DNA of 64,000 bases from the NCBI GenBank assembly GCA_004376895.1, contig SOIH01000236.1:6452-70451 (forward strand), read 5' to 3'. The stretch comes from Anaerolineales bacterium (GTDB lineage Bacteria; Chloroflexota; Anaerolineae; Anaerolineales; E44-bin32). Position 1 is the first letter of the stretch; each line of letters starts with the position of its first letter. The notes under the pieces were generated by a model that searched no databases, was not told where the DNA came from, and worked only from the letters and a program-made list of their open reading frames with translations. A program made the position numbers and the translations under genes. Of this stretch, positions 1 to 64,000 are shown in pieces.

Positions 1-764
1 CCATTGCGCCATCCAACACAGAGATTCTCTTCGCTATAGGGGCGGGAGATCAAGTTGTAGGCCGGGATGAGATTTCGGACTATCCCCCCGAAGCGCTCGA
101 GGTCGCCAGCATTGGCAGCACCTACGGTGAACTCAACACCGAGGCCATTTTAGCGCTGGAGCCCGATCTTGTGCTTGCAGCGACAATCACTAGCCCGGAG
201 CAGGTACAAACCTTAGAGGCTCTTGGTATTCCGCTCTTTCTGCTCGCAAACCCGGAGGATTTCTCGGGCTTGCTTGAAAACATTAACGTTGTAGGTATTC
301 TGACCGGGCATGAGGCCGAGGCGAAGGCTCTCGCAGAGGAACTTGAGGCGAGGATAAAAACAGTGACTCAGAAGACGGCAGACGCGAAGAGCGTAAGCGT
401 GTTTTATGAAGTAGACGGCACGGATCAAACCGCGCCGTGGACGACGGGAGCCGGAACTTTCCAGGACGTACTCATCGGACTCGTCGGTGGCGAGAACATC
501 GCCGCCGACATCGCCGGGTGGGGGCAAATGAGTTTAGAAGAGATTGTCACCCGCGATCCCCAGGTCGTCATCTTCGGCGAAGGACCGTGGGTCCCGACGA
601 CGGTCGAATCCTTCTCGGAGCGTTCCGGTTGGGGGGAGATCGCTGCTGTCGTAGATGGTCGTGTCTATGGAATCGACACGAATTGGGTCGATCGTCCCGG
701 TCCGAGGCTGGTGAACGCACTTGAAGAAATGGCTCTAATGATCCACCCGGAGCTCTTTGAATAA
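1..764 (+). CDS. ABC transporter periplasmic substrate-binding protein, BtuF/FhuD-like (5' end outside window)
   Basis: Frame 3 is open from nt 3 (IAPSNTEILFAIGAGDQVVGRDEISDYPPEALEV...) and runs into listed ORF 171..764. FecCD permease and ATPase genes follow directly. Confidence 0.8.
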   Translation, partial: IAPSNTEILFAIGAGDQVVGRDEISDYPPEALEVASIGSTYGELNTEAILALEPDLVLAATITSPEQVQTLEALGIPLFLLANPEDFSGLLENINVVGILTGHEAEAKALAEELEARIKTVTQKTADAKSVSVFYEVDGTDQTAPWTTGAGTFQDVLIGLVGGENIAADIAGWGQMSLEEIVTRDPQVVIFGEGPWVPTTVESFSERSGWGEIAAVVDGRVYGIDTNWVDRPGPRLVNALEEMALMIHPELFE

Positions 765-766
765 AC

Positions 767-1846
767 ATGGGAGACTCGAGCGCGAACGCATTACCGGAAT
801 CCGTGAAACCGCAGGGCGTTAGGCGTTATTTGCCTTGGATATGGTCGGGATCGGCATTGATCGTTATGCTGTTTGTAAGTGTGGCGGTTGGTCCGGTCTC
901 GATCCCCTTGCCGGATCTCGGGCGGATGCTGTTCGATCTGTTACCCGGACTACAACTGGAGGCGGACTGGTCGCGGACGTTTGCGACGATCGTGTACCAG
1001 ATCCGCCTGCCGAACACAGCCCTGATGGCCTTAGCCGGCATGGCTCTTGGGGGAAGCGGAGCCGCATATCAAGGGTTATTCCGGAATCCACTGGCCGATC
1101 CTTATATCATCGGTGTGGCCTCCGGAGCGGGTCTTGGGGCGGTGTTAGCCATGGCTGCACACTGGCCGGTCAGCCTGTTAGGGATGGCGACGGTTCCACT
1201 TGCCGCTTTCATCGCCGCGCTGATCACGGTTGGCATAGTCTACGCCATCGCGCGCGTGGGCCGCTCCACGCCGGTGACCACCCTGATTCTCGCCGGGGTC
1301 GCGGTCAGCTCCTTCGCAACAGCGATGACGAGCTTGATCATGTTGCTATCGACCGATGAACTTCACCGAGCGGTGAATTGGATGGTTGGCGGATTTGCAT
1401 TGGGCGGTTGGGAGCCTGTTCTGGCCTCTTTGCCTTACCTTCTCATCGGATTGGCCGTACTAGCGCTCCTCGGACGACATCTCAACGTACTCCAGTTTGG
1501 CGATGAACAGGCACGCCAAATGGGCTTGGATGTCGAACGCTCAAAGCTGATTATCGTAGTGGCGGCATCATTGGTCGCCGCAACGGCGGTGGCTTTCTCG
1601 GGCATTATTGCATTTGTGGGGCTGATCGTACCGCACGTTGTGCGCCTGCTCTGGGGGCCAGATTATCGGCGCACCCTCCCGCTTGCAATCCTGGTAGGCG
1701 GCAGTTTCTTGTTGGCGGCCGATGTCGTGGCGAGGGTGATTCTTGCACCCCGCGAGCTGCCGGTGGGGGTGATCACTGCCGTGGTCGGGGCGCCATTCTT
1801 CCTTTGGCTCTTGTACCGAACAAAGGGGAGGGGGCGGGTCTGGTGA
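767..1846 (+). CDS. FecCD-family iron-siderophore/cobalamin ABC permease
   Basis: 359 aa polytopic membrane protein with FecCD-like stretch RLPNTALMALAGMALGGSGAAYQGLFRNPLADPYIIGVASGAGLG. ATG lies 2 nt after the upstream stop. Confidence 0.9.
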   Translation: MGDSSANALPESVKPQGVRRYLPWIWSGSALIVMLFVSVAVGPVSIPLPDLGRMLFDLLPGLQLEADWSRTFATIVYQIRLPNTALMALAGMALGGSGAAYQGLFRNPLADPYIIGVASGAGLGAVLAMAAHWPVSLLGMATVPLAAFIAALITVGIVYAIARVGRSTPVTTLILAGVAVSSFATAMTSLIMLLSTDELHRAVNWMVGGFALGGWEPVLASLPYLLIGLAVLALLGRHLNVLQFGDEQARQMGLDVERSKLIIVVAASLVAATAVAFSGIIAFVGLIVPHVVRLLWGPDYRRTLPLAILVGGSFLLAADVVARVILAPRELPVGVITAVVGAPFFLWLLYRTKGRGRVW

Positions 1847-2619
1847 GAAACGAACTGCGCATCGAACGAGTAACCCTGGGTTACGGAAAGGAACCTGTCC
1901 TACAGGATGTAAATCTCTCGGTGCAGCCGGGCGAAATACTTGCCATTGTTGGACCCAATGGGGTTGGTAAATCGACGTTGGTCAAAGGCGCATGCGGAAG
2001 CCTGCAGTTGATGGACGGTGAAGTCTTGATCGGGGACCAAAACCTGAGAGAACTCAAGCCAGACCGGCGGGCCCGTATGGTCTCGGTTGTTTCACAGGCC
2101 GTGAATCTCCCACCCGCATTCTGTGCCTTAGATGTTGTTCTGATGGGCCGCACACCCTATCTAGGATGGCTGGCGCAAGAGAGCGATCGCGATCACCAGA
2201 TCGCGCTGGAGGCAATGGCACGTACCGAGACGATCGACCTCGCCGCGCGTCCCATCGGCGAGTTATCCGGCGGTGAACAACAGAGGGTTATCATCGCCCG
2301 GGCGCTGGCGCAGTCGACACCCGTAATGTTGTTAGATGAGCCAACAGCACATCTTGACTTGAGACACCAGGATAATTTACTCAAACTCGTGCGTGATCTG
2401 GCGTTCGTCGATAACTTGGCTGTAATGATCACACTCCATGACCTCAATCTCGTAGCGCGCTTCGCGGATCGAGTGGCTTTGCTATCGAATGGTCGGGTGC
2501 GTAAAATTGGTGTCCCAGCCGAAGTCCTGACTCCCGATGAACTGGCTGAGGTGTACGGGATCCGCATACACGTAATGGCTCATCCGTTGGATGGTAAGCC
2601 ACTCGTTCTTTCCGGTTAA
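1843..2619 (+). CDS. ABC transporter ATP-binding protein (FepC/BtuD-like)
   Basis: Walker A GPNGVGKST, signature LSGGEQQRV, Walker B LLDEPTAHLD. I prefer the GTG at 1843, which overlaps the permease stop (GTGA), over the TTG at 1804. Confidence 0.9.
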   Translation: MRNELRIERVTLGYGKEPVLQDVNLSVQPGEILAIVGPNGVGKSTLVKGACGSLQLMDGEVLIGDQNLRELKPDRRARMVSVVSQAVNLPPAFCALDVVLMGRTPYLGWLAQESDRDHQIALEAMARTETIDLAARPIGELSGGEQQRVIIARALAQSTPVMLLDEPTAHLDLRHQDNLLKLVRDLAFVDNLAVMITLHDLNLVARFADRVALLSNGRVRKIGVPAEVLTPDELAEVYGIRIHVMAHPLDGKPLVLSG

Positions 2620-2648
2620 TTCAAGCCTTTATTATCAAGGAGTAGAAA

Positions 2649-3284
2649 ATGCCGACGATTGACCAGGCCAGAGATTGGTATGACGAGGGCGACCCGGTCC
2701 ATGGATTGAGCCATGTCCTGAGGGTTCTGGCTCTGGCTGAGAGGATGGGCGAAGAACTGGGTGCTGACCTTGAAGTGCTGCGAGCAGCCGCACTTCTTCA
2801 CGATGCCTCCGGCGCGCACCCTGGCGAGGGTGAGGATCGCCAATCTCACGAGCAGAGGTCGGCGCTTTTTGCCGGTGAGGTTTTGAAGAAAGAAGGTTGG
2901 GAACAGACACGAATAGACGCCGTCCAGCATTGTATTCGCGCCCACCGTTTCCGCGGCGATGAGTCGCCGGAGACCTTGGAGGCGAAGATCTTGTTCGATG
3001 CTGATAAGCTGGATGTGATGGGGGCGTTCGGTGCAGCGCGCACGCTAGGCTATGCATTGCAGGCTGGGCAGCCATTCTTCGCTGAGCCATCGGAACATTT
3101 CCTGCGCACAGGTGAGACTGAGGCTGGTGAAGCTCACAGCGCCTATCATGAGTACCTCTTCAAGTTGTGTAAGGTGAAGGACCGGCTTCACACCGAACCA
3201 GCCCAACAAATGGCGGAAGAACGGCATGCGGTGCTGACAGCATTTTTTAACCAAATGGCCGTAGAGGCTCGGGGGACGAGCTAA
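2649..3284 (+). CDS. HD-domain metal-dependent phosphohydrolase
   Basis: HD motif (AALLHDAS), HCIRAHRF and LFDADKLD. AAGGAG RBS lies upstream of the ATG. Confidence 0.8.
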   Translation: MPTIDQARDWYDEGDPVHGLSHVLRVLALAERMGEELGADLEVLRAAALLHDASGAHPGEGEDRQSHEQRSALFAGEVLKKEGWEQTRIDAVQHCIRAHRFRGDESPETLEAKILFDADKLDVMGAFGAARTLGYALQAGQPFFAEPSEHFLRTGETEAGEAHSAYHEYLFKLCKVKDRLHTEPAQQMAEERHAVLTAFFNQMAVEARGTS

Positions 3285-3319
3285 ATTGCTCATAATCTGT
3301 ATGGGGAAGGTGCAACGAA

Positions 3320-3348
3320 TTGACCCGCCGACACTCAACTGATATTAT
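3320..3348 (+). promoter_or_regulatory. Sigma70-type promoter of surE (TTGACC-17-TATTAT), 10 nt before the ATG
   Basis: -35 at 3320-3325, 17-nt spacer, TGa-TATTAT at 3343-3348. No SD lies between the -10 and the ATG at 3359. Confidence 0.55.
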
Positions 3349-3358
3349 CCGCGCCGTG

Positions 3359-4186
3359 ATGACAGATAACGATCGCCCCCTAATCCTGCTAACCAATGAT
3401 GATGGCATACGTTCTCCCGCATTATGGGCGGCCGCTGAGGCGCTTTCAGAGATCGGGTTCGTCACCGTTGCGGCTCCTCGGGAGCAGTCATCGGGCGCGG
3501 GGCGCAGTATGCCTGTCACCTCGGATGGCCGACTCGCTGAAGAACAAGTTGATATACGAGGGAAGAAGTGGAAGGTCTACGCGGTTGGCGGCTCGCCTGC
3601 GCAAGCCGTGCAGCACGGCATCCTGGAGTTGATGCCACGCAAACCAGATCTTGTGGTCGCAGGTATTAACTACGGCGAGAATCTAACGACCGGCATCACC
3701 GTCTCCGGGACCGTCGGAGCCGCGCTCGAAGGGGCATCCTTCGGTGTACCCGCGCTCGCAGTGTCACTTGAGGTACCTGCGGAGTATTACCTGACACATT
3801 CAGACACAATCGATTTCCGTGTCGCAAAGTATTTCACAGCATATTTCGCCCGAGCTCTCATGGATATGCAACCCATGGCGGACGTTGATGTGTTAAAAGT
3901 GGATATTCCATCGGATGCGTCGGAGACTACCGAGTGGCGTGTGACAAGACTCTCGCGCCAAAAATATTATGTCCCGGTGGTATCGCCAAGGGCGCTGCTC
4001 GAAGATCCGGCTAATATCCAGTTCAAGATTGAGTTAGATAGGGATAAAGTGGAGACGGATTCAGACGTCTATGCGCTCCGCATTGACCGCATGGTATCTG
4101 TCACCCCATTAAGCCTCGATATAACCTCTCGCGTGAATTTTCCTGAGCTGGAAAATTTACTTAAGGCTAAGGGAGCGCAGTGTTAA
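3359..4186 (+). CDS. surE: 5'/3'-nucleotidase SurE
   Basis: N-terminus LILLTNDDGIRSPALWAAAEAL and GTVGAALEG are typical SurE. The ORF-track TTG at 3320 is actually the -35 hexamer of a promoter, so the ATG at 3359 is preferred. Confidence 0.85.
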   Translation: MTDNDRPLILLTNDDGIRSPALWAAAEALSEIGFVTVAAPREQSSGAGRSMPVTSDGRLAEEQVDIRGKKWKVYAVGGSPAQAVQHGILELMPRKPDLVVAGINYGENLTTGITVSGTVGAALEGASFGVPALAVSLEVPAEYYLTHSDTIDFRVAKYFTAYFARALMDMQPMADVDVLKVDIPSDASETTEWRVTRLSRQKYYVPVVSPRALLEDPANIQFKIELDRDKVETDSDVYALRIDRMVSVTPLSLDITSRVNFPELENLLKAKGAQC

Positions 4187-4237
4187 AGAAAGCAACACCT
4201 GCTTGCCTCTTTTTACTTCTATACTGGGCGGGATAGA

Positions 4238-4870
4238 TCAGGGGGTTTTATTCTCGTGCTGATCCAGAAGCACTTCCAACGTACGCAGTTCTTCCTCTAT
4301 CTGATCGCGCTGGAATTTTGTTTGTGCTAGCAGCGCCTCAAAAGCGGGGCGTTGTTCGCTGGGCACTGTCTCCACTAAGCGCTGTGCACGAATTATCTGA
4401 TTCTCTTTCTGGAGCAGCTTCTCTTTTAGGCGATCGGAATAGCCTTTTTGGAAGGCTTGATCGGGGAGGGGTTTAGGCTGTGCGGATATCCCGCCGGTAA
4501 GAACTTCCGCTACGGTTAGAAGCAACTCGGAAGCCTCGATGGGTTTCTCTAAGAATCGAACCGCACCCAGGCTCATGGCGAATTCTTTGTCTTCAGGGGT
4601 AATGAAAGTTGCGGATACGAAAATTATCGGAATGTCGCGAGTCTCTGGGTTGCTGCGCACTTCATGGGCAAGTGCATACCCATCGAGTTTTGGCATGAGG
4701 ATGTCTGTAAGAATCAACGCAGGTTTTTCCGATAGGAGGGTATTGAGAGCCTCATCGCCGTTACGAGCTGTGATTACATCATAACCTTTAAACTTCAGCG
4801 TAACCTCGAGCAATTCGAGAATGTGAGGGATATCTTCTACGATGAGGATTGGCCCCTGCTGTTGGCTCAT
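4238..4870 (-). CDS. Response regulator receiver (REC) protein with C-terminal coiled coil
   Basis: ILIVEDIPHILELL...ILTDILMPKLDGYAL...PIIFVSA is a CheY-like REC. Start placed at MSQQQGPILIVED (ATG 4870). Confidence 0.8.
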   Translation of the reverse strand: MSQQQGPILIVEDIPHILELLEVTLKFKGYDVITARNGDEALNTLLSEKPALILTDILMPKLDGYALAHEVRSNPETRDIPIIFVSATFITPEDKEFAMSLGAVRFLEKPIEASELLLTVAEVLTGGISAQPKPLPDQAFQKGYSDRLKEKLLQKENQIIRAQRLVETVPSEQRPAFEALLAQTKFQRDQIEEELRTLEVLLDQHENKTP

Positions 4871-4877
4871 ATAGTTG

Positions 4878-4905
4878 ATTGTAACCCGAGTTCTGCGGAA
4901 GGCAA
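4878..4905 (-). promoter_or_regulatory. Promoter of the REC gene (TTGCCT-16-TACAAT), 7 nt before the ATG
   Basis: Minus-strand TACAAT at 4883-4878 and TTGCCT at 4905-4900. ATG at 4870. Confidence 0.45.
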
Positions 4906-4967
4906 TCCCCATAGAAAGGGGATGCCGATAGCTGCATGTTTAGGAACAGGAAAGGGGTCAGTCTCGT

Positions 4968-6194
4968 TTAACGGGTCCAGAGGGATATGGTTTCAATGTG
5001 GAATGTCTGGGGGAACAAGTCGATCGGGGTAATGCTCTCCAGAGAATATCCGCCTGCTCGCAAACGCTTCCCATCGCGGCTAAGTGTGGCGGGATCACAA
5101 GAGATGTATACGATGCGTGAGGAGGATCGCTCGAGAAGTGAATCGAGTGCCGCCCTTGACAGGCCAGCACGCGGCGGGTCGATGAGCACAGCGTCCGCTT
5201 TTAGCTCGATCTGGGGCAGCGCCAGGCCGACACCCCCTTCATATAGATCGATGTCTGTGAAACGATCAAGGTTGAAGCTGAAATCACGACATGCGTGCGG
5301 AGACTCCTCGACAGCCACAACATGAGCCCCGGATTCTGCTATAGCAGCGCTGAATAAGCCCACACCCGCGTAGAGGTCGAAGACGGTTTGTCCGGGCTGG
5401 ATGGACAGCAGCGCTGTTGCGTGTTGAACGAGTTCCGGGATCATCTTCGTGTTCACCTGGAAGAACGAAAGGGCGGAGACGCGGAATTGATGTCGGTTGA
5501 GGTCAAAATAAAGATGATCTTGACCGGCGAGGATAAAATCTCCACGCGGGCTGGTCCACACCACGGATGTGGGGGATTCGATCGAGATCTCGAGATCCGG
5601 AGCATCCGCCCCATGAAGAATGACCATCAGCTCGCCCTCGCCTCCGCTGCGCAGGGAGATTTCTTCTATTGTTTTAGTGGGGTCGAGATCAAACTGGGCC
5701 CAAAGATCAGTTAGTTCCTGCTCGGGCAGGTGGCATTCCTCGACACGGAACACCCGTTTCCCATCGAAGGTGACGAAGCCCAGGTTGCCATTCTCGGTGA
5801 GGTGGAAGCGCATGTTGTTCCGGTAATTCCATGGGTTAGGCGAAGGGATGGGTGATTGCACCGGGGGATCCTCGAATCCACCGATCCGTACAAGCTGATC
5901 GCGCACGATCTCCGCTTTGATCTCAAGTTGAAGCGTATAGGGAATGTGCTGGTAATGGCACCCCCCGCAAGTTTGAAAGTGTGGGCAGCGCGGTTCGATT
6001 CGTTGGGCTGAGGGTTCGATCCATTTTTCGGGCAGCGCTCTGGCCCAACGCTTGTGTGTTTCCACCGGCCGAACGCGCACCACTTCCCCGGGGAGGGTGA
6101 AGGGGACGAAGACCATGCGCCCATCGACGTCGCGGCCGAAGGATTCGCCGCCGTACGCGTTGCCGGTTAGTGTGAGTTCAAGAGTCTCTGACAT
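4968..6194 (-). CDS. rlmD: 23S rRNA (uracil-C5)-methyltransferase, RlmD/RumA family (TRAM + 4Fe-4S Cys + SAM MTase)
   Basis: N-terminal TRAM-like region, Cys cluster CPHFQTCGGCHYQH, SAM motif VFDLYAGVGLF, and C-terminal IVYISCDPATLSRD. Confidence 0.85.
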   Translation of the reverse strand: MSETLELTLTGNAYGGESFGRDVDGRMVFVPFTLPGEVVRVRPVETHKRWARALPEKWIEPSAQRIEPRCPHFQTCGGCHYQHIPYTLQLEIKAEIVRDQLVRIGGFEDPPVQSPIPSPNPWNYRNNMRFHLTENGNLGFVTFDGKRVFRVEECHLPEQELTDLWAQFDLDPTKTIEEISLRSGGEGELMVILHGADAPDLEISIESPTSVVWTSPRGDFILAGQDHLYFDLNRHQFRVSALSFFQVNTKMIPELVQHATALLSIQPGQTVFDLYAGVGLFSAAIAESGAHVVAVEESPHACRDFSFNLDRFTDIDLYEGGVGLALPQIELKADAVLIDPPRAGLSRAALDSLLERSSSRIVYISCDPATLSRDGKRLRAGGYSLESITPIDLFPQTFHIETISLWTR

Positions 6195-6421
6195 AAGTGC
6201 AAGTTAGAAGTGTAACGCGTTTTATTGGGTTCGCGCCAACATCCCAAAAGAGCGCATGTCGGGATTGATGTCCTTCAACCAGGCGCGAAATTGTCACGCT
6301 AATGCAAGCTGTAGACCGCAAAGGCACTCGATTCTATGTCTGCGAGATGTATGGAAGCTCTGCCGGCAGCGGCGATAGGGATTTCATCGCCCTTTTATCG
6401 GTAAACTCAATAAAACGTACT

Positions 6422-6476
6422 AAAAAATTAATAAAATCAATAAACAACTTGACAATTATGAAATATGTGCTATTTT
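6422..6476 (+). promoter_or_regulatory. Near-consensus promoter with A/T-rich UP-like element
   Basis: AAAAAATTAATAAAATCAATAAACAA (6422-6447), TTGACA (6449-6454), 16-nt spacer ending in TGC, TATTTT (6471-6476). Confidence 0.6.
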
Positions 6477-6526
6477 GAAGAGAGATAATTGATATCTATT
6501 GCCTGAAATCATATTGGAGACCCAGA

Positions 6527-6787
6527 ATGGACAACACATTTTATTTAAAGCTTCTTGCAGAGGTGCATCAGGGTCGCTTATTTGAGGATATGGGACAGAC
6601 TCGTCCCCTTCCCGGGCAATCTCGCGTAACATTCCCTGCATTACGAAAAGTGATCGTGACGGGGGGCGGCTTCTTGATTCGGACTGGCGAGGCGTTAAAG
6701 GGAGTCGGGGCACCCCGGGAAACGCCCCCGTTCTCTTCGATTGGTCCGGCTGCCTCAACATTAAGTAACTCATCCGTTGACGTCTGA
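6527..6787 (+). CDS. Hypothetical 86-aa ORF (may instead be non-coding leader/ncRNA)
   Basis: GGAG lies 8 nt before the ATG. The translation has a helical N-terminus followed by a low-complexity P/G/R/S tail with no recognisable family. It sits downstream of the strong promoter at 6422-6476. Confidence 0.25.
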   Translation: MDNTFYLKLLAEVHQGRLFEDMGQTRPLPGQSRVTFPALRKVIVTGGGFLIRTGEALKGVGAPRETPPFSSIGPAASTLSNSSVDV

Positions 6788-6825
6788 TGGACGGCATTGG
6801 ATTTTCATGAAGGACATGGTGACTA

Positions 6826-7200
6826 ATGAATCAAATGCTTACGACCTGCCCAGTCTGTGACGAACGCCTATCCGTCACACGTTTTCACTGTCGCAACTGT
6901 GATACCACGATCGAAGGGCATTTCGATATTGGCCGCTTCGGGAGATTGAGCGCAGAGCAAATGGACTTTCTTGAAGTCTTCGTCCGCTGCGAGGGGAAGT
7001 TAAGTCGGATGGAGCCTGAATTGGGGATGTCGTACCCTACACTCAGGGCACGGTTGACAGAGATCATTCATTCGCTGGGCTTCCCGGTTGGACCTGAGAC
7101 GAAACTGATCAGTGATGAAGAGCGGCACAAGATCCTCGACGACCTGGCAAGCGGGAATTTGAATTCTGAAGAGGCAATGCGGCTCCTGGAAGTTGACTGA
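6826..7200 (+). CDS. DUF2089-like zinc-ribbon/HTH protein with C-terminal SHOCT-like helix motif
   Basis: CPVCDERL...CRNCDTTIEG zinc ribbon, then LSAEQMDFLEVFVRCEGKLSRMEPELGMSYPTLRARL (HTH-like). C-terminus is DEERHKILDDLASGNLNSEEAMRLLE. Confidence 0.75.
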   Translation: MNQMLTTCPVCDERLSVTRFHCRNCDTTIEGHFDIGRFGRLSAEQMDFLEVFVRCEGKLSRMEPELGMSYPTLRARLTEIIHSLGFPVGPETKLISDEERHKILDDLASGNLNSEEAMRLLEVD

Positions 7201-7241
7201 ATAACAAAGATAGACCTGGCAAGCGGGAGGAGGTTGCAGTT

Positions 7242-8357
7242 GTGGAAAAAGTGACGCTTGAGATTGGCGAAAGCCCTCTGGTGAAAATCTCGACGATCGG
7301 TGGGGATCTTCGTCTTTCGGGGCGGGAAGAGCACATCCTGGAAGTACAGGCGCCGGACAAGGGGAAGCTTCAAGTAGATGAGATCGCAGATGGAGTAGAA
7401 ATCTGTGCGAACTCAGGCTGCATCATTTTCTTACCGAAAGACGCGCGTCTCGAAGTCGGCGAAGTCGGAGGGGACTGTCGGGTTACCGATTTGAGAAACG
7501 AGTTCATGATTCGCACGATTGGAGGAGATCTAAGCTTGCGCAGGGTTGGGGAAACGACCTTTGAAATGATCGGCGGGGATTTTCAAGGCCGGCAAATCGA
7601 GGGGAATTTAACCGTCGACCGTATTGGCGGGGACGCCGTGATCCAGAAGGTCCACGGTGATATCCACCTGCGAGGAGTGGGGAGCGACCTGATGCTTAAT
7701 GATGTCAACGGTCAGGTGAACGTAGTTGTAGGAGGAGATGCTTTTGTCACTCTGGCGACCCCTGCCGGCTCTCACTCTAAAGTGCAGGCCGGCAGCGACC
7801 TTTCCTGCCGGATACCTCCTGATTCATCGGTGAACGTGTCCTTATCGGCAGGGGGTGATCTGGATTATCCATCAGGAGTGGAGTCCAGAGAGCAGGGTGA
7901 GGGTGTCGCTTTTCAGCTTGGTGAAGGTGAGTCGGACATAGAGCTTTCAGCTGGTGGAGATCTCTGCCTTCAAACGGGTTTGAGGGATGTGGATTCTGTA
8001 GAGGATTGGGTCGGAGAGATCCTAACCGAGGTGGACGCAAAGCTAGCAGAAGTAGAGGCGCGTTTCAGTGTTATGGGCGCGGGGATGTACGGCTTCGATG
8101 CAGACCGGATTGGCGAGCGTGTCCGCCGTGCGGTTCGACGCGCAGAGCGCAAGGCAAGCGGAAAGGAAAGGCGCAAAGAGGCGAAGAAAAAGAGGAAGCT
8201 GGACCCGTCCTTCTCATGGACAGTACCTGGATCCGGTGAAACCGCAGAGCCAGCGACGGATGAGGAGCGTTTAACGATCCTGCGCATGGTTGAAGAAGGC
8301 AAGGTTTCGGTCTCAGAAGCCGAGGCTTTACTCAAGGTTCTGGAGGGAGAATCTTGA
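7242..8357 (+). CDS. DUF4097/YvlB-LiaG-like beta-solenoid repeat protein with basic linker and C-terminal SHOCT-like motif
   Basis: About 10 repeats of roughly 20 aa carrying GGD(L/F/A) (IGGDLRLSG, VGGDCRVTD, IGGDLSLRR, IGGDFQGRQ, IGGDAVIQK...). C-terminus is DEERLTILRMVEEGKVSVSEAEALLKVLE. GGAGGAGG RBS precedes the GTG. Confidence 0.65.
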   Translation: MEKVTLEIGESPLVKISTIGGDLRLSGREEHILEVQAPDKGKLQVDEIADGVEICANSGCIIFLPKDARLEVGEVGGDCRVTDLRNEFMIRTIGGDLSLRRVGETTFEMIGGDFQGRQIEGNLTVDRIGGDAVIQKVHGDIHLRGVGSDLMLNDVNGQVNVVVGGDAFVTLATPAGSHSKVQAGSDLSCRIPPDSSVNVSLSAGGDLDYPSGVESREQGEGVAFQLGEGESDIELSAGGDLCLQTGLRDVDSVEDWVGEILTEVDAKLAEVEARFSVMGAGMYGFDADRIGERVRRAVRRAERKASGKERRKEAKKKRKLDPSFSWTVPGSGETAEPATDEERLTILRMVEEGKVSVSEAEALLKVLEGES

Positions 8358-9337
8358 CCGCTGCAGTCGCCGCAGGTAATCCATCTGTGCAACGTGGCAT
8401 CCGACCCGTAGAACCTCGCCGCGATATGGCCGCGCTAGCCGGGTTGATCGAGAGAGCGTTTTCTGACCGATTGGATGCATCCTCACGACGGATGATCCTG
8501 GGTATGAAGATGTTCGCACAGGCCGGGCGACTCGGTTGGCTCATAGGCCGCTGGTTTTTGCCCCCGGCGGCCTACCCTCAGGGATTTGTTTGGGAAGAAG
8601 ATGGTGAGGTGGTTGGTAATGCCAGCCTGCTTCCCGTGAGGGGATTCCAACAACGCTGGGTGATGGCAAACGTCGTGGTCAAGCCGGAATACCAGAGGCG
8701 GGGCATTGCTCGGGCTCTTGTCGTGGCTTCGATCGATCTTGTGCGACGCTGTGGGGGAAGACGGATCATGCTGCAGGTTGATCGTGACAACCAGGGGGCC
8801 AGGACACTGTATGAGAACCTCGAGTTTAAGACCCTCACAACGCGGACCACGTGGGTAAGAAAAAGGAACGGACAAGGGCTTCACGCAGGAAGTCATGGTA
8901 AGGTTCGACCCCGGGTAAGCGGCGAATGGAGCGAGCAGTGGGCGTTGGTTAAGCGGCTGCACCCTGAAGGATTATTATGGCCTTTTCCTACAGTTGCTAG
9001 CCTGTTTCGACCGTCAGGATTTGAGAACATACTCGGATTGGGGAAACCAAAGCACTGGGTATGGGAAGAAGCCGGGAGACTCGTCGGCGTGGTGAGCATC
9101 AGGCCTGAGATAGAGCGCTGGCTATGGCGCTTGATGATGGTCGTGGAGCCGGAATGGCGGGGAGAAGTGGAAAGTAGTCTTCTTAGTGTTGCGATGCATG
9201 AATCGTCGGTGTTGGCTGGCAACTTCATCCTGGACTATCCGTCTGATGTCGCTCCGGACAAATTTGAAGGGCTGGGTTTCAAGGCCATTCGCGAGCTCAC
9301 ATGGATGGGGTTGAAACTCGAGAAAAGCGATATTTAA
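8354..9337 (+). CDS. GNAT-family N-acetyltransferase (two GNAT-like halves)
   Basis: VVKPEYQRRGIARALV...MLQVDRDNQGARTLYENLEFK is the acetyl-CoA binding motif. The start overlaps the upstream stop (TTGA), suggesting translational coupling. Confidence 0.8.
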   Translation: MTAAVAAGNPSVQRGIRPVEPRRDMAALAGLIERAFSDRLDASSRRMILGMKMFAQAGRLGWLIGRWFLPPAAYPQGFVWEEDGEVVGNASLLPVRGFQQRWVMANVVVKPEYQRRGIARALVVASIDLVRRCGGRRIMLQVDRDNQGARTLYENLEFKTLTTRTTWVRKRNGQGLHAGSHGKVRPRVSGEWSEQWALVKRLHPEGLLWPFPTVASLFRPSGFENILGLGKPKHWVWEEAGRLVGVVSIRPEIERWLWRLMMVVEPEWRGEVESSLLSVAMHESSVLAGNFILDYPSDVAPDKFEGLGFKAIRELTWMGLKLEKSDI

Positions 9338-9529
9338 AGAGAAGATAAGGACTATGTTGCGCATTGGGGTGCTGGTCATTTTGGGTGGGCTGGTCATGGA
9401 TGTTTGCTAGGGGGGGAGGAGCGTGTGGTCAATAGAAAGGATGAGTTGGTTCGAACGAGCGTGAGAAAAGAATTAAAGGTGCACATGTGATCTTGAAGGA
9501 TCAATGTATATGGAAAGTGGAGACCCGGG

Positions 9530-10081
9530 ATGAATGACGATCAAAACAGTATGGAGATACTCGATCAACTTGATGCTGGTCAGATTGATGCCAGTGAAGC
9601 TGCCCACCGGCTTTCTGAGGAGGGAGAACAACATAAGCAGAAGGCTGAAGTTCCAAATCTTCCTAAGCGCTGGCGAAATTGGTGGGTGATCCCATTCTCC
9701 ATTGGGTTCGCAATGGGTGTCACGGGGTGGGGTCTTAGCCAGTTAGGTGGGTGGTGGTGGGTCTGCGCAGGACCATTAATGGTGCTTGGTGCCATCGCTA
9801 TGATCTTATCCGTAGCCACGTATCGGTCTCCTTGGGTTCATATCCGCGTAAAAACTGGAGAAGACAAATGGCCACGCAGGATTGCGATCAGCCTGCCGAT
9901 TCCTCTTAGTCTCACCGCACGCATTTTAAGATGGCGGGGTCTGTTCAATGGCGGTTTGGACGAGACCGCGCTCGACGATCTGATACTTGCGCTCGAAGGA
10001 AATCTATCAACCGACGAGCCTATCTATATTGAAGTTGATGAGGGTGGGTCGGGTGAACACATTGAAGTTTATCTGGGTTAG
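9530..10081 (+). CDS. Membrane protein: N-terminal SHOCT-like motif, 2 TM helices, YvlB-N-like C-terminal domain
   Basis: MEILDQLDAGQIDASEAAHRLSE, two Trp/Gly-rich TM segments, and a C-terminus WVHIRV...ISLPIPL...GEHIEVYLG that is paralogous to the next gene. Confidence 0.65.
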   Translation: MNDDQNSMEILDQLDAGQIDASEAAHRLSEEGEQHKQKAEVPNLPKRWRNWWVIPFSIGFAMGVTGWGLSQLGGWWWVCAGPLMVLGAIAMILSVATYRSPWVHIRVKTGEDKWPRRIAISLPIPLSLTARILRWRGLFNGGLDETALDDLILALEGNLSTDEPIYIEVDEGGSGEHIEVYLG

Positions 10082-10098
10082 ATGAGGAGGCATATGAG

Positions 10099-10470
10099 AT
10101 GTCATCTAAAGAGCGTCTAAAAATCCTGAAGATGATCGACGAAGGAAAGATCACGGCGGAAGAAGGCACGCAATTGCTCGGAGCCTTGAAGAAACAGAAG
10201 CAGCAAAGGAGCGGCGCCACTAAAGGGGGAGCGCGTTGGTTACGTATTCGAGTTAGTGACCTGAACTCTGGGAAAGAGACAGTACGGGTTAACCTTCCAA
10301 TAGGCTTGGTTAATATTGGCATGAAGATGGGTGCTCGGTTCGTCCCGGAGATTGAGGGAGAGGCTGTTATGGAGGATCTAGCCGAAGCGCTGACTCAGGG
10401 GATGTCCGGAAAAATCATCGATATCGTGGATGAAGCAGATGGCGAACGTGTCGAGATCTTTATCGAGTAA
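10099..10470 (+). CDS. SHOCT-like motif + YvlB-N-like domain protein (soluble paralog of the previous gene)
   Basis: SKERLKILKMIDEGKITAEEGTQLLGALKK, then WLRIRV...VNLPIGL...GERVEIFIE. GAGGAGG RBS. Confidence 0.65.
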   Translation: MSSKERLKILKMIDEGKITAEEGTQLLGALKKQKQQRSGATKGGARWLRIRVSDLNSGKETVRVNLPIGLVNIGMKMGARFVPEIEGEAVMEDLAEALTQGMSGKIIDIVDEADGERVEIFIE

Positions 10471-10565
10471 GTAGAGCCTCCTCGACCTGAACTCAAATGC
10501 ATTCGAGGTGAATCCGAGCCCTGATAATCGGTGGAAACTAGTTATGGTATGATCCCCATGGGAGG

Positions 10566-10958
10566 GTGGTAGTGGATAAATTTGGCTTACGTCTGGCAAT
10601 TAACGCACTGGCACTTTACCTTGCTGTGGGCACCGGCTGGATCCCTTACATAAGGGCAGAGAGCACCCAATGGTGGGCATATTTAATCATGGCGTTGATC
10701 TTCGCAGCTGTCAACGCGGTGCTCGGACCCCTGCTTAAGCTGTTGACGTGCCCGCTGATTCTTCTTTCGCTGGGATTGTTCACACTGGTCATCAACACAT
10801 TGCTTTTCTACGTGACGGGATGGCTTGGCAGTTTGATCGGCAGTGGCTTCGGCTTCGAAATCGAAAAAGTCTGGGCAGGTTTTCTGGGTGCGTTGCTGGT
10901 AGGGATCGTCAATACAGTCCTCACACTGATTTTCCGGAAGGAACTAAAAACAGCGTAA
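10566..10958 (+). CDS. DUF360 / phage-holin-family-4-like (YvlD-like) membrane protein
   Basis: Four hydrophobic segments. AVNAVLGPLLKLLTCPLILLSLGLFTLVINTLLF matches the YvlD/DUF360 core pattern. GGGAGGG RBS precedes the GTG. Confidence 0.65.
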   Translation: MVVDKFGLRLAINALALYLAVGTGWIPYIRAESTQWWAYLIMALIFAAVNAVLGPLLKLLTCPLILLSLGLFTLVINTLLFYVTGWLGSLIGSGFGFEIEKVWAGFLGALLVGIVNTVLTLIFRKELKTA

Positions 10959-10993
10959 CATTAAATTCGTCAATATTGGACAAATCATTTATT

Positions 10994-11023
10994 GCGCGCC
11001 ACCATAATGGCGCGTTTTCTTTA
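10994..11023 (+). terminator. Rho-independent terminator after the DUF360 gene
   Basis: Stem CGCGCCA (10995-11001) pairs with TGGCGCG (11008-11014), loop CCATAA, then TTTTCTTT. Confidence 0.75.
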
Positions 11024-11274
11024 ATGGCAAAATAATCACGCGATTATTTTCGGAGCTTGCAGAGGGTGAATCGTGGGATGATGGGCGGCGAGGAGAATCC
11101 CACGTGTAACTATTCTCAGGGAGTCAGCATGTAAACGCTGGTTACTTGTGTTTTATTTAACTTGAGATCATGAGCTTAAATCGCCCTGTATGGCTTGATT
11201 AGGAGGTGCCTCAAAACTTGTAGACATATTCACTGCGATAATCGGAACTTATGTAATGTAGTTTCAAGCTGTAA

Positions 11275-11288
11275 TGCTATGCTATACT
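11275..11288 (+). promoter_or_regulatory. Extended -10 (TGCTATGCTATACT) 8 nt before the thrC ATG
   Basis: TATACT at 11283-11288, ATG at 11297. The intervening CAAAAAAC has no SD. Confidence 0.4.
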
Positions 11289-11296
11289 CAAAAAAC

Positions 11297-12460
11297 ATGA
11301 GTGAACTGGCGAGTTTGGAGTGCCCTGAATGCGGGATGCTTTTTAATCATGAGCAGCTTCAAACCATATGCATCAAATGTGATTCGCCGCTGCTCTGCCG
11401 CTACGACTTGGCAGATTTCGCTGACAGCTTAGACAAAGAGCTGATTTCAAGCCGCCCTAGAGGCCTGTGGCGCTGGCATGAACTGCTTCCGGTACATAAC
11501 CATGATTTTTGTCTTACGCTGGGCGAAGGCGATACGCCCCTTCTGCCTGTACCTCGGATCGCAGCTGAATTGGGGCTCGGGGCGGTATTTGTTAAAGACG
11601 AAGGGAGCAACCCCACCGGCACATTTAAAGCTCGAGGGCTTGCGGTTGCAGTCTCGCGAGCCAAGGAACTCGGGGCTAAGGCGCTCTCGATCCCGACCGC
11701 TGGCAACGCTGGAGGCGCTTTGGCAGCTTATGCCGCACGCGCTGATCTGGAAGCGCATGTCTTTATGCCCGCGGATGCGCCTCTGGTGTATCAGGCCGAG
11801 GTTGCTGTACACGGCGGGGAATTGTATCTTGTTGATGGTTTGATCGATGAGGCGGGTAGGCAAGCCGCAATGAAGACCGAGGAGAACGGTTGGTTTGGGA
11901 TCTCGACCTTCAAGGAACCCTACCGCGTTGAGGGTAAAAAAACGATGGGGTTTGAGTTAGCGGAAGCCTTCAATTGGGAGCTACCAGAAGTCATTGTATA
12001 TCCCACAGGCGGCGGTACGGGGTTGGTTGGGATGTGGAAGGCATTTTCTGAGATGGAGACGATGGGCTGGATCGGTGCGGATAGACCGCGGATGGTGTGT
12101 GTTCAGCCTGAAGGCTGCGCACCTGTCGTGAAATCGCTCGAGAAAGGAGAGTCGCGTATCTCACCTTGGGAAAAAGCAGAGACGGCAGCACATGGGATAC
12201 GGGTCCCTCAAGTCTATGCCGATCGATTGGTGCTGAGCGCAATTCGTGAAAGCGGCGGCACAGGAATTGCTGTAACTGATGATGAGTTCATTCAAGCTCA
12301 AGCCGAACTGGCTCAGAAGGAAGGTATTCATACTTGCTTAGAAGGGGCGGCTACACTGGCTGGTTTACGCCGGATGGCAGCTGCCGGGGAAGTGGATCCA
12401 GCCGAACGGGTTGTCCTTTTCAATACCGGCACCGGATTGAAACAAATGAGTGTGGTGTGA
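11297..12460 (+). CDS. thrC: Threonine synthase with N-terminal zinc ribbon
   Basis: CPECG...CIKCDSPL, PLP-lysine context NPTGTFKARG, and GNAGGALAAYAA. ATG 11297 (MSELASLE) is preferred over the TTG at 11195. Confidence 0.9.
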   Translation: MSELASLECPECGMLFNHEQLQTICIKCDSPLLCRYDLADFADSLDKELISSRPRGLWRWHELLPVHNHDFCLTLGEGDTPLLPVPRIAAELGLGAVFVKDEGSNPTGTFKARGLAVAVSRAKELGAKALSIPTAGNAGGALAAYAARADLEAHVFMPADAPLVYQAEVAVHGGELYLVDGLIDEAGRQAAMKTEENGWFGISTFKEPYRVEGKKTMGFELAEAFNWELPEVIVYPTGGGTGLVGMWKAFSEMETMGWIGADRPRMVCVQPEGCAPVVKSLEKGESRISPWEKAETAAHGIRVPQVYADRLVLSAIRESGGTGIAVTDDEFIQAQAELAQKEGIHTCLEGAATLAGLRRMAAAGEVDPAERVVLFNTGTGLKQMSVV

Positions 12461-12468
12461 AGTGATCT

Positions 12469-15030
12469 GTGACTGAACGTACGAAAGCCTCGCTTGACCT
12501 CTTATACTCGATCAGCCGAGAGCTCACTGAGCAGCTCGACCTGCGTGAGCTGTTGCAGCGCGTATTGCAGCTCACACTCGAAGCAGTAAGGGCACCTGCG
12601 GGAAGTATCCTTGTGCTCGATGAGTATGGAGAGGTGACAGAAGGGGCTATCGCCTATGGGGGGAAGGTCCATGACCATTCGGCCGAACAATTACGAGATA
12701 CCTATGAACAGGGTCTGGCTGGGTGGGTGGTGGAGAACCGCCAGGCGGTGCTTGTACAAGACACATCCAAGGACAAGCGGTGGCTGCATAAACCTGATGA
12801 AAAGACAGATGGAGCTCCGCGTTCCGTGATAAGCGTGCCCTTGCTTGCAAGGGAGCATATTGTCGGTGCGTTAACGCTGGCGCGGCGCAAGCCAAATGGA
12901 TTCACTGAAGAAGACCTTGCCTTAGCAACGGCCATAGCGGATCAGGCAGGGGTCGCCGTGAGCAATGCGCATCTGTTCCGGGCGGAGCAAGAACGAAGGC
13001 GGTTTGCCTCTACGCTTCAAGAGATCGCGCGAACGATCAGTTCAACCTTGGATCCCAACAGCGTCTTCGAGCAAGTCCTCGAGCAGCTGCGCCGCGTCAT
13101 TGAGTACGATAGCGCCAGCATATTTTTAGTTAACGACGACCATTTACAGCCGGTCGCTGCGTTCGGGTTTACTGATATTAAGGAAGTGCTTAACCATTCG
13201 CTGCGGATTGATGAAGGTGGGCTGGGGGTCGAGGTATTTAAGGCTGGCAAGATCATGGTCGTCACGGATGTCCAACAAGAATCGGCATGGGTAGAGAGCG
13301 GAAGCCTTCAGGCATCAGGAATGATCAGGGGATGGATTGGCGCTCCGCTGATTGTGCGAGACCGAGTTGTAGGTGTGTTGAACGTGGACAGTCACCGTGT
13401 CGGTGCGTATGGCCTAAAGGATGCCGAATTGGTTTCTGCTTTCGCGGATCAAGCGGCAACGGCGGTTGCGAACGCCCAGCTCTATGGCGAGATTCAGAGA
13501 CGTGTCCAATCCATGACGGCGCTAACCGAGACGGCACGCTCGGTAACTGCCAGCTTGGATCTTGACGAGGTCCTGCAGCGGATAACCGAGCGCACCATGG
13601 ACAGTCTCGAAGTCGAGGCTGCATCATTGGCTTTGCTCGATGAAAAGACCGATGAGCTTGAATTCCGGGTAGCTAGTGGAAGAGGTGCTGAGCAGATTGT
13701 TGGTCTTCGCCTGATGAAGGGCCAGGGTCTGGCGGGTTGGGTTGTTGAACATAAGGAAGCTGTGTTTGTATCAGATGTGCAATCCGACCCACGATTCTAT
13801 TCAAAAGTGGATGAACTTATCGGGTATACAACTCGGGTTATGGCAAGCGTGCCGATACAGGTTCAGGATAAAATAATCGGTGTGATCGAAGCGATCAACC
13901 CACGCGGGGATGCCCTGGCGCCTGAACAGATCGAGTTACTGAGGGGGATCGCTGACCTGGCAGGTACGGCGATCGTTCGAGCACAACTTTTCAAGGAGAC
14001 TCAAGCTGCCCGTCAACGTTACGCAAGCCTGTTCGAAGACAGTATTGACACTATCCTGATCACGGACCTTGCCGGTGAAATAACCGACGCAAATAACCGC
14101 GCCGAGACAATATTAGGTTTACCGCGTAACGAGTTGCTCGGATTGGATATCTCCAATCTCCACATGATAGATAAGGATTTCTTATCTACTGATTTGAGTG
14201 AACTATCTCTTGGAGAAACGGTCTCCTACGATAGTCAAGTTATAAATGAACAGGGTGAATACTTGCCCGTTGAAGTGCATGTTAAAAGGATTGATATAGG
14301 GACGGTTTCCTTCCTTCAGTGGATCCTGCGTGATGTTACAGAACGCCTGGAGCTTGCGAAGCTACGCTCTGATCTGACTTCGATGATTTTTCATGATTTA
14401 CGCTCACCACTGGGGAATATCATTTCGAGTCTTGAAGTACTGAGAGAATCTCTAGTTGGGGACGACGAGACGATTCAATCGGTCCTCTCGATTGCTTCGC
14501 GCTCCAGCCGCCGCGCTTCACGACTGGTCGAGTCGTTGCTTGATCTCGACCGCTTGGAGACGGATCAAGCAGTTCTGAACAAATCTGAGGCCTCAATCGG
14601 AGCGTTGATTGCAGAAGCTGTAGAAGAGGTACATCCGACGGCAGAAGCGAAGGGTCAGCTGCTGCGAATGGAATTGGCCCCCGGGTTGCCCATGGTCCTT
14701 ATGGATGTGGACATGGTCCGCCGCGTGTTAATTAATCTGTTGGAAAATGCGATCAAATTCTCCCGGGGAGGCGATTTGATCCAAATTTCAGTGAGGCAAG
14801 AAGGAGATCATCTGCAAATAGCAGTTAAGGACAGCGGGGTGGGCATATCGCAGAGAGATCGGGAACGCATCTTTGAGAAGTTCACCCGCCTCGGGGGGCA
14901 GGAACGCCCCAAGGGTCTTGGACTTGGCTTGGCTTTCTGCCGCTTGGCTGTGGAGGCACATGAAGGTCGGATCTGGGTTGAGAGCGAAGAAGGGAAGGGT
15001 TCGACATTTGCCTTTACGCTCCCGGTATAA
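12469..15030 (+). CDS. Multi-sensor histidine kinase (3x GAF, PAS, HisKA, HATPase_c)
   Basis: Repeated GAF-like blocks (GLAGWVV...), PAS-like region (DTILITDLAGEITDANNRAETILG), H-box HDLRSPL, and G-boxes GLGLAFC / GKGSTFAFTLP. Confidence 0.85.
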   Translation: MTERTKASLDLLYSISRELTEQLDLRELLQRVLQLTLEAVRAPAGSILVLDEYGEVTEGAIAYGGKVHDHSAEQLRDTYEQGLAGWVVENRQAVLVQDTSKDKRWLHKPDEKTDGAPRSVISVPLLAREHIVGALTLARRKPNGFTEEDLALATAIADQAGVAVSNAHLFRAEQERRRFASTLQEIARTISSTLDPNSVFEQVLEQLRRVIEYDSASIFLVNDDHLQPVAAFGFTDIKEVLNHSLRIDEGGLGVEVFKAGKIMVVTDVQQESAWVESGSLQASGMIRGWIGAPLIVRDRVVGVLNVDSHRVGAYGLKDAELVSAFADQAATAVANAQLYGEIQRRVQSMTALTETARSVTASLDLDEVLQRITERTMDSLEVEAASLALLDEKTDELEFRVASGRGAEQIVGLRLMKGQGLAGWVVEHKEAVFVSDVQSDPRFYSKVDELIGYTTRVMASVPIQVQDKIIGVIEAINPRGDALAPEQIELLRGIADLAGTAIVRAQLFKETQAARQRYASLFEDSIDTILITDLAGEITDANNRAETILGLPRNELLGLDISNLHMIDKDFLSTDLSELSLGETVSYDSQVINEQGEYLPVEVHVKRIDIGTVSFLQWILRDVTERLELAKLRSDLTSMIFHDLRSPLGNIISSLEVLRESLVGDDETIQSVLSIASRSSRRASRLVESLLDLDRLETDQAVLNKSEASIGALIAEAVEEVHPTAEAKGQLLRMELAPGLPMVLMDVDMVRRVLINLLENAIKFSRGGDLIQISVRQEGDHLQIAVKDSGVGISQRDRERIFEKFTRLGGQERPKGLGLGLAFCRLAVEAHEGRIWVESEEGKGSTFAFTLPV

Positions 15031-15062
15031 TGATCCCCGCAACCGAAGAGTAGGGAGCCTGC

Positions 15063-15899
15063 ATGCAAAAGATAGCCACAAATGTTTATCTTGAAAACAA
15101 GTATATCGGTGTGAACCTGGGCTTGGTGATCACAGGGGAAGGGCTCTTGCTCGTCGATTCACCTCTCCATACCGAAGAGGTGAACGAATGGTTTAAAGTA
15201 GTAAGCGAGCGTGGACAGCCCAAATTTCTTATCTTGCTTGATTCTCACCCTGACCGTGTGTTAGGGTCGCGAACCTTGAAATTGCCAGCCATTGCGCAAG
15301 ACCAGACCCTTAAAACCATCCGCGAATGGGCGGATACCTTCAAGGGCAATGCGCATCCGATAGGGGCTGAAGCAGATCAATTGAAAAGAATTACCGGGGT
15401 GAACAATGCCATTCCAGAGATAACCTTCTCCGAGAGAATGGTCATCCACATGGGAGGAAAGGAAATTGTTTTTCTCCATCGACCCGGACCTCGCCCTGGC
15501 TCCATGTGGATGGTAATTCCAGATTTATCCGTCGTTTTTGTTGGGGATACTGTCACAATTGATGAGCCTCCCTATTTTGGAGTCTCAGATATTGAAGCAT
15601 GGCTGAATAGCTTGGATGAACTGCGCGGTTCCGATATGAAATCGTACACTCTGATCTCGTCTTGCGGGGGGCGAATCAATCGCAAGGACATCAACCATAT
15701 GGCTCGTTTTCTGAGAAAGGTGCAGAGTCGAGTCGAGAAGCTGGATGATGAAAAGAACCGCGATGAGGAGATAGAGCGCTTGGCGATAGATCTCATGGGA
15801 GATTTCAGCATTCGGTCCATACAAGAAGATTTGATACTCAAGCGTTTGAAAACCGGACTGCTGGACCAAAGTTTGCTGCAGTTCCCTGATGGCACTTAG
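15063..15899 (+). CDS. MBL-fold metallo-hydrolase-like protein (degenerate HxHxDH)
   Basis: Beta-lactamase-fold pattern (NLGLVITGEGLLLVDSP...LLDSHPDRVLG). The metal motif looks degenerate. Confidence 0.6.
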   Translation: MQKIATNVYLENKYIGVNLGLVITGEGLLLVDSPLHTEEVNEWFKVVSERGQPKFLILLDSHPDRVLGSRTLKLPAIAQDQTLKTIREWADTFKGNAHPIGAEADQLKRITGVNNAIPEITFSERMVIHMGGKEIVFLHRPGPRPGSMWMVIPDLSVVFVGDTVTIDEPPYFGVSDIEAWLNSLDELRGSDMKSYTLISSCGGRINRKDINHMARFLRKVQSRVEKLDDEKNRDEEIERLAIDLMGDFSIRSIQEDLILKRLKTGLLDQSLLQFPDGT

Positions 15900-15957
15900 A
15901 TGGATGAAGCGCATCACATAATTTGCGTTGGCAAAATACCCGGAAGTACTGCAATCG

Positions 15958-17013
15958 ATGAGTGACAAACCGATGGTGGATATCTCGCGGGGTGGGATCG
16001 TCGAGTCATCCCACCAGGTTGTAGCAGCCGTGGCGAATGTACACGGTGAAGTTCTGGCTGCGTGGGGAAACGCAGATCTCGTTACCTTTCTCCGCTCAAG
16101 CACCAAGCCATTTCAGGGAATGCCCCTCGTTGAGAGTGGGGCTGCGGTTCATTTCGGTCTCAGCGAACAGGAATTGGCGATTGCGTGTGCCTCGCATGCC
16201 GGCACCGATGAGCACATCGAAGTCACCAATTCGATCCTACGAAAAATCGGACTCAGCGAGGCGGACCTACGGTGCGGCACTCATACCCCTTACGATACTA
16301 GGACTTCCAAGAAGTTGATAATGGCCGGCGAAAAGCCTTCGCCAATTCGCCACAATTGCTCTGGGAAGCATGCTGGGATGCTGGTCATGGCACGCTATCT
16401 TGATACGCCGACAAAGACTTACCTGGAACCTGATCACCCTGTCCAGCAGCAGATCTTGCACAACTTTGCAGAAATGGTCTCGATGGCCACTGATGACATT
16501 ATTGTTGGGATCGACGGTTGTTCGGCGCCAAATTTTGCCGTGCCAATCCGGAACGCTGCGACTGCTTATGCCCGCTTGATGGATCCAGGGCAGTTCTCAA
16601 CAGAGAGAGCGGATAGTTGCAGAGCGATCGTGAGTGCGATGACTGCCTATCCCGAGATGGTCTCGGGTGAAGGGCGTTTTGACACGCTTCTCATGCAGGT
16701 GACTTCCGCTCAACTGCTCTCGAAAGGTGGTGCGGAGGGTTTTCGAGGGATTGGGATTCCGCCCAATTCTCTTCGCCCTGGATCTCCCGCGTTGGGCGTT
16801 GCGCTTAAAGTGCTCGATGGAGATTTGGGAGATCGTGCGGGGTCGGTCGCCACAATCGCAGTGCTCGAGGCGCTGGGCGTTCTGCCAGCAGAAGAGCGTC
16901 AGCATCTTAAACAATTTGACTCTCGACCGATACTAAATCAGAGCGGTCTACGTGTAGGGGAGATCCGATCACCCCAAACAGCTCGGGACGATTTTAATCT
17001 GACAAATGAATGA
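15958..17013 (+). CDS. Asparaginase II family protein
   Basis: GGIVESSHQVVAAV...FLRSSTKPFQ...CASHAGTDEH...NCSGKHAGML are typical of the asparaginase II family. Start could instead be the TTG at 15928. Confidence 0.8.
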   Translation: MSDKPMVDISRGGIVESSHQVVAAVANVHGEVLAAWGNADLVTFLRSSTKPFQGMPLVESGAAVHFGLSEQELAIACASHAGTDEHIEVTNSILRKIGLSEADLRCGTHTPYDTRTSKKLIMAGEKPSPIRHNCSGKHAGMLVMARYLDTPTKTYLEPDHPVQQQILHNFAEMVSMATDDIIVGIDGCSAPNFAVPIRNAATAYARLMDPGQFSTERADSCRAIVSAMTAYPEMVSGEGRFDTLLMQVTSAQLLSKGGAEGFRGIGIPPNSLRPGSPALGVALKVLDGDLGDRAGSVATIAVLEALGVLPAEERQHLKQFDSRPILNQSGLRVGEIRSPQTARDDFNLTNE

Positions 17014-17728
17014 GCATGATTCGTTCTACCGAATTGCTAGCGATCTACTGGGTGTAAACCTCACTCCCCATCAGATCGAGGCTTTTCAGTGGTATGCGAA
17101 CGAACTCCGCAGTTGGAACCAACGCTACAATCTAACCGCGATTACAGATCCTGACGAAATCTATATCAAGCACTTCGTTGATTCATTGTCGTGTCTTCAA
17201 GTTGAGCGATTCCGTCCGCCGGGGAACATAATCGATGTCGGGACCGGCGCAGGCTTCCCGGGCATCCCACTCAAGATTGTTTATCCTCAATTCCAGATGA
17301 CGCTTGTAGAGTCTATCGGAAAAAAGATGGAGTTCTGCCGTCACGTGATCAGCTCGCTTGGCTTGGAGGGCGTCGATTTTGTCCAAGCCCGGGCGGAACA
17401 CTTAGGAAAGAATGTAGCACATCGAGAGCGATACGATTGGGCAATTGCCAGGGCGGTAGCAATCCTGCCAGTCTTATTGGAATATCTCCTGCCTTTCATA
17501 AAATTGGGAGGAGGAGCCATCGTTCAAAAGGGAGAAACGGGTCCCGCTGAAGCGCATTCAGCGGAGAAAGCGCTGAGCATCCTTGGGGGAGAGATCAAGC
17601 AGGTTCTACCTGTTGAGCTCCCGCGAGTTACGGAAGATCGTTATTTAATTGTGGTCGAGAAGGTCGCCTGCACTCCGGAGAAATACCCCCGCAAACCGGG
17701 GATCCCAGCGAAGCGGCCGCTCAACTAG
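17006..17728 (+). CDS. rsmG: 16S rRNA (guanine527-N7)-methyltransferase RsmG
   Basis: WNQRYNLTAITDPDEIYIKHFVDSL...IIDVGTGAGFPGIPLKI. Overlaps the upstream stop (ATGAATGA). Confidence 0.9.
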   Translation: MNEHDSFYRIASDLLGVNLTPHQIEAFQWYANELRSWNQRYNLTAITDPDEIYIKHFVDSLSCLQVERFRPPGNIIDVGTGAGFPGIPLKIVYPQFQMTLVESIGKKMEFCRHVISSLGLEGVDFVQARAEHLGKNVAHRERYDWAIARAVAILPVLLEYLLPFIKLGGGAIVQKGETGPAEAHSAEKALSILGGEIKQVLPVELPRVTEDRYLIVVEKVACTPEKYPRKPGIPAKRPLN

Positions 17729-17855
17729 TTCACAATCCATTCGACTGCGATAGTTATCTAAAGCGGCGCTGGTTATTTTTTCCTAAAGGTTATTAACTAG
17801 CGCTTTTACTGTATTGACGATCAACTTGTTTGGGAAAGTGTCTCAATGCTGGGGT

Positions 17856-19067
17856 TTACCCGGATCGAGGCGCGATTGTTCCTGCATCGATTTGCCATAT
17901 CGTTGCGTGGTGCTGGAATGGTCCGGTGAACATCGAGAGGTCTGCGGTTGTCAATATGGATTGCGTTACGGAAGAAATGCGAGAAAGCAAATCTTCTCGG
18001 CGTTCGATGTCCAGTTCCGCTAATACCTCGTCCAATAACAGAATAGGCCAATCGCCGGTTCGCTGCTTGAGCCACTCAATTTCCGCTAGTTTCATCGCCA
18101 GCATCGCGGTGCGATTCTGGCCTCGGGAACCGTACAACCGAAGATCGATTCCGTTCGAGCGCGGGCGGAAATCGTCCCGATGAGGTCCTTGGAGTGTGAC
18201 CCCTCGGGCTATTTCATCACTCCGATTACGCTCAAGTGCCTCCAGCATTCCTTTTCGTATCTCATCTCTGCTGATCCCTGTGCGGTCCAGCACTGCGTCG
18301 ATCGGCAATCCTAGCTGCCCTTCCGGCTGTGGTGCGGGGTCGTAGGAGGGTTGGTAATCCAACTGCAACGTTTCTTTTTTTCGGGTGAGCTCTAAATGAA
18401 GTGGAGCAGCAAGCTGATCCAACTCGCGCAGTGCGAGCGCCCGGCCGCGAATTAGAGATGCAGCCAAATCACATAACTGTTCATCCCAGAAAGCCAACTG
18501 TTCCAACAAGCCGCGGCCTTCCTGAGATTTCTTAAGCAGCGCGTTTCGCTGAGTGAGCACTTTTTGGTATTCAGAGAGTGCAGTCGCGTATGTTGAATCC
18601 GCCTGTGCAAGGCTGGAATCCAGGAAGCGACGGCGGTTACCGGGTGTGCCCTCGATGATCTTCAAATCCTGCGGGAGGAATAAAACAGCGGTAAAGGAAC
18701 TTGCCAACTCGCGCATACGGCGTTTGATTCCGTTGACCAGCACTTCCTTCCGCACGCGGCCTTCGCTGGAATGAGAATTATTTTCGATTACGATGCGAAT
18801 TTCGATTCGTTGGATGCGCTCTTGTGATTCAACCTCAGCGACTAGACGCGCGAACGGCATCGGTTCCTTGAGAGCGAGGAAGTTGATCAGATGGCGATCG
18901 CTTGCGGTGTGGAAAGAAGCTGCCCCAGTGAGGTAGTGAATCGCCTCCAGGAGACTGGTTTTCCCTTGGCCGTTAGCGCCAACCAATATTGTAGAACCCG
19001 CCTTAAAATCCTTCTCAAGGCGGATAAAGTTCCGAAAGTTCGTCAGGGATACATGTTTCAAATGCAT
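17856..19067 (-). CDS. recF: DNA replication and repair protein RecF
   Basis: MHLKHVSLTNFRNF...VGANGQGKTSLLEAI (Walker A), SMC-like signature SRGQNRTAMLAMKLAE, and LLLDEVLAELD. Confidence 0.9.
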   Translation of the reverse strand: MHLKHVSLTNFRNFIRLEKDFKAGSTILVGANGQGKTSLLEAIHYLTGAASFHTASDRHLINFLALKEPMPFARLVAEVESQERIQRIEIRIVIENNSHSSEGRVRKEVLVNGIKRRMRELASSFTAVLFLPQDLKIIEGTPGNRRRFLDSSLAQADSTYATALSEYQKVLTQRNALLKKSQEGRGLLEQLAFWDEQLCDLAASLIRGRALALRELDQLAAPLHLELTRKKETLQLDYQPSYDPAPQPEGQLGLPIDAVLDRTGISRDEIRKGMLEALERNRSDEIARGVTLQGPHRDDFRPRSNGIDLRLYGSRGQNRTAMLAMKLAEIEWLKQRTGDWPILLLDEVLAELDIERREDLLSRISSVTQSILTTADLSMFTGPFQHHATIWQIDAGTIAPRSG

Positions 19068-19077
19068 GGCTGTCGAG

Positions 19078-19090
19078 ATTGTAGCATAGC
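19078..19090 (-). promoter_or_regulatory. Extended -10 (GCTATGCTACAAT) 10 nt before the recF ATG
   Basis: Minus-strand TACAAT at 19083-19078, ATG at 19067. Confidence 0.4.
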
Positions 19091-19451
19091 TCGCAGGAGG
19101 GAACTCGAGTCAGCGATTAAGGATTCTTATCTAAATATTGTGAGTGGCTAAGCGTGATCAGGCTTCTCTGCCCCATCTGATGGTAGAACCATCGCTCTCA
19201 AAGCCAGATGGTGCCAATACCCCTCCTCGATGTTCTCCCCGAGGAGTCTTCGGTTATCAAACAACGCATGACATGTGAGGCATCAGATCGAGCAACCATA
19301 CACTTCTGCAACTTGAGATATTCGCGATGATAGTTTGTTCCAGCGGTACATGGAGGAGATCCAGAATAATCCGATCAATGTCCGTGCGCGGAGATGCAAG
19401 AGTGTGGGCTGGGGTTGATTGAGAAGAATTGGAAGTGAGACCGGCAGTAGA

Positions 19452-19979
19452 TTACACTGGTGTAGGAAGCTCTTCTTCCCCCTGTTCTTCAACCCGCCAA
19501 ACCTGAGTGGCGCGGTCGATGTAGAGAATACCTTCAATGTGGTCGATCTCGTGCTGGAAGATCCGCGCCAACCATCCTTTGGCTCTAAGCTTAAAATTCT
19601 GGCCGTGTCGGTTCAAGCCCTTGACGGTGACTCGCTCGTACCGCTCGACTTCACCAAAATACCCCGGGAGAGATAGGCAAGCTTCGTTTCCAAGCACCCT
19701 TTCCTTGGATGAACGCGTGATCTCGGGATTGATAACCGCATAGAGTTTAGGAGGTTTTTCCGTCGCGCCGTCATCTTCGCTGCCTTCAGCATACTCGACG
19801 ACAATCACCCGCATGCCAACGTCTATCTGGGGCGCGGCAAGACCGGCGCCCGGCGCGACTCGCATCGTCTCAATCAAATCGTCGATGAGTTGCTCAATCT
19901 CGGGTGTTATTCGGCGGACCTTTTGAGCGCGTTTGCGCAGGGTCTGGTTAGGTGGGGTAACGATCTCGCGAATTGCCAT
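19452..19979 (-). CDS. def: Peptide deformylase
   Basis: The three Def motifs are present: GAGLAAPQI, EACLSLPG, QHEIDHIEG. Confidence 0.92.
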   Translation of the reverse strand: MAIREIVTPPNQTLRKRAQKVRRITPEIEQLIDDLIETMRVAPGAGLAAPQIDVGMRVIVVEYAEGSEDDGATEKPPKLYAVINPEITRSSKERVLGNEACLSLPGYFGEVERYERVTVKGLNRHGQNFKLRAKGWLARIFQHEIDHIEGILYIDRATQVWRVEEQGEEELPTPV

Positions 19980-21627
19980 AGCGCTGAGAATTTTCGTCTC
20001 CGTCTTCGGAGTCTCCTTGAGTGTATTTGTTGTGGTAAATATCGAACAATTCTACCATTTCGCCTTGTCGTTTGAAGCGCGCTTGCTCTGCTTTATGAAG
20101 CATCAGGGCTTCCTGCGCGTGGACGATGTCCTGTTGAATTGTGACGGGGTCGAAAACCCCCTCGAAGACGAACTGCTCCGTGCCAACATTCGCAACTACA
20201 TCGCCGTAGTTTAACAGGATGCCAATCAAGCCTTTGCGATCGACCTCCGTGCCAAGGATGTTCTCAATTGGAGCCACTTTGCGCTCCTCCCGGGCGAGAG
20301 GTTTTTTATATATGTCGATGATCTGCTGAGCGGTGATTTGGTAAATGTCATTCGCCCAGTCTACATAACGGTAGAGCCACCAAGCGCTAACCGCCATCAG
20401 CGCAGTGATGCTTATGAGCAGGAAGATGCCGGGAGAGAGCAAGGATATCAAACCACCAAGACGCGCTCCGAGAAGCCCGATCACAGTAATAAATAATACG
20501 GACGGAACACTGATCTCGCGCAACAAGACCGCCCAGTGTTTTCGGTAGGTGATTGTGTCTTTATCCTCAAAACGGACCTTGAATCCCCAACGGCCCAGCC
20601 CTCGAGTGGCAGGGGATTCGGCTTCATCTGGCAGCGATGTAAGGCTCTCTTCAACTATCTGCGGCTCTTCATCATGCAGACGCTGTTCAAGCGCTTCGAC
20701 CAGTGACTCGCGGTCAGTTGAGTCCTGTTTTGCGCGCTGACGCTGCCAGTTCGCTTCGATCAAGGCAGCGATAGTTTGGGCTTCGCCGACATTGTGGAAA
20801 ACGACCTTGCCGGTATAGGTTCTAATCACGACATCCCCGAATCCCATCATGCGCCCCGTGATGTCTGTTCCGACGCTAACGGAGAGGATTGTATGCAGCG
20901 GTGCCTCGCGGCGACTGTCGTAGATGCCGATCACCTTCTCCAACCAGACAGCGCGGCGATCGGTCACGATATAGTAGTCGTTGGTCCAATCCAACCACTG
21001 CCAAATACCGAAGAGGATTCCGGCTAATACAAGGCCAAATCCGCCCCACAGGGCGATGGTGACGTCGCCCAGAAGCGCCCACAGGATAAGTGCGGAAGCG
21101 CCACCGAGCATGAGCACAGGGATGGTCAGCCGTTGAAAGAGTACGAAGGAGTGTTTGCGGGCAAGAGCGTAGATCACCTCGCCTTCTCTGAGCCAGGAGA
21201 AGCGAAGTTTTTCTGCGAGTTTATGGCTTTGGGCGACGAATTGTAAACCTTTCAGCGCCACCGGTTGAGCCTTCATGAATTGTGTAAGGAGGGTGCGGTC
21301 CCAGCGGAGAACGACGGTGGCCTCAACTGACCGGACTGTCGCCGGGCGCGGCTGCCGGTAGATCATCTCGAGCGCGCCGATTGTGTCTCCCGGAACTAGG
21401 CGTCCAAGGGAAACCCACTCACCGTCTTCCTCGCCCCGGAGAACATCAACTTCGCCGTACAGGATGATGTACAAGCAATCGGGATGTCCCCCTTGTGCTA
21501 TGATGGTTTCTCCTGGTGCGTACGTCTCGCGCGGCAGCACTTCTGCAAGCTCAATACGCTCTTCGGACGTCAGGTGGCGAAGGAAGTGGACACGATTGAG
21601 AAGATCAGCCGGCTTGGAGTGCACCAT
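19948..21627 (-). CDS. Cyclic-nucleotide-binding domain fused to YdbT-like bPH_2 (DUF304) membrane modules
   Basis: N-terminal cNMP-binding fold (GETIIAQGGHPDCLYIILYGEVDV...PRPATVRSVEATVVLRW). It is followed by TM hairpins and repeated 'VI...YTD/GDV...V' PH-like units. The 3' end overlaps the def start by 32 nt. Confidence 0.75.
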   Translation of the reverse strand: MVHSKPADLLNRVHFLRHLTSEERIELAEVLPRETYAPGETIIAQGGHPDCLYIILYGEVDVLRGEEDGEWVSLGRLVPGDTIGALEMIYRQPRPATVRSVEATVVLRWDRTLLTQFMKAQPVALKGLQFVAQSHKLAEKLRFSWLREGEVIYALARKHSFVLFQRLTIPVLMLGGASALILWALLGDVTIALWGGFGLVLAGILFGIWQWLDWTNDYYIVTDRRAVWLEKVIGIYDSRREAPLHTILSVSVGTDITGRMMGFGDVVIRTYTGKVVFHNVGEAQTIAALIEANWQRQRAKQDSTDRESLVEALEQRLHDEEPQIVEESLTSLPDEAESPATRGLGRWGFKVRFEDKDTITYRKHWAVLLREISVPSVLFITVIGLLGARLGGLISLLSPGIFLLISITALMAVSAWWLYRYVDWANDIYQITAQQIIDIYKKPLAREERKVAPIENILGTEVDRKGLIGILLNYGDVVANVGTEQFVFEGVFDPVTIQQDIVHAQEALMLHKAEQARFKRQGEMVELFDIYHNKYTQGDSEDGDENSQRYGNSRDRYPT

Positions 21628-21633
21628 GGCTAG

Positions 21634-21642
21634 ATTTTAGCA
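21634..21642 (-). promoter_or_regulatory. Extended -10 (TGCTAAAAT) 6 nt before the ATG of the cNMP-binding membrane protein gene
   Basis: Minus-strand TAAAAT at 21639-21634 preceded by TGC. ATG at 21627. Confidence 0.45.
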
Positions 21643-21669
21643 TGTAGCGCGAACATTTGCGGGCTGCTA

Positions 21670-21678
21670 TGCTATAAT
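21670..21678 (+). promoter_or_regulatory. Extended -10 (TGCTATAAT) upstream of ftsK
   Basis: TATAAT at 21673-21678. It lies back-to-back with the divergent -10 at 21634-21639. Confidence 0.45.
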
Positions 21679-21698
21679 CGCCGCGCTTGGAGACGGAA

Positions 21699-24029
21699 GT
21701 GGCGAAAAAAACATCCACTCGAAGTCGACGTAAGAGTACTACGAGGTCAAAGAGCCGTAAGAAAACGGCGAAAAGTCGCACCTCGAGAAATTTAATTACC
21801 TCGTTTCGCAACTCACTTGGCGAAGTTTTTTCAATCCAAGGCATCCTCACACGAGAACGGAAAACTAATCTGCTCGGGCTTTTTCTGCTTGTAATCGGCT
21901 TCTTAACGATTCTGAGTCTGCTCACCGCGCACCAGGGTTTGATCGGAAGCGCGTGGGTACGTTTGCTTCAACAGACCTTTGGCTGGGGGATGTTCATTGT
22001 GCCTCTGGCGTTGATCATTGGTGGAGCAGGGATTCTTTTGAGGAAAATGCGAGGTCGCTTGCCGGGGATTGAACCGGAGAAGATTGTTGGTTCGGTCTCA
22101 TTCTTCCTACTCACTTTGGTTCTCATGCATGCGCTGCTTGGGGCGACCACCTTTGCGATTGGAAAGGCGATTGCGAAAGATGGCCGCGGTGGAGGGATTA
22201 TCGGCGCGGCGATCTACGCTCTTCTGGTTCGCAGTCTAGGTGTTGGCGGAGCGATTGTTGTCATCGCAGCGTGGCTGCTTGTATCGACCACTTTCATAAT
22301 CGGGATCTCGCTTCCGGAAATGGTAGATTACGCGCTAAAGGGTTGGGATTGGGTTCGCCAGCAATTCACGACCATCCCAACGCTATCTCAACCTAAGGCG
22401 GGTGTGCGGACTGCAGACATCCCTCCGCAACCATTGGACACCGCGCTGCCGATCCAACCGGGAGCAGCTCAACCTCAGCAAGGAATGGATCTGCCATCAG
22501 CGCTCCAGACTGAAGCGGTGGAGGATATTTCACGGCGGCAGTGGGTGCTGCCGGAGGTGGCAGAGATACTCGAACCGGGAGCGGTAAGCCGGGCTGATGA
22601 GACATTCGACCGTGAACGTGCCCGGTTGATCGAAGAAACACTGCGAGTATTTGGTGCGCCCGCGCGAGTTGTCGAGATCAATCGCGGCCCGGTGATCACT
22701 CAATTTGGAGTTGAACCGGATTTTATCGAAGGACGTGGAGGACGACGCACGAAGGTTAAAGTGAGTAAGATTTCGTCTCTAGCGGATGATCTTGCTCTAG
22801 CGCTTGCTGCCCCCTCGATTCGGATTGAAGCGCCCGTTCCGAGCAAGGGTTACGTTGGCATCGAGGTCCCCAACACTGATGTTTCGTTGGTTGCGCTGCG
22901 TGATGTGATCGAAGCGCAGAGTTTTCAAAAGATACGCTCCAGGTTAAAGCTTGGGTTGGGTATCGATGTGTCGGGCGGGTCAGTCATTGCGGATCTCGCG
23001 GCTATGCCGCATCTGCTTATCGCGGGCACAACGGGCTCGGGTAAATCAGTATGTGTGAATGCCATCATCTCCTGCCTGCTGCTTCAGAACACACCCGATG
23101 AACTTAAGTTTGTCATGGTCGATCCGAAGAGGGTTGAATTGACATACTTTAACGGCATCCCTCATCTTATGGCTCCAGTGGTTGTTGAATTGGAGCGTGT
23201 AGTGTCAGCGCTGCAATGGGTCTCGCGCGAGATGGATCGTCGCTATCATCTCTTCGCCCAAGTAGGTGTACGAAATATCGGTGACTACAACCGGCGCGTG
23301 AAACAATCTGGGGGACAATCGATGCATTACATCGTCGTCGTGATCGATGAGCTAGCAGACCTTATGATGCTGGCGCCCCATGAGACGGAGATGGTGGTCA
23401 CTCGCTTGGCGCAGCTCGCACGCGCGACGGGCATTCATCTGGTCATTGCCACCCAGCGCCCTTCCGTGGATGTAGTCACCGGCCTGATAAAAGCCAACTT
23501 CCCAGCACGCATTGCCTTCGCGGTGGCATCCTCCGTTGACAGCCGTGTCATCCTGGATCAACCCGGTGCCGAGAGACTCCTCGGGCGAGGGGATATGCTC
23601 TTTCAGGCACCAGACGCGGCGGCACCCATCCGTATGCAGGGAGCGTATGTCTCCGAGGATGAGTTATACAGATTAATCCAATACTGGAAGATCTCCAGCT
23701 TGGGTGAAGAGATCGATGGTCAGCCTGTGATACCTATTGAAAGTATTCCGCCGGGCGTAGATCTTAAACAGGCGCCGCTATGGGACGAGATAGCTGAAGA
23801 AGATGATGACCTCGACCCACTCTTTAATGAAGCTGTTTCGATCGTTCGCGGGGTGCGCCGCGCTTCGATCTCGCTGTTGCAACGCCATCTGCGGATCGGA
23901 TACACACGCTCCGCACGGCTTGTGGATCAACTCGAAGAGCGCGGCATCATCGGCCCCGCGAAGAGCGGCTCGCAACCGCGAGAGGTCCTTGACTATGGCG
24001 ATCTCGCATCGCCAGGTGAGCAGGGGTGA
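21699..24029 (+). CDS. ftsK: DNA translocase FtsK/SpoIIIE
   Basis: N-terminal TM helices, Walker A GTTGSGKSV, VVVIDELADLM, and C-terminal gamma winged helix (ASISLLQRHLRIGYTRSARLVDQLEERGIIGP). The GTG at 21699 has GGAG 6 nt upstream; the TTG at 21687 is the alternative start. Confidence 0.9.
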   Translation: MAKKTSTRSRRKSTTRSKSRKKTAKSRTSRNLITSFRNSLGEVFSIQGILTRERKTNLLGLFLLVIGFLTILSLLTAHQGLIGSAWVRLLQQTFGWGMFIVPLALIIGGAGILLRKMRGRLPGIEPEKIVGSVSFFLLTLVLMHALLGATTFAIGKAIAKDGRGGGIIGAAIYALLVRSLGVGGAIVVIAAWLLVSTTFIIGISLPEMVDYALKGWDWVRQQFTTIPTLSQPKAGVRTADIPPQPLDTALPIQPGAAQPQQGMDLPSALQTEAVEDISRRQWVLPEVAEILEPGAVSRADETFDRERARLIEETLRVFGAPARVVEINRGPVITQFGVEPDFIEGRGGRRTKVKVSKISSLADDLALALAAPSIRIEAPVPSKGYVGIEVPNTDVSLVALRDVIEAQSFQKIRSRLKLGLGIDVSGGSVIADLAAMPHLLIAGTTGSGKSVCVNAIISCLLLQNTPDELKFVMVDPKRVELTYFNGIPHLMAPVVVELERVVSALQWVSREMDRRYHLFAQVGVRNIGDYNRRVKQSGGQSMHYIVVVIDELADLMMLAPHETEMVVTRLAQLARATGIHLVIATQRPSVDVVTGLIKANFPARIAFAVASSVDSRVILDQPGAERLLGRGDMLFQAPDAAAPIRMQGAYVSEDELYRLIQYWKISSLGEEIDGQPVIPIESIPPGVDLKQAPLWDEIAEEDDDLDPLFNEAVSIVRGVRRASISLLQRHLRIGYTRSARLVDQLEERGIIGPAKSGSQPREVLDYGDLASPGEQG

Positions 24030-24233
24030 TCAATGTCTATCATCGTTGCCACACCTTAATAACTCATCGTGTACGTAAGCGGTAATTCGTTGCAACCAGA
24101 GATGTCTCATGCTATCATTGCATGGGTCACAAACCTTACCTAACACTGCGGCAATGTTTGTGTTTGTGAAAGGGGTGATTTGGGAGAAGAAAAGACTGTC
24201 CGCGCCGCAACATTCAAAATGGAGGAATGTAAC

Positions 24234-25274
24234 ATGCAGAAGAAGTTATTCGCCGTTCTGTCGCTTCTTATCATCGCAGCGTTTGTACTCGTTGCGTGTG
24301 CTCCAGCAGCGACACCTGAGCCGGAGGCGAAGTTAAAGGTCTGCCAGGTAACGGATACTGGCGGTATCGACGACAAATCCTTCAATGCTACAGCTTGGAA
24401 GGGTGTCGAAGATGCAGTGAACGAACTCGGGGTTGAGGGCAAGGTCCTCGAGTCTCAGCAACAGACCGATTACGAGAAGAACATCAACGCCTTCCTCGAG
24501 GAGGGTTGTGATCTGATCATAACCGTCGGCTTCCTGCTCGGTGATGCCACCGCCGCTGGTGCAGAAGCATATCCTGACCAGAAATTCACCATCGTAGACT
24601 ACGCCTATGCTCCGGACTACGAGAACGTTGTGGGGCAGGTCTTCAATACACAAGAAGCAGCCTTCTTGGCTGGCTATCTGGCGGCCGGAGTGAGCAAGAC
24701 AGGCAAGATCGGCACCTTCGGCGGTATTCAGATCCCGCCAGTGACCGTCTTTATGGATGGCTGGGCTCTTGGTGCAGCGCACTACAACGAGGTCCACGGG
24801 ACGAGCGTGGAAGTCCTCGGATGGGATGCTAGCACGCAGACAGGTCTTTTCACCAACAACTTCGAGAGCCTCGAAGATGGACGCCTCATGGGTGAGCAAC
24901 TCATGGATGAGGGCGTGGATATCATCCTGCCAGTCGCTGGTCCAGTGGGCCTTGGCACGGCAGCAGCGGCTGAGGAGCGCGGTGGCGTTTACATCGTCGG
25001 TGTCGACAACGACTGGGCGATCGTCAACTCAGGGTTCGCCGGCATCACGCTGACATCGGTCCTCAAGAACATGGACATCACAACCATGGACGTCATCAAG
25101 AGTGTAGTCGATGGCAGCTTCGCAGGCGGAGTAACCGTCGGTACGCTTGAGAACGGCGGTGTTGGTCTCGCTCCGTTCCATGATTTAGATAGCATGGTCT
25201 CGGCTGATCTTCAAACTGAACTAGATAACGTTGCAGCGAAGCTAGTCGCCGGTTCGCTTTCGGCGAATCCGTAA
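24234..25274 (+). CDS. BMP-family (PnrA/Med-like) ABC transporter substrate-binding lipoprotein, probably nucleoside-binding
   Basis: Lipoprotein signal LIIAAFVLVAC, then GGIDDKSFNATAWKGVEDA. GGAGGAA RBS precedes the ATG at 24234. Confidence 0.85.
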   Translation: MQKKLFAVLSLLIIAAFVLVACAPAATPEPEAKLKVCQVTDTGGIDDKSFNATAWKGVEDAVNELGVEGKVLESQQQTDYEKNINAFLEEGCDLIITVGFLLGDATAAGAEAYPDQKFTIVDYAYAPDYENVVGQVFNTQEAAFLAGYLAAGVSKTGKIGTFGGIQIPPVTVFMDGWALGAAHYNEVHGTSVEVLGWDASTQTGLFTNNFESLEDGRLMGEQLMDEGVDIILPVAGPVGLGTAAAAEERGGVYIVGVDNDWAIVNSGFAGITLTSVLKNMDITTMDVIKSVVDGSFAGGVTVGTLENGGVGLAPFHDLDSMVSADLQTELDNVAAKLVAGSLSANP

Positions 25275-25320
25275 GATAACTTCGCTAGGACGCCATCTGG
25301 CGTAATAGAGCGTAATATTA

Positions 25321-25358
25321 CAGGGGCTGGGTTTCTTTTCCCAGCCCCTGTCGTTTTT
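25321..25358 (+). terminator. Rho-independent terminator/attenuator between the BMP SBP gene and the ATPase gene
   Basis: Perfect 11-bp stem CAGGGGCTGGG / CCCAGCCCCTG, 8-nt loop, then TCGTTTTT. Confidence 0.8.
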
Positions 25359-25435
25359 AGAGCGCAGCAACAATGTTTACTCTCTCCTTGAGTTTTGAGT
25401 GATTAACCGCGCTAATTCTTTGCAGAAAACGAGAT

Positions 25436-25463
25436 TTGTACAAAATGGGCCCCGTGGTAGAAT
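25436..25463 (+). promoter_or_regulatory. Possible internal promoter for the ABC ATPase/permease genes (TTGTAC-16-TAGAAT)
   Basis: TTGTAC at 25436-25441, spacer ending in TGG, TAGAAT at 25458-25463. It lies downstream of the terminator at 25321-25358. Confidence 0.35.
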
Positions 25464-25516
25464 TCAGCCTATCTCCAGCGGTGGTCTTGGCCGCTCAACA
25501 GGATCTCTAGGTGAAA

Positions 25517-27052
25517 ATGGAACCCGTCCTCGAACTCCACAATATCACCAAGCGTTTCCCCGGTGTACTTGCCAACGATAATATCAACCTGACCCTCGAA
25601 GAAGGGGAAATACATGCCTTGCTGGGAGAGAACGGCGCCGGCAAGACGACGTTGATGAATATCCTTTACGGGATATATCAACCGGATGAGGGTGAGGTGA
25701 TTGTTCGAGGTGAGAAGGTCGAGATCCACGATCCGGGGGATGCCATCGCCGAAGGTATCGGAATGGTCCATCAGCATTTCATGCTCATCCCTGTATTCAC
25801 GGTGACAGAAAATGTGATGTTGGGCGAGGAGTCTTTGCACCCAGGCAATTTTTTGGATCGTCCCACCGCTTCTCAGCGCATAATCGATATCTCGGAACAG
25901 TACCATCTAGAAGTGGATCCTGATGTCTATGTACGGGATATCGCAGTAGGTGTCCAGCAACGGGTTGAGATCATTAAACTTCTCTATCGCAACGCAGACA
26001 TCTTGATCTTCGATGAACCGACGGCTGTGTTGACGCCGCAGGAGGCGGATGCCCTTTTTAAGATTATGCGTTCGCTGACGGATCAGGGAAAATCGATCAT
26101 TTTTATCACGCATAAATTGCGTGAGGTGGAAGAGGTTGCCGATCGCATTTCTGTTCTGCGTCGGGGAAAAATGGTGGGTACGACGACTCCGAAGAAAGCG
26201 AGCCGCAGCAAGTTGGCAGAGATGATGGTGGGGCGTGAGGTTCAACTCGGAGTTGAGAAAAAACCACCAAAGGTCGGCGATGCAGTATTGAAAGTCAACG
26301 ATTTAGTCGTAATTAATGACCGGAATCAGGTTGCGGTGGATGGGATCAGTTTCGAGATCCATGCAGGCGAGATTCTTGGCGTAGCAGGTGTTCAAGGTAA
26401 CGGACAAACCGAACTCGTGGAAGCACTCACTGGGCTGCGCCCGTCGCTAGATGGCACGATTCATTTCCTGGATGATGATATATCAAAAGCCACCCCGCGT
26501 GAAATCACAGAATTAGGCGCCGCGCATGTACCCGAGGATCGGCAGCGAGATGGTTTGATCCTCCCCTTCCCTGTGGCCGACAACCTTGTGCTGAATACCT
26601 ATTACCTGCCTCCATTCGCGCAAGGTGTCGTCATGCAACAAGAAGCGATTGTTGAATCGGCGGTGGAGCGAATTCAAGAATTCGACATCCGCACGCCCGG
26701 TCCGCTAACATCCGCAAGTTCTCTCTCTGGAGGAAACCAGCAGAAATTAATTGTGGCGCGTGAGTTCTCGCGTCCTATCAAACTCTTAATCGCCTCACAG
26801 CCCACACGAGGGTTGGATGTGGGTTCGATCGAATTTATCCATAGGCAGATTATTGACAAGCGCGATGAAGGAGTGGCGGTTTTGCTCGTCTCACCCGAAC
26901 TGGATGAGATCATAGATCTTTCGGACCGCATCGCGGTCATGTATAGAGGGAAAATTATGGATATCCTGCCCGGCAAGAAGGCTACCAAGGAGCAAATCGG
27001 ACTGCTCATGGCGGGTATTACGCAGGATCAAGAGGCATCTCCCAAGAAATAA
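25517..27052 (+). CDS. ABC transporter ATP-binding protein with duplicated ATPase domains
   Basis: GENGAGKTT, FDEPTAVL and a second LSGGNQQKL / Walker B half. This is typical of sugar/nucleoside CUT2 ATPases. Confidence 0.9.
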   Translation: MEPVLELHNITKRFPGVLANDNINLTLEEGEIHALLGENGAGKTTLMNILYGIYQPDEGEVIVRGEKVEIHDPGDAIAEGIGMVHQHFMLIPVFTVTENVMLGEESLHPGNFLDRPTASQRIIDISEQYHLEVDPDVYVRDIAVGVQQRVEIIKLLYRNADILIFDEPTAVLTPQEADALFKIMRSLTDQGKSIIFITHKLREVEEVADRISVLRRGKMVGTTTPKKASRSKLAEMMVGREVQLGVEKKPPKVGDAVLKVNDLVVINDRNQVAVDGISFEIHAGEILGVAGVQGNGQTELVEALTGLRPSLDGTIHFLDDDISKATPREITELGAAHVPEDRQRDGLILPFPVADNLVLNTYYLPPFAQGVVMQQEAIVESAVERIQEFDIRTPGPLTSASSLSGGNQQKLIVAREFSRPIKLLIASQPTRGLDVGSIEFIHRQIIDKRDEGVAVLLVSPELDEIIDLSDRIAVMYRGKIMDILPGKKATKEQIGLLMAGITQDQEASPKK

Positions 27053-27088
27053 TCGGCTGAGAAATCGAGTTCGCAGCGAGGTCCTTCC

Positions 27089-28369
27089 TTGAGCAAGAAA
27101 CAAGCACCCAAGAAAAAAGGCACGGGCGAGATCCTGTTAGAGGAGCTCAACAGCAAACCATCGCGTGGATCATCGCCTTGGCGTAAACTCGGCCAAGCTT
27201 TGGTTGTGCCCGCGCTGGCTATCTTCAGCGGTCTCGTATTAGGGGGGATATTAATCGCAGTGACTTCCGAAAGCGTCTACACTGCGTTGGCGCAATCGCC
27301 GCTTGCGGCTTTTGGAGCTGCGTGGGAGGAAGTCCGAATAGCCTACACTGCGCTCTTTACGGGATCGATTGGAGATCCCGCCCGGATAATAGCTGCTCTC
27401 CAGAGTGGGGATAGTCTTGAAATCCGGCGAGCGTTCAACCCCTTCCTCGAGAGTCTCGTCGCTAGCACTCCTTATATATTTGGAAGTTTGGCGGTCGCAC
27501 TTGGTTTCCGCGCTGGTTTATTCAACATCGGGGTGGAAGGACAACTCTGGATTGGCGCGATATTTGCGGCTTTTGTGGGGTATTCGATCACAGGACTGCC
27601 GGCGATCATCCACATCCCTCTTGCATTACTCGCGGGCGCATTAGGCGGGGCTTTATGGGGTTTTATCCCCGGTTGGCTTAAGGTGAAGACCGGCGGGCAT
27701 GAAGTGATCAATACGATCATGATGAACTTCGTCGCTTTTCGCATAAGTGACTGGCTGTTGAGCGGTCCGATGAAGCGGCCTGATTCGTTTAACCCCGTCA
27801 GCCCTACTATCCAGGAAAGCGCCATGCTCCCCCGGTTCTTCGAATCGCCGATCCGGTTCCACCTGGGTTTCTTCATAGCGCTTGTAGTGGCATGGCTTGT
27901 GTATTGGCTCCTTTTTCGCACGAAATGGGGCTTTGATCTACGCTCGGTGGGTGCCAACCCGAACGCCGCCCGCTATGCGGGGATGAGCATTCTGGGAACC
28001 ACCATTCTCGCCATGTCCCTTTCTGGAGCATTGGCAGGATTGGCTGGCACGAACGAAGTCCTGGGGCTTAACCATAACTTAGCGATGGCGTTCTCCTCGG
28101 GCTACGGTTTCGACAGCATCGCTCTTGCCCTGCTCGGAAAGAGCCACCCCTTGGGCGTAGTCTTTGCGTCATTATTGTTTGGAACGCTGCGTAACGGTGC
28201 AACGAGAATGCAAGTTGTCGCTCAGGTCCCGATCGACATTATCACCGTATTGCAGGCCTTAATTTTGGTCTTTATCGCCGCGCCGGCGATTATCCGTACG
28301 ATCTATCGTTTACGCGCACCGAAAGAGGAAGAAGAAGGCGTAACAATTCGCGGCTGGGGAGGGGACTGA
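27089..28369 (+). CDS. ABC transporter permease (BPD_transp_2 type)
   Basis: Polytopic membrane protein in an operon with BMP SBP and ATPase genes. The start codon is uncertain (TTG). Confidence 0.85.
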   Translation: MSKKQAPKKKGTGEILLEELNSKPSRGSSPWRKLGQALVVPALAIFSGLVLGGILIAVTSESVYTALAQSPLAAFGAAWEEVRIAYTALFTGSIGDPARIIAALQSGDSLEIRRAFNPFLESLVASTPYIFGSLAVALGFRAGLFNIGVEGQLWIGAIFAAFVGYSITGLPAIIHIPLALLAGALGGALWGFIPGWLKVKTGGHEVINTIMMNFVAFRISDWLLSGPMKRPDSFNPVSPTIQESAMLPRFFESPIRFHLGFFIALVVAWLVYWLLFRTKWGFDLRSVGANPNAARYAGMSILGTTILAMSLSGALAGLAGTNEVLGLNHNLAMAFSSGYGFDSIALALLGKSHPLGVVFASLLFGTLRNGATRMQVVAQVPIDIITVLQALILVFIAAPAIIRTIYRLRAPKEEEEGVTIRGWGGD

Positions 28370-28371
28370 GA

Positions 28372-29637
28372 ATGGCATCAACGGCTGTGCAGCGTGAGAT
28401 CGAGTATGTGAAACCAACCCGGCAGCGGGTGATGGGGTTGGTTTTCCTGGGGCTCGCGGCGGCGATCTGGCTGTTCTTCAGTCAGTCTACCGAGGCGGGC
28501 TTAATCACGACCTTCAAACTCGTTCCCGGAGGCGTTGAGTCGAATCTTCCTGATTGGCAGATGCCGACGCTGATGACCCTCAACCTGCTGGCAATAGTCT
28601 CCGCGTTTCTAGGTGGGATACAACTTGTTCGTGGTTTTGGGAACCGCACAAATCTGGTGCTCGCAATCGTTACGGGCTTGTTTATCTTCGGCTTTCTGGC
28701 ATGGGCGGCAGCCGATAAGTCGCTGAACTTGGCGGGTTTGATTAACACGTCGCTAAGCAAGGCTGTGCCAATTACGCTTGGGGCGATGTCTGGAGTTCTG
28801 TGTGAGCGAGCGGGCATTGTTAACATCGCCATTGAGGGCATGATGCTTGCGGCGGCGATGGTCGGAGCGCTTGTTGGAAGTACCTCAGGGAGTTTGTGGG
28901 TGGGCTTGTTCGCCGCCGTTCTTACGGGAGGTATGCTCGGTCTGGTTCATGCCGTACTCTCGATCAAGTATCTGACCGATCAGATCATCTCCGGTACTGT
29001 AATCAACATCTTCGCCGGAGGCATCACCGCCTTCATCTCGTCCAAATTCATGCAGATCAATCAGTCATTAAATGATCCAGGGATCTTCCGTCCCATAGAA
29101 ATCCCACTGCTTTCGAAGATTCCGATCTTTGGACCAATCCTGTTTAACAACAACATTTTCATTTACGCCATGTTCATTTTCATGATCGTACTCCATATTG
29201 GGCTGTTTTATACTCGTTGGGGACTGCGACTGCGTTCGGTAGGCGAGTATCCAAAGGCAGCGGACACGCTCGGGATCAACGTCTTCCGCACGCGCTACAT
29301 GGCGGTCATCCTGGGTGGGATGATGGCGGGATTCGCGGGTGGCTACTTCACGATAGGTTCGGTGGGACGTTTTGATGAGTTTATGACTGCCGGGCGCGGG
29401 TTCATTGGTCTGGCGGCCATGATCTTCGGAAACTGGACCCCCTTCGGTTCGTTCGGCGCCGGTTTGGTATTCGGGTTTGCCGATTCGTTGGCCTCCAAGC
29501 TGGCGATCCTTGGCGTCCAAATCCCTTCCCAGCTCTTGGGGATGGCGCCCTATTTGGCGACGATGATCATCCTCGCCGGCGTGGTCGGGCGAGGCCAAAT
29601 GCCAGCGGCGGATGGGCAGCCATACGTGAAGGAGTAA
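28372..29637 (+). CDS. ABC transporter permease (BPD_transp_2 type)
   Basis: Polytopic membrane protein. ATG lies 2 nt after the upstream stop. Confidence 0.85.
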   Translation: MASTAVQREIEYVKPTRQRVMGLVFLGLAAAIWLFFSQSTEAGLITTFKLVPGGVESNLPDWQMPTLMTLNLLAIVSAFLGGIQLVRGFGNRTNLVLAIVTGLFIFGFLAWAAADKSLNLAGLINTSLSKAVPITLGAMSGVLCERAGIVNIAIEGMMLAAAMVGALVGSTSGSLWVGLFAAVLTGGMLGLVHAVLSIKYLTDQIISGTVINIFAGGITAFISSKFMQINQSLNDPGIFRPIEIPLLSKIPIFGPILFNNNIFIYAMFIFMIVLHIGLFYTRWGLRLRSVGEYPKAADTLGINVFRTRYMAVILGGMMAGFAGGYFTIGSVGRFDEFMTAGRGFIGLAAMIFGNWTPFGSFGAGLVFGFADSLASKLAILGVQIPSQLLGMAPYLATMIILAGVVGRGQMPAADGQPYVKE

Positions 29638-29951
29638 AAGTCTAGCCTGCTGGGAGTGGGGGGTCTTGATTCGCATCAGCAACACAAACTGAAACTTCAA
29701 GCGCCGCGTGGGATCTGGTTGTGAGTTCATCAGAGAGCCCCCCGGCGCTTTTCAATTTTCCATTCATCTAACCGCACATGTGAACTTCATCCCCAACAAA
29801 TATTGGTCCTCATTAATTTAGTGTGGATAAGAGAAATTCATCTGTTGTTGTATGAAAACCGACAGAACGGACGCCTGTGCCCGTCAGTATCGGTGAGAAC
29901 CAGGTCGTGATGGATTTATCCTGCGTTGGTATCGATCTTTGGATGTCAGGC

Positions 29952-31562
29952 TCAGGCTGCGGGCGCATCTTCAGAGCGGCGCAGGAATTGGATCAAGGCC
30001 AGAGGCAAGGTGCGAATCTCTTTTATCCCGAGCAGATAAGCCGTTCCAAAGTAAACTGCGGATCCGACCAATCCGCCGCCCAGGAGAAGGAGTAGCGGTC
30101 CCGGGTGAAGCAAGCGAGTGAGAAACAAAACAGTGGCGCCCATCGCCAGCGCTGCGATTGTGGCCTTTCCCGCATCGATGAGGATGCGGCGGACATCCAC
30201 AATGCGCCAACGGCGATAGAGGATTGTTAACCCGATCAGGGCCTCGATGCCAACGGCGATGCCGTTCGCAAACGCCAAGCCGCCATGTTCGAGTCCACCC
30301 TGTGTGAGCGGCCGCGAGAGGATGATCGCCAAACTGATATTAAGCGCGGTCGTGAAGAATGAGACAAGGAGCGGAGTGAGCGTATCCTTCTGGGCGGCAA
30401 AAGCCCGGACAACGACTTCGAGCATGGATTGGCTGATGAGGGCCAGAGCGTAAAACTGCAGCGCGAAGAAGACCATGTTTGTGCTTTCGGCTGTGAACTC
30501 GCCTCCCTCGAACAGGACCTGAATTACTGGACGACCAAGGACTATCAGGGCGACAGCGGCTGGAAGGGCGAGCGTGAGGATGGCGCGTAAAGCTCCGCTG
30601 ATAGCTGCTCGCTGAGCCTTGAATTCTCCTTTCGCGGCGAGTACGGCAAGTGTGGGGAAGACGGCTATGCCGATTGCCGTACCGATGAGAGTCCAGGGTG
30701 TATTCATCAGCTGGAATGCGTAGCGAAGGGCGGAAACCCGTCCTTCGCCAAGGCCTGACCCGATGTTGGAGTTGATCCAATCGATGCTGGCGCGGGCCAT
30801 GAGCAAGTCAATGACGCGCGGCGCCATGAGAATGGCAACACGTTGCAGCGCTGGGTTATTCCATCCGAGCATCAACCGTGGGTGTATTCGATGGCGAACT
30901 AGACCCGGAATTTGTACGAGCAGGTGGAGTGTGGCACCGATCACAGCTCCCCATGCCAGACCGAAGATCCCCAGACTTGGTTCCAGGACCAGCGCTCCAA
31001 AGATGATGCCCAGGCTGTACATCGACGGTGCGAGCGCGGGCAGCAAGAAGTGTTGGTGTGCGTGCAGCGCCCCGGTGAGAATACTGCTGGCCGCGAAGAT
31101 GATTGTCGAAGCGAGTAGGATGCGCATGATCTGCGCAGTTAGAAGCTGGACATCGGCGGGAAAGTGGGGTCCGATCCCCCAGCGGGCGGATACGAGGGTT
31201 GGTGCGAAGAGCGTAAGCAGAAGCGCTGCTATACCTGTCAGAAGGAGGATCGTAGTGATAACCTGACCGACCAGGTTATTCGCATCATCCGATCGCTCTT
31301 TGCCGAGCAGTTCGGTGTAAACAGGGATGAAAGCGAAGGCGAGCGCCCCACCGGCGAGCATCGTGAAGAGCAGTTCAGGAATGCCATTTGCAGCTGAATA
31401 GGCGTCGAGGGCGGCAGAAGTGCCAAATTTACCCGCGACAATGCGCTGCCGGATTAGTCCAACCACGACCGAGGCTGCGATCCCAGCCATCACAACCAGG
31501 GTAGAACGGGCAATGCGAGTCGTGCGTGTGTTTGCTTCAGGTGCAGATGTTTGGGTCATCAT
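29952..31562 (-). CDS. murJ: Lipid II flippase MurJ/MviN
   Basis: 536 aa with about 14 TM helices. The N-terminal pattern RQRIVAGKFGTSAALDAYSAANGIPELLFTMLAGGALAFAFIPVY is MviN-like. Confidence 0.85.
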   Translation of the reverse strand: MMTQTSAPEANTRTTRIARSTLVVMAGIAASVVVGLIRQRIVAGKFGTSAALDAYSAANGIPELLFTMLAGGALAFAFIPVYTELLGKERSDDANNLVGQVITTILLLTGIAALLLTLFAPTLVSARWGIGPHFPADVQLLTAQIMRILLASTIIFAASSILTGALHAHQHFLLPALAPSMYSLGIIFGALVLEPSLGIFGLAWGAVIGATLHLLVQIPGLVRHRIHPRLMLGWNNPALQRVAILMAPRVIDLLMARASIDWINSNIGSGLGEGRVSALRYAFQLMNTPWTLIGTAIGIAVFPTLAVLAAKGEFKAQRAAISGALRAILTLALPAAVALIVLGRPVIQVLFEGGEFTAESTNMVFFALQFYALALISQSMLEVVVRAFAAQKDTLTPLLVSFFTTALNISLAIILSRPLTQGGLEHGGLAFANGIAVGIEALIGLTILYRRWRIVDVRRILIDAGKATIAALAMGATVLFLTRLLHPGPLLLLLGGGLVGSAVYFGTAYLLGIKEIRTLPLALIQFLRRSEDAPAA

Positions 31563-31573
31563 AGTAGATTGTT

Positions 31574-32869
31574 TTAGGAGGTTACGCCGAGACGCCTGAG
31601 CTGTGCGAGTGCCAAGTCCCAGTCAGGATGCCATCTTAGTGCTCTCTCGAAATCTTCGATCGCACCGGCTACATCCCCCAAGGCTTCGCGCGCCAGAGCA
31701 CGCCAATAGAAGCTCTCTTCGATCGATGGCTCGCTCATGTTGTTTATGGTGAAGTCCGCCAGGCTGACCACATCGTAATAACGTCCTGTGTAGTAGTAAG
31801 CAAAATATGGACCAGTCTGGTACCAAAGCATTCGCCACGCTCGGTGTTCCGGGTCGCTGACGGCCAATTCGGCATCGATCTGGAAGGCTTGATCAAAGGC
31901 GGCGGCGGCTCCGACATAGTCCTGCAGAGCTTTCAAATTTGTGCCTCGGTTGAACCAGGCGAAAAACAATGTGCGCCCGCTAAGCTGGAAAATCTCGTCG
32001 GAGGCAAGTTGAGCGGCGTACTGGAAATTGTAAGTCTCATCCACGTGCGGTCCGAGCAATGCGAAAACCTCTGACTCCCGGTCCGGGGGGTAGATGACGA
32101 TGTAGGTGTAATTGAAATGACGCCAATAGAGTTCGAGTTTGTCGTAGCCGATTGGAAGATCGGCCATAATGTAGGAATCTTGGGCGGTGAACAACCGTTT
32201 TTCGTCATCGTAGCCAGAGAGGACCTCATAATGCCCCATCCAGCCGTTGAAACCAGGTCCTTCAAACCCTTTCTCGACAAGCACAGGGAAGCCGGCGGCG
32301 ATGAATTTCTTCAGCAGTTCGATATCTCCGCCAACCCGGATGATCACCTTCAACCCCGTCCCTTCCTCGACGAAGTTTGCCATCTCATATGGCATGACAT
32401 TCTTATCGCGCGGATTAGGTTTGACAAACTCTGCAATGGGTCGTTGATCGCCATCCCAACCCCAGAAGGAAAGTGCCATAGAGAGGTTGGCCGGGCCGCA
32501 ATTGTTCCATTTCTGGTATTCGTGGCGGACACCGGTGAGCTGTACGCTTCCAGGGATTGTGGTTGTAACGGGACCTGGCGTTGGAGTGAGCGTCGAGGTC
32601 GCGGTGGGGGCAGCGTTCGGCGTGATCGTCACCGTCGGTGTGAAGGACTCGAGAGTGCTCTGAACCATGGCGACTACGGTGGGGTTAGGGGTGAAGACTG
32701 CTTCCTCTGGAGGCGAGATCGCATATTTAATGCGAGCTTGAAACTCTGAGATACGCCAGGCGACTTTATCCTGGACGATTGGCAGCTGGTAGGCAATTAT
32801 GCCCAGGGTGATGATGGAAACCAAGGGTAAAAGCACCCATAAAAAGGATCTAAGCCGGCTCCTGCGCAT
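31574..32869 (-). CDS. Membrane-anchored C39-like peptidase domain + TPR protein
   Basis: N-terminal TM helix, T/P-rich linker, WNNCGPANLSMALSFWGW (C39_2-like Cys motif), and C-terminal TPR-like repeats. Confidence 0.6.
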   Translation of the reverse strand: MRRSRLRSFLWVLLPLVSIITLGIIAYQLPIVQDKVAWRISEFQARIKYAISPPEEAVFTPNPTVVAMVQSTLESFTPTVTITPNAAPTATSTLTPTPGPVTTTIPGSVQLTGVRHEYQKWNNCGPANLSMALSFWGWDGDQRPIAEFVKPNPRDKNVMPYEMANFVEEGTGLKVIIRVGGDIELLKKFIAAGFPVLVEKGFEGPGFNGWMGHYEVLSGYDDEKRLFTAQDSYIMADLPIGYDKLELYWRHFNYTYIVIYPPDRESEVFALLGPHVDETYNFQYAAQLASDEIFQLSGRTLFFAWFNRGTNLKALQDYVGAAAAFDQAFQIDAELAVSDPEHRAWRMLWYQTGPYFAYYYTGRYYDVVSLADFTINNMSEPSIEESFYWRALAREALGDVAGAIEDFERALRWHPDWDLALAQLRRLGVTS

Positions 32870-32975
32870 GGCGAGGATTATAACCGAAGGTGGAATTTGT
32901 ACAGGGTAAGTTCGAAAGCGGACCTTCGAAGACAGGCAATTCCATGCATCGTCGAAGAAAATGTTGAAGAACTCA

Positions 32976-33012
32976 GGAAAAATGAGGATGGACCGATGGA
33001 ATGTCGGTCCAT
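32976..33012 (-). terminator. Rho-independent terminator after purA
   Basis: 9-bp stem ATGGACCGA / TCGGTCCAT (32988-33012), followed on the minus strand by CCTCATTTTTCC. Confidence 0.65.
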
Positions 33013-33087
33013 AAAGTCATAATTGGGTCTAGCTGCGACCATCGTGTGCGCCCGAATGAAAATATGCCAAATATTATGTGGGGTTTT

Positions 33088-34389
33088 TTACTCAGACAGC
33101 GATCTGTCGATGATCTGGTCGCGCTCGGGGCCAACTGAGATTAGCCGAACGCTTAACCCGGTGAGGGTTTCGATGCGCTCGATGTATGACTGCGCCGGAG
33201 AGGGAAGATCGTTCCAGGATCTGATCTGGGTGAGATCATCTTCCCAACCATCGAGGGTTTCTAAAATGGGGCTGAATGGGGAGAGATCTGCTGGCCCCTG
33301 AGGGAGGTCGTCGAATTGTTGCTCCCCTCTCTGGTAGGCCACACAGATATTCAGTGGGTCGATGTTTGAGAGTATATCGAGTTTGGTGAGTGCGATTTCC
33401 GTGAAGCTGTTGATACGAGCGGTATAGCGGAGCAGCACAGTATCCAGCCATCCACAGCGCCGCGGGCGCCCCGTTGTGGTTCCAAACTCATCCCATGGAT
33501 GTTCTCCGGTGCCCCGTAATCGTGCAGCTGTATCGCCTGACGCCTCTGTGGGAAATGGACCTTCGCCAACGCGGGTCTGGAATGCTTTGGTTATCCCGAT
33601 GATCCGACGGATATGTTGCGGACCGATACCGAGGCCGAGCAGCGCACCGGGGGCGGTAGGGTGAGAACTGGTCACGAAGGGATACGTCCCGTGATCTAGG
33701 TCGAGCAGGGTGCCCTGGGCTCCCTCCGCGAGTACGGTTCCATTGCTGCTAATCTTGTCATACACAAGCGCACCCACATCGGTAATGTAGGGCCGCAGTC
33801 GATCAGCATAAGTGTGGAATGCTTGCCGAATTGACTCTTTGTTGAGAGGCTCTTGGTGATAAACATGCTCGAGTAATCTATTGGCATGATCCAAGATCCT
33901 ATCGAGTTTCTGCGACAGAAGATCTTCGTTGAGCATATCTTCGGCACGTAAACCGATCCGGGTGGCTTTATCTGAATAAGTCGGACCTATGCCGCGGCGG
34001 GTTGTGCCCAGCTGCCCCCGCCCCTTCTCGCTTTCCTCGGCGCCATCAAGGGCTGTATGCGCTGGCGTGATTAGGTGAGCTGCATAAGAGAGTTTTAAGC
34101 GCTGCGGGGAGGCGTCGATGCCGAGTTGGGCGAGATGATCAATCTCTTCGAGAAGAATCTGAGGGTTCACAACCATTCCCGCGCCCATTACACAAATTGT
34201 ATGGGCTTGGATGATCCCCGAGGGGATAAGGTGTAGTTTGAAGAGCTGATCGCCAACAGTAACGGAATGTCCGGCGTTGTCCCCGCCATTAAAGCGGGCG
34301 ACGATGTCCGCATCCCTGGCGAGCAAGTCGATAATCCGGCCCTTGCCCTCATCTCCCCATTGCGATCCGACAACGATATCAAGCGGCAC
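33088..34389 (-). CDS. purA: Adenylosuccinate synthase
   Basis: VVGSQWGDEGKGRIIDLL P-loop, GTTRRGIGPTY and GTTTGRPRRCGW. The GTG at 34389 (VPLDIVVGSQWGDEGKG) with GAGG 7 nt upstream is preferred; the 58-codon N-terminal extension in the ORF track looks spurious. Confidence 0.92.
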   Translation of the reverse strand: MPLDIVVGSQWGDEGKGRIIDLLARDADIVARFNGGDNAGHSVTVGDQLFKLHLIPSGIIQAHTICVMGAGMVVNPQILLEEIDHLAQLGIDASPQRLKLSYAAHLITPAHTALDGAEESEKGRGQLGTTRRGIGPTYSDKATRIGLRAEDMLNEDLLSQKLDRILDHANRLLEHVYHQEPLNKESIRQAFHTYADRLRPYITDVGALVYDKISSNGTVLAEGAQGTLLDLDHGTYPFVTSSHPTAPGALLGLGIGPQHIRRIIGITKAFQTRVGEGPFPTEASGDTAARLRGTGEHPWDEFGTTTGRPRRCGWLDTVLLRYTARINSFTEIALTKLDILSNIDPLNICVAYQRGEQQFDDLPQGPADLSPFSPILETLDGWEDDLTQIRSWNDLPSPAQSYIERIETLTGLSVRLISVGPERDQIIDRSLSE

Positions 34390-34405
34390 AAAGCACCTCA
34401 GAGGG

Positions 34406-34415
34406 AGTATAGCAT
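34406..34415 (-). promoter_or_regulatory. Extended -10 (ATGCTATACT) upstream of purA
   Basis: Minus-strand TATACT at 34411-34406, with a 16-nt leader containing GAGG before the GTG at 34389. Confidence 0.45.
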
Positions 34416-34537
34416 GGCGTCGATAGTGATGCATGACATGCATGCGATTCTCCCCGAGTATCGGATTGTAAATCCCGATCGCTATTGTTCGTTGAACCCC
34501 GTAGGGGCTATAATCGAAGCATAAGGTCTTCAAAGCG

Positions 34538-35383
34538 ATGACGCGACGGCTAAAACATCTCATGCTCCTTTCGAGTATCTTGGCGGGCTTCCTTTGGCTA
34601 GCCTATCCGATTGCAGCGGTTCGCGCCGAAAACAATCCTAAGCCTGCACTCCAACCCACTCCTTTTCTCACACCCACCCCACGCCAGGATGGAAAGATCG
34701 TTTATTTAGTTCAGGAGGGCGACTCGCTTTGGCGCATTGCAGCTATTGCAGGGATCACACTTGAAGAACTCATGGCGATGAATGGTATTCAACCGGGAGA
34801 TTACATAACTCCAGGGATGGAACTCGAATTGGGCGTAGGAGGACCGACGATTGCGACTGCTGCGCCTTTTGACGTTCAAGCGACGCCAACACAAGACATC
34901 TTGACGCCAACGCCGATCGTTGGATCCGCTGAAATTTGCATAATGCTCTTCATGGATGAGAACGGCAACGGACGGCTAGAAGAGGGGGAGCTGCCCCTCG
35001 CTGGTGGACAGATTAGCGTAGTTGACGTCAATGGTATCGTAGCCGGCGAAGTCACAACCGAGGACCTGAGCGAAGAGGAAGATCCGGTCGGCCATTGTTT
35101 CCCGGAAATAAAAAATGGTGACTACAATGTCAGCGCAGCGGTTCCTCCAGAGTACAACCCAACGACCGTCTTGAATGTGCCTGTATCTCTAAACCCAGGG
35201 GATATCAAGTACCTCCAATTTGGAGCTCAACCGAGTTCCTCAATTGGTGGCTCGCTCGGCACCGATGATGGAGGCCGATCGACAGTTTTAGGCCTTCTTG
35301 GTGTGCTCTTGCTCATCTCCGCAGGAGCGTTGGGATATTACGCCTCACGCATTTCCCGCCGGACGCCGCGGTCCTTGCGATAA
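34538..35383 (+). CDS. Secreted LysM-domain protein with SdrD-B/Cna-B-like domain and C-terminal TM anchor
   Basis: Signal peptide, LysM (YLVQEGDSLWRIAAIAGITLEELMAMNGI), FMDENGNGRLEEGELPLAGG, and a C-terminal hydrophobic segment plus basic tail. Confidence 0.75.
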   Translation: MTRRLKHLMLLSSILAGFLWLAYPIAAVRAENNPKPALQPTPFLTPTPRQDGKIVYLVQEGDSLWRIAAIAGITLEELMAMNGIQPGDYITPGMELELGVGGPTIATAAPFDVQATPTQDILTPTPIVGSAEICIMLFMDENGNGRLEEGELPLAGGQISVVDVNGIVAGEVTTEDLSEEEDPVGHCFPEIKNGDYNVSAAVPPEYNPTTVLNVPVSLNPGDIKYLQFGAQPSSSIGGSLGTDDGGRSTVLGLLGVLLLISAGALGYYASRISRRTPRSLR

Positions 35384-35593
35384 GACACCTGGAAGCAATA
35401 TCCAAAGCCATAAGTGAAAACGTATATCCTGGTGCGCTTCTTTTCAATGAATGTATCGGGGTCTAATCAGAATTTCGCAACTCGGCAAACGGTGATTTAA
35501 TAGAGCAATATTATCCTTGGAATGGTTGTCTGTCGCGCGAATTGCTTTCAAGGAGCGCAAAGACGGCAGCGAGCTTGGCCTACGAGGCAGCTA

Positions 35594-36391
35594 ATGTTCC
35601 AGAAGCGAAATAGGCGATCCCTCAAACAAGCCCTTGAGCGAGCGGGCGACTCGGATCTACGAAGCCTTGAAGTAGATGTAGCTGAGAGGCAGGAGAGGGT
35701 TGCTCAACTTCAGTTCGAACTCTCCGACACGCAAGCGGATTTGGAGCGCTTCGAACGCGAATATGAGGTCCAGGTTGGATCACTCCAACAGCGTTTGATT
35801 TCGTTAGAAGCGGAAGTAGAACAAGCTCGCCTGCGTGCCGCACACCGGGCGCAGTGGGGAGATCGTGCGGACTCTCCCGATTTTAACGTCGATGTCGTTG
35901 AGCAATTTCGACGGACCTGGGCACCTCGCGAGAAGCCGCCCGAACCCCAACCGCCAGTGTCCGAAGAAACGAGGGCGGAACTCAAGCAACTTTTCCGCGT
36001 CCTCGCCAAACGTTTCCATCCTGATCTGGTCACCGACCCTGAGGAGAAACGCCGGCGGGAGAAGGTGATGGCGCAGGTAAATGATGCATATGCTGCGCAA
36101 AACCTATCGGTAATGAGAAAGCTGGCACAGAAGCCAGACCGCCCAGAAACACCCGCGACCAAGACGCGCGAGCAAATTATTGTAGATCTGAAGGCCGAGA
36201 TCGTACGTCTCGATCGTGTAATCCTGGCTTTAGAAAGACAACTGCAGGAATTAATCAACTCTCATACCGTTCGCTTGATGCTCGAGGTCAGCATAGCGGA
36301 GAGGGACGGGGGCAATCTGTTGGCGGAGATGGCAGCGGACATACGGACAGAGATCGCAAGTCTGGAAGCAGAACTTGAAGCGCTCGGGTAG
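35594..36391 (+). CDS. Coiled-coil protein with central J-domain-like segment (HPD motif)
   Basis: LKQLFRVLAKRFHPDLVTDPEEKRRREKVMAQVNDAYAAQN. The ATG at 35594 has GAGG upstream. Confidence 0.6.
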   Translation: MFQKRNRRSLKQALERAGDSDLRSLEVDVAERQERVAQLQFELSDTQADLERFEREYEVQVGSLQQRLISLEAEVEQARLRAAHRAQWGDRADSPDFNVDVVEQFRRTWAPREKPPEPQPPVSEETRAELKQLFRVLAKRFHPDLVTDPEEKRRREKVMAQVNDAYAAQNLSVMRKLAQKPDRPETPATKTREQIIVDLKAEIVRLDRVILALERQLQELINSHTVRLMLEVSIAERDGGNLLAEMAADIRTEIASLEAELEALG

Positions 36392-36445
36392 CAATTGAAA
36401 GCATCGTAGCGCCACTAAGCAAATCATAGGGTTTATAAATAGAAG

Positions 36446-36480
36446 AGGGCTGTCCCAAAAGTCACATCTGGGCAGCCCCT
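36446..36480. terminator. Hairpin between convergent genes (possible bidirectional terminator)
   Basis: AGGGCTG(T)CCCA ... TGGGCAGCCCT stem with one bulge. There is a T-rich tract on the minus-strand side (TCTTCTATTTATAAA) and a weak tract on the plus side. Confidence 0.5.
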
Positions 36481-36647
36481 TGTCGTATTCGCCTACTCTC
36501 AGTCTGTCCCTACGAGCCGAGATTGAAGCGGTTGCCTCTCTTGCTGCCTGGGTATGTGGTTCTTGCTCGGTGCGAGTTCTCGATAGGCTCCTGTTTGCGT
36601 CAGCGCGGCAACCGGTTTAGGTCGTTGTCAATCTCATGACCTGAGAT

Positions 36648-37721
36648 TCATTTAAGCCCAAGTTCTTTGTAGATGCCGGCGATATCGGCGTTTTCAGCTA
36701 TCAAGTTTAAGAAGGTCTCCATCTTCTCCGGCTGTCCCAGGCGAGTCTTCCCTAAGGACCCCTCGATGAGCTCGATCGTCTCCATAGTGTTTTCTTTAAC
36801 CAACAGGATCGGGACACCGAGACTATCTGCCTGTTGGATGATCAGCGGGCTGGGCCGCAGATTGCCTGTAAGAATGAGGACGACGGTTGATGTTTCGAGC
36901 GCAGCGAGTTGAATATCCGTCCGGTCTCCACCGGTGATGACGGCTTTGTTCTTGTAGCGGCGGAAGCGAGAGAGCGCAGCGTCAGCCGTCATCGCGCCGA
37001 CAGTTAGCGTCTCCGCCAGGGCGTCCGGGTCCAGTTTTTCTGTAAGCACTTCGGCGGTGAGCAATTCCACGAGTTCACCAACGCTGAGCGCGGAGAGCCG
37101 GGGTACGATCGGCAAGACGCCAACAACGGAGATGCCCTTCGCCTTGAGATAGGGGAGAGCATATTCATCGACAAAAGAGCGGTTACCCTCAGGAACCCGG
37201 TTTATCAGCACGCCCAGGAGCTGCTCGCCCAGGCGAAAACGCGTGGCGAGGACATCGTCAAGGAGACACATATCACCCTTAAAGGGAACGATCACTAGCG
37301 CCGGCGCGCCGAGTTCTTCCGCGATGCGTAAGTTTGAAAGCCCCATGGCATAGCCCTCGCGCAGACTGGCGCCGCCCTCGAGAAGCAGGACGTCTTTCCC
37401 ACGCCCCGCAGTTTTTACGGCTTCTTGGATATCGCCCACGAGGTCATTCTCGCGGAGGCCCTTGAGGCGTTCTCGCAGCGTTGACGCAGTGATAATGATG
37501 GCCGAGGCCTTTAAGGGATCGCCATCTAACCCCAATGAGCTGTGTACGAAGACGGCATCTTCGTCTGCCAACTTGCCGTCGGGGGTGCGCCAAGGCTGAG
37601 TGCTTACGGGTTTCATGTACCCCACTTTGTATCCATCGGCTTGCATCATTTGTCCAAGAGCGAGACAGACGGCAGTTTTGCCAGAGTGTGGCTCGACGGA
37701 AGTGATATACAAACATTTCAT
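36648..37721 (-). CDS. Stand-alone phosphotransacetylase N-terminal-like protein (P-loop AAA_26 + DRTGG domain, no PTA catalytic domain)
   Basis: MKCLYITSVEPHSGKTAVCLALG and AVITGGDRTDIQLAALETSTVVLILTGN. Only 357 aa, with no PTA_PTB region. The ATG overlaps the upstream stop (ATGA). Confidence 0.7.
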   Translation of the reverse strand: MKCLYITSVEPHSGKTAVCLALGQMMQADGYKVGYMKPVSTQPWRTPDGKLADEDAVFVHSSLGLDGDPLKASAIIITASTLRERLKGLRENDLVGDIQEAVKTAGRGKDVLLLEGGASLREGYAMGLSNLRIAEELGAPALVIVPFKGDMCLLDDVLATRFRLGEQLLGVLINRVPEGNRSFVDEYALPYLKAKGISVVGVLPIVPRLSALSVGELVELLTAEVLTEKLDPDALAETLTVGAMTADAALSRFRRYKNKAVITGGDRTDIQLAALETSTVVLILTGNLRPSPLIIQQADSLGVPILLVKENTMETIELIEGSLGKTRLGQPEKMETFLNLIAENADIAGIYKELGLK

Positions 37722-39874
37722 TTGAAACTCCCTGGGGTGTCCAATTGCTCGGTGGAAGGTTTGCTTTCTGTCTTACGAAGGATCAGGCGCATATCGAGCG
37801 CAACCCCTCCGCGACCCTCTTCATACACGATAAAGGGATTGATATCGAGTTCGGCGATCTCGGGGAAGTCCAGGACGAGTTGGCCGATTCGGAGCAGAGC
37901 GTCGACCAATGTCCCCTTATCAACAGGCGGCTCGCCTCGCACGCCGTCGAGCAGGGCTTTAGCGCGGATCTCGGTGAGCATCTGCTCAGCCCCATCGCGC
38001 GAGAAGGGTGCGATTCGGAATGCGGCATCCTTTAAAGCCTCCACGTAAATTCCACCAAGACCGAATGTAACCAGAGGGCCGAATTGGGGATCGCGATTCA
38101 TACCGATGAGGATTTCCAATCCGGAGGGCACCATCTTTTGGACCTGACACCCCCATAAACGCGCTTCCGGGAGATAGCGCTGCGACCGATATGTGATCAA
38201 GTCGAAAGCGTCGCGCACATCCGTTGGATTCTGAAGGCCGACTTTCACGCCGCCGACGTCGGTCTTATGCAGGATGTCAGGCGAGGCGATTTTTAAAACG
38301 ACGGGATATCCCATATCCGCCGCAATCTCGACCGCCTTTTCGGCTGTTTCTGCAATCTCTGAAGGGGGCGCTTGAAGACCATAGGCAGTGAGGATTGACT
38401 TCGCTTCCGCATCCCCTATTGAAAGCCTGCCTTCATCGAGGACACGGTCTATCATCTTGCGCACGGTCTTCTGATCGACATCGAAACTTTCGAAACTGGG
38501 AAGAGGTCTGGCGCGATATTCTCGATAATGGCTCATCGCTTGGAGTACCATCGCCGCGCGCTCAGGGAAGGAGAAGTTCGGTACGTTGTGTTTGGCCATG
38601 CATTTAATGCCGGCCTCGACGCGAGCTTCGCCCATGAAGCAAGCCAATATGGGAATGTCGACTTTATCGCTGATTTCGGCGATCACCTCGGCGGTTTCTA
38701 CGATCTCGGTCATGGCTTGCGGCGTAAGGATGACGAGTACGCCGTCGACCGATGGACTCCCAATGACCTGCTCAAGGGCAAAGCGATAGCGGTCGGCGCG
38801 CGCATCTCCCAGAACGTCAATGGGATTAGCTGCGCTGGCCGCGTCAGGCAGGAACTGCTCGAGCGCCTTTATGCACTCCGGTTTAAACCGAGCGAGCTTT
38901 AAGCCGGCTCGCTCCAGAGCGTCCGTTGCAAGGATGCCAGGGCCGCCCGCGTTGGTCACGATCGCAATGTGATCGCCTTGAAGGGGGCTAAGATAGCCAA
39001 ATGCCCGAGCCATGTCGAATAAGTCTTGAAGAGAATGAGCTCGAAGGACGCCCGACTGTCGGAATGCGGCTTCATACGCTTGTTCAGACCCAGCCAGCGA
39101 GCCCGTGTGGGAGCTCACCGCGCGGGAGCCGGCTTGCGTAACGCCAGATTTCAGCGCCACGATAGGTTTGAGCTTCGAGACCTCGCGCGCCACGCTAATG
39201 AATTCTTGCCCATCGGGCAGCCCCTCCATATAGGAAAGGATGACGTTCGATGTTGGATCTTTTGCCCAGGCGCGCAGCAGATCGACCTCGCTAACATCGG
39301 CTTTATTTCCCAATGAGACGAATTTACTCAAGCCCAATCTGCCGGCTTGTGCCCAATCGAGAATTGCAGTTCCTAACGCTCCGGACTGGGACATGAAGTC
39401 CATCGGACCCTTCGGGGGCAGGCCAGCGGAAAACGAGGCGTTCATCGGGATCACAGTGTTGATCACACCCAGGCAGTTCGGACCGATCAGGCGGATGTTG
39501 TATTCGTTGGTGATCTCGATAAGCTCTTGCTCCCGCTCGAGTCCATCCATGCCCGCCTCACGAAAACCGGCGCTGATTACGATTACCGCTGGGATTCCTT
39601 TCTCGCCGCAAGTACGCATCGCATCGGGTACCAGGGGGTACGGGATTACGATGACAGCCAGATCGATTGGGTCTGGGATATCTGAAACAACGGGATATGC
39701 GGGAAGACCAAGGATTTCGTCGGCCTTGGGGTTAATCGGATAGACTTTGCGGCCATCGTGTAGGAAGTCGCCGTTTACTAAATTGTCGAGTACGGCATAC
39801 CCTAATTTTGAGGTGTTGGTCGACGCGCCAATGACTGCTATGGATTGGGGAGCGAAGAAAGCATCAAGTGACAA
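37718..39874 (-). CDS. ADP-forming acetyl-CoA synthetase (fused alpha/beta; CoA-binding + ligase-CoA + ATP-grasp)
   Basis: FFAPQSIAVIGAS...KLGYAVL, SGALGTAILD, GNKADV, and a C-terminal ATP-grasp (YPVVLKIASPDILHKTDVGGV). The TTG at 39874 (MSLDAFFAPQS) with GGAG 8 nt upstream is preferred; the ORF track starts at 39946. Confidence 0.85.
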   Translation of the reverse strand: MSLDAFFAPQSIAVIGASTNTSKLGYAVLDNLVNGDFLHDGRKVYPINPKADEILGLPAYPVVSDIPDPIDLAVIVIPYPLVPDAMRTCGEKGIPAVIVISAGFREAGMDGLEREQELIEITNEYNIRLIGPNCLGVINTVIPMNASFSAGLPPKGPMDFMSQSGALGTAILDWAQAGRLGLSKFVSLGNKADVSEVDLLRAWAKDPTSNVILSYMEGLPDGQEFISVAREVSKLKPIVALKSGVTQAGSRAVSSHTGSLAGSEQAYEAAFRQSGVLRAHSLQDLFDMARAFGYLSPLQGDHIAIVTNAGGPGILATDALERAGLKLARFKPECIKALEQFLPDAASAANPIDVLGDARADRYRFALEQVIGSPSVDGVLVILTPQAMTEIVETAEVIAEISDKVDIPILACFMGEARVEAGIKCMAKHNVPNFSFPERAAMVLQAMSHYREYRARPLPSFESFDVDQKTVRKMIDRVLDEGRLSIGDAEAKSILTAYGLQAPPSEIAETAEKAVEIAADMGYPVVLKIASPDILHKTDVGGVKVGLQNPTDVRDAFDLITYRSQRYLPEARLWGCQVQKMVPSGLEILIGMNRDPQFGPLVTFGLGGIYVEALKDAAFRIAPFSRDGAEQMLTEIRAKALLDGVRGEPPVDKGTLVDALLRIGQLVLDFPEIAELDINPFIVYEEGRGGVALDMRLILRKTESKPSTEQLDTPGSFK

Positions 39875-40020
39875 GAATAGGGCTCCAAGTGTATTTAGAT
39901 GTAGTGTAATCCTTCTGGTTTCTCGAATCAATGAGAAGGATAACAATCAAGAATGCCGAATGTCGTGAGTTAGGTTAGATCCGCCTCGCCAGACAGGAGA
40001 CGATTGAGACTTGCAGTCTT

Positions 40021-40686
40021 CTAAGTTGTTGGTGCCATGGTCTTGGAGAGCAAAGCCGCTATTGGCGTGAAAGAGCGGCGGTGGACGGGTGAAGGTCCAA
40101 GTGCTGCCAGTGCTTCCCGATGAACTCTCGTGCCATACCCCTTGTGCCGGGGGAAGCCGTACCCCGGATAACGCTCCTCTAGCCCGATCATTATATTGTC
40201 GCGGGTTACTTTTGCGATGATTGATGCGGCTGCGATGGAGAGCACAATCGCGTCGCCTCTGGGTAGCGCTGTCTGCGGGAGTTCAGACTCTGGCAGCAGG
40301 ATGTGATCGATCAGGAGATGATCCGGGGAGGGATCGAGTTCATGTATGGCACGGGTCATCGCGGAACGGGTGGCCGGGATCAACCCCAGCGTGTCTACCT
40401 CTTCGGCAGTCGCCTGGCCGACACCGATCGCAGAGGCGATTTCTAGAATTATTCCAGCCCAATGGTTGCGTTGACGGGCGTTTAATAGCTTAGAGTCACG
40501 AACGCCGTCCAGTTCGCTTTTCAGGTCGGATCTCTCAAGAGGAAGAACGACGGCTGCTGCAACCACAGGACCTGCCCAAGCCCCTCGCCCTGCTTCATCA
40601 ATGCCGGCGATTATTGCTATACCGTCATTATGAAGAGCGAGCTCGAGTACGAGATCGGGGGCACGCCCGCGGTCATTTCTTGTCAT
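40021..40686 (-). CDS. rnhB: Ribonuclease HII
   Basis: IAGIDEAGRGAWAGPVVAAAVVL and DSKLL motifs. Confidence 0.9.
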   Translation of the reverse strand: MTRNDRGRAPDLVLELALHNDGIAIIAGIDEAGRGAWAGPVVAAAVVLPLERSDLKSELDGVRDSKLLNARQRNHWAGIILEIASAIGVGQATAEEVDTLGLIPATRSAMTRAIHELDPSPDHLLIDHILLPESELPQTALPRGDAIVLSIAAASIIAKVTRDNIMIGLEERYPGYGFPRHKGYGTRVHREALAALGPSPVHRRSFTPIAALLSKTMAPTT

Positions 40687-41398
40687 AAATTCCTTTTATA
40701 TTGTTGAGGCGAATACGAAAGAGATCTGCGAACATCGTGGCAGAGTCGCGCAAGATGCGCACCCTGCTCCCCGAGTTGAAATACCAGTTAATCGGGATCT
40801 CGATGACCTGCATACCACGCTTCCTGGCGATGAATAGGATCTCGACATCGAAGGTCCAGCCGGCGATCGTCTGTAGCGGAAAAAGTTCCTCAGCTGCATC
40901 CGCCCGGAAGCATTTGAAGCCGCACTGGGTATCCTGCAGACCGGGAAGCGTCACAACCCGGACGAGAAGATTAAAAGCCCGCCCGATCAGGTGACGGTAA
41001 TAAGGCTCGTCATAACGAACTGCGCCGGGTATTTCGCGCGATGCAATGGTAATATCGAAGGGAGGAGCCTGGGGAGGGAGAAAGAGGTTCACCTCCTCGA
41101 TTGGCATAGAGAGATCTGCATCGCAGATAAAACGAAAATCACCTTTTGCTGCAAGCATTCCTCTACGGACAGCCAATCCTTTCCCGGCAATCGGTTCTTG
41201 AAGTGCTTGAATCTCGGGATGGCGGTCCGCGTAATCCTGGCTGATCTGCGCGGTGCCGTCCGAGCTTCCGTTTTCAACGATGATGATTTCAGACAGGTAG
41301 GGCTGGGCATGGACGAACTCGAGGATCGCCTCTAAGCTCTGCGGCAGTCGATTTTCCTCATTGTGGGCGGGGACGATGATCGATAGGAGAGGGGGCAA
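40673..41398 (-). CDS. Family 2 glycosyltransferase (polyprenyl/dolichyl-phosphate sugar synthase-like)
   Basis: LSIIVPAHNEENRLPQSL...IIVENGSSDGT...CDADLSMP. Overlaps rnhB by 14 nt. Confidence 0.85.
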   Translation of the reverse strand: MPPLLSIIVPAHNEENRLPQSLEAILEFVHAQPYLSEIIIVENGSSDGTAQISQDYADRHPEIQALQEPIAGKGLAVRRGMLAAKGDFRFICDADLSMPIEEVNLFLPPQAPPFDITIASREIPGAVRYDEPYYRHLIGRAFNLLVRVVTLPGLQDTQCGFKCFRADAAEELFPLQTIAGWTFDVEILFIARKRGMQVIEIPINWYFNSGSRVRILRDSATMFADLFRIRLNNIKGIYDKK

Positions 41399-41424
41399 CT
41401 AAGGCTCCAGTGTCGCTGGTGGAC

Positions 41425-42303
41425 CTAACCGTAAAAGCTGTAGGAAATCACCAAAATGGTGAGGATGCTCAGGATAATCACTTCGAAGAACACCAAAATA
41501 CCAAGGAGGATCCACTGGCGCCGCGAGAACGGGAAGCGACTACGTTTCAAGGAGCGCTCTTCCCGCGGGGCGAGGGCAGGAGCATCCATATCGAAAGCTG
41601 CATCCAGCTCGGCGGGGGATTCCTCGGGCAGTTGGATGGGGTCGACAGGTCTAGGTTCAGGCTCGGGCTCCGGAACAGGCTCAGGAATGGGCTCTGCTTT
41701 CTGTCTGGTTGGTTTGGTCAAAACTTCGGTTAATTCAAGGATGTCATCCTGGTTCATAATGGCTTGAAATTGGTTCACATTTGCAGCGAAGTGGTCGACG
41801 GCGTCAGCCTGGACAATACGCGCCCGAGGATCGGCGGTGTCGACATGAGTCTTGGGATTGGTGAAGAGCAGGATCGCCTCGACTTCTGGGAGAGCGTAGC
41901 CCTTTTCCCGCAGGTAGTCGTGAACTTCCTGCGCCATTATCAGAACTTGGGATTGTAGATTCGGGCGGACAGGTGCGAAGCGGCGTGAGCGTCCACCGCC
42001 GTACTTCATCCAGGCCTCTCCCTTCGCCCGATAAACGCCGACGAGTGGGCTTGGCAGAATCACGCGCACACCTTGCGGACTGAGGAGCAGCATCGGGATC
42101 GTGGTCTTTGTGCCGGGGAGAGGTAAATTAAAGATAGCTAAATGATCGTGACCAAGTGTCTTACCTAACTTTTCATAGGCGTCATTCTGGGCTTCCATTT
42201 CGCCATACCACTTGCGTCCGTGCTGTAAAGTCCCCCTAATACGGCTCTCCAGACTGATGGTGCCCTCTTCATCGCGGAATTCAGAACACTCTATGCGTTT
42301 CAT
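41425..42303 (-). CDS. NERD-like domain protein with PE-repeat linker and C-terminal TM anchor
   Basis: The HLAIFNLPLPG...IPMLLLSPQGVRVILPSPLVGVYRAKGEAW...NLQSQVLIMAQEVHDYL...EAILLFTNP pattern resembles NERD. It is followed by PEPVPEPEPEPRP and a C-terminal TM helix. The family call is tentative. Confidence 0.5.
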   Translation of the reverse strand: MKRIECSEFRDEEGTISLESRIRGTLQHGRKWYGEMEAQNDAYEKLGKTLGHDHLAIFNLPLPGTKTTIPMLLLSPQGVRVILPSPLVGVYRAKGEAWMKYGGGRSRRFAPVRPNLQSQVLIMAQEVHDYLREKGYALPEVEAILLFTNPKTHVDTADPRARIVQADAVDHFAANVNQFQAIMNQDDILELTEVLTKPTRQKAEPIPEPVPEPEPEPRPVDPIQLPEESPAELDAAFDMDAPALAPREERSLKRSRFPFSRRQWILLGILVFFEVIILSILTILVISYSFYG

Positions 42304-42443
42304 GATAAGTCCTTAATCCGAGCGTTTGGTTTTCTTTCTCAACGCACTGCTTTGTCTAGAGAGATTATAAAGCAGACATAAACCATGACAAGCTGTGAAA
42401 ACTGAGCTATTTTGAGGATATAATCAAATTTAAGAGGTGCACA

Positions 42444-43766
42444 GTGTCTCGAAGGATAGTCATCACGATTTTCTACCTGCTTTTATTCGCATTCATCATG
42501 CCGATAGGAGTGAGTGCGCAGGAAGGGAATCGTGTGTATTTATTGGAGGCGACGGGACCCTTAACACCCACGATGGTAGAGTACCTGGAGCGGGGGATTG
42601 GACAGGCGGAGCGGGAAGGCGGCGAGGCGCTTATCTTCCAGATCGACACGCCTGGCGGATCCATTGATCTCATGAACCGGATGGTGCAAGCGATCCGGGG
42701 AAGCCTGGTCCCGGTAGTGGTTTACGTCGCCCCTCGAGGAGCGATTGCCGGTAGTGCGGGCACAGTCATCACATTAGCCGGGCATCTCGCCGTTATGGCG
42801 CCTGAAACTGCAATTGGGGCAGCGAGCCCGGTTGGGATGCAGGGAGAGGATCTCGGCGATACTATCGAAACCAAGGAGAAGGAGATTCTTAAAGCTACGA
42901 TTAGGGGCCTGGTAGCACATCGGGGGGAAGAAGCCAGGAATTTAGCTGAAGCGATGATTGAGTCCGCTAAGGCAGTATCCGCTCAAGAAGCGCTTGATGC
43001 TGGCTTAATCGATTTTGTCGCCGGCGATATTGAAATGCTCCTTAATCAAATTGACGGCCAGAAGGTTGATGCGCATGGAGAGCGCGTCCTGCATACGGGA
43101 AATGCGGTCGTCACGGAGGTCCCCCAAAATTTCATCGAGCAATTTCTCCAAGTCCTGACCAATCCAAACATCGTCTTCTTGCTGCTTTCAGTCGGGGTTC
43201 AGGCTATTTTAATCGAGATCTCTCAGCCAGGCGGTTGGATCGCCGGCTTTATCGGGATCATGTGCCTGGCTCTGGGAACATATGGTCTCGGGGTTCTGCC
43301 TGTGAACTGGTTTGGATTGATTTTCATCATCACCGCCTTTGTGCTCTTTATTCTGGAGATTAAAGCCCCCACACATGGAGCGTTAACGGTGGCGGGTTTA
43401 GCATCGTTTATCATAGGCTTTCTGGTCCTGTTTAATTCACCTACAACGCCATCCTTTTGGCGTGTTTCTGTCCCACTTGTGGTAGGAACTGGCGTTGCGA
43501 TCGCGATTGGCTTTCTGACGCTCCTGACCTTTGTGATTCGCGCTCAACTTCGGCCGGTTGAAGTTGGCGCCGAGTCATTGGTAGGGCGTACCGCTGAAGC
43601 ACGTTCGGATCTCTCGCCCGGGGGTATGGTTCAAGTTGCTGGAGAGCTCTGGAGTGCAATCCTCGAGGACGACGAGGACGAGATCACAAGCGGCGAGAGG
43701 GTCGATATCATCGGTGTAGATGGAATACGGTTACGTGTACGTCCATGGGAAAAGAAGGGCAGTTGA
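42444..43766 (+). CDS. NfeD-family membrane-bound ClpP-class serine protease (long form)
   Basis: GPLTPTMVEYLERGI...IDTPGGSIDLM...APRGAIAGSAGTVITLAG, several TM helices, and a C-terminal OB-like domain (GMVQVAGELWSA...VDIIGVDGIRLRV). Confidence 0.85.
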   Translation: MSRRIVITIFYLLLFAFIMPIGVSAQEGNRVYLLEATGPLTPTMVEYLERGIGQAEREGGEALIFQIDTPGGSIDLMNRMVQAIRGSLVPVVVYVAPRGAIAGSAGTVITLAGHLAVMAPETAIGAASPVGMQGEDLGDTIETKEKEILKATIRGLVAHRGEEARNLAEAMIESAKAVSAQEALDAGLIDFVAGDIEMLLNQIDGQKVDAHGERVLHTGNAVVTEVPQNFIEQFLQVLTNPNIVFLLLSVGVQAILIEISQPGGWIAGFIGIMCLALGTYGLGVLPVNWFGLIFIITAFVLFILEIKAPTHGALTVAGLASFIIGFLVLFNSPTTPSFWRVSVPLVVGTGVAIAIGFLTLLTFVIRAQLRPVEVGAESLVGRTAEARSDLSPGGMVQVAGELWSAILEDDEDEITSGERVDIIGVDGIRLRVRPWEKKGS

Positions 43767-43817
43767 CTCGGAATAAACCAGCTTGTAAACTATCGCGTAC
43801 GTAACAAGGAGGGCGCG

Positions 43818-44378
43818 ATGCCATCATCAGATTTCCGCATGATCGTTCGCACTGGACCGAACCCTGGGACAGTCTTCGAGCTGACGAAGGAGGTCTCGCT
43901 CATTGGGCGTGATGTAACAAACGATGTCGTTGTTGGGGACGCGGAGGTCTCACGACAGCATGCCAGAATCACGCGCACTCCTGGAGGGTATGTCCTAGAG
44001 GACCTCGGTTCAACCAATGGCACATTTGTCAACAGCGAACGACTAGTGGCTCCGCGGGTGATGAACCCGGGCGATTTGGTTGCGCTAGGAGAAACTGTAT
44101 CCTTAACTTTCGACGCGACTGCACCGGAAGCCGCGGCGACGGTTGCCCAACCGGCTGCTACCGCAGAGCCCGCGAAACCTGCCGTGCAAGCTCAACCAGC
44201 CGCGCCACCGAGCCCGGCGGTAGAAGACCTGGCGCCTGCAAAGAAAGGCAGGAAGCCGTGGCTTCTGGCGGGTGTGGGATGTTTCGTTCTGATCATCGCT
44301 TGCGGTGGATTCATATGGTTCATGGATGCCTTCTACCACGAGATCCTATATGCGCCTTTATACTGGTTAGGTTTTTAA
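43818..44378 (+). CDS. FHA-domain protein with A/P-rich linker and C-terminal TM anchor
   Basis: VSLIGRDVTNDVVVGDAEVSRQHARITRTPGGYVLEDLGSTNGTFVN, followed by PAAT/AQP repeats and a TM helix. Confidence 0.85.
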   Translation: MPSSDFRMIVRTGPNPGTVFELTKEVSLIGRDVTNDVVVGDAEVSRQHARITRTPGGYVLEDLGSTNGTFVNSERLVAPRVMNPGDLVALGETVSLTFDATAPEAAATVAQPAATAEPAKPAVQAQPAAPPSPAVEDLAPAKKGRKPWLLAGVGCFVLIIACGGFIWFMDAFYHEILYAPLYWLGF

Positions 44379-44402
44379 TAACCAGGAGTATTTTAAGAAG
44401 TG

Positions 44403-44433
44403 ACGGGGCGGATCACTCCGCCCCGTTTTTTTT
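44403..44433 (+). terminator. Rho-independent terminator after the FHA gene
   Basis: 10-bp stem ACGGGGCGGA / TCCGCCCCGT, loop TCAC, then TTTTTTT. Confidence 0.85.
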
Positions 44434-44536
44434 GTACATCTAATCTATCTCGTCATAAAGGGATGGCAGAAGTTTGTAACTTCAGGGGCTCTCCTGCATC
44501 CAAAGGAGAAGCGATAATAAGCTTGAGGAGACAGTT

Positions 44537-44947
44537 ATGGAGATGGAAATTACCTTTCCCGGAGGTGCGCGTGTAGACGCCCACTTCGGATCGTTTACGA
44601 TAAATACGGACCAATCCCCGCAAGGAGGTGGAGAAGGATCGGCGCCGTCGCCCTTTGCGACCTTCCTGGCATCCCTTGGGACTTGCGCGGGGATCTACGT
44701 CCTTAGTTTTTTGAAGCAGAGAGGGTTACGCACAGAGGGAGTTCGCATCATTCAAAGGACACATTCTAATCCGGCAACGGGATTGATAGAGCAGTTTGAT
44801 CTTGAGATCCAGCTTCCTGAGGATTTTCCAGAGAAGTATAAAGAGGCACTGATCCACTCTGCGGAGTTATGCGCGGTGAAGAAACATTTTGATGATCCCC
44901 CACGCTTTAATATTTACACAGAGTCCGTTGAACTGGCGATAAATTAA
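44537..44947 (+). CDS. OsmC-family protein
   Basis: GGGEGSAPSPFATFLASLGTCAGIYV...AELCAVKKH. Confidence 0.8.
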   Translation: MEMEITFPGGARVDAHFGSFTINTDQSPQGGGEGSAPSPFATFLASLGTCAGIYVLSFLKQRGLRTEGVRIIQRTHSNPATGLIEQFDLEIQLPEDFPEKYKEALIHSAELCAVKKHFDDPPRFNIYTESVELAIN

Positions 44948-44981
44948 ATATTTCATACTACAATCAAGGGTGGAGGTCGAG

Positions 44982-45779
44982 ATGTCTAAAAGGCTTACCG
45001 TCCTTGTTGTGCTTTCCTTGGTCATTGTCCTCGCCGGTGGAGCGATCTTTCTGCGTGGTCGGTTACCTGTTGCCGAAGATATCGGTGAAGTTCCCCAAGA
45101 AACCGAAGAACTCCAGAAAGTTACTGCCACTGTAGAGACCGACTTGTATGCTGCGGCGCGCGATCAGATGGTCGAGCGTGGGATCATCGCTTACGGGATT
45201 GTCTCTCCTGAGGTGATCGCGGTAATGCGACGAGTCCCGCGGCATCAATTTGTCCCTGATGAATATTTACATCTGGCGTACGAGAACAACCCGCTTCCCA
45301 TCGGCTACGGGCAGACGATCTCGCAGCCCTACATCGTTGCGTTAATGACGCAGGAGTTGGATGTCGAGGCAGGAGATAAAGTCCTGGAGATCGGGACCGG
45401 CTCCGGATATCAAGCGGCGGTTTTGGCAGAGTTGGATATCGAGGTCTTCACGATCGAGATTGTCGAACCGCTGGCACTCGAGGCCGAACAGCGCTTGGAA
45501 GAACTCGCCTACGAGAGCATCCATGTGCGCAATGCAGATGGATATTTCGGTTGGCCGGAGGAGGCGCCCTTCGATGCGATTATTGTTACCGCTGCTCCAG
45601 ATAATATCCCGCAACCGCTGCTTCAACAATTGAAGATTGGCGGAGTTCTTGTGATCCCGGTAGGACCTATTGGCGGCGTTCAGGAATTGTGGCGGGTTAC
45701 GCGTCTGTCGTTGGATGAGTTTCAATCCACCAGCCTTGGCGGCGTTCGCTTTGTGCCTTTTACTCGGACCCTGGATTAG
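44982..45779 (+). CDS. pcm: Protein-L-isoaspartate O-methyltransferase with N-terminal signal anchor
   Basis: VPRHQFVP, QTISQPYIVALMTQEL, VLEIGTGSGYQAAVLAEL. GGTGGAGG RBS precedes the ATG at 44982. Confidence 0.88.
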   Translation: MSKRLTVLVVLSLVIVLAGGAIFLRGRLPVAEDIGEVPQETEELQKVTATVETDLYAAARDQMVERGIIAYGIVSPEVIAVMRRVPRHQFVPDEYLHLAYENNPLPIGYGQTISQPYIVALMTQELDVEAGDKVLEIGTGSGYQAAVLAELDIEVFTIEIVEPLALEAEQRLEELAYESIHVRNADGYFGWPEEAPFDAIIVTAAPDNIPQPLLQQLKIGGVLVIPVGPIGGVQELWRVTRLSLDEFQSTSLGGVRFVPFTRTLD

Positions 45780-46005
45780 ATCCATAAACCGGCTTCGGCT
45801 CAACAGCATATCGATAATACCTGATCAGACGGCAAGCGTTTCCGCTTATCGTGTTCTGGTTCTCATCCACAAGAACGCGGCGTTGAAAATCATCACCTTA
45901 AATAGTTTCAAACCAAGCCGAACGGACTTTTCGAAGTGGCAACTAAACCAGGGGTTCCTCGGTATTTGTAGGAAAACTCAAGTTTTTATTTCAACAGAAT
46001 GGGAT

Positions 46006-48387
46006 TTAGTTACGCGGGAATTTTGGCGCTGCGAACCAGGCAACCAAATAGATCAACCCTCCGGTAAAAAGCGTGGCTTGAAATCCCATTGAAAGGGAAA
46101 TCATCGCCGCCAATACACCGCTCACCCCAGATAGTGCACCATTGATTGCCCACGCCCAAGGGATCAGATGTGAGGAATGGTTTTCAAGGTGGGCCAGGCC
46201 CGATACAAAAGGGACACCCATCAGTAAACCCAAAGGGAGAAGAATCACGATAGTGAGCGCAATTCTCCCATAGAGCGGCAGGGGCAGGATCCACTGAACA
46301 AAGTCGGGTAAAGCGATCGTCAATGAAGAGATAATCAGGATCAATATAAGCAATGCGGGGCGTAGCGATAATCGCGGGGAGAGCAGGCTGCCCAAACCTG
46401 AGGCGAGGAGCAGAATGAAGAGAACCGTCGCCAGTGCTAGCGCGGGCTGATCGAGCGGCAATCCCAAGCTCTGGATCAGGGGGATTTCGATCAACAGATA
46501 ACCGGCACCCAGGCTGCCAAAATAGAGGAGCATTGAGGCACGGGGAACAGCAGCGGTAGATCGTCGACGGAGGATGTAAAGCGGAGCGAGGACCAGAGGG
46601 ATGCCAAGGAGAATCATGAACACCAGCAAGCCAAGCAGTACGAAGTAACCGCTTCCCCCGAAGGGCTGCCAGATTTTCCCAAGGGTAGCGAGAACATCCG
46701 ATGTTTGACGCCACCGAAAGAAATGGAAGAAGTAAGGCTGGGTGTCGCGCGGAGGTGTGAGATTAAACGGGTAATTGCGGATTGTTGTTTCGTGCTTCTC
46801 CAGTAGATTTGTATAAAGCTGGTGGTAAACAGGCTCTGGTAGGACGTTGTGGCGATTGACCTCATCGGTTTCCAGGTTTGGGAGGACGAGGGCGTCAAAC
46901 CCATTCTCTTGTAGAAAATTACGCACCACAGCGAGCTCATTGTCTGTAAAGGGTCTTCGGCTGGCAATCATCGTCGCCGTCCTCATCCCGCGATAGGCGA
47001 TGGTATGCGACTGGATGTCGGATACTCTCATCTCGCGAAGTGCGGCAATCATCGTGGACCATGCTCGGGCGGATTCGCTGGGTGGTGTCTCAACCCAGCG
47101 TGTGATTACGAGCAACCCATCATTCGAGAGGCGGTTCCAGGCCTGGATGACCGATTCCTTTGTGAGCAGGAAATTCTCGGAAAGACTGAAGGCACCTGAG
47201 GTCACAGGATGGAAGCTATCGCTTAACGCAAACTCGATCACTGCGTAGCGCTTATCGGGAAGGCTGAGCAAACCCCTGCTGGAGCGTGGGCTAACGGCCA
47301 GGCGAGGGTGGCTGTAAAGCCCCTGACTGTACCCCAAATAGGTGCTTTCAAGGACTTCGGTTACGAGAGGGTTATCTGTTGGTATGGTGACGTGCTCTGC
47401 ACCTGATGCCAACGCCAGGAGAGGGCTGAGCCCGGCGCCGGGGTTGAGAATCAGAGTAGCCCCATGCGGCCGGAGAATGTAGGCGAGGGTGCTTGGCATG
47501 TGGGATGCCAGGTTGTGTAATGCTGGGTCATCCGCTGAAAGATTCGTGATCGGCTGTGGTCCTTCACCGTCCACAAATAAGCCGGCTTGAACGGGAAGTT
47601 CGCCCGATGCGCTCAAGCTGAGACCTGGAAACACATGAATGCTCCCACTCTCGATCACGTCGACGCGGGAAGATGCGCTCCAGCGCGAGAATGTGAGCTC
47701 CGCGTCAGGTACAAGCCTGATTGTTGACAGCGGTTTGTATGGCGAGAGTTGCAGCCGGAGCCAATGTGGTGCGAGCATGAAAATAAACAAGGTAAGGGAT
47801 CCGAGCGCCAGGAGACCTGCACGGGCAGGAGGGCGCGCGCTGAATACTGCAGCGGCGAACAGTCCGAGTGCGATTGACAGACCGATTGCCCCCTCCCCGC
47901 CGAGTAACTCCATCCCTACCAACGCCATGAGACAACCTGCGCCGGAGCCGATCATGCTGGCGGCATAAAGGCGATGGGATTCGCCGCTGGCGTTGGCAAG
48001 TGCCGCGCCGACAGCCCAGCCAGTGAAGAGAAAGGGGCCTCCCGAAGCCAGGAAGTACAGGAGCAGGATCCAGACCTGTTGCCTATCCCAGGCGATGCTG
48101 TAAGAGTCGAAGGGCAGGAGATTGATGATCAGGTACGCGAGCAGCACAGCCCCGGAATATCCCAACGCCAGGAGAGATGCCGGGGGTGACGACGGCCGGA
48201 TGGCGATAAGGAATCCGCTCGCAGCGATTCCCATGACAGCCATCCCGACGACCAGGAAAGCAAAGTGGTGGAACTGCTGAACGGCGAAAATGCGGGTTAG
48301 GCTGATCTCATAAACCAGACTGCCGGCAGAGATGAGCATCAGTCCCAACGAGTATCTGTATCCAGATCGACGCTTTGAGGCGTCCAT
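46006..48387 (-). CDS. Spermidine-synthase-like domain flanked by polytopic membrane regions
   Basis: The N-terminus LISAGSLVYEISLTRIFAVQQFHHFAFLVVGMAVMG is typical of membrane-fused spermine/spermidine-synthase-family proteins. There is a central soluble MTase-like segment and a C-terminal multi-TM region. Confidence 0.65.
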   Translation of the reverse strand: MDASKRRSGYRYSLGLMLISAGSLVYEISLTRIFAVQQFHHFAFLVVGMAVMGIAASGFLIAIRPSSPPASLLALGYSGAVLLAYLIINLLPFDSYSIAWDRQQVWILLLYFLASGGPFLFTGWAVGAALANASGESHRLYAASMIGSGAGCLMALVGMELLGGEGAIGLSIALGLFAAAVFSARPPARAGLLALGSLTLFIFMLAPHWLRLQLSPYKPLSTIRLVPDAELTFSRWSASSRVDVIESGSIHVFPGLSLSASGELPVQAGLFVDGEGPQPITNLSADDPALHNLASHMPSTLAYILRPHGATLILNPGAGLSPLLALASGAEHVTIPTDNPLVTEVLESTYLGYSQGLYSHPRLAVSPRSSRGLLSLPDKRYAVIEFALSDSFHPVTSGAFSLSENFLLTKESVIQAWNRLSNDGLLVITRWVETPPSESARAWSTMIAALREMRVSDIQSHTIAYRGMRTATMIASRRPFTDNELAVVRNFLQENGFDALVLPNLETDEVNRHNVLPEPVYHQLYTNLLEKHETTIRNYPFNLTPPRDTQPYFFHFFRWRQTSDVLATLGKIWQPFGGSGYFVLLGLLVFMILLGIPLVLAPLYILRRRSTAAVPRASMLLYFGSLGAGYLLIEIPLIQSLGLPLDQPALALATVLFILLLASGLGSLLSPRLSLRPALLILILIISSLTIALPDFVQWILPLPLYGRIALTIVILLPLGLLMGVPFVSGLAHLENHSSHLIPWAWAINGALSGVSGVLAAMISLSMGFQATLFTGGLIYLVAWFAAPKFPRN

Positions 48388-48667
48388 TATGCATTAGATT
48401 GTACAGTCAGATGAGGAGGATTCAAAAGTGACGCGGGTAAAATAGGGTGTGATCAATTTTCCCGCACGCTGATGCGCGAGAAGATTATTATTAATTGAAG
48501 GGAAGCAAGTCAGAGGCTCACATTGGTGAATGTAAACCCTGTACAATGGAAGCGCAGGGATTGAGAATTACTTGATAAAGGGCGTCCGATAAACTCTGGA
48601 GAAATACGACGATCTCGCTTTAGCAGCTATTAACTTTGCAGAGATCGCAGAAGGAATTAATTTTCGC

Positions 48668-49636
48668 ATGCAGCGCCGAATGTTCATTGTTTACTTTATC
48701 CTTCCACTGGTATTCGCCGTGAGCCAAACCGCCTGTCAGCGAACACCTCCTACATTAACAGATGGTTTAGATGCGAACGGACCTGTGACGCATCATCTGA
48801 CTCCTTCCCCGACCGCGGGCGTCGAGGACTGCACAGATTTAGTACGAGATGTGAACCCCGGGTGTGTGCCCCCCACATCCACAGAGTTCGTGACCATACC
48901 AAACGAGCTTACTCCAAATGCTTGTACAGAGAGTTCGGTGCGTCTGGAGCACACCAGCTATCGCGGATGGTTAACCCCTGACTTGGTCCCGGTTCTTATC
49001 TATCTTCCACCCTGCTACGACGATCTGGATCGGCGTTACCCGGTTCTTTATCTTCTCCACGGAAAACCTCAAGGAGAGAATCACTGGCAGATCCTTGGCG
49101 TTGAAGCTGCATTGGAGGATGCTTATGGGGATGACACACTACCTCCGTTTTTGATAGTCATGCCCCGACAACCCGAGCCAATGTTTAGCAGCACAGACGG
49201 TGGACCTGGCTCTTATGAGGCAGAATTCATCAACGGTTTAGTGCCCTTCATCGATCGAACCTATCGAACTATTGCACAGGGGGATAGTCGGGGATTGGCG
49301 GGTGTATCCCGCGGGGGTGTATGGGCGCTAGAAATTGGCTTCCGAAATGCTGACATCATCCAGCGCGTCGGAGCACTCAGCCCGGCGCTGAATGTGAATT
49401 ACGCCCGCCCCGAATATGATCCCTTCAGTCTAGTACTTCTTGGAGACCTGCCGTCGAAGATATTTCTCATGTCCGGTGATACGGATTCCGCGTTTGAGAA
49501 AACTCTTGAGCTGAGCGAGGCTCTCCGCGAGACGGATATTGAGCATAAGTACGTATTGGCATCCGGGAACCATGAGTCTAGCACTTGGCGTGGGATCGTT
49601 CCTGAATTGCTCCACTACCTAGCCGTCGATTGGTGA
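48668..49636 (+). CDS. Secreted esterase-family (PF00756-like) alpha/beta hydrolase
   Basis: Signal peptide, YPVLYLLHG, and nucleophile-elbow-like LAGVSRGG. Confidence 0.7.
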   Translation: MQRRMFIVYFILPLVFAVSQTACQRTPPTLTDGLDANGPVTHHLTPSPTAGVEDCTDLVRDVNPGCVPPTSTEFVTIPNELTPNACTESSVRLEHTSYRGWLTPDLVPVLIYLPPCYDDLDRRYPVLYLLHGKPQGENHWQILGVEAALEDAYGDDTLPPFLIVMPRQPEPMFSSTDGGPGSYEAEFINGLVPFIDRTYRTIAQGDSRGLAGVSRGGVWALEIGFRNADIIQRVGALSPALNVNYARPEYDPFSLVLLGDLPSKIFLMSGDTDSAFEKTLELSEALRETDIEHKYVLASGNHESSTWRGIVPELLHYLAVDW

Positions 49637-49878
49637 GCCATTTGAATCCTCAAGTAGGTCGGTATGTCTATTGCTTATAGGGAAGAGTTATTGTAGGTGG
49701 GACTAGTTCTCCTGAAATTGGTCATCCTGCCAGTGGCAGCAAAGGTTGAACAGATGGATTTCACATTGATTTGATCACACTGTCGTGAGATATTTAAGGT
49801 CTAATTTGAAATACATTCTTGGCAAAAGCTCGAGTATATTCGCAAATTGCGTAGAAAGACGAGCACAAGAGTAGATTG

Positions 49879-50388
49879 ATGTTCAAGATAATAAGAACCT
49901 GTCTGATCCTCATCCTGGTAACACTCTTACTTCTGGCAGTACCTGCCGCAGTTGTAACTGGCAAAGATGTTTGGAGCACAGTCGAACTCTATCTGCGGGT
50001 CGAATCAGAGTTGCTCATGCCTACCGAAACAGGTCGCTACTACCGCGAAATATTCTGGACCCACAACGACGAGTTGATTGATTTAGCCTTCGCCTATCCG
50101 AACTTCTGGAACGAATCTTTCAATTTGATTTCCACCTTCGATGTGGGCTTTGAGGCACTCCTGAATGGTCGCGGGAGTGAGGTCGTCATCACCGCCGAAC
50201 AGATCGCCGTGGCCGAAGATTACTACACACTCTTGATGGAGATAGGTAGCCCTGCTTTGCAGCGAACGCTTCAAGAGGAATCAACCAGATACCCGCTTCG
50301 GAGCTTCATCGGATTGACGATGGAGGAATCCGCCACGCGTGTCCTGGGACCGCAAACCATCCCCCTCCCCACACCCAATCCAGAATAA
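49879..50388 (+). CDS. Hypothetical secreted/membrane-anchored protein
   Basis: N-terminal hydrophobic signal (LILILVTLLLLAVPAAVV). No recognisable family. Confidence 0.5.
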   Translation: MFKIIRTCLILILVTLLLLAVPAAVVTGKDVWSTVELYLRVESELLMPTETGRYYREIFWTHNDELIDLAFAYPNFWNESFNLISTFDVGFEALLNGRGSEVVITAEQIAVAEDYYTLLMEIGSPALQRTLQEESTRYPLRSFIGLTMEESATRVLGPQTIPLPTPNPE

Positions 50389-50389
50389 A

Positions 50390-50718
50390 GGTCGCCCAAT
50401 CGCTTAGTGAGAATATGGCCGCAGCCTGCTCGGTTGCCTGTGCGCTGCTGGCTTGCGACCATAGAACAGGTCATCATGCCAAAGCGCTGCTTGGTGAAAA
50501 AAAAGTGGGACCGTCGGATGTCGCGATCGATGAGAAGAATAATCTATCCTTTCCGCTAGGCACACGTATTATCTTCCCTGACTTGTTTTCGCCGGCGAGT
50601 ATCTTTGGCGCCATTTGCAGTCCCCGGACTCCAAAGAGGGATGAATAGGAACTAGAGCAATCGATTGCGCATTGCCAACGCTGGATTGAACTTTTTGTGT
50701 GTATTTTTCAAGATTCAT
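50390..50718 (-). pseudogene. Decayed N-terminal remnant of a ClpB/Clp_N-type chaperone gene
   Basis: The ATG at 50718 gives MNLEKYTQKVQSSVGNAQSIAL, which resembles ClpB N-termini (M-N-L/F-E-K/R-F/Y-T-x-K-x-Q-x-x-x-x-x-A-Q-x-L-A). The frame then breaks after 49 codons. Other frames show weak ClpB-N-like strings (IRVPSG..., FFSPSSAL). Only about 330 nt remain before the neighbouring gene. Confidence 0.35.
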
Positions 50719-50976
50719 CGAATTACCACGCCAATACTTCCCACAGATTTTGGTCAATTAATCCATGGTTCAGTGCAGCCAACCCGATGATAAAAAACCA
50801 GAAAACGACAGATGTATCTTCATTCTATTGGCGTAGTGTAAAAGTGAGGTTTATTGGGTATTAACATGAGATTTGAGCGGTAGTTAACGGAATTCATATA
50901 TCTCGTATGTAAACATCTGATGATAGGCGGGTATCCTAATAAGCGTAATCTGTATACCTATAAAGGAGTGTTGGTA

Positions 50977-51372
50977 ATGAGTTACTACATGGTTCCACAA
51001 AGGCATCGCAGGATGCACCGTCATCACCCCGTTGGTTTCAATGGTGGCTGCCGGCTACCGGTAGATGTCCATGCCAATAGTGATGAGTATGTGATCACTG
51101 CTAACGTGCCCGGCCTGAAAGCTGACGACCTGCAAATTGAAATTATCGAAGATGTCGTCACCTTACGCGGTGAAGTTAAGGAAGAGGAGAACGGACAAGA
51201 GGATGTCCTATTGCGTGAACTGCATCGTGGTTCTTACGAGCGCAGACTACGTCTCCCCGACCTGCTTGACGCCGATAAGGCTGAGGCAGCAATTGAAGAT
51301 GGCGTGCTTATGCTGCGTATCCCCAAGTCGGAGGATTCTCGACCGAAGAAGGTCGAGGTTAAATCCCGATAA
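50977..51372 (+). CDS. Hsp20/alpha-crystallin small heat-shock protein
   Basis: PVDVHANSDEYVITANVPGLKADDLQIEI...LRGE...ERRLRLP...AAIEDGVLMLRIPK. AAAGGAG RBS precedes the ATG at 50977. Confidence 0.9.
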   Translation: MSYYMVPQRHRRMHRHHPVGFNGGCRLPVDVHANSDEYVITANVPGLKADDLQIEIIEDVVTLRGEVKEEENGQEDVLLRELHRGSYERRLRLPDLLDADKAEAAIEDGVLMLRIPKSEDSRPKKVEVKSR

Positions 51373-51394
51373 AGCGGTATAAAATTAGTGAGGT

Positions 51395-51422
51395 ACAATG
51401 GGCGGCGGATGCCGTCCATTGT
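51395..51422 (+). terminator. Stable hairpin after hsp20 without a U-tract
   Basis: ACAATGGGCGGC GGAT GCCGTCCATTGT forms a 12-bp stem (one G-T pair). No T-run follows, so its function as a terminator is uncertain. Confidence 0.35.
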
Positions 51423-51577
51423 GCATTAACAGGATTTGGGGAGCAGAAACAACCCCATCCCGGAGATGATTGGATCCCGTTCATCTACCTTGATAAACAG
51501 CAACATGATCACGATCGATTGAATAAACGCTTATCTCCCAGCACTAGATTTATATACTGTTGTGAGGATGGAAGATT

Positions 51578-52327
51578 ATGGAAAAGTCTGAGAGCAACGC
51601 ATCAAGCAGAAAAATAGCCACAAGCAACCCTTTTGCTAGAGCGTTAAAGGTGCTTCTGCGCCTGTTCGTCTCAATCGTGATAGGGCTTTCGATCGGATTG
51701 GGGCTTTATTTTGGTGGGAAAACTCTCTACCAGCTTGCAGTTGGACCCGGTCCATCTTACGATCAAAATATACAGGATATGCAAGAAGAATTTGTACAGT
51801 TGCGATTAGACTTAGCAGAAAGAGATCTGGAAATTGATGAACAGCAGTCCGAACTTGAGAGTCTGGTGAATGACAGTGTAGATAAAATTGCAGCTCAATC
51901 TGAGGTGATAGACGAGCAGATGACTGTTCTAGCGGCCGAAATAGCGGCATTAACGGATCGCTTGGACACACTTGAAATGACGCTCTCTGAAGTGGGTCAG
52001 CCCGTTGATGAGATGCAAGGTCAGCTTCAATTGATCCGGGCGATGATCCTTCTTTCGCGGGCGCAATTTTGGCTGTCTGAAGCAAATTTGGGGCAGGCAG
52101 GTGAAGATGTGGCATCCGCACGTGCGATGATTGAAGCTCAAGCGGAGAAATGGCGTGGAGAGGCAGAAAACGAAGATAGGATTACGGTTCTCGATGAGGT
52201 TGTGGATCGATTGGACATCGCTCTTGAGGATATCCGCACGCAACCATCTATCGCCGAGGACGAAATAGAGATCGCATGGAAGCTATTGATCGCAGTGACA
52301 GACCCCGATAATCTTAGCGCAGATTAA
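51578..52327 (+). CDS. Single-pass membrane coiled-coil protein (HemX-like topology)
   Basis: Basic N-terminal tail, one TM helix, long acidic coiled coil, and LLSRAQFWLSEANLGQAGEDVASARAMI. Same architecture as the next gene. Confidence 0.6.
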   Translation: MEKSESNASSRKIATSNPFARALKVLLRLFVSIVIGLSIGLGLYFGGKTLYQLAVGPGPSYDQNIQDMQEEFVQLRLDLAERDLEIDEQQSELESLVNDSVDKIAAQSEVIDEQMTVLAAEIAALTDRLDTLEMTLSEVGQPVDEMQGQLQLIRAMILLSRAQFWLSEANLGQAGEDVASARAMIEAQAEKWRGEAENEDRITVLDEVVDRLDIALEDIRTQPSIAEDEIEIAWKLLIAVTDPDNLSAD

Positions 52328-52360
52328 TATGCCGAGAATGAGGGCAAGAGGAGAGCTTAG

Positions 52361-53029
52361 ATGAATGAAGAAGAGACCCAGGCTAGCGACGAAACCCAGG
52401 CTAACGACGAACTCGAGATCAAGATAGAGGCACCAGACGTCGAAGCCGCGGAAGCCGAGAAGCCTGTAACGGAAACGAAGCAGGAAATATTCGAAGACGA
52501 CGAAATCCCATTGGAGCCGGTTAAGCCAAAGCGCCGTTTGAGACGATTCCTGTTTTGGATGCTTTGCGTCACCGGCGTATTCGCGCTGGGCCTGGTGGCG
52601 ATGTGGTTCGTTCGGGCAGGCCCGTTGTCCACCGAGTTTGAGAAGGCGCGCGTTGAAATCGAGTCGTTGGAATCCGAACTTAAGGACCTGAGGCCGTTGC
52701 AGGCGGAGAATGCGCAATTATCGGATGCGCTTGAGACAAGCGAGTCGCAACTGCAGCTTCTCAGTGTTTTGGTCGATGTGACTTCAGCGCAGCTTGCTCT
52801 GGCCCAGGAGGATGAGATCGCGGCCAAAGCCGCTCTTGCAGGAACCAGGGCTAGTTTATTAGAGCTTGAGGAAAAACTCAGCGCTGCGGATGCTGAAATA
52901 GTGCGGGAATTGATCGATCGCCTTGAACTCGTTCAAAAAGAAGTTGACACTGATGAGTTCGCTGCGAGTCGCGATCTGGAAATCCTGGCGAACAATCTTC
53001 TTTCACTTGAACGATCGTTGTTTAGATAA
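52361..53029 (+). CDS. Single-pass membrane coiled-coil protein (paralogous architecture)
   Basis: Acidic N-terminus, one TM helix, coiled coil, and LLSVLVDVTSAQLALAQEDEIAAKAAL. Confidence 0.6.
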   Translation: MNEEETQASDETQANDELEIKIEAPDVEAAEAEKPVTETKQEIFEDDEIPLEPVKPKRRLRRFLFWMLCVTGVFALGLVAMWFVRAGPLSTEFEKARVEIESLESELKDLRPLQAENAQLSDALETSESQLQLLSVLVDVTSAQLALAQEDEIAAKAALAGTRASLLELEEKLSAADAEIVRELIDRLELVQKEVDTDEFAASRDLEILANNLLSLERSLFR

Positions 53030-53050
53030 TAACCATCAGCGAAACAAACG

Positions 53051-53088
53051 AACGGCTCCCGGCATCATGTTGGTTGGGAGCCGTTTTT
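53051..53088. terminator. Bidirectional terminator between the coiled-coil gene (+) and htrA (-)
   Basis: 10-bp stem AACGGCTCCC / GGGAGCCGTT, a T-run downstream on +, and an A-rich tract GAAACAAACG upstream (T-rich on -). Confidence 0.75.
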
Positions 53089-53093
53089 GTTTA

Positions 53094-54299
53094 TTATGGG
53101 CGGGCTCCGATGGTTAGCGTGATGTTCATCTCCTTATTGTCGCGAATCACTGTTAATTCAACATCTTGCCCCACTTCAGTGTGCTTGAAAAGATAAGACA
53201 ACATGTCATCGAACTGACGAATGATTTGCCCATCGATCGCGATGAGCAAATCGCCACCAGCTAAGAGTCCAGGGATGGATGTCTCCTTACTTCCGCCGCG
53301 CAATCCGGCAGCGTTAGCAGGTCCGCCAGGGACGACTTCTGTGATATATGCGCCGAACACATTGGAGCCGAAGCCCAGAGCTTCAATTACTTTTAAATTC
53401 CAAAGCTGATCGTTCAGGCTGGAGATCCCAAGGTAGGGGTAGTCATAGTGGCCGCCCTGGATGATTGCCGGTGCAACGCGCCGAAGAATGTTCACCGGGA
53501 TGGAAAAGCCCACGCCTGAGTTGGCGGCGCTCCCATCAACCGTGAAAGTCTCGGTATGTATAGCTCGGTTTATTCCAATAACCTGACCGCTGAGGTTCAG
53601 GAGTGGACCTCCAGAGTTGCCGGGGTTGATCGCCGCGTCAGTCTGGATCAGGTCTCCGGCTGAGAATCGGATTCCCTCGGGTGTCAGGTGCTCCGACTCA
53701 AGTGAACGTCCAATGGCGGACACAATGCCGACCGTCATCGTGCCGCGCAGACCGAAAGGGTTTCCGATTGCAACGACAAATTCTCCCACCTTTACTTCGT
53801 CTGAATCCCCCAGGGGAAGCGGGAAAAGATAGGTCTCGGGAACATCAACTTTCAATACGGCAAGGTCAGAGTCGGGGTCGACACCAACCAATTCGGCCCA
53901 TACCTTCATACCGGAGGTGAAGTCAACTTCAATCGCATCTGCTCCGGCAACAACATGCTGGTTGGTGATAATATGTCCTTCGCGATCGATTACGAATCCT
54001 GAGCCCTGCCCGCGAGGAATCGTGACTTCATGAGGAGCATCAATCTCCTCGAAAACCCAGATCGTTACCACGCCCGGGTTAACTCGTTCATAGAGTCCGA
54101 TTAGGTCGCCGCCGGTGATTGATGTTCCGCCAGCTATGACCGGCTCCGTTGCTGCTCCCTCCAATGGGGCAGCAACCGGGAGTAATGGTGCGGGGAGGGG
54201 AGTCGGCTCGGGTTGTAGGGGTGGGATGAGTTGAAAACTGCAAGCCAGGATTGAAAGACTCATTGTTACTGCGACAGTCAGGAGTATTCGCGTCTTCAT
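53094..54299 (-). CDS. htrA: HtrA/DegP-family serine protease with PDZ domain
   Basis: Signal/lipobox-like LSILAC, His motif ITNQHVV, Ser motif GNSGGPLLN, and a C-terminal PDZ. The ATG at 54299 has GAGG upstream. Confidence 0.9.
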   Translation of the reverse strand: MKTRILLTVAVTMSLSILACSFQLIPPLQPEPTPLPAPLLPVAAPLEGAATEPVIAGGTSITGGDLIGLYERVNPGVVTIWVFEEIDAPHEVTIPRGQGSGFVIDREGHIITNQHVVAGADAIEVDFTSGMKVWAELVGVDPDSDLAVLKVDVPETYLFPLPLGDSDEVKVGEFVVAIGNPFGLRGTMTVGIVSAIGRSLESEHLTPEGIRFSAGDLIQTDAAINPGNSGGPLLNLSGQVIGINRAIHTETFTVDGSAANSGVGFSIPVNILRRVAPAIIQGGHYDYPYLGISSLNDQLWNLKVIEALGFGSNVFGAYITEVVPGGPANAAGLRGGSKETSIPGLLAGGDLLIAIDGQIIRQFDDMLSYLFKHTEVGQDVELTVIRDNKEMNITLTIGARP

Positions 54300-54443
54300 T
54301 GCTACCTCGTCCTGTATTTGCACACCGTCCACCTAATTGTGTGGATGACGAATGCAAATTGAGATTAAGTTGATACCCAGCCAACTTAAGTGGATGGCGT
54401 AACTATTAAAAATATTACGAAGGCGACCGTTGCTGCATTCGCA

Positions 54444-55364
54444 TTAGGATTCCTGCGGATTGGCAAGTTCCTCGAAGAGTTCTCTCTCGCGTGGATTAAG
54501 ATCACGCGGCAGGGTGATGTCCAGTCGTACATATAGATCGCCCCGCTTATCTTTATTTCGAAGATTGGGCAAACCGCGCCCTTTCAAGCGGAAGCTTTGA
54601 TCAGGTTGACTGCCCGATGGGATGGTCAATACGATGTTGCCGGATAGTGTGGGAACTTCGACTTCTCCACCGAGAACAGCGCTGTAAAGATCCACTTCCA
54701 CCTTTGTGTAGAGATCATCTTTCTTGCGTTTGAAGCGGGTATCGGGCTCGACGTTAATTACAAGAAACAGATCGCCAGACTTCTGTGCGCCGGCCTCGCC
54801 TAGTCCGCTTACGCGCACCTTTGTACCTGTCCGGGCGCCTGGCGGGATGGTTATCTCGATTTTTTTTCCGTTGATGGTTAATACGCGTGTTGTCCCTGTA
54901 TTGACCTCGCCGAGTGTAATCGTGACGGGCTGCTTGATATCGCGTCCGCGTCTGCGACCCTGTGTGCGATATCCCTGTTGTTGAGTGCCCATCCCACCAA
55001 AGATGGCAGAAAAGAAGTCGGAAAAGTCTCCAAAGGCATTGCCGATATCTCCAATATCAACTCGCACGCCTCCCCCTTGTCCTCCCGACATCCATTCAGA
55101 CCAATCGTAAGCCCCCCTCTTGCTACCGGTCCGTTCCCATGCTTGATAAGAAGAGCCCAATTGGTCATACTTCGTACGCTTAGTAGAGTCGCCCAATACT
55201 TCGTAAGCTTCGTTAATCTCCTTAAAGCGCTCCTCAGCTTGGTTGTCACCAGGGTTTTTGTCGGGGTGGAACTTAAGCGCGAGTTTTCGATAAACACGCT
55301 TGATTTCATCACTACTCGCAGAACGATCGACCCCTAATACTTTGTAGTAGTCCTTGTATTCCAT
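54444..55364 (-). CDS. DnaJ-class co-chaperone without zinc finger (CbpA-like)
   Basis: J domain [34 protein letters not shown]-rich region, and two C-terminal beta-domains with no CxxCxGxG repeats. Confidence 0.85.
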
Positions 55365-55385
55365 ACCTGCCCATCCTATATATTG

Positions 55386-55415
55386 ATTCTAAACGGGCGC
55401 TAGAAAGCGAGTCAA
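55386..55415 (-). promoter_or_regulatory. Promoter of the cbpA-like/htrA operon (TTGACT-18-TAGAAT)
   Basis: Minus-strand TTGACT at 55415-55410 and TAGAAT at 55391-55386. A short TTCTA/TAGAA inverted repeat lies in and around the spacer. Confidence 0.5.
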
Positions 55416-55506
55416 GAACCCCCGGAGTTTCTAAGGTGATTCTAATTATCCTGTAAAGGAAGAGTGGATCCTGTTCCTTGGGGCTATGCGCGCCTACAGA
55501 TTTCCA

Positions 55507-55515
55507 TGCTATCAT
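55507..55515 (+). promoter_or_regulatory. Extended -10 (TGCTATCAT) 6 nt before the ATG of the REC-GAF gene
   Basis: TATCAT at 55510-55515, ATG at 55522. Confidence 0.45.
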
Positions 55516-55521
55516 ACTTTC

Positions 55522-56697
55522 ATGGTGACAACGTCAAAGCTTGGTAGGATCCTGGTTGTCGACGAGGACCCGGATACTCTCGATCTGCTGGAACGGCAGA
55601 TATTAAGACCCCTTGGCTATCAGGTAGAAACAGCAGGGGACGGGAGCACGGCCATTCAGAAGTCGCTGCAGTTTGGTCCGGACCTGATCATCGCCAGCCT
55701 CACGCTGCCTGGATTGAGCGGGAAGGATCTGCTCGTCGCGTTACGTTCCCAGGGGGCGGATGTTCCGATGATCGTCACTGCGCCCAAGGGGATGGAGGCG
55801 GACGCGATCCAGGCATTTCGCCTGGGAGCACGCGATTACCTTGTGAAGCCGCTTCGTGAAGCGGAGTTTGTCGCTGCTCTAGAACGGGTGATCAAGGAAA
55901 TCCGGCTGCGGCGCGAGCATCGACAACTGGCTGAACAGTTGGCAGAGAGCAATCGCCAATTGGAACGAAGGGTTCGGGAGTTGACGACTCTATTCGGGCT
56001 CGGCAAAACGGTTACTTCAACAACGCATCAGGGGCAGCTATTTGCAAAACTAATCGAAGGGAGTCTGTATATCACCGAGGCGGACTTGGGGTGGGTTTTG
56101 CTCAAGAAAGAAGGGTCCGATCAGCTTGTATTGCGGGCGGAGATGAATCTTCCCGATGGAGCTGCAAAGAAATTACATCAACCCTGGGATGATGGCATCA
56201 GTTCGCTCGTCATGCTTTCCGGTGAAGCGTTGTCAATTCATGGAGAAGGGCTAGCGAAGTTCAAGTTGGCGCAGTTCTCAGGTGCAGCCCTCATCGCCCC
56301 TGTTCGTGTCAAGGATCAACCTATTGGAGTGATCAGCGTGGGGCGTAAAGCCCCAAGACCTTTCACGGAAAGACAGCTGGTGATGTTGGAGGCGGTTGCT
56401 GACTACGCCTCGATTTCTCTCGTAAATGCCAAGTTGTTCGAGGCGTTAGAAGATCGCGCCCAGCGCCTTGAGAGAGAAATTCAACGCTCGACAGAACGAG
56501 ACCAGGTTGAAGCGAAGTGGCTGAGGGACGTTCACCGCAGTTTGCGGGCGGCACAAGCTGAGATTGCCAGCTTGATGAGCAAGCGCCAGGCCGCAAGATT
56601 ATCAAAAGAGCTCGGCACGGTTATGCACGATATCGAATCTGTCTTGGATGGAATTTCAAACATTGTAGAAGAGAGGTCCGGAGATTCCACTACGTAA
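55522..56697 (+). CDS. Response regulator: REC + coiled coil + GAF
   Basis: ILVVDEDPDTLDLL...IIASLTLPGLSGKDL...YLVKP, then a GAF-like region (PIGVISVGRKAPRPFTERQLVMLEAVADYASISLVNAKLF). Confidence 0.8.
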   Translation: MVTTSKLGRILVVDEDPDTLDLLERQILRPLGYQVETAGDGSTAIQKSLQFGPDLIIASLTLPGLSGKDLLVALRSQGADVPMIVTAPKGMEADAIQAFRLGARDYLVKPLREAEFVAALERVIKEIRLRREHRQLAEQLAESNRQLERRVRELTTLFGLGKTVTSTTHQGQLFAKLIEGSLYITEADLGWVLLKKEGSDQLVLRAEMNLPDGAAKKLHQPWDDGISSLVMLSGEALSIHGEGLAKFKLAQFSGAALIAPVRVKDQPIGVISVGRKAPRPFTERQLVMLEAVADYASISLVNAKLFEALEDRAQRLEREIQRSTERDQVEAKWLRDVHRSLRAAQAEIASLMSKRQAARLSKELGTVMHDIESVLDGISNIVEERSGDSTT

Positions 56698-56789
56698 GAT
56701 CTCTGGATAACCAAACAGTCCACTGTGATGTTTAAAACCACACCTTCTATCACCCTGTAATTCCAAAATAAAGAGAGAGTAAATAAGGA

Positions 56790-58709
56790 ATGAGCGGGGA
56801 ATTAATTCTTATCGCTGAAGATAACGGAGACATCCGTCGGTCCATTGAGGAGGCCATCCTTAAGCCAGCCGGCTATTCTGTACATTCTGTTGGGGATGGT
56901 ATGTCCGCCCTCGCTTTGGTGGGTGAATTGCAGCCGGACTTGGTGTTGACGGACTATCGGATGCCCAACATCAATGGTCTTGAGCTAATAAAAAAACTAC
57001 AGCACGACTTCCCTGAAGTTCCAGTTATTCTGATGACGAGTGATGTGTCCAGCCAGCTTGTGCTGGATTCCATGCGTGCTGGCGCTGTGGATTTTCTAAC
57101 AAAGCCCTTTGAGGCGGAGCACCTGCTTTCAGCCGTAGGGCGAGCCATTAAAAGGGGTAGACGTCTACAGGATCTGCAGCGGGTTGGAGAAAAAGCCCAT
57201 GGAGACGCCAAGTCGCTTGCGCGGCGTCTGTATGAATTAGAGACGCTCGCCCTCGTCGGGCGAACAGTTACCGCCCTATTGGATATTGATACGGTACTCA
57301 CAACAGTGGTGGAAGCCGCCGTGAAACTCACGGGAGCGGAGGAGGGGAGTCTGCTATTGTTGGATGAGGAATCCGGCGAACTATACATGCGAGCTTCTCA
57401 GAACTTCGATGAAGATTTTGCAAGCACCTTCAGGTTACATGTACGCGATTCGCTCGCCGGGCAGGTGATGGCGATGGGCAAGCCTATACTGGTCGATGAA
57501 CGCTCTCCTCAAAAAATCAAAACAGCGTATCTAGTCCACTCGTTAATTTATGTTCCTTTACAAGTGCGCGGGAAGACGATCGGCGTTCTTGGGGTGGACA
57601 ATCGCAAGGCGGGTCGAGCCCTCTGCCAGGATGATGTTACGGTAATGATGGCAATGGCGGACTACGCCGCTATCGCGATTGAGAACGCGCAGCTTTACAA
57701 TCGGACTGAAGCTGAACGGTCCAAACTTGAGACGATCCTCACGCAAACTGAAAACGGCGTTATCGTCGTCGATCATGAGAATCGACTATTGCTTATTAAT
57801 TACGCCGCGAGAGAGGCATTTAACGTCAATGGGGATTTCATTGGGCGCTCTGTAGTTGAAGCGATTGATGAACCCCTTCTCTTAGAGCTGCTCCGCTCGC
57901 CTGGACCATCTCCGCGCCGCGAGGAGATCACTTTATCTGACGGGCGAGTGTTCAACTTGCACCGCACCCCAATTCGGGGTGTTGGTCAGTCTGTGTTGAT
58001 GTATGACATCACGCATCTAAAAAAACTCGACCGAATAAAATCCGAGTTTGTGACAACGGTTTCGCATGACCTTCGGTCGCCGCTCACAGCAATCCTCGGT
58101 TATATCGAGCTTGTCGATCAAGAGGGACCTCTCACCGATCAACAGCGGGAATTTGTGCACCGGGTGAGATTGAGCGTTGAGCAAATCTCTCGTCTTGTGG
58201 CAGACTTGCTAGACTTAGGTCGGATTGAGGCGGGGTTGGACACGAGGAAAGAAGACACGCCGATTTCTGTATTAGCTCGCTATGCCTTGCAGGGTCTGGC
58301 GAGCACGGCCAAGGTCAAGAAAATAACCCTTCAGGTTGACCTACAGGAGAAGCTGTCTTTGGTCCATGGTGACCCCATACGTCTTCGACAGGTGATAGCG
58401 AACCTGTTAGAGAACGCGCTGAAGTACACGCCACCCGGCGGCCGAGTCGTCCTGGATGCCCATGAAGAGGATAATCAGATTATTATATGCATATCTGATA
58501 CTGGTCCGGGGATCCCGCCGGCGGATCAGCCCTACCTGTTTGATAAATTCTTCCGGGCGAGCAATGTGCCGGAGGAAGCGCGCGGAACGGGGTTGGGTCT
58601 CTCGATCGTAAAATCTATCGTTGAGCAGCACGACGGGCGGATCTGGGTAGAATCGGAGTTGGGCAAGGGAGCGACCTTCACTGTTGTATTGCCCGTGTCG
58701 AATAAATAA
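56790..58709 (+). CDS. Hybrid sensor kinase: REC-GAF-PAS-HisKA-HATPase_c
   Basis: LILIAEDNGDIRR...VLTDYRMPNINGLEL (REC), a GAF block, a PAS-like block, H-box SHDLRSPL, and GTGLGLSIVKSIVEQHDGRIWVESELGKGATF. Confidence 0.88.
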   Translation: MSGELILIAEDNGDIRRSIEEAILKPAGYSVHSVGDGMSALALVGELQPDLVLTDYRMPNINGLELIKKLQHDFPEVPVILMTSDVSSQLVLDSMRAGAVDFLTKPFEAEHLLSAVGRAIKRGRRLQDLQRVGEKAHGDAKSLARRLYELETLALVGRTVTALLDIDTVLTTVVEAAVKLTGAEEGSLLLLDEESGELYMRASQNFDEDFASTFRLHVRDSLAGQVMAMGKPILVDERSPQKIKTAYLVHSLIYVPLQVRGKTIGVLGVDNRKAGRALCQDDVTVMMAMADYAAIAIENAQLYNRTEAERSKLETILTQTENGVIVVDHENRLLLINYAAREAFNVNGDFIGRSVVEAIDEPLLLELLRSPGPSPRREEITLSDGRVFNLHRTPIRGVGQSVLMYDITHLKKLDRIKSEFVTTVSHDLRSPLTAILGYIELVDQEGPLTDQQREFVHRVRLSVEQISRLVADLLDLGRIEAGLDTRKEDTPISVLARYALQGLASTAKVKKITLQVDLQEKLSLVHGDPIRLRQVIANLLENALKYTPPGGRVVLDAHEEDNQIIICISDTGPGIPPADQPYLFDKFFRASNVPEEARGTGLGLSIVKSIVEQHDGRIWVESELGKGATFTVVLPVSNK

Positions 58710-58734
58710 GGATTGGAAGGCGTGAAAATAAGTA

Positions 58735-58768
58735 GCGTGTGATCCACGAGTCACACGCCCTTTCTTTT
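58735..58768 (+). terminator. Rho-independent terminator after the hybrid kinase gene
   Basis: 8-bp stem GCGTGTGA / TCACACGC, 8-nt loop, then CCTTTCTTTT. Confidence 0.7.
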
Positions 58769-59079
58769 AAATGGCACCTCCGCCGGCGTGGTGAGGGGTA
58801 CCCGGCGGAGGCTTTCGCCAAAGGAGGAGACAGCGATGAGCATAGGTTTGCCCCGTCTCTCGTCTCCGAGCGTTATAATACTTGGGCGTTAATGGACGAG
58901 CCATTGAAGAAGATCATTGGCGCCTCGTGACTTTCTTCCCCGCATTGAGGTCTGTTAAAATCACAATCTTACAGGAACCGTTTTATGTGGAGCTATTTTG
59001 GTCGCAAACCCAGAACGGCAGCAGGAAAGTCGCTGCGCTTCCCCGAGATGTCTCCAAACAAGTGATCTAATTTCATTGT

Positions 59080-60318
59080 ATGGATGAAGAAAAAAGACTC
59101 CAGCAGCGTTTGCAGCGCATCGGGCGAAAGAAGGCAACCCGAACGCCTCCACTCGAGAAGGCCAGGCGAGACGTTTCAGGATTGCACCCTGGGGAGCCAC
59201 ATGAAACACCGCATGGCGCAGCATATATCATAGAAACTCAATATCCAAGAACTCACGAGCACGGTTCAAGTCCATTAAGCTTGTTGACGCCTTTCGAGTC
59301 AAGGTCGGCCGCAGAGATCGCTGCGGACCCCTCCCTTGAGGGGCTCAGCTTGGAGGGTCTTGTCTTTCTCGACACCGAAACCACCGGGCTGGCAGGAGGG
59401 GCGGGGACGGTTGCATTCCTTGTTGGGGTCGGGAAGTTCATCGAAGGAGAGTTCTGGTTGCGGCAGTATTTTCTGCGCGATCTTGGCGAAGAGCAGGCTA
59501 TGCTGCATGCCATTGAGGGCGATCTCGAATCCAGCGCAGGTTTTGTCACTTTCAATGGTCGGACCTTCGATGTTCCCCTTCTCGAAATACGTTTCACCCT
59601 TGGCATGCGTAAGCGTTTTCCGCTTACGAAGTGGCCACATTTAGACTTACTTTACCCCGCAAGACGGTTGTGGCGCAGAGCGCTACCTGATTGCAGATTA
59701 AACACGATCGAACGCGAGGTTCTTGGAGTCCAAAGAAGTGGAGAGGATGTCTCCGGTGAGCTGATTCCCGGCCTCTATCTGGATTATCTGCGTACGGGCG
59801 ACTCCATGGAGATGGAGCGCGTCATCTACCATAACGCGATGGATATCCTCAGCCTGGTGAGTCTGACTGTAGAGGTCCTGGGTCGTCATCGAACGGATGC
59901 TTTCTCGAATTTATCAGCGTCGGAGGCGTTAGGGGTGGCTCGATGGCACCAGGGTGCAGGAAGGAGCGGGCCAGCGGAATTAGCTTATCGAGCAGCGATT
60001 GAAAGTGGCGATCCCATAGTGCGACTCGAGGCTCTGCGCCATCACACAGCATATTTAAAGCGTCTGGGTCGGCGTGATCAAGCGGTTGATGGATGGGAAC
60101 TGTGGCATACGTTGCAACCGGACGATCCGCGCCCTTGCATCGAATTGGCCATGTATTATGAGTGGCATGCAAGGGACTTGGACATGGGGAAAACCTGGGC
60201 GGAGATCGGGTTGGATTGTTTGTCTAATTGGGCGGACGATTGGCGTTGTGAGGAAATCAGCAAAGACCTTCAGCATCGAATCAGTCGCCTGAAAAGGAAA
60301 TTAGAGACCCGCTCCTGA
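59080..60318 (+). CDS. YprB-like RNase H-fold (DEDD exonuclease-like) domain + TPR-like C-terminus
   Basis: LVFLDTETTGLAGGAGTVAFLVG...FNGRTFDVPLLE...YHNAMDILSL, with helical repeats at the C-terminus. Confidence 0.6.
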   Translation: MDEEKRLQQRLQRIGRKKATRTPPLEKARRDVSGLHPGEPHETPHGAAYIIETQYPRTHEHGSSPLSLLTPFESRSAAEIAADPSLEGLSLEGLVFLDTETTGLAGGAGTVAFLVGVGKFIEGEFWLRQYFLRDLGEEQAMLHAIEGDLESSAGFVTFNGRTFDVPLLEIRFTLGMRKRFPLTKWPHLDLLYPARRLWRRALPDCRLNTIEREVLGVQRSGEDVSGELIPGLYLDYLRTGDSMEMERVIYHNAMDILSLVSLTVEVLGRHRTDAFSNLSASEALGVARWHQGAGRSGPAELAYRAAIESGDPIVRLEALRHHTAYLKRLGRRDQAVDGWELWHTLQPDDPRPCIELAMYYEWHARDLDMGKTWAEIGLDCLSNWADDWRCEEISKDLQHRISRLKRKLETRS

Positions 60319-60343
60319 AGGCGGATTGCGAACAAGAACCATA

Positions 60344-60511
60344 TCAACTGCTTGTAGAAAAAACTATAGCACCGGGCTGTGCTCCACGCGTGGGCCATGG
60401 GATGTAAATCGCATCCACCTCACCATGACGAACTACCTGATAGGAGCAGGAAGAACCGGTTGAGTTCGCGGCCAATCCCCCCTCCGAAGCGGATGTGCGG
60501 ATCTCCCGCAT
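60344..60511 (-). CDS. Unannotated 55-aa ORF with consensus Shine-Dalgarno
   Basis: AGGAGG (60523-60518), 6 nt, ATG 60511. Translation is MREIRTSASEGGLAANSTGSSCSYQVVRHGEVDAIYIPWPTRGAQPGAIVFSTSS, with TGA at 60346-60344. It is below the 60-aa cutoff of the ORF track and has no recognisable family. Confidence 0.3.
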   Translation of the reverse strand: MREIRTSASEGGLAANSTGSSCSYQVVRHGEVDAIYIPWPTRGAQPGAIVFSTSS

Positions 60512-60729
60512 CCTTAACCTCCTACAGTTTTAGAACCCGCAGGATGGTTTATGGCATATTATGTACAGGAGCCATCACATATAGCTTCTACGGCCGATGA
60601 TATCCGCGGTTATGTAACTTCTCCTAGGTTTTGGGGGTTGGAACGCCTTCGTACATACCGACTCCACCTGTAGACATAAGTCGAGATCTAGATCCCCGTT
60701 TACTTTCTCGAGAACTGGTATTTACACCG

Positions 60730-61578
60730 TCAGGAAGTTCGAGGCCGGGCTTTACCGGAGACCTCATCAAGTTCTTGTTTGACAGCATGGTAGAGATGGT
60801 CGGCTTTTAGCTCGTGCAGCGTATAGCATGGGCCGCCCAGATGATCCGCCAGACCCTGGGCCAGACCTTGGTCGAACGCGGCGTGCTCCATATTGATCAC
60901 GACCGAACGTACTCCTTGGTCGCGGAGGCGCTCAGCCACTCGATGCGCCTCCTCCTGAGGCTGCAGATCGCCCATCGAGACATTACCTGCGCCATCCGTG
61001 AGGAGGACCATTAATGGGAGTACTTCGGGGTGGGTGTTTGTCTCCTTGCGGAAGACTTCGCTTGCTAGATTCAAGCCGGCCGAAAGCGGGGTTTTTCCGC
61101 CGACTGGGATATCTGCCAGGGCGCGGTGAGCAAGATGGACGGAATTCGTCGGTGGCATCACGGTCAGGGCGCGATCTTTTTGGAAGACGATCAGCCCTAC
61201 ACGATCCCTGCGTTGGTAAGCATCTGTGATTAGAGAAAGGATGGCGCCTTTAGTTGCCGACATCCGTTCAGCGACGGCCATCGACCAGGATGCATCCACG
61301 ACGAAGAGGATAAGGTTTGGTGCGCGGCTGACACGAACCTTGCGCTGCAGATCCGAGGGGAGAATGGCGAAGGAGACGTGTTTGCGTTGTTCACTGCGCG
61401 AGCGTTGGTGTGGAGCAGCGGCGCGGATGGTCGCATCAAATGCGATATCAGCGGTCTTTTCTTTTACCGGTCTTGCCTGGATGTATCGTCCGCGTTTTTG
61501 TTCGGTTCGAGTGCGGGTCCGTCGTCCGCTCTGACGACGAGTCAGGCGATCGATGTGCCCTTCGAGTTTGCGCGGCAC
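60730..61578 (-). CDS. VWA-domain protein equivalent to the C-terminal half of Mg-chelatase subunit D (ChlD/BchD)
   Basis: GRYIQARP...DIAFDATIRAAAPHQRS, then MIDAS VVDASWSM. The listed GTG start has no good RBS, and the same frame is open a further 50 codons upstream to the A9 run in chlI. Confidence 0.8.
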   Translation of the reverse strand: MPRKLEGHIDRLTRRQSGRRTRTRTEQKRGRYIQARPVKEKTADIAFDATIRAAAPHQRSRSEQRKHVSFAILPSDLQRKVRVSRAPNLILFVVDASWSMAVAERMSATKGAILSLITDAYQRRDRVGLIVFQKDRALTVMPPTNSVHLAHRALADIPVGGKTPLSAGLNLASEVFRKETNTHPEVLPLMVLLTDGAGNVSMGDLQPQEEAHRVAERLRDQGVRSVVINMEHAAFDQGLAQGLADHLGGPCYTLHELKADHLYHAVKQELDEVSGKARPRTS

Positions 61579-61703
61579 GAAAGAACGACCAACCTTAACT
61601 TTATCGCCGCCTTCCCACCAGCGAGCATGAATGGTTTCGGGTGTGGATTGTCGAACCGGCGCAGAGGATCCCTGCTCTATTGAGGTTTCAGCATCGTCAT
61701 CGG

Positions 61704-62816
61704 CTAGGCTTGCTGGAGGTCTTTTTTTTTATCGGCAGGTTCTTCGGTGCCATCTGATGTTTCTGCGCTCTCGCCGCCACTATTGAGGTCAGACTGGATC
61801 TGCTCAATCAAGTTCTCGATATTTTCGATATTGACATCTGCTTGCTGAAAAGGTCCGCGTCGCAGACGGTGTGGGAGGGCTAATTCTGCGGCGAGCGCGA
61901 TGTCGTGCTCGTTGATATACCTGCGCCCCTCGAAAGCGGCGTGAGCACGTGCGGCTTTGAGAATCACAAGGTCTGCCCGGTGGCCGTCCACTTGAAGGGA
62001 AGATGTGAGGGCGGCGATCGATAGTAAATCGCGCTTGGTGTAGGTTACATCATTGAGTATTTTGCGCGCGGCGGCAATCTCGTTGGAGAGCTTTTCTTCC
62101 TGATCTAGCCATTGGTCGCGAAAAGCCTCTGGTTCCGCCTCAAACTCCAGATTGCGTTCCATGATAGAAACACGATCGCGCGGGTCGGGCAAACCGCGTA
62201 TCTCTACGGAGAGTGCGAATCGGTCAAGTAGCTGCGGGCGCAGGTCACCCTCTTCCGGGTTCATCGTTCCGACAAGGATGTAGCGGGCGGGGTGTGTAAA
62301 CGAGATCCCTTCACGCTCCACGAAATTCATACCCAATGCGGCGGAGTCTAAGAGGAGATCGACGACATGATCGTCAAGCAGATTTACTTCGTCGATATAT
62401 AGGAGACCTCGGTTGGCTGCGGCGAGGACGCCGGGTTCGAAATGGCGCTCACCTTCCTTAATCGCTCGTTCGATGTCGAGTGTTCCGACAACGCGGTCCT
62501 CAGTGGCCGATACGGGAAGGTCAACAAAGGACGTTTTATGTATTGCGACCGGGAGTTTCTCACCGCGAGCAACGCGCTCACGGCATTCTGTACACAGGCT
62601 TGTCGTTTGTTGAGGATCGCAATCAAATCGGCAATCTGCGACGACCTCCACTTCTGGGAGAAGTACGGCCAACGCACGTGCGGCGGTGGATTTAGCCGTG
62701 CCACGCTCGCCGCGGATCAATACGCCTCCGATGCGAGGGTTGACGGCGTTCAGAATCAGGGCACGCCGCATGCGCTCCTGTCCAACAATCGCGGTAAAGG
62801 GATAGACAACTGCCAT
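61704..62816 (-). CDS. chlI: Mg-chelatase subunit I-type AAA+ ATPase (ChlI/BchI family) with acidic C-terminal tail
   Basis: VYPFTAIVGQERMRRALILNAVNPRIGGVLIRGERGTAKS, LYIDEVNLLDDHVVD, GTMNPEEGDLRPQLLDRF. ATG 62816 (MAVVYPF) has AGGTG upstream. The tail is ...GGESAETSDGTEEPADKKKDLQQA. Confidence 0.88.
   Translation of the reverse strand: MAVVYPFTAIVGQERMRRALILNAVNPRIGGVLIRGERGTAKSTAARALAVLLPEVEVVADCRFDCDPQQTTSLCTECRERVARGEKLPVAIHKTSFVDLPVSATEDRVVGTLDIERAIKEGERHFEPGVLAAANRGLLYIDEVNLLDDHVVDLLLDSAALGMNFVEREGISFTHPARYILVGTMNPEEGDLRPQLLDRFALSVEIRGLPDPRDRVSIMERNLEFEAEPEAFRDQWLDQEEKLSNEIAAARKILNDVTYTKRDLLSIAALTSSLQVDGHRADLVILKAARAHAAFEGRRYINEHDIALAAELALPHRLRRGPFQQADVNIENIENLIEQIQSDLNSGGESAETSDGTEEPADKKKDLQQA
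61722..61730 (-). repeat. A9 homopolymer (T9 on + strand) in the last codons of chlI; candidate slippery or indel-prone site
   Basis: The minus strand reads GAT AAA AAA AAA GAC. It is directly visible at 61722-61730. Confidence 0.95.
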
Positions 62817-62871
62817 TTTTACACCTGCGCGCGGATTATACCCTATCCAGTTATCCAAGATAAGTTGAAGG

Positions 62872-62900
62872 TTTACAATAGGGATAAGTGCTTTTATAAT
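62872..62900 (+). promoter_or_regulatory. rpsA promoter (TTTACA-17-TATAAT)
   Basis: TTTACA at 62872-62877, 17-nt spacer, TATAAT at 62895-62900, then a leader with GGAG. Confidence 0.55.
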
Positions 62901-62934
62901 GCGGCTCAACCCATTAAACGGAGATATGATTTAT

Positions 62935-64000
62935 ATGGAGCATAATGAGGAGACCGTCGGGGAAGAAATCCTTCCGGAGAAGGAGGTTGAAGACCGGGCG
63001 GAACACCCGATGGAAGCCCTGCTTCAAGCAGAGGCATATGAACTAAAGACGCCGAAACGCGGCGAAATTAAGACAGGTACGATCGCGCGTATCACCGATT
63101 CGGACATCCTGGTAGACATTGGCGCCAAGTCAGAGGGCGTCATTCCCAGCCGAGAACTCGATCAACTCTCAGATGAGCAGCGAGCGGAAATGGTCGTTGG
63201 GGAAGAGGTGGATGTTTATATCGTCCGATCTTCCGGCCGCGACGGTTCGATGTTGCTGTCACTCTCGCGTGCGAAAGAAGAACAGGATTGGAAAGAGGTT
63301 GAAAATCTTCAAGAAACGAGCGAGATCTATGAGGGGACAATATCGGGGTACAACAAGGGCGGTCTTATTGTTAAGTTTGGACACCTTCGAGGCTTCATCC
63401 CTGCATCTCAAGTAAGCATCTCACGACGACGCCGTTCAGAAGGGGAAACGCCCGATCAGCGATGGGGCGAGATGGTCGGTGAGCCGATTGTGGCGAAGGT
63501 TATTGAAGTTGATCGACGCCGGAATCGCTTGATCCTCTCGGAGAGAGCGGCGTCGAGAGAATCGCGCGATGCGCTAAAAGAACGACTTATCACAGAACTG
63601 GAGCCAGGCGAGGAGCGCACAGGTACGGTTATCAGCCTGGCGGATTTCGGCGTGTTCGTGGATATTGGAGGCGCCGATGGATTGGTCCATATTTCGGAAT
63701 TATCTTGGAGGCGCGTTGCGCATCCGAAGGAGTTCGTGAATGTCGGTCAGGAAGTGAAAGTAAAAATCCTTGGCGTCGATCCGGATCGAAAGCGGATCAG
63801 CCTCTCGATGCGGGAGCTTGAACCAAACCCCTGGGATGAAGTCATGGAGGGTTTCCAAGAGGGGCAGCTTGTTGAGGGGACAATTACCAAACTCACGAAG
63901 TTTGGAGCATTTGCCTCTCTGGCAGGCGTGGAGGAGTTTGAGATCGAAGGCCTAATTCACATCTCGGAACTCTCTGATCAAAGAATTGAGCACCCGCGAG
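62935..64000 (+). CDS. rpsA: 30S ribosomal protein S1 (3' end outside window)
   Basis: Open frame to the window end with repeated S1 domains (GTIARITDSDILVDIGAKSEGVIPSREL; GTISGYNKGGLIVKFGHLRGFIPASQV; GTVISLADFGVFVDIGGADGLVHISEL; GTITKLTKFGAFASLAG). GGAG lies 11 nt before the ATG at 62935; the in-frame ATG at 62926 is also possible. Confidence 0.9.
   Translation, partial: MEHNEETVGEEILPEKEVEDRAEHPMEALLQAEAYELKTPKRGEIKTGTIARITDSDILVDIGAKSEGVIPSRELDQLSDEQRAEMVVGEEVDVYIVRSSGRDGSMLLSLSRAKEEQDWKEVENLQETSEIYEGTISGYNKGGLIVKFGHLRGFIPASQVSISRRRRSEGETPDQRWGEMVGEPIVAKVIEVDRRRNRLILSERAASRESRDALKERLITELEPGEERTGTVISLADFGVFVDIGGADGLVHISELSWRRVAHPKEFVNVGQEVKVKILGVDPDRKRISLSMRELEPNPWDEVMEGFQEGQLVEGTITKLTKFGAFASLAGVEEFEIEGLIHISELSDQRIEHPR

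Follow-up and report, generated by a model that had tools for sequence, protein, structure and literature searches.

Two overlapping reading frames on the minus strand of the window (the whole 64,000-nucleotide stretch of DNA that was analyzed, from an uncultured Anaerolineales bacterium) very probably form a single gene, a frameshifted chlD (fs-chlD), from which a one-base slip at a run of nine A residues (A9) would yield two proteins. The fs-chlD arrangement at the A9 run is published already and has been reporter-tested in other members, and our finding is nothing new in kind. It presents, across 80 related species, a clean and deeply conserved case of two AAA+ machine subunits encoded by one gene. 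Direct observation covers the anatomy of the gene, the conserved run, the coding capacity of the shifted frame, and the lack of a separate start.

Gene organization and predicted products

The zero-frame part of the gene (61704..62816, minus strand), as given in the ORF list, encodes a complete ChlI-like AAA+ module followed by an acidic tail. Its likely true start is the ATG at 62816, which AGGTG precedes. The Walker A motif of the AAA+ module, GERGTAKS (62688..62711, minus strand), has Ala where ChlI structures have Gly. At the junction, the minus strand reads ...GCC GAT AAA AAA AAA GAC CTC CAG CAA GCC TAG. Here, the A9 slip site (61722..61730, minus strand) is decoded as AAA AAA AAA in the zero frame and includes an in-phase A_AAA_AAA heptamer. 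Standard decoding would terminate at the TAG (61704..61706, minus strand) 15 nt past the run and give a 370-aa ChlI-like AAA+ ATPase of about 41 kDa with the C-terminal end ...PADKKKDLQQA.

In the -1 frame, a TAA (61729..61731, minus strand) adjoins the 5′ edge of the A9 run, and the frame is open only beyond it, for 332 codons from the run to the stop at 60732..60730. According to its translation, this -1-frame part (60730..61728, minus strand) comprises (i) an acidic/Pro-rich linker; (ii) a segment with the motif WWEGGDKV (61597..61620, minus strand); (iii) a basic segment; and (iv) a VWA domain with the MIDAS motif DASWS (DxSxS; 61282..61296, minus strand). It would be reachable only via a -1 shift or one additional A in the mRNA. 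A one-nucleotide slip on the A9 run would bring some ribosomes into the -1 frame and produce a ChlD-like protein of 695 aa and about 77 kDa, counted from the ATG at 62816. This conceptual fusion has the junction ...PADKKK-RPPASL... (junction peptide ...EEPADKKKRPPASLADDDAETSIEQ). Its AAA+ module would be identical to that of the short form and would be followed by the acidic/Pro linker and the VWA/MIDAS domain. An earlier note on this DNA had described the same chlI end with its TAG, and the same -1-frame TAA followed by an open frame into the VWA ORF; both were confirmed in our minus-strand reading. The ChlD-like fusion of roughly 690 aa that it proposed agrees well with the computed length and with an end-to-end match to a full-length chlD-type model.

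This model was NCBIfam TIGR02442 (putative cobaltochelatase), which the fusion covered from position 1 to 640 of 641 with 770.8 bits, roughly 9 below the curated threshold of 779.45. The fusion also matched positions 1-606 of 608 in TIGR02031 (BchD-ChlD), while the zero-frame part covered positions 1-334 of 337 in TIGR02030 (BchI-ChlI); the equivalog cut-offs were missed in both cases (435 vs. 500 bits for BchD and 433 vs. 467 bits for BchI). Pfam matches were obtained for Mg_chelatase, AAA_lid_2, VWA, and VWA_2. Structural matches included residues 3-335 of ChlI (PDB 6L8D, E=1.6e-104) and, for the VWA part, the integrin-I domain of BchD (2X31, E=2.3e-19). As Walker A, 65 loci have GERGTAKS, 10 have GERGTGKS, and the aligned ChlI 6L8D has GDRGTGKS; Walker B (LLYIDEVN) is conserved across the related loci.

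Conservation of the poly-A run in Anaerolineales

For comparison, relatives were retrieved with the search pattern WWEGGDKV. The set consisted of 80 species-level Anaerolineales relatives (GTDB species representatives) with 64-95% amino acid identity, i.e. 81 loci including the window. A run of A7 to A11 was present at the homologous junction in all 80 related species, and in 72 of them it comprised at least nine A. Relative to the zero frame, the VWA frame was shifted by -1 in 66 species and by +1 in eight; in the remaining six it was in frame, with the run retained. Every one of the 66 loci with the -1 layout had an in-phase A_AAA_AAN heptamer and a zero-frame stop 1-23 nt past the run. The two non-VWA frames were closed within 47 nt of the run in every locus. 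The A7 loci (six) and the A8 loci (two) all had a phase compatible with a slip. The junction was GAA AAA AAA AAG, containing an exact in-phase A_AAA_AAG, in 18 loci, and a layout of NNT AAA AAA AAA was common to 14 related loci. The locus from a metagenome-assembled genome (MAG) of A. thermophila (L031) has A10 and the -1 layout. A clade of six species with A10 would need a net +1 shift or the deletion of one A.

The occurrence of the A9 run at the junction is far beyond chance expectation. It is the sole homopolymer of at least nine bases within the window, and 72 of the 73 A/T runs of at least nine bases in 642,791 nt of the 80 related loci were located at the junction. AAA accounts for just 48% of the Lys codons in the window. 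A scan of metagenomes with a DNA pattern returned eight loci, which included two true relatives (both with A9) and six chance matches.

Homopolymers are error-prone, and the true genome could have A10 and a plain fused chlD, with A9 being a sequencing or assembly error. Six of the 80 relatives are in frame with the run retained, and naturally fused metagenome homologues exist (P0007, P0028, P0042, P0049, and P0082), with KKK at the point equivalent to the junction. Still, such an error is exceedingly unlikely: four close relatives that were assembled independently (L001, L002, L082, and L083; 92-95% identical) have A9 in an identical frame layout, the -1 layout in 66 of 80 species derives from many studies and sequencing platforms, and conservation extends to the short zero-frame tail with its stop.

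Variation in the run might also reflect phase variation at the DNA level, in which slipped-strand mispairing toggles the length of the A-run and thereby generates ChlI-only and ChlD-producing cells. The range from A7 to A11 between species fits this explanation, as do in-frame and +1 singletons nested among -1 relatives, often one A apart (L028 with A11 vs. A10; L074 and L033 with A9 vs. A10). We consider it highly improbable, however. In 74 of the 80 species the consensus assembly is out of frame, with a strong bias to -1 (66), a distribution unexpected for a switch with a fused ON state, and an I/D motor needs both products simultaneously. In addition, slippage was efficient without DNA change in reporter assays (PMC3711429).

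Coding conservation downstream of the run

In an alignment of the 81 tails, the shifted-frame protein sequence of the linker, from the run to the nominal GTG start of the VWA ORF, proved to be conserved, with WW[ED]GG found in nearly all tails. Neither random stops nor indels were detected in the VWA part among the 80 related species. In no species is the VWA ORF broken, and the MIDAS and Walker B motifs are kept, which indicates purifying selection on the gene. Disrupted genes typically show up as two ORFs in different frames, and the locus might have been read as a decaying pseudogene or a ChlI-only remnant following a genuine inactivating frameshift. That the gene has been lost in this way is extremely doubtful, given a VWA frame that is intact in 80/80 species at 64-95% amino acid identity, a conserved linker motif, and a MIDAS motif present as [VLA]VDASWSM in 81/81 loci. 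Moreover, the shift always occurs at the same poly-A run, and a pseudogene would not be maintained in such a manner.

ORF finders call the GTG at 61576..61578 (minus strand) as the start of the VWA protein. Most likely, this GTG is an internal Val codon rather than a start, because a Shine-Dalgarno (SD) sequence is missing upstream and the first possible start is unconserved among relatives. The 18 nt preceding it (AAGGTTGGTCGTTCTTTC) offer no usable SD, in line with the earlier note, which had judged the GTG to lack a convincing one. The note had also reported 50 start-free codons in front of the GTG; ATG, GTG, and TTG are indeed absent, and the number of codons is 49 (KKRPPASL...KVGRSF). In relatives, the first possible start lies between 1 and 132 codons past the run at positions that are not conserved. 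In four of them (L003, L013, L072, and L079) it is located beyond codon 120, just before the MIDAS motif, and independent translation would thus lose most of the conserved linker. The spacer alignment of the 81 loci contained no conserved start codon or ribosome-binding site (RBS) for the VWA ORF.

These observations bear on a further possibility, namely two separate genes, with the VWA protein translated from the GTG or through coupling or reinitiation past the chlI stop. ORF finders and public annotations do list "VWA domain-containing proteins" of about 280-320 aa, and such pairs are annotated as two genes in RefSeq (PMC3711429). Nonetheless, we regard two genes as very unlikely. Apart from the missing SD and the wandering first start, the 49 codons before the GTG are open and protein-conserved (WWEGGDKV and neighbours) in all species, and the 126 nt from the chlI stop to the GTG are too far for coupling.

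Taken together, the run in 80/80 species, the protein-conserved linker, and the lack of a conserved start all but exclude assembly error, pseudogene, and two independently translated genes alike. Recoding at the A9 run into a ChlI-like short and a ChlD-like long form, as the earlier note had suggested, gains support from the run in 80 species and the open shifted frame. The note had proposed an inspection of orthologs; the A-run and the open shifted frame proved to be conserved in the 80 species, with A9 in the four close assemblies. Orthologs with an RBS of their own and stops in the spacer, which it had named as a sign against recoding, were not found in this set, where the spacer is conserved as protein. 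For annotation, the recoding reading means that gene callers and public records split the gene into a "ChlI" and a truncated "VWA domain-containing protein". The conserved linker of the 695-aa ChlD-like product is consequently missing from current databases.

Chelatase partner and gene neighborhood

By analogy with the I/D (S/T) motors of Mg- and Co-chelatases, the short and long products may together form a hetero-oligomeric AAA+ motor, in proportions that would depend on the efficiency of the slip. No gene for a large subunit (cobN or chlH) was detected in the 64-kb window, which holds no ORF of at least 1000 aa, or within the 4-kb flanks of the gene in the 80 relatives. For this reason, a chelatase role for the I/D pair is putative here. 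Anaerolineae that have fs-chlD yet lack cobN or chlH have been reported, and the role of an I/D motor in anaerobic Chloroflexi apparently without a large chelatase subunit is a question raised already (PMC9227772). The flanks examined contained no conserved operon partner. Genes in the flanks were a divergent gene for an S1-domain protein, a ClpC-like gene, an exonuclease-like gene, and a histidine kinase gene.

Proposed route of slippage

Slippage in the source organism, as well as its efficiency, is what we infer from the gene and its relatives. It could occur during transcription, with RNA polymerase adding one A, or during translation, by ribosomal -1 tandem slippage on the in-phase A_AAA_AAA; the protein product is the same for both routes. 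Folding of the window segment against shuffled sequences did not reveal a stable 3′ RNA structure (z=+0.56). Likewise, a structure signal was absent in the 70 nt past the run over the 81 loci (mean z of +0.03 vs. -0.44 for control coding segments). An Rfam scan of 61400-62000 yielded one chance miRNA match only (E=0.67). A conserved SD-like element 5′ of the run was not detected either; the motif occurred in just 31 of the 81 loci and was absent from the window. Of the features of dnaX-type stimulated -1 programmed ribosomal frameshifting (PRF), the heptamer is hence present, but the 5′ SD-like and 3′ hairpin stimulators are absent.

Because of the missing 3′ structure and the variable frame layout, we lean, by a modest degree, to transcriptional slippage as the main route in this lineage. 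The lack of a conserved 5′ SD-like element, runs of at least nine A in 72 of 80 species, the net +1 shift or one-A deletion needed on A10 by the six-species clade, and the retention of the run in in-frame species favor the same route. Ribosomal slippage is an alternative or co-contributor, which better fits the A7 and A8 loci with their exact in-phase heptamers. Some of the +1 and in-frame singletons (L033, L074, and L057) are Nanopore MAGs, which are prone to homopolymer miscalls. As a natural series, the run lengths and frame layouts of the 80 species offer a way to tell slippage during transcription from slippage during translation.

A more speculative picture, which we put forward with considerable reserve, is that the poly-A tract acts without stimulators (mainly through RNA-polymerase slippage or ribosome sliding), that run length serves as a dial for the ChlI:ChlD ratio, and that the I/D AAA+-VWA motor works without an H/N subunit in a function other than tetrapyrrole metalation. 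Stimulator-free slipping on poly-A would explain why -1, +1, and in-frame layouts are tolerated while the run and the quick stops in the non-VWA frames are always kept.

Comparison with known systems

As in the fs-chlD family, the VWA ORF lies in the -1 frame and overlaps the ChlI-like ORF that precedes it, the shift site where the two meet is A_AAA_AAR or poly-A and is maintained by purifying selection, and one gene, annotated as two, would yield two chelatase-type subunits; the family is known from Chloroflexi. Frameshifted chlD is also the subject of an article by Antonov in MBE in 2020, which reportedly places Anaerolineaceae among the carriers. In E. coli reporters, poly-A sites of the Mg-chelatase cluster gave -1 shifts of 63% (A11), 40% (A9), and 10% (A7) (Antonov et al. 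NAR 2013, PMC3711429), and a review describes the family as having A_AAA_AAR sites maintained by purifying selection (Atkins et al. 2016, PMC5009743). The record of fs-chlD includes Anaerolinea thermophila and other Anaerolineaceae (Kuznetsov et al. 2022, PMC9227772). In that family, a downstream stimulatory RNA structure is usual (PMC9227772), whereas none was detected in the window or the Anaerolineales set. Such a structure is not obligatory, since shifting in the published poly-A cassettes rises with the length of the run. Further differences are that cobN/chlH is not nearby here and that the Anaerolineales clade also has +1 and in-frame layouts retaining the run; +1 cases are mentioned within the family as well (PMC9227772).

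Like dnaX with its tau/gamma products, fs-chlD would rely on slippage at an A-rich tract to obtain two subunits of the same AAA+ machine from a single gene. In E. coli dnaX, -1 PRF at A_AAA_AAG yields the shorter product and needs a 5′ SD-like element and a 3′ hairpin, while Thermus thermophilus dnaX relies on transcriptional slippage at A9. The exact in-phase A_AAA_AAG of 18 relatives resembles the E. coli site, and the bare A9 run the Thermus site. The earlier comparison with dnaX therefore stands as to slippage on an A-run, but unlike in E. coli dnaX, the slip here would be needed for the long product, and the stimulators were not found.

Contingency loci subject to phase variation likewise have a coding homopolymer whose length varies between lineages; here, in contrast, the out-of-frame state is conserved and both products are presumably needed together. 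Finally, the long and short forms follow the same domain plans as BchD/ChlD and BchI/ChlI, or CobT and CobS. Canonical chelatases differ by an H/N subunit gene, which is not in view here, and by separate genes for I and D, whereas the two products of fs-chlD would share an identical AAA+ module.

Junction of the ChlI-like and VWA reading frames

On the minus strand, the ChlI-like AAA+ ORF ends in ...GAA CCT GCC GAT AAA AAA AAA GAC CTC CAG CAA GCC TAG, with an A9 run at 61730..61722 and the zero-frame TAG at 61706..61704. In the -1 frame, a TAA (61731..61729) abuts the run and is followed by 332 open codons up to a stop at 60732..60730, as expected from the earlier note, which had seen the run open this frame into the VWA ORF. 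In the sub-clade of the window (the window and 14 related loci), the codon before the run always ended in T (GAT, GCT, ACT, ATT, TCT or AGT), so that a -1-frame TAA adjoins the run and the shifted frame opens only at the slip site. The ChlI-like ORF was listed as beginning at TTG 62909; its start is likely ATG 62816, which is preceded by AGGTG and agrees with the point where ChlI homology begins. From this ATG, the predicted short form has 370 aa and the -1 fusion 695 aa, the latter matching the ChlD-like fusion of roughly 690 aa that had been anticipated.

The conceptual fusion, in which ...PADKKK is joined to RPPASL..., contained the Pfam domains Mg_chelatase, AAA_lid_2 and VWA. [quoted passage not shown] Among solved structures, residues 3-335 matched Synechocystis ChlI 6L8D (E=1.6e-104) and residues 501-643 the BchD integrin-I domain of 2X31 (E=2.3e-19). 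The VWA domain had its MIDAS metal site motif (DASWS), and the AAA+ module had the Walker B motif LLYIDEVN. Judged by these full-length matches and the domain content, the two ORFs are one chlD-type gene, broken by a -1 frame change exactly where the ChlI-like module ends.

In the shared AAA+ module, Walker A (62688-62711, minus strand) is GERGTAKS; at the place of its Ala, ChlI structures have Gly (GDRGTGKS). GERGTAKS was found in the window and in 65 of 81 loci, and GERGTGKS in 10. The Ala may alter the ATPase activity of one form, short or long, or of both.

Conservation of the A-run in related loci

With one genome scanned for each GTDB species, 555 relatives were obtained, the best 80 of which were analyzed (L001-L080, all Anaerolineales or Chloroflexota MAGs; VWA-part identity 64-95%). 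Frames were set by tblastn and junction positions were found by script. An A-run occurred at the junction in 80/80 loci (A7 in six, A8 in two, A9 in 43, A10 in 28 and A11 in one) and was at least nine bases long in 72. Read against the ChlI frame, the VWA part was at -1 in 66 loci, at +1 in eight and in-frame in six. Within the 642,791 nt of these loci, 72 of the 73 A/T runs of at least nine bases were the chlD junction. The sole other one, an A9 at position 2446 of L064, lies ~1.5 kb upstream of the junction and outside the chlD ORF. Both non-VWA frames closed within 47 nt of the run in every locus, so any ribosome outside the VWA frame would yield the ChlI-like short form.

In the 64-kb window, the A9 run was the only homopolymer of at least nine bases. 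Only 48% of Lys codons in the window were AAA, so it is the nucleotide sequence of the run that is maintained. Among other long homopolymers, an A8 (54860-54867, minus strand) lies in frame within a DnaJ/CbpA-like gene and showed no sign of an alternative-frame extension, and a T8 (44426-44433) and an A8 (50497-50504) are outside long ORFs according to the ORF lists.

The earlier note had also considered two trivial explanations. An assembly indel is ruled out, since A9 with the same frame layout recurred in L001 and L002 (92-95% amino acid identity) and in two further metagenome contigs, L082 and L083 (93-94% nucleotide identity). An inactivating frameshift was likewise rejected, because the VWA frame was intact and the MIDAS motif invariant in all species, which is not the picture of a pseudogene.

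Alternatively, the VWA part could be started on its own at GTG 61578, the start chosen by the ORF finder. As noted before, this GTG has no convincing Shine-Dalgarno: none was found in the 18 nt preceding it (AAGGTTGGTCGTTCTTTC). The -1 stretch between run and GTG was confirmed to lack ATG, GTG and TTG, its length being 49 codons instead of the 50 first given. The GTG lies 126 nt from the chlI stop, a gap that exceeds what translational coupling allows. In all 81 aligned shifted-frame translations, the linker was conserved as protein from the run onward (...EP..Q....A.WWEGG.KVK.G..F.PR...), and the first potential start codon fell anywhere from 1 to 132 codons after the run. In L003, L013, L072 and L079 it was located past codon 120, shortly upstream of the MIDAS motif, so that a product begun there would lack most of the conserved linker. 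Given the conserved linker, the scattered possible starts and the coupling distance, independent initiation is not supported. The comparison of orthologues thus led to the rejection of two separate genes and supported the recoding proposed in the earlier note, with the A-run present in every species, the -1 layout in 66 and the linker conserved in the shifted frame.

In public protein databases, nearly all of the closest homologues are entries of 280-320 aa with arbitrary starts, named "VWA domain-containing protein" or "Mg-chelatase subunit ChlD". This amounts to a systematic mis-annotation of the family, in which the long product and the conserved linker are missing.

Possible mode of slippage

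Ribosomal and transcriptional slippage are both compatible with the sequence. In line with ribosomal -1 slippage, an in-phase A_AAA_AAN heptamer was found in every -1 locus; the A7 run is an exact in-phase heptamer in its six loci (CGA AAA AAA GTC), both A8 loci are in permissive phase, and the dnaX heptamer GAA AAA AAA AAG occurred in 18 loci. Against a stimulated frameshift, no excess of 3′ structure was detected in the 70 nt after the run across 81 loci (mean z +0.03 vs -0.44 in control coding segments), and the window segment was not more strongly folded than its shuffles (z=+0.56). Only 31 of 81 loci had an SD-like motif 5′ of the run, the window had none, and an Rfam scan of the junction region found nothing.

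In the A7 sub-clade (L012, L014, L015, L019, L022 and L039; CGA/CCA AAA AAA GTC AGC GCC...), GUCAGC lies directly 3′ of the site and can pair in some members with GCUGA ~60 nt downstream (fold scores z=-2.7 in L015 and -2.1 in L022). This pairing may stimulate ribosomal frameshifting specifically in this clade.

In a monophyletic group of six species (L047, L050, L052, L065, L077 and L080), the run is A10 and the VWA frame is +1, with Illumina and Nanopore assemblies concordant; here the run is at about 3946 in the loci and the zero-frame tail is 47 nt. With this layout, a simple -1 slip would not give the long product; it would take a one-A deletion in the RNA or a +1/-2 move of the ribosome. 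Six in-frame species (L011, L017, L025, L028, L057 and L064) have a fused chlD still carrying an A9-A11 run, with stops 2-32 nt away in both other frames, and each is nested among -1-layout relatives. L057, a Nanopore-derived MAG, has an additional stop 114 nt upstream of the run; this odd in-frame case and the +1 singletons L033 and L074, also Nanopore MAGs, may be homopolymer miscalls.

Taken together, the lack of 3′ structure or an SD-like signal, the mixed frame layouts and the long runs suggest that slippage on the homopolymer would proceed without a stimulator at this tract. Transcriptional realignment is somewhat favored as the main contributor.

Gene neighborhood and comparison with known chlD genes

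No ORF of at least 1000 aa (CobN/ChlH size) was found in the 64-kb window, nor any chelatase large subunit in the 4-kb flanks of the relatives. These flanks contained genes for a divergent S1-domain protein (56 loci), a ClpC-like protein (34), a histidine kinase (25) and an exonuclease-like protein (23). In the window, the divergent gene (about 62936-64000, plus strand) encodes repeated S1 RNA-binding domains (ribosomal protein S1-like) and runs off the window end; the S1-domain neighbor is kept in 56 of 81 loci, followed further out by the ClpC-like gene in 34.

[quoted passage not shown] Twenty-three genes with a -1 shift form a "magnesium chelatase" cluster from six genera of bacteria and archaea, among them Herpetosiphon of the Chloroflexi, and in E. 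coli reporters, A11, A9 (A_AAA_AAA_AA) and A7 cassettes shifted at 63%, 40% and 10%, respectively (Antonov et al. 2013, PMC3711429). A review section on magnesium chelatase recoding describes A_AAA_AAR under strong purifying selection (Atkins et al. 2016, PMC5009743). In Anaerolineae, frameshifted chlD (fs-chlD), giving a ChlI-like short form and a ChlD-like long form from one gene, is described for Brevefilum fermentans, Anaerolinea thermophila UNI-1, Ornatilinea, Longilinea and Levilinea; -1 shifts are commoner than +1, the organisms may have neither cobN/chlH nor the pathways for B12 and chlorophyll, and the question of partner and substrate for the I/D motor was already raised (Kuznetsov et al. 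2022, PMC9227772). One of the relatives, L031, is an A. thermophila MAG with A10 and the -1 layout, which ties the window gene directly to this published set.

Modest interest remains in the stimulator-free, frame-flexible behavior of the tract across Anaerolineales and in what a ChlI/ChlD motor would do without a large subunit. The novelty of the feature itself is low, since the window gene, with its predicted recoding on poly-A at the ChlI-like/VWA junction, is an instance of the already described fs-chlD family.
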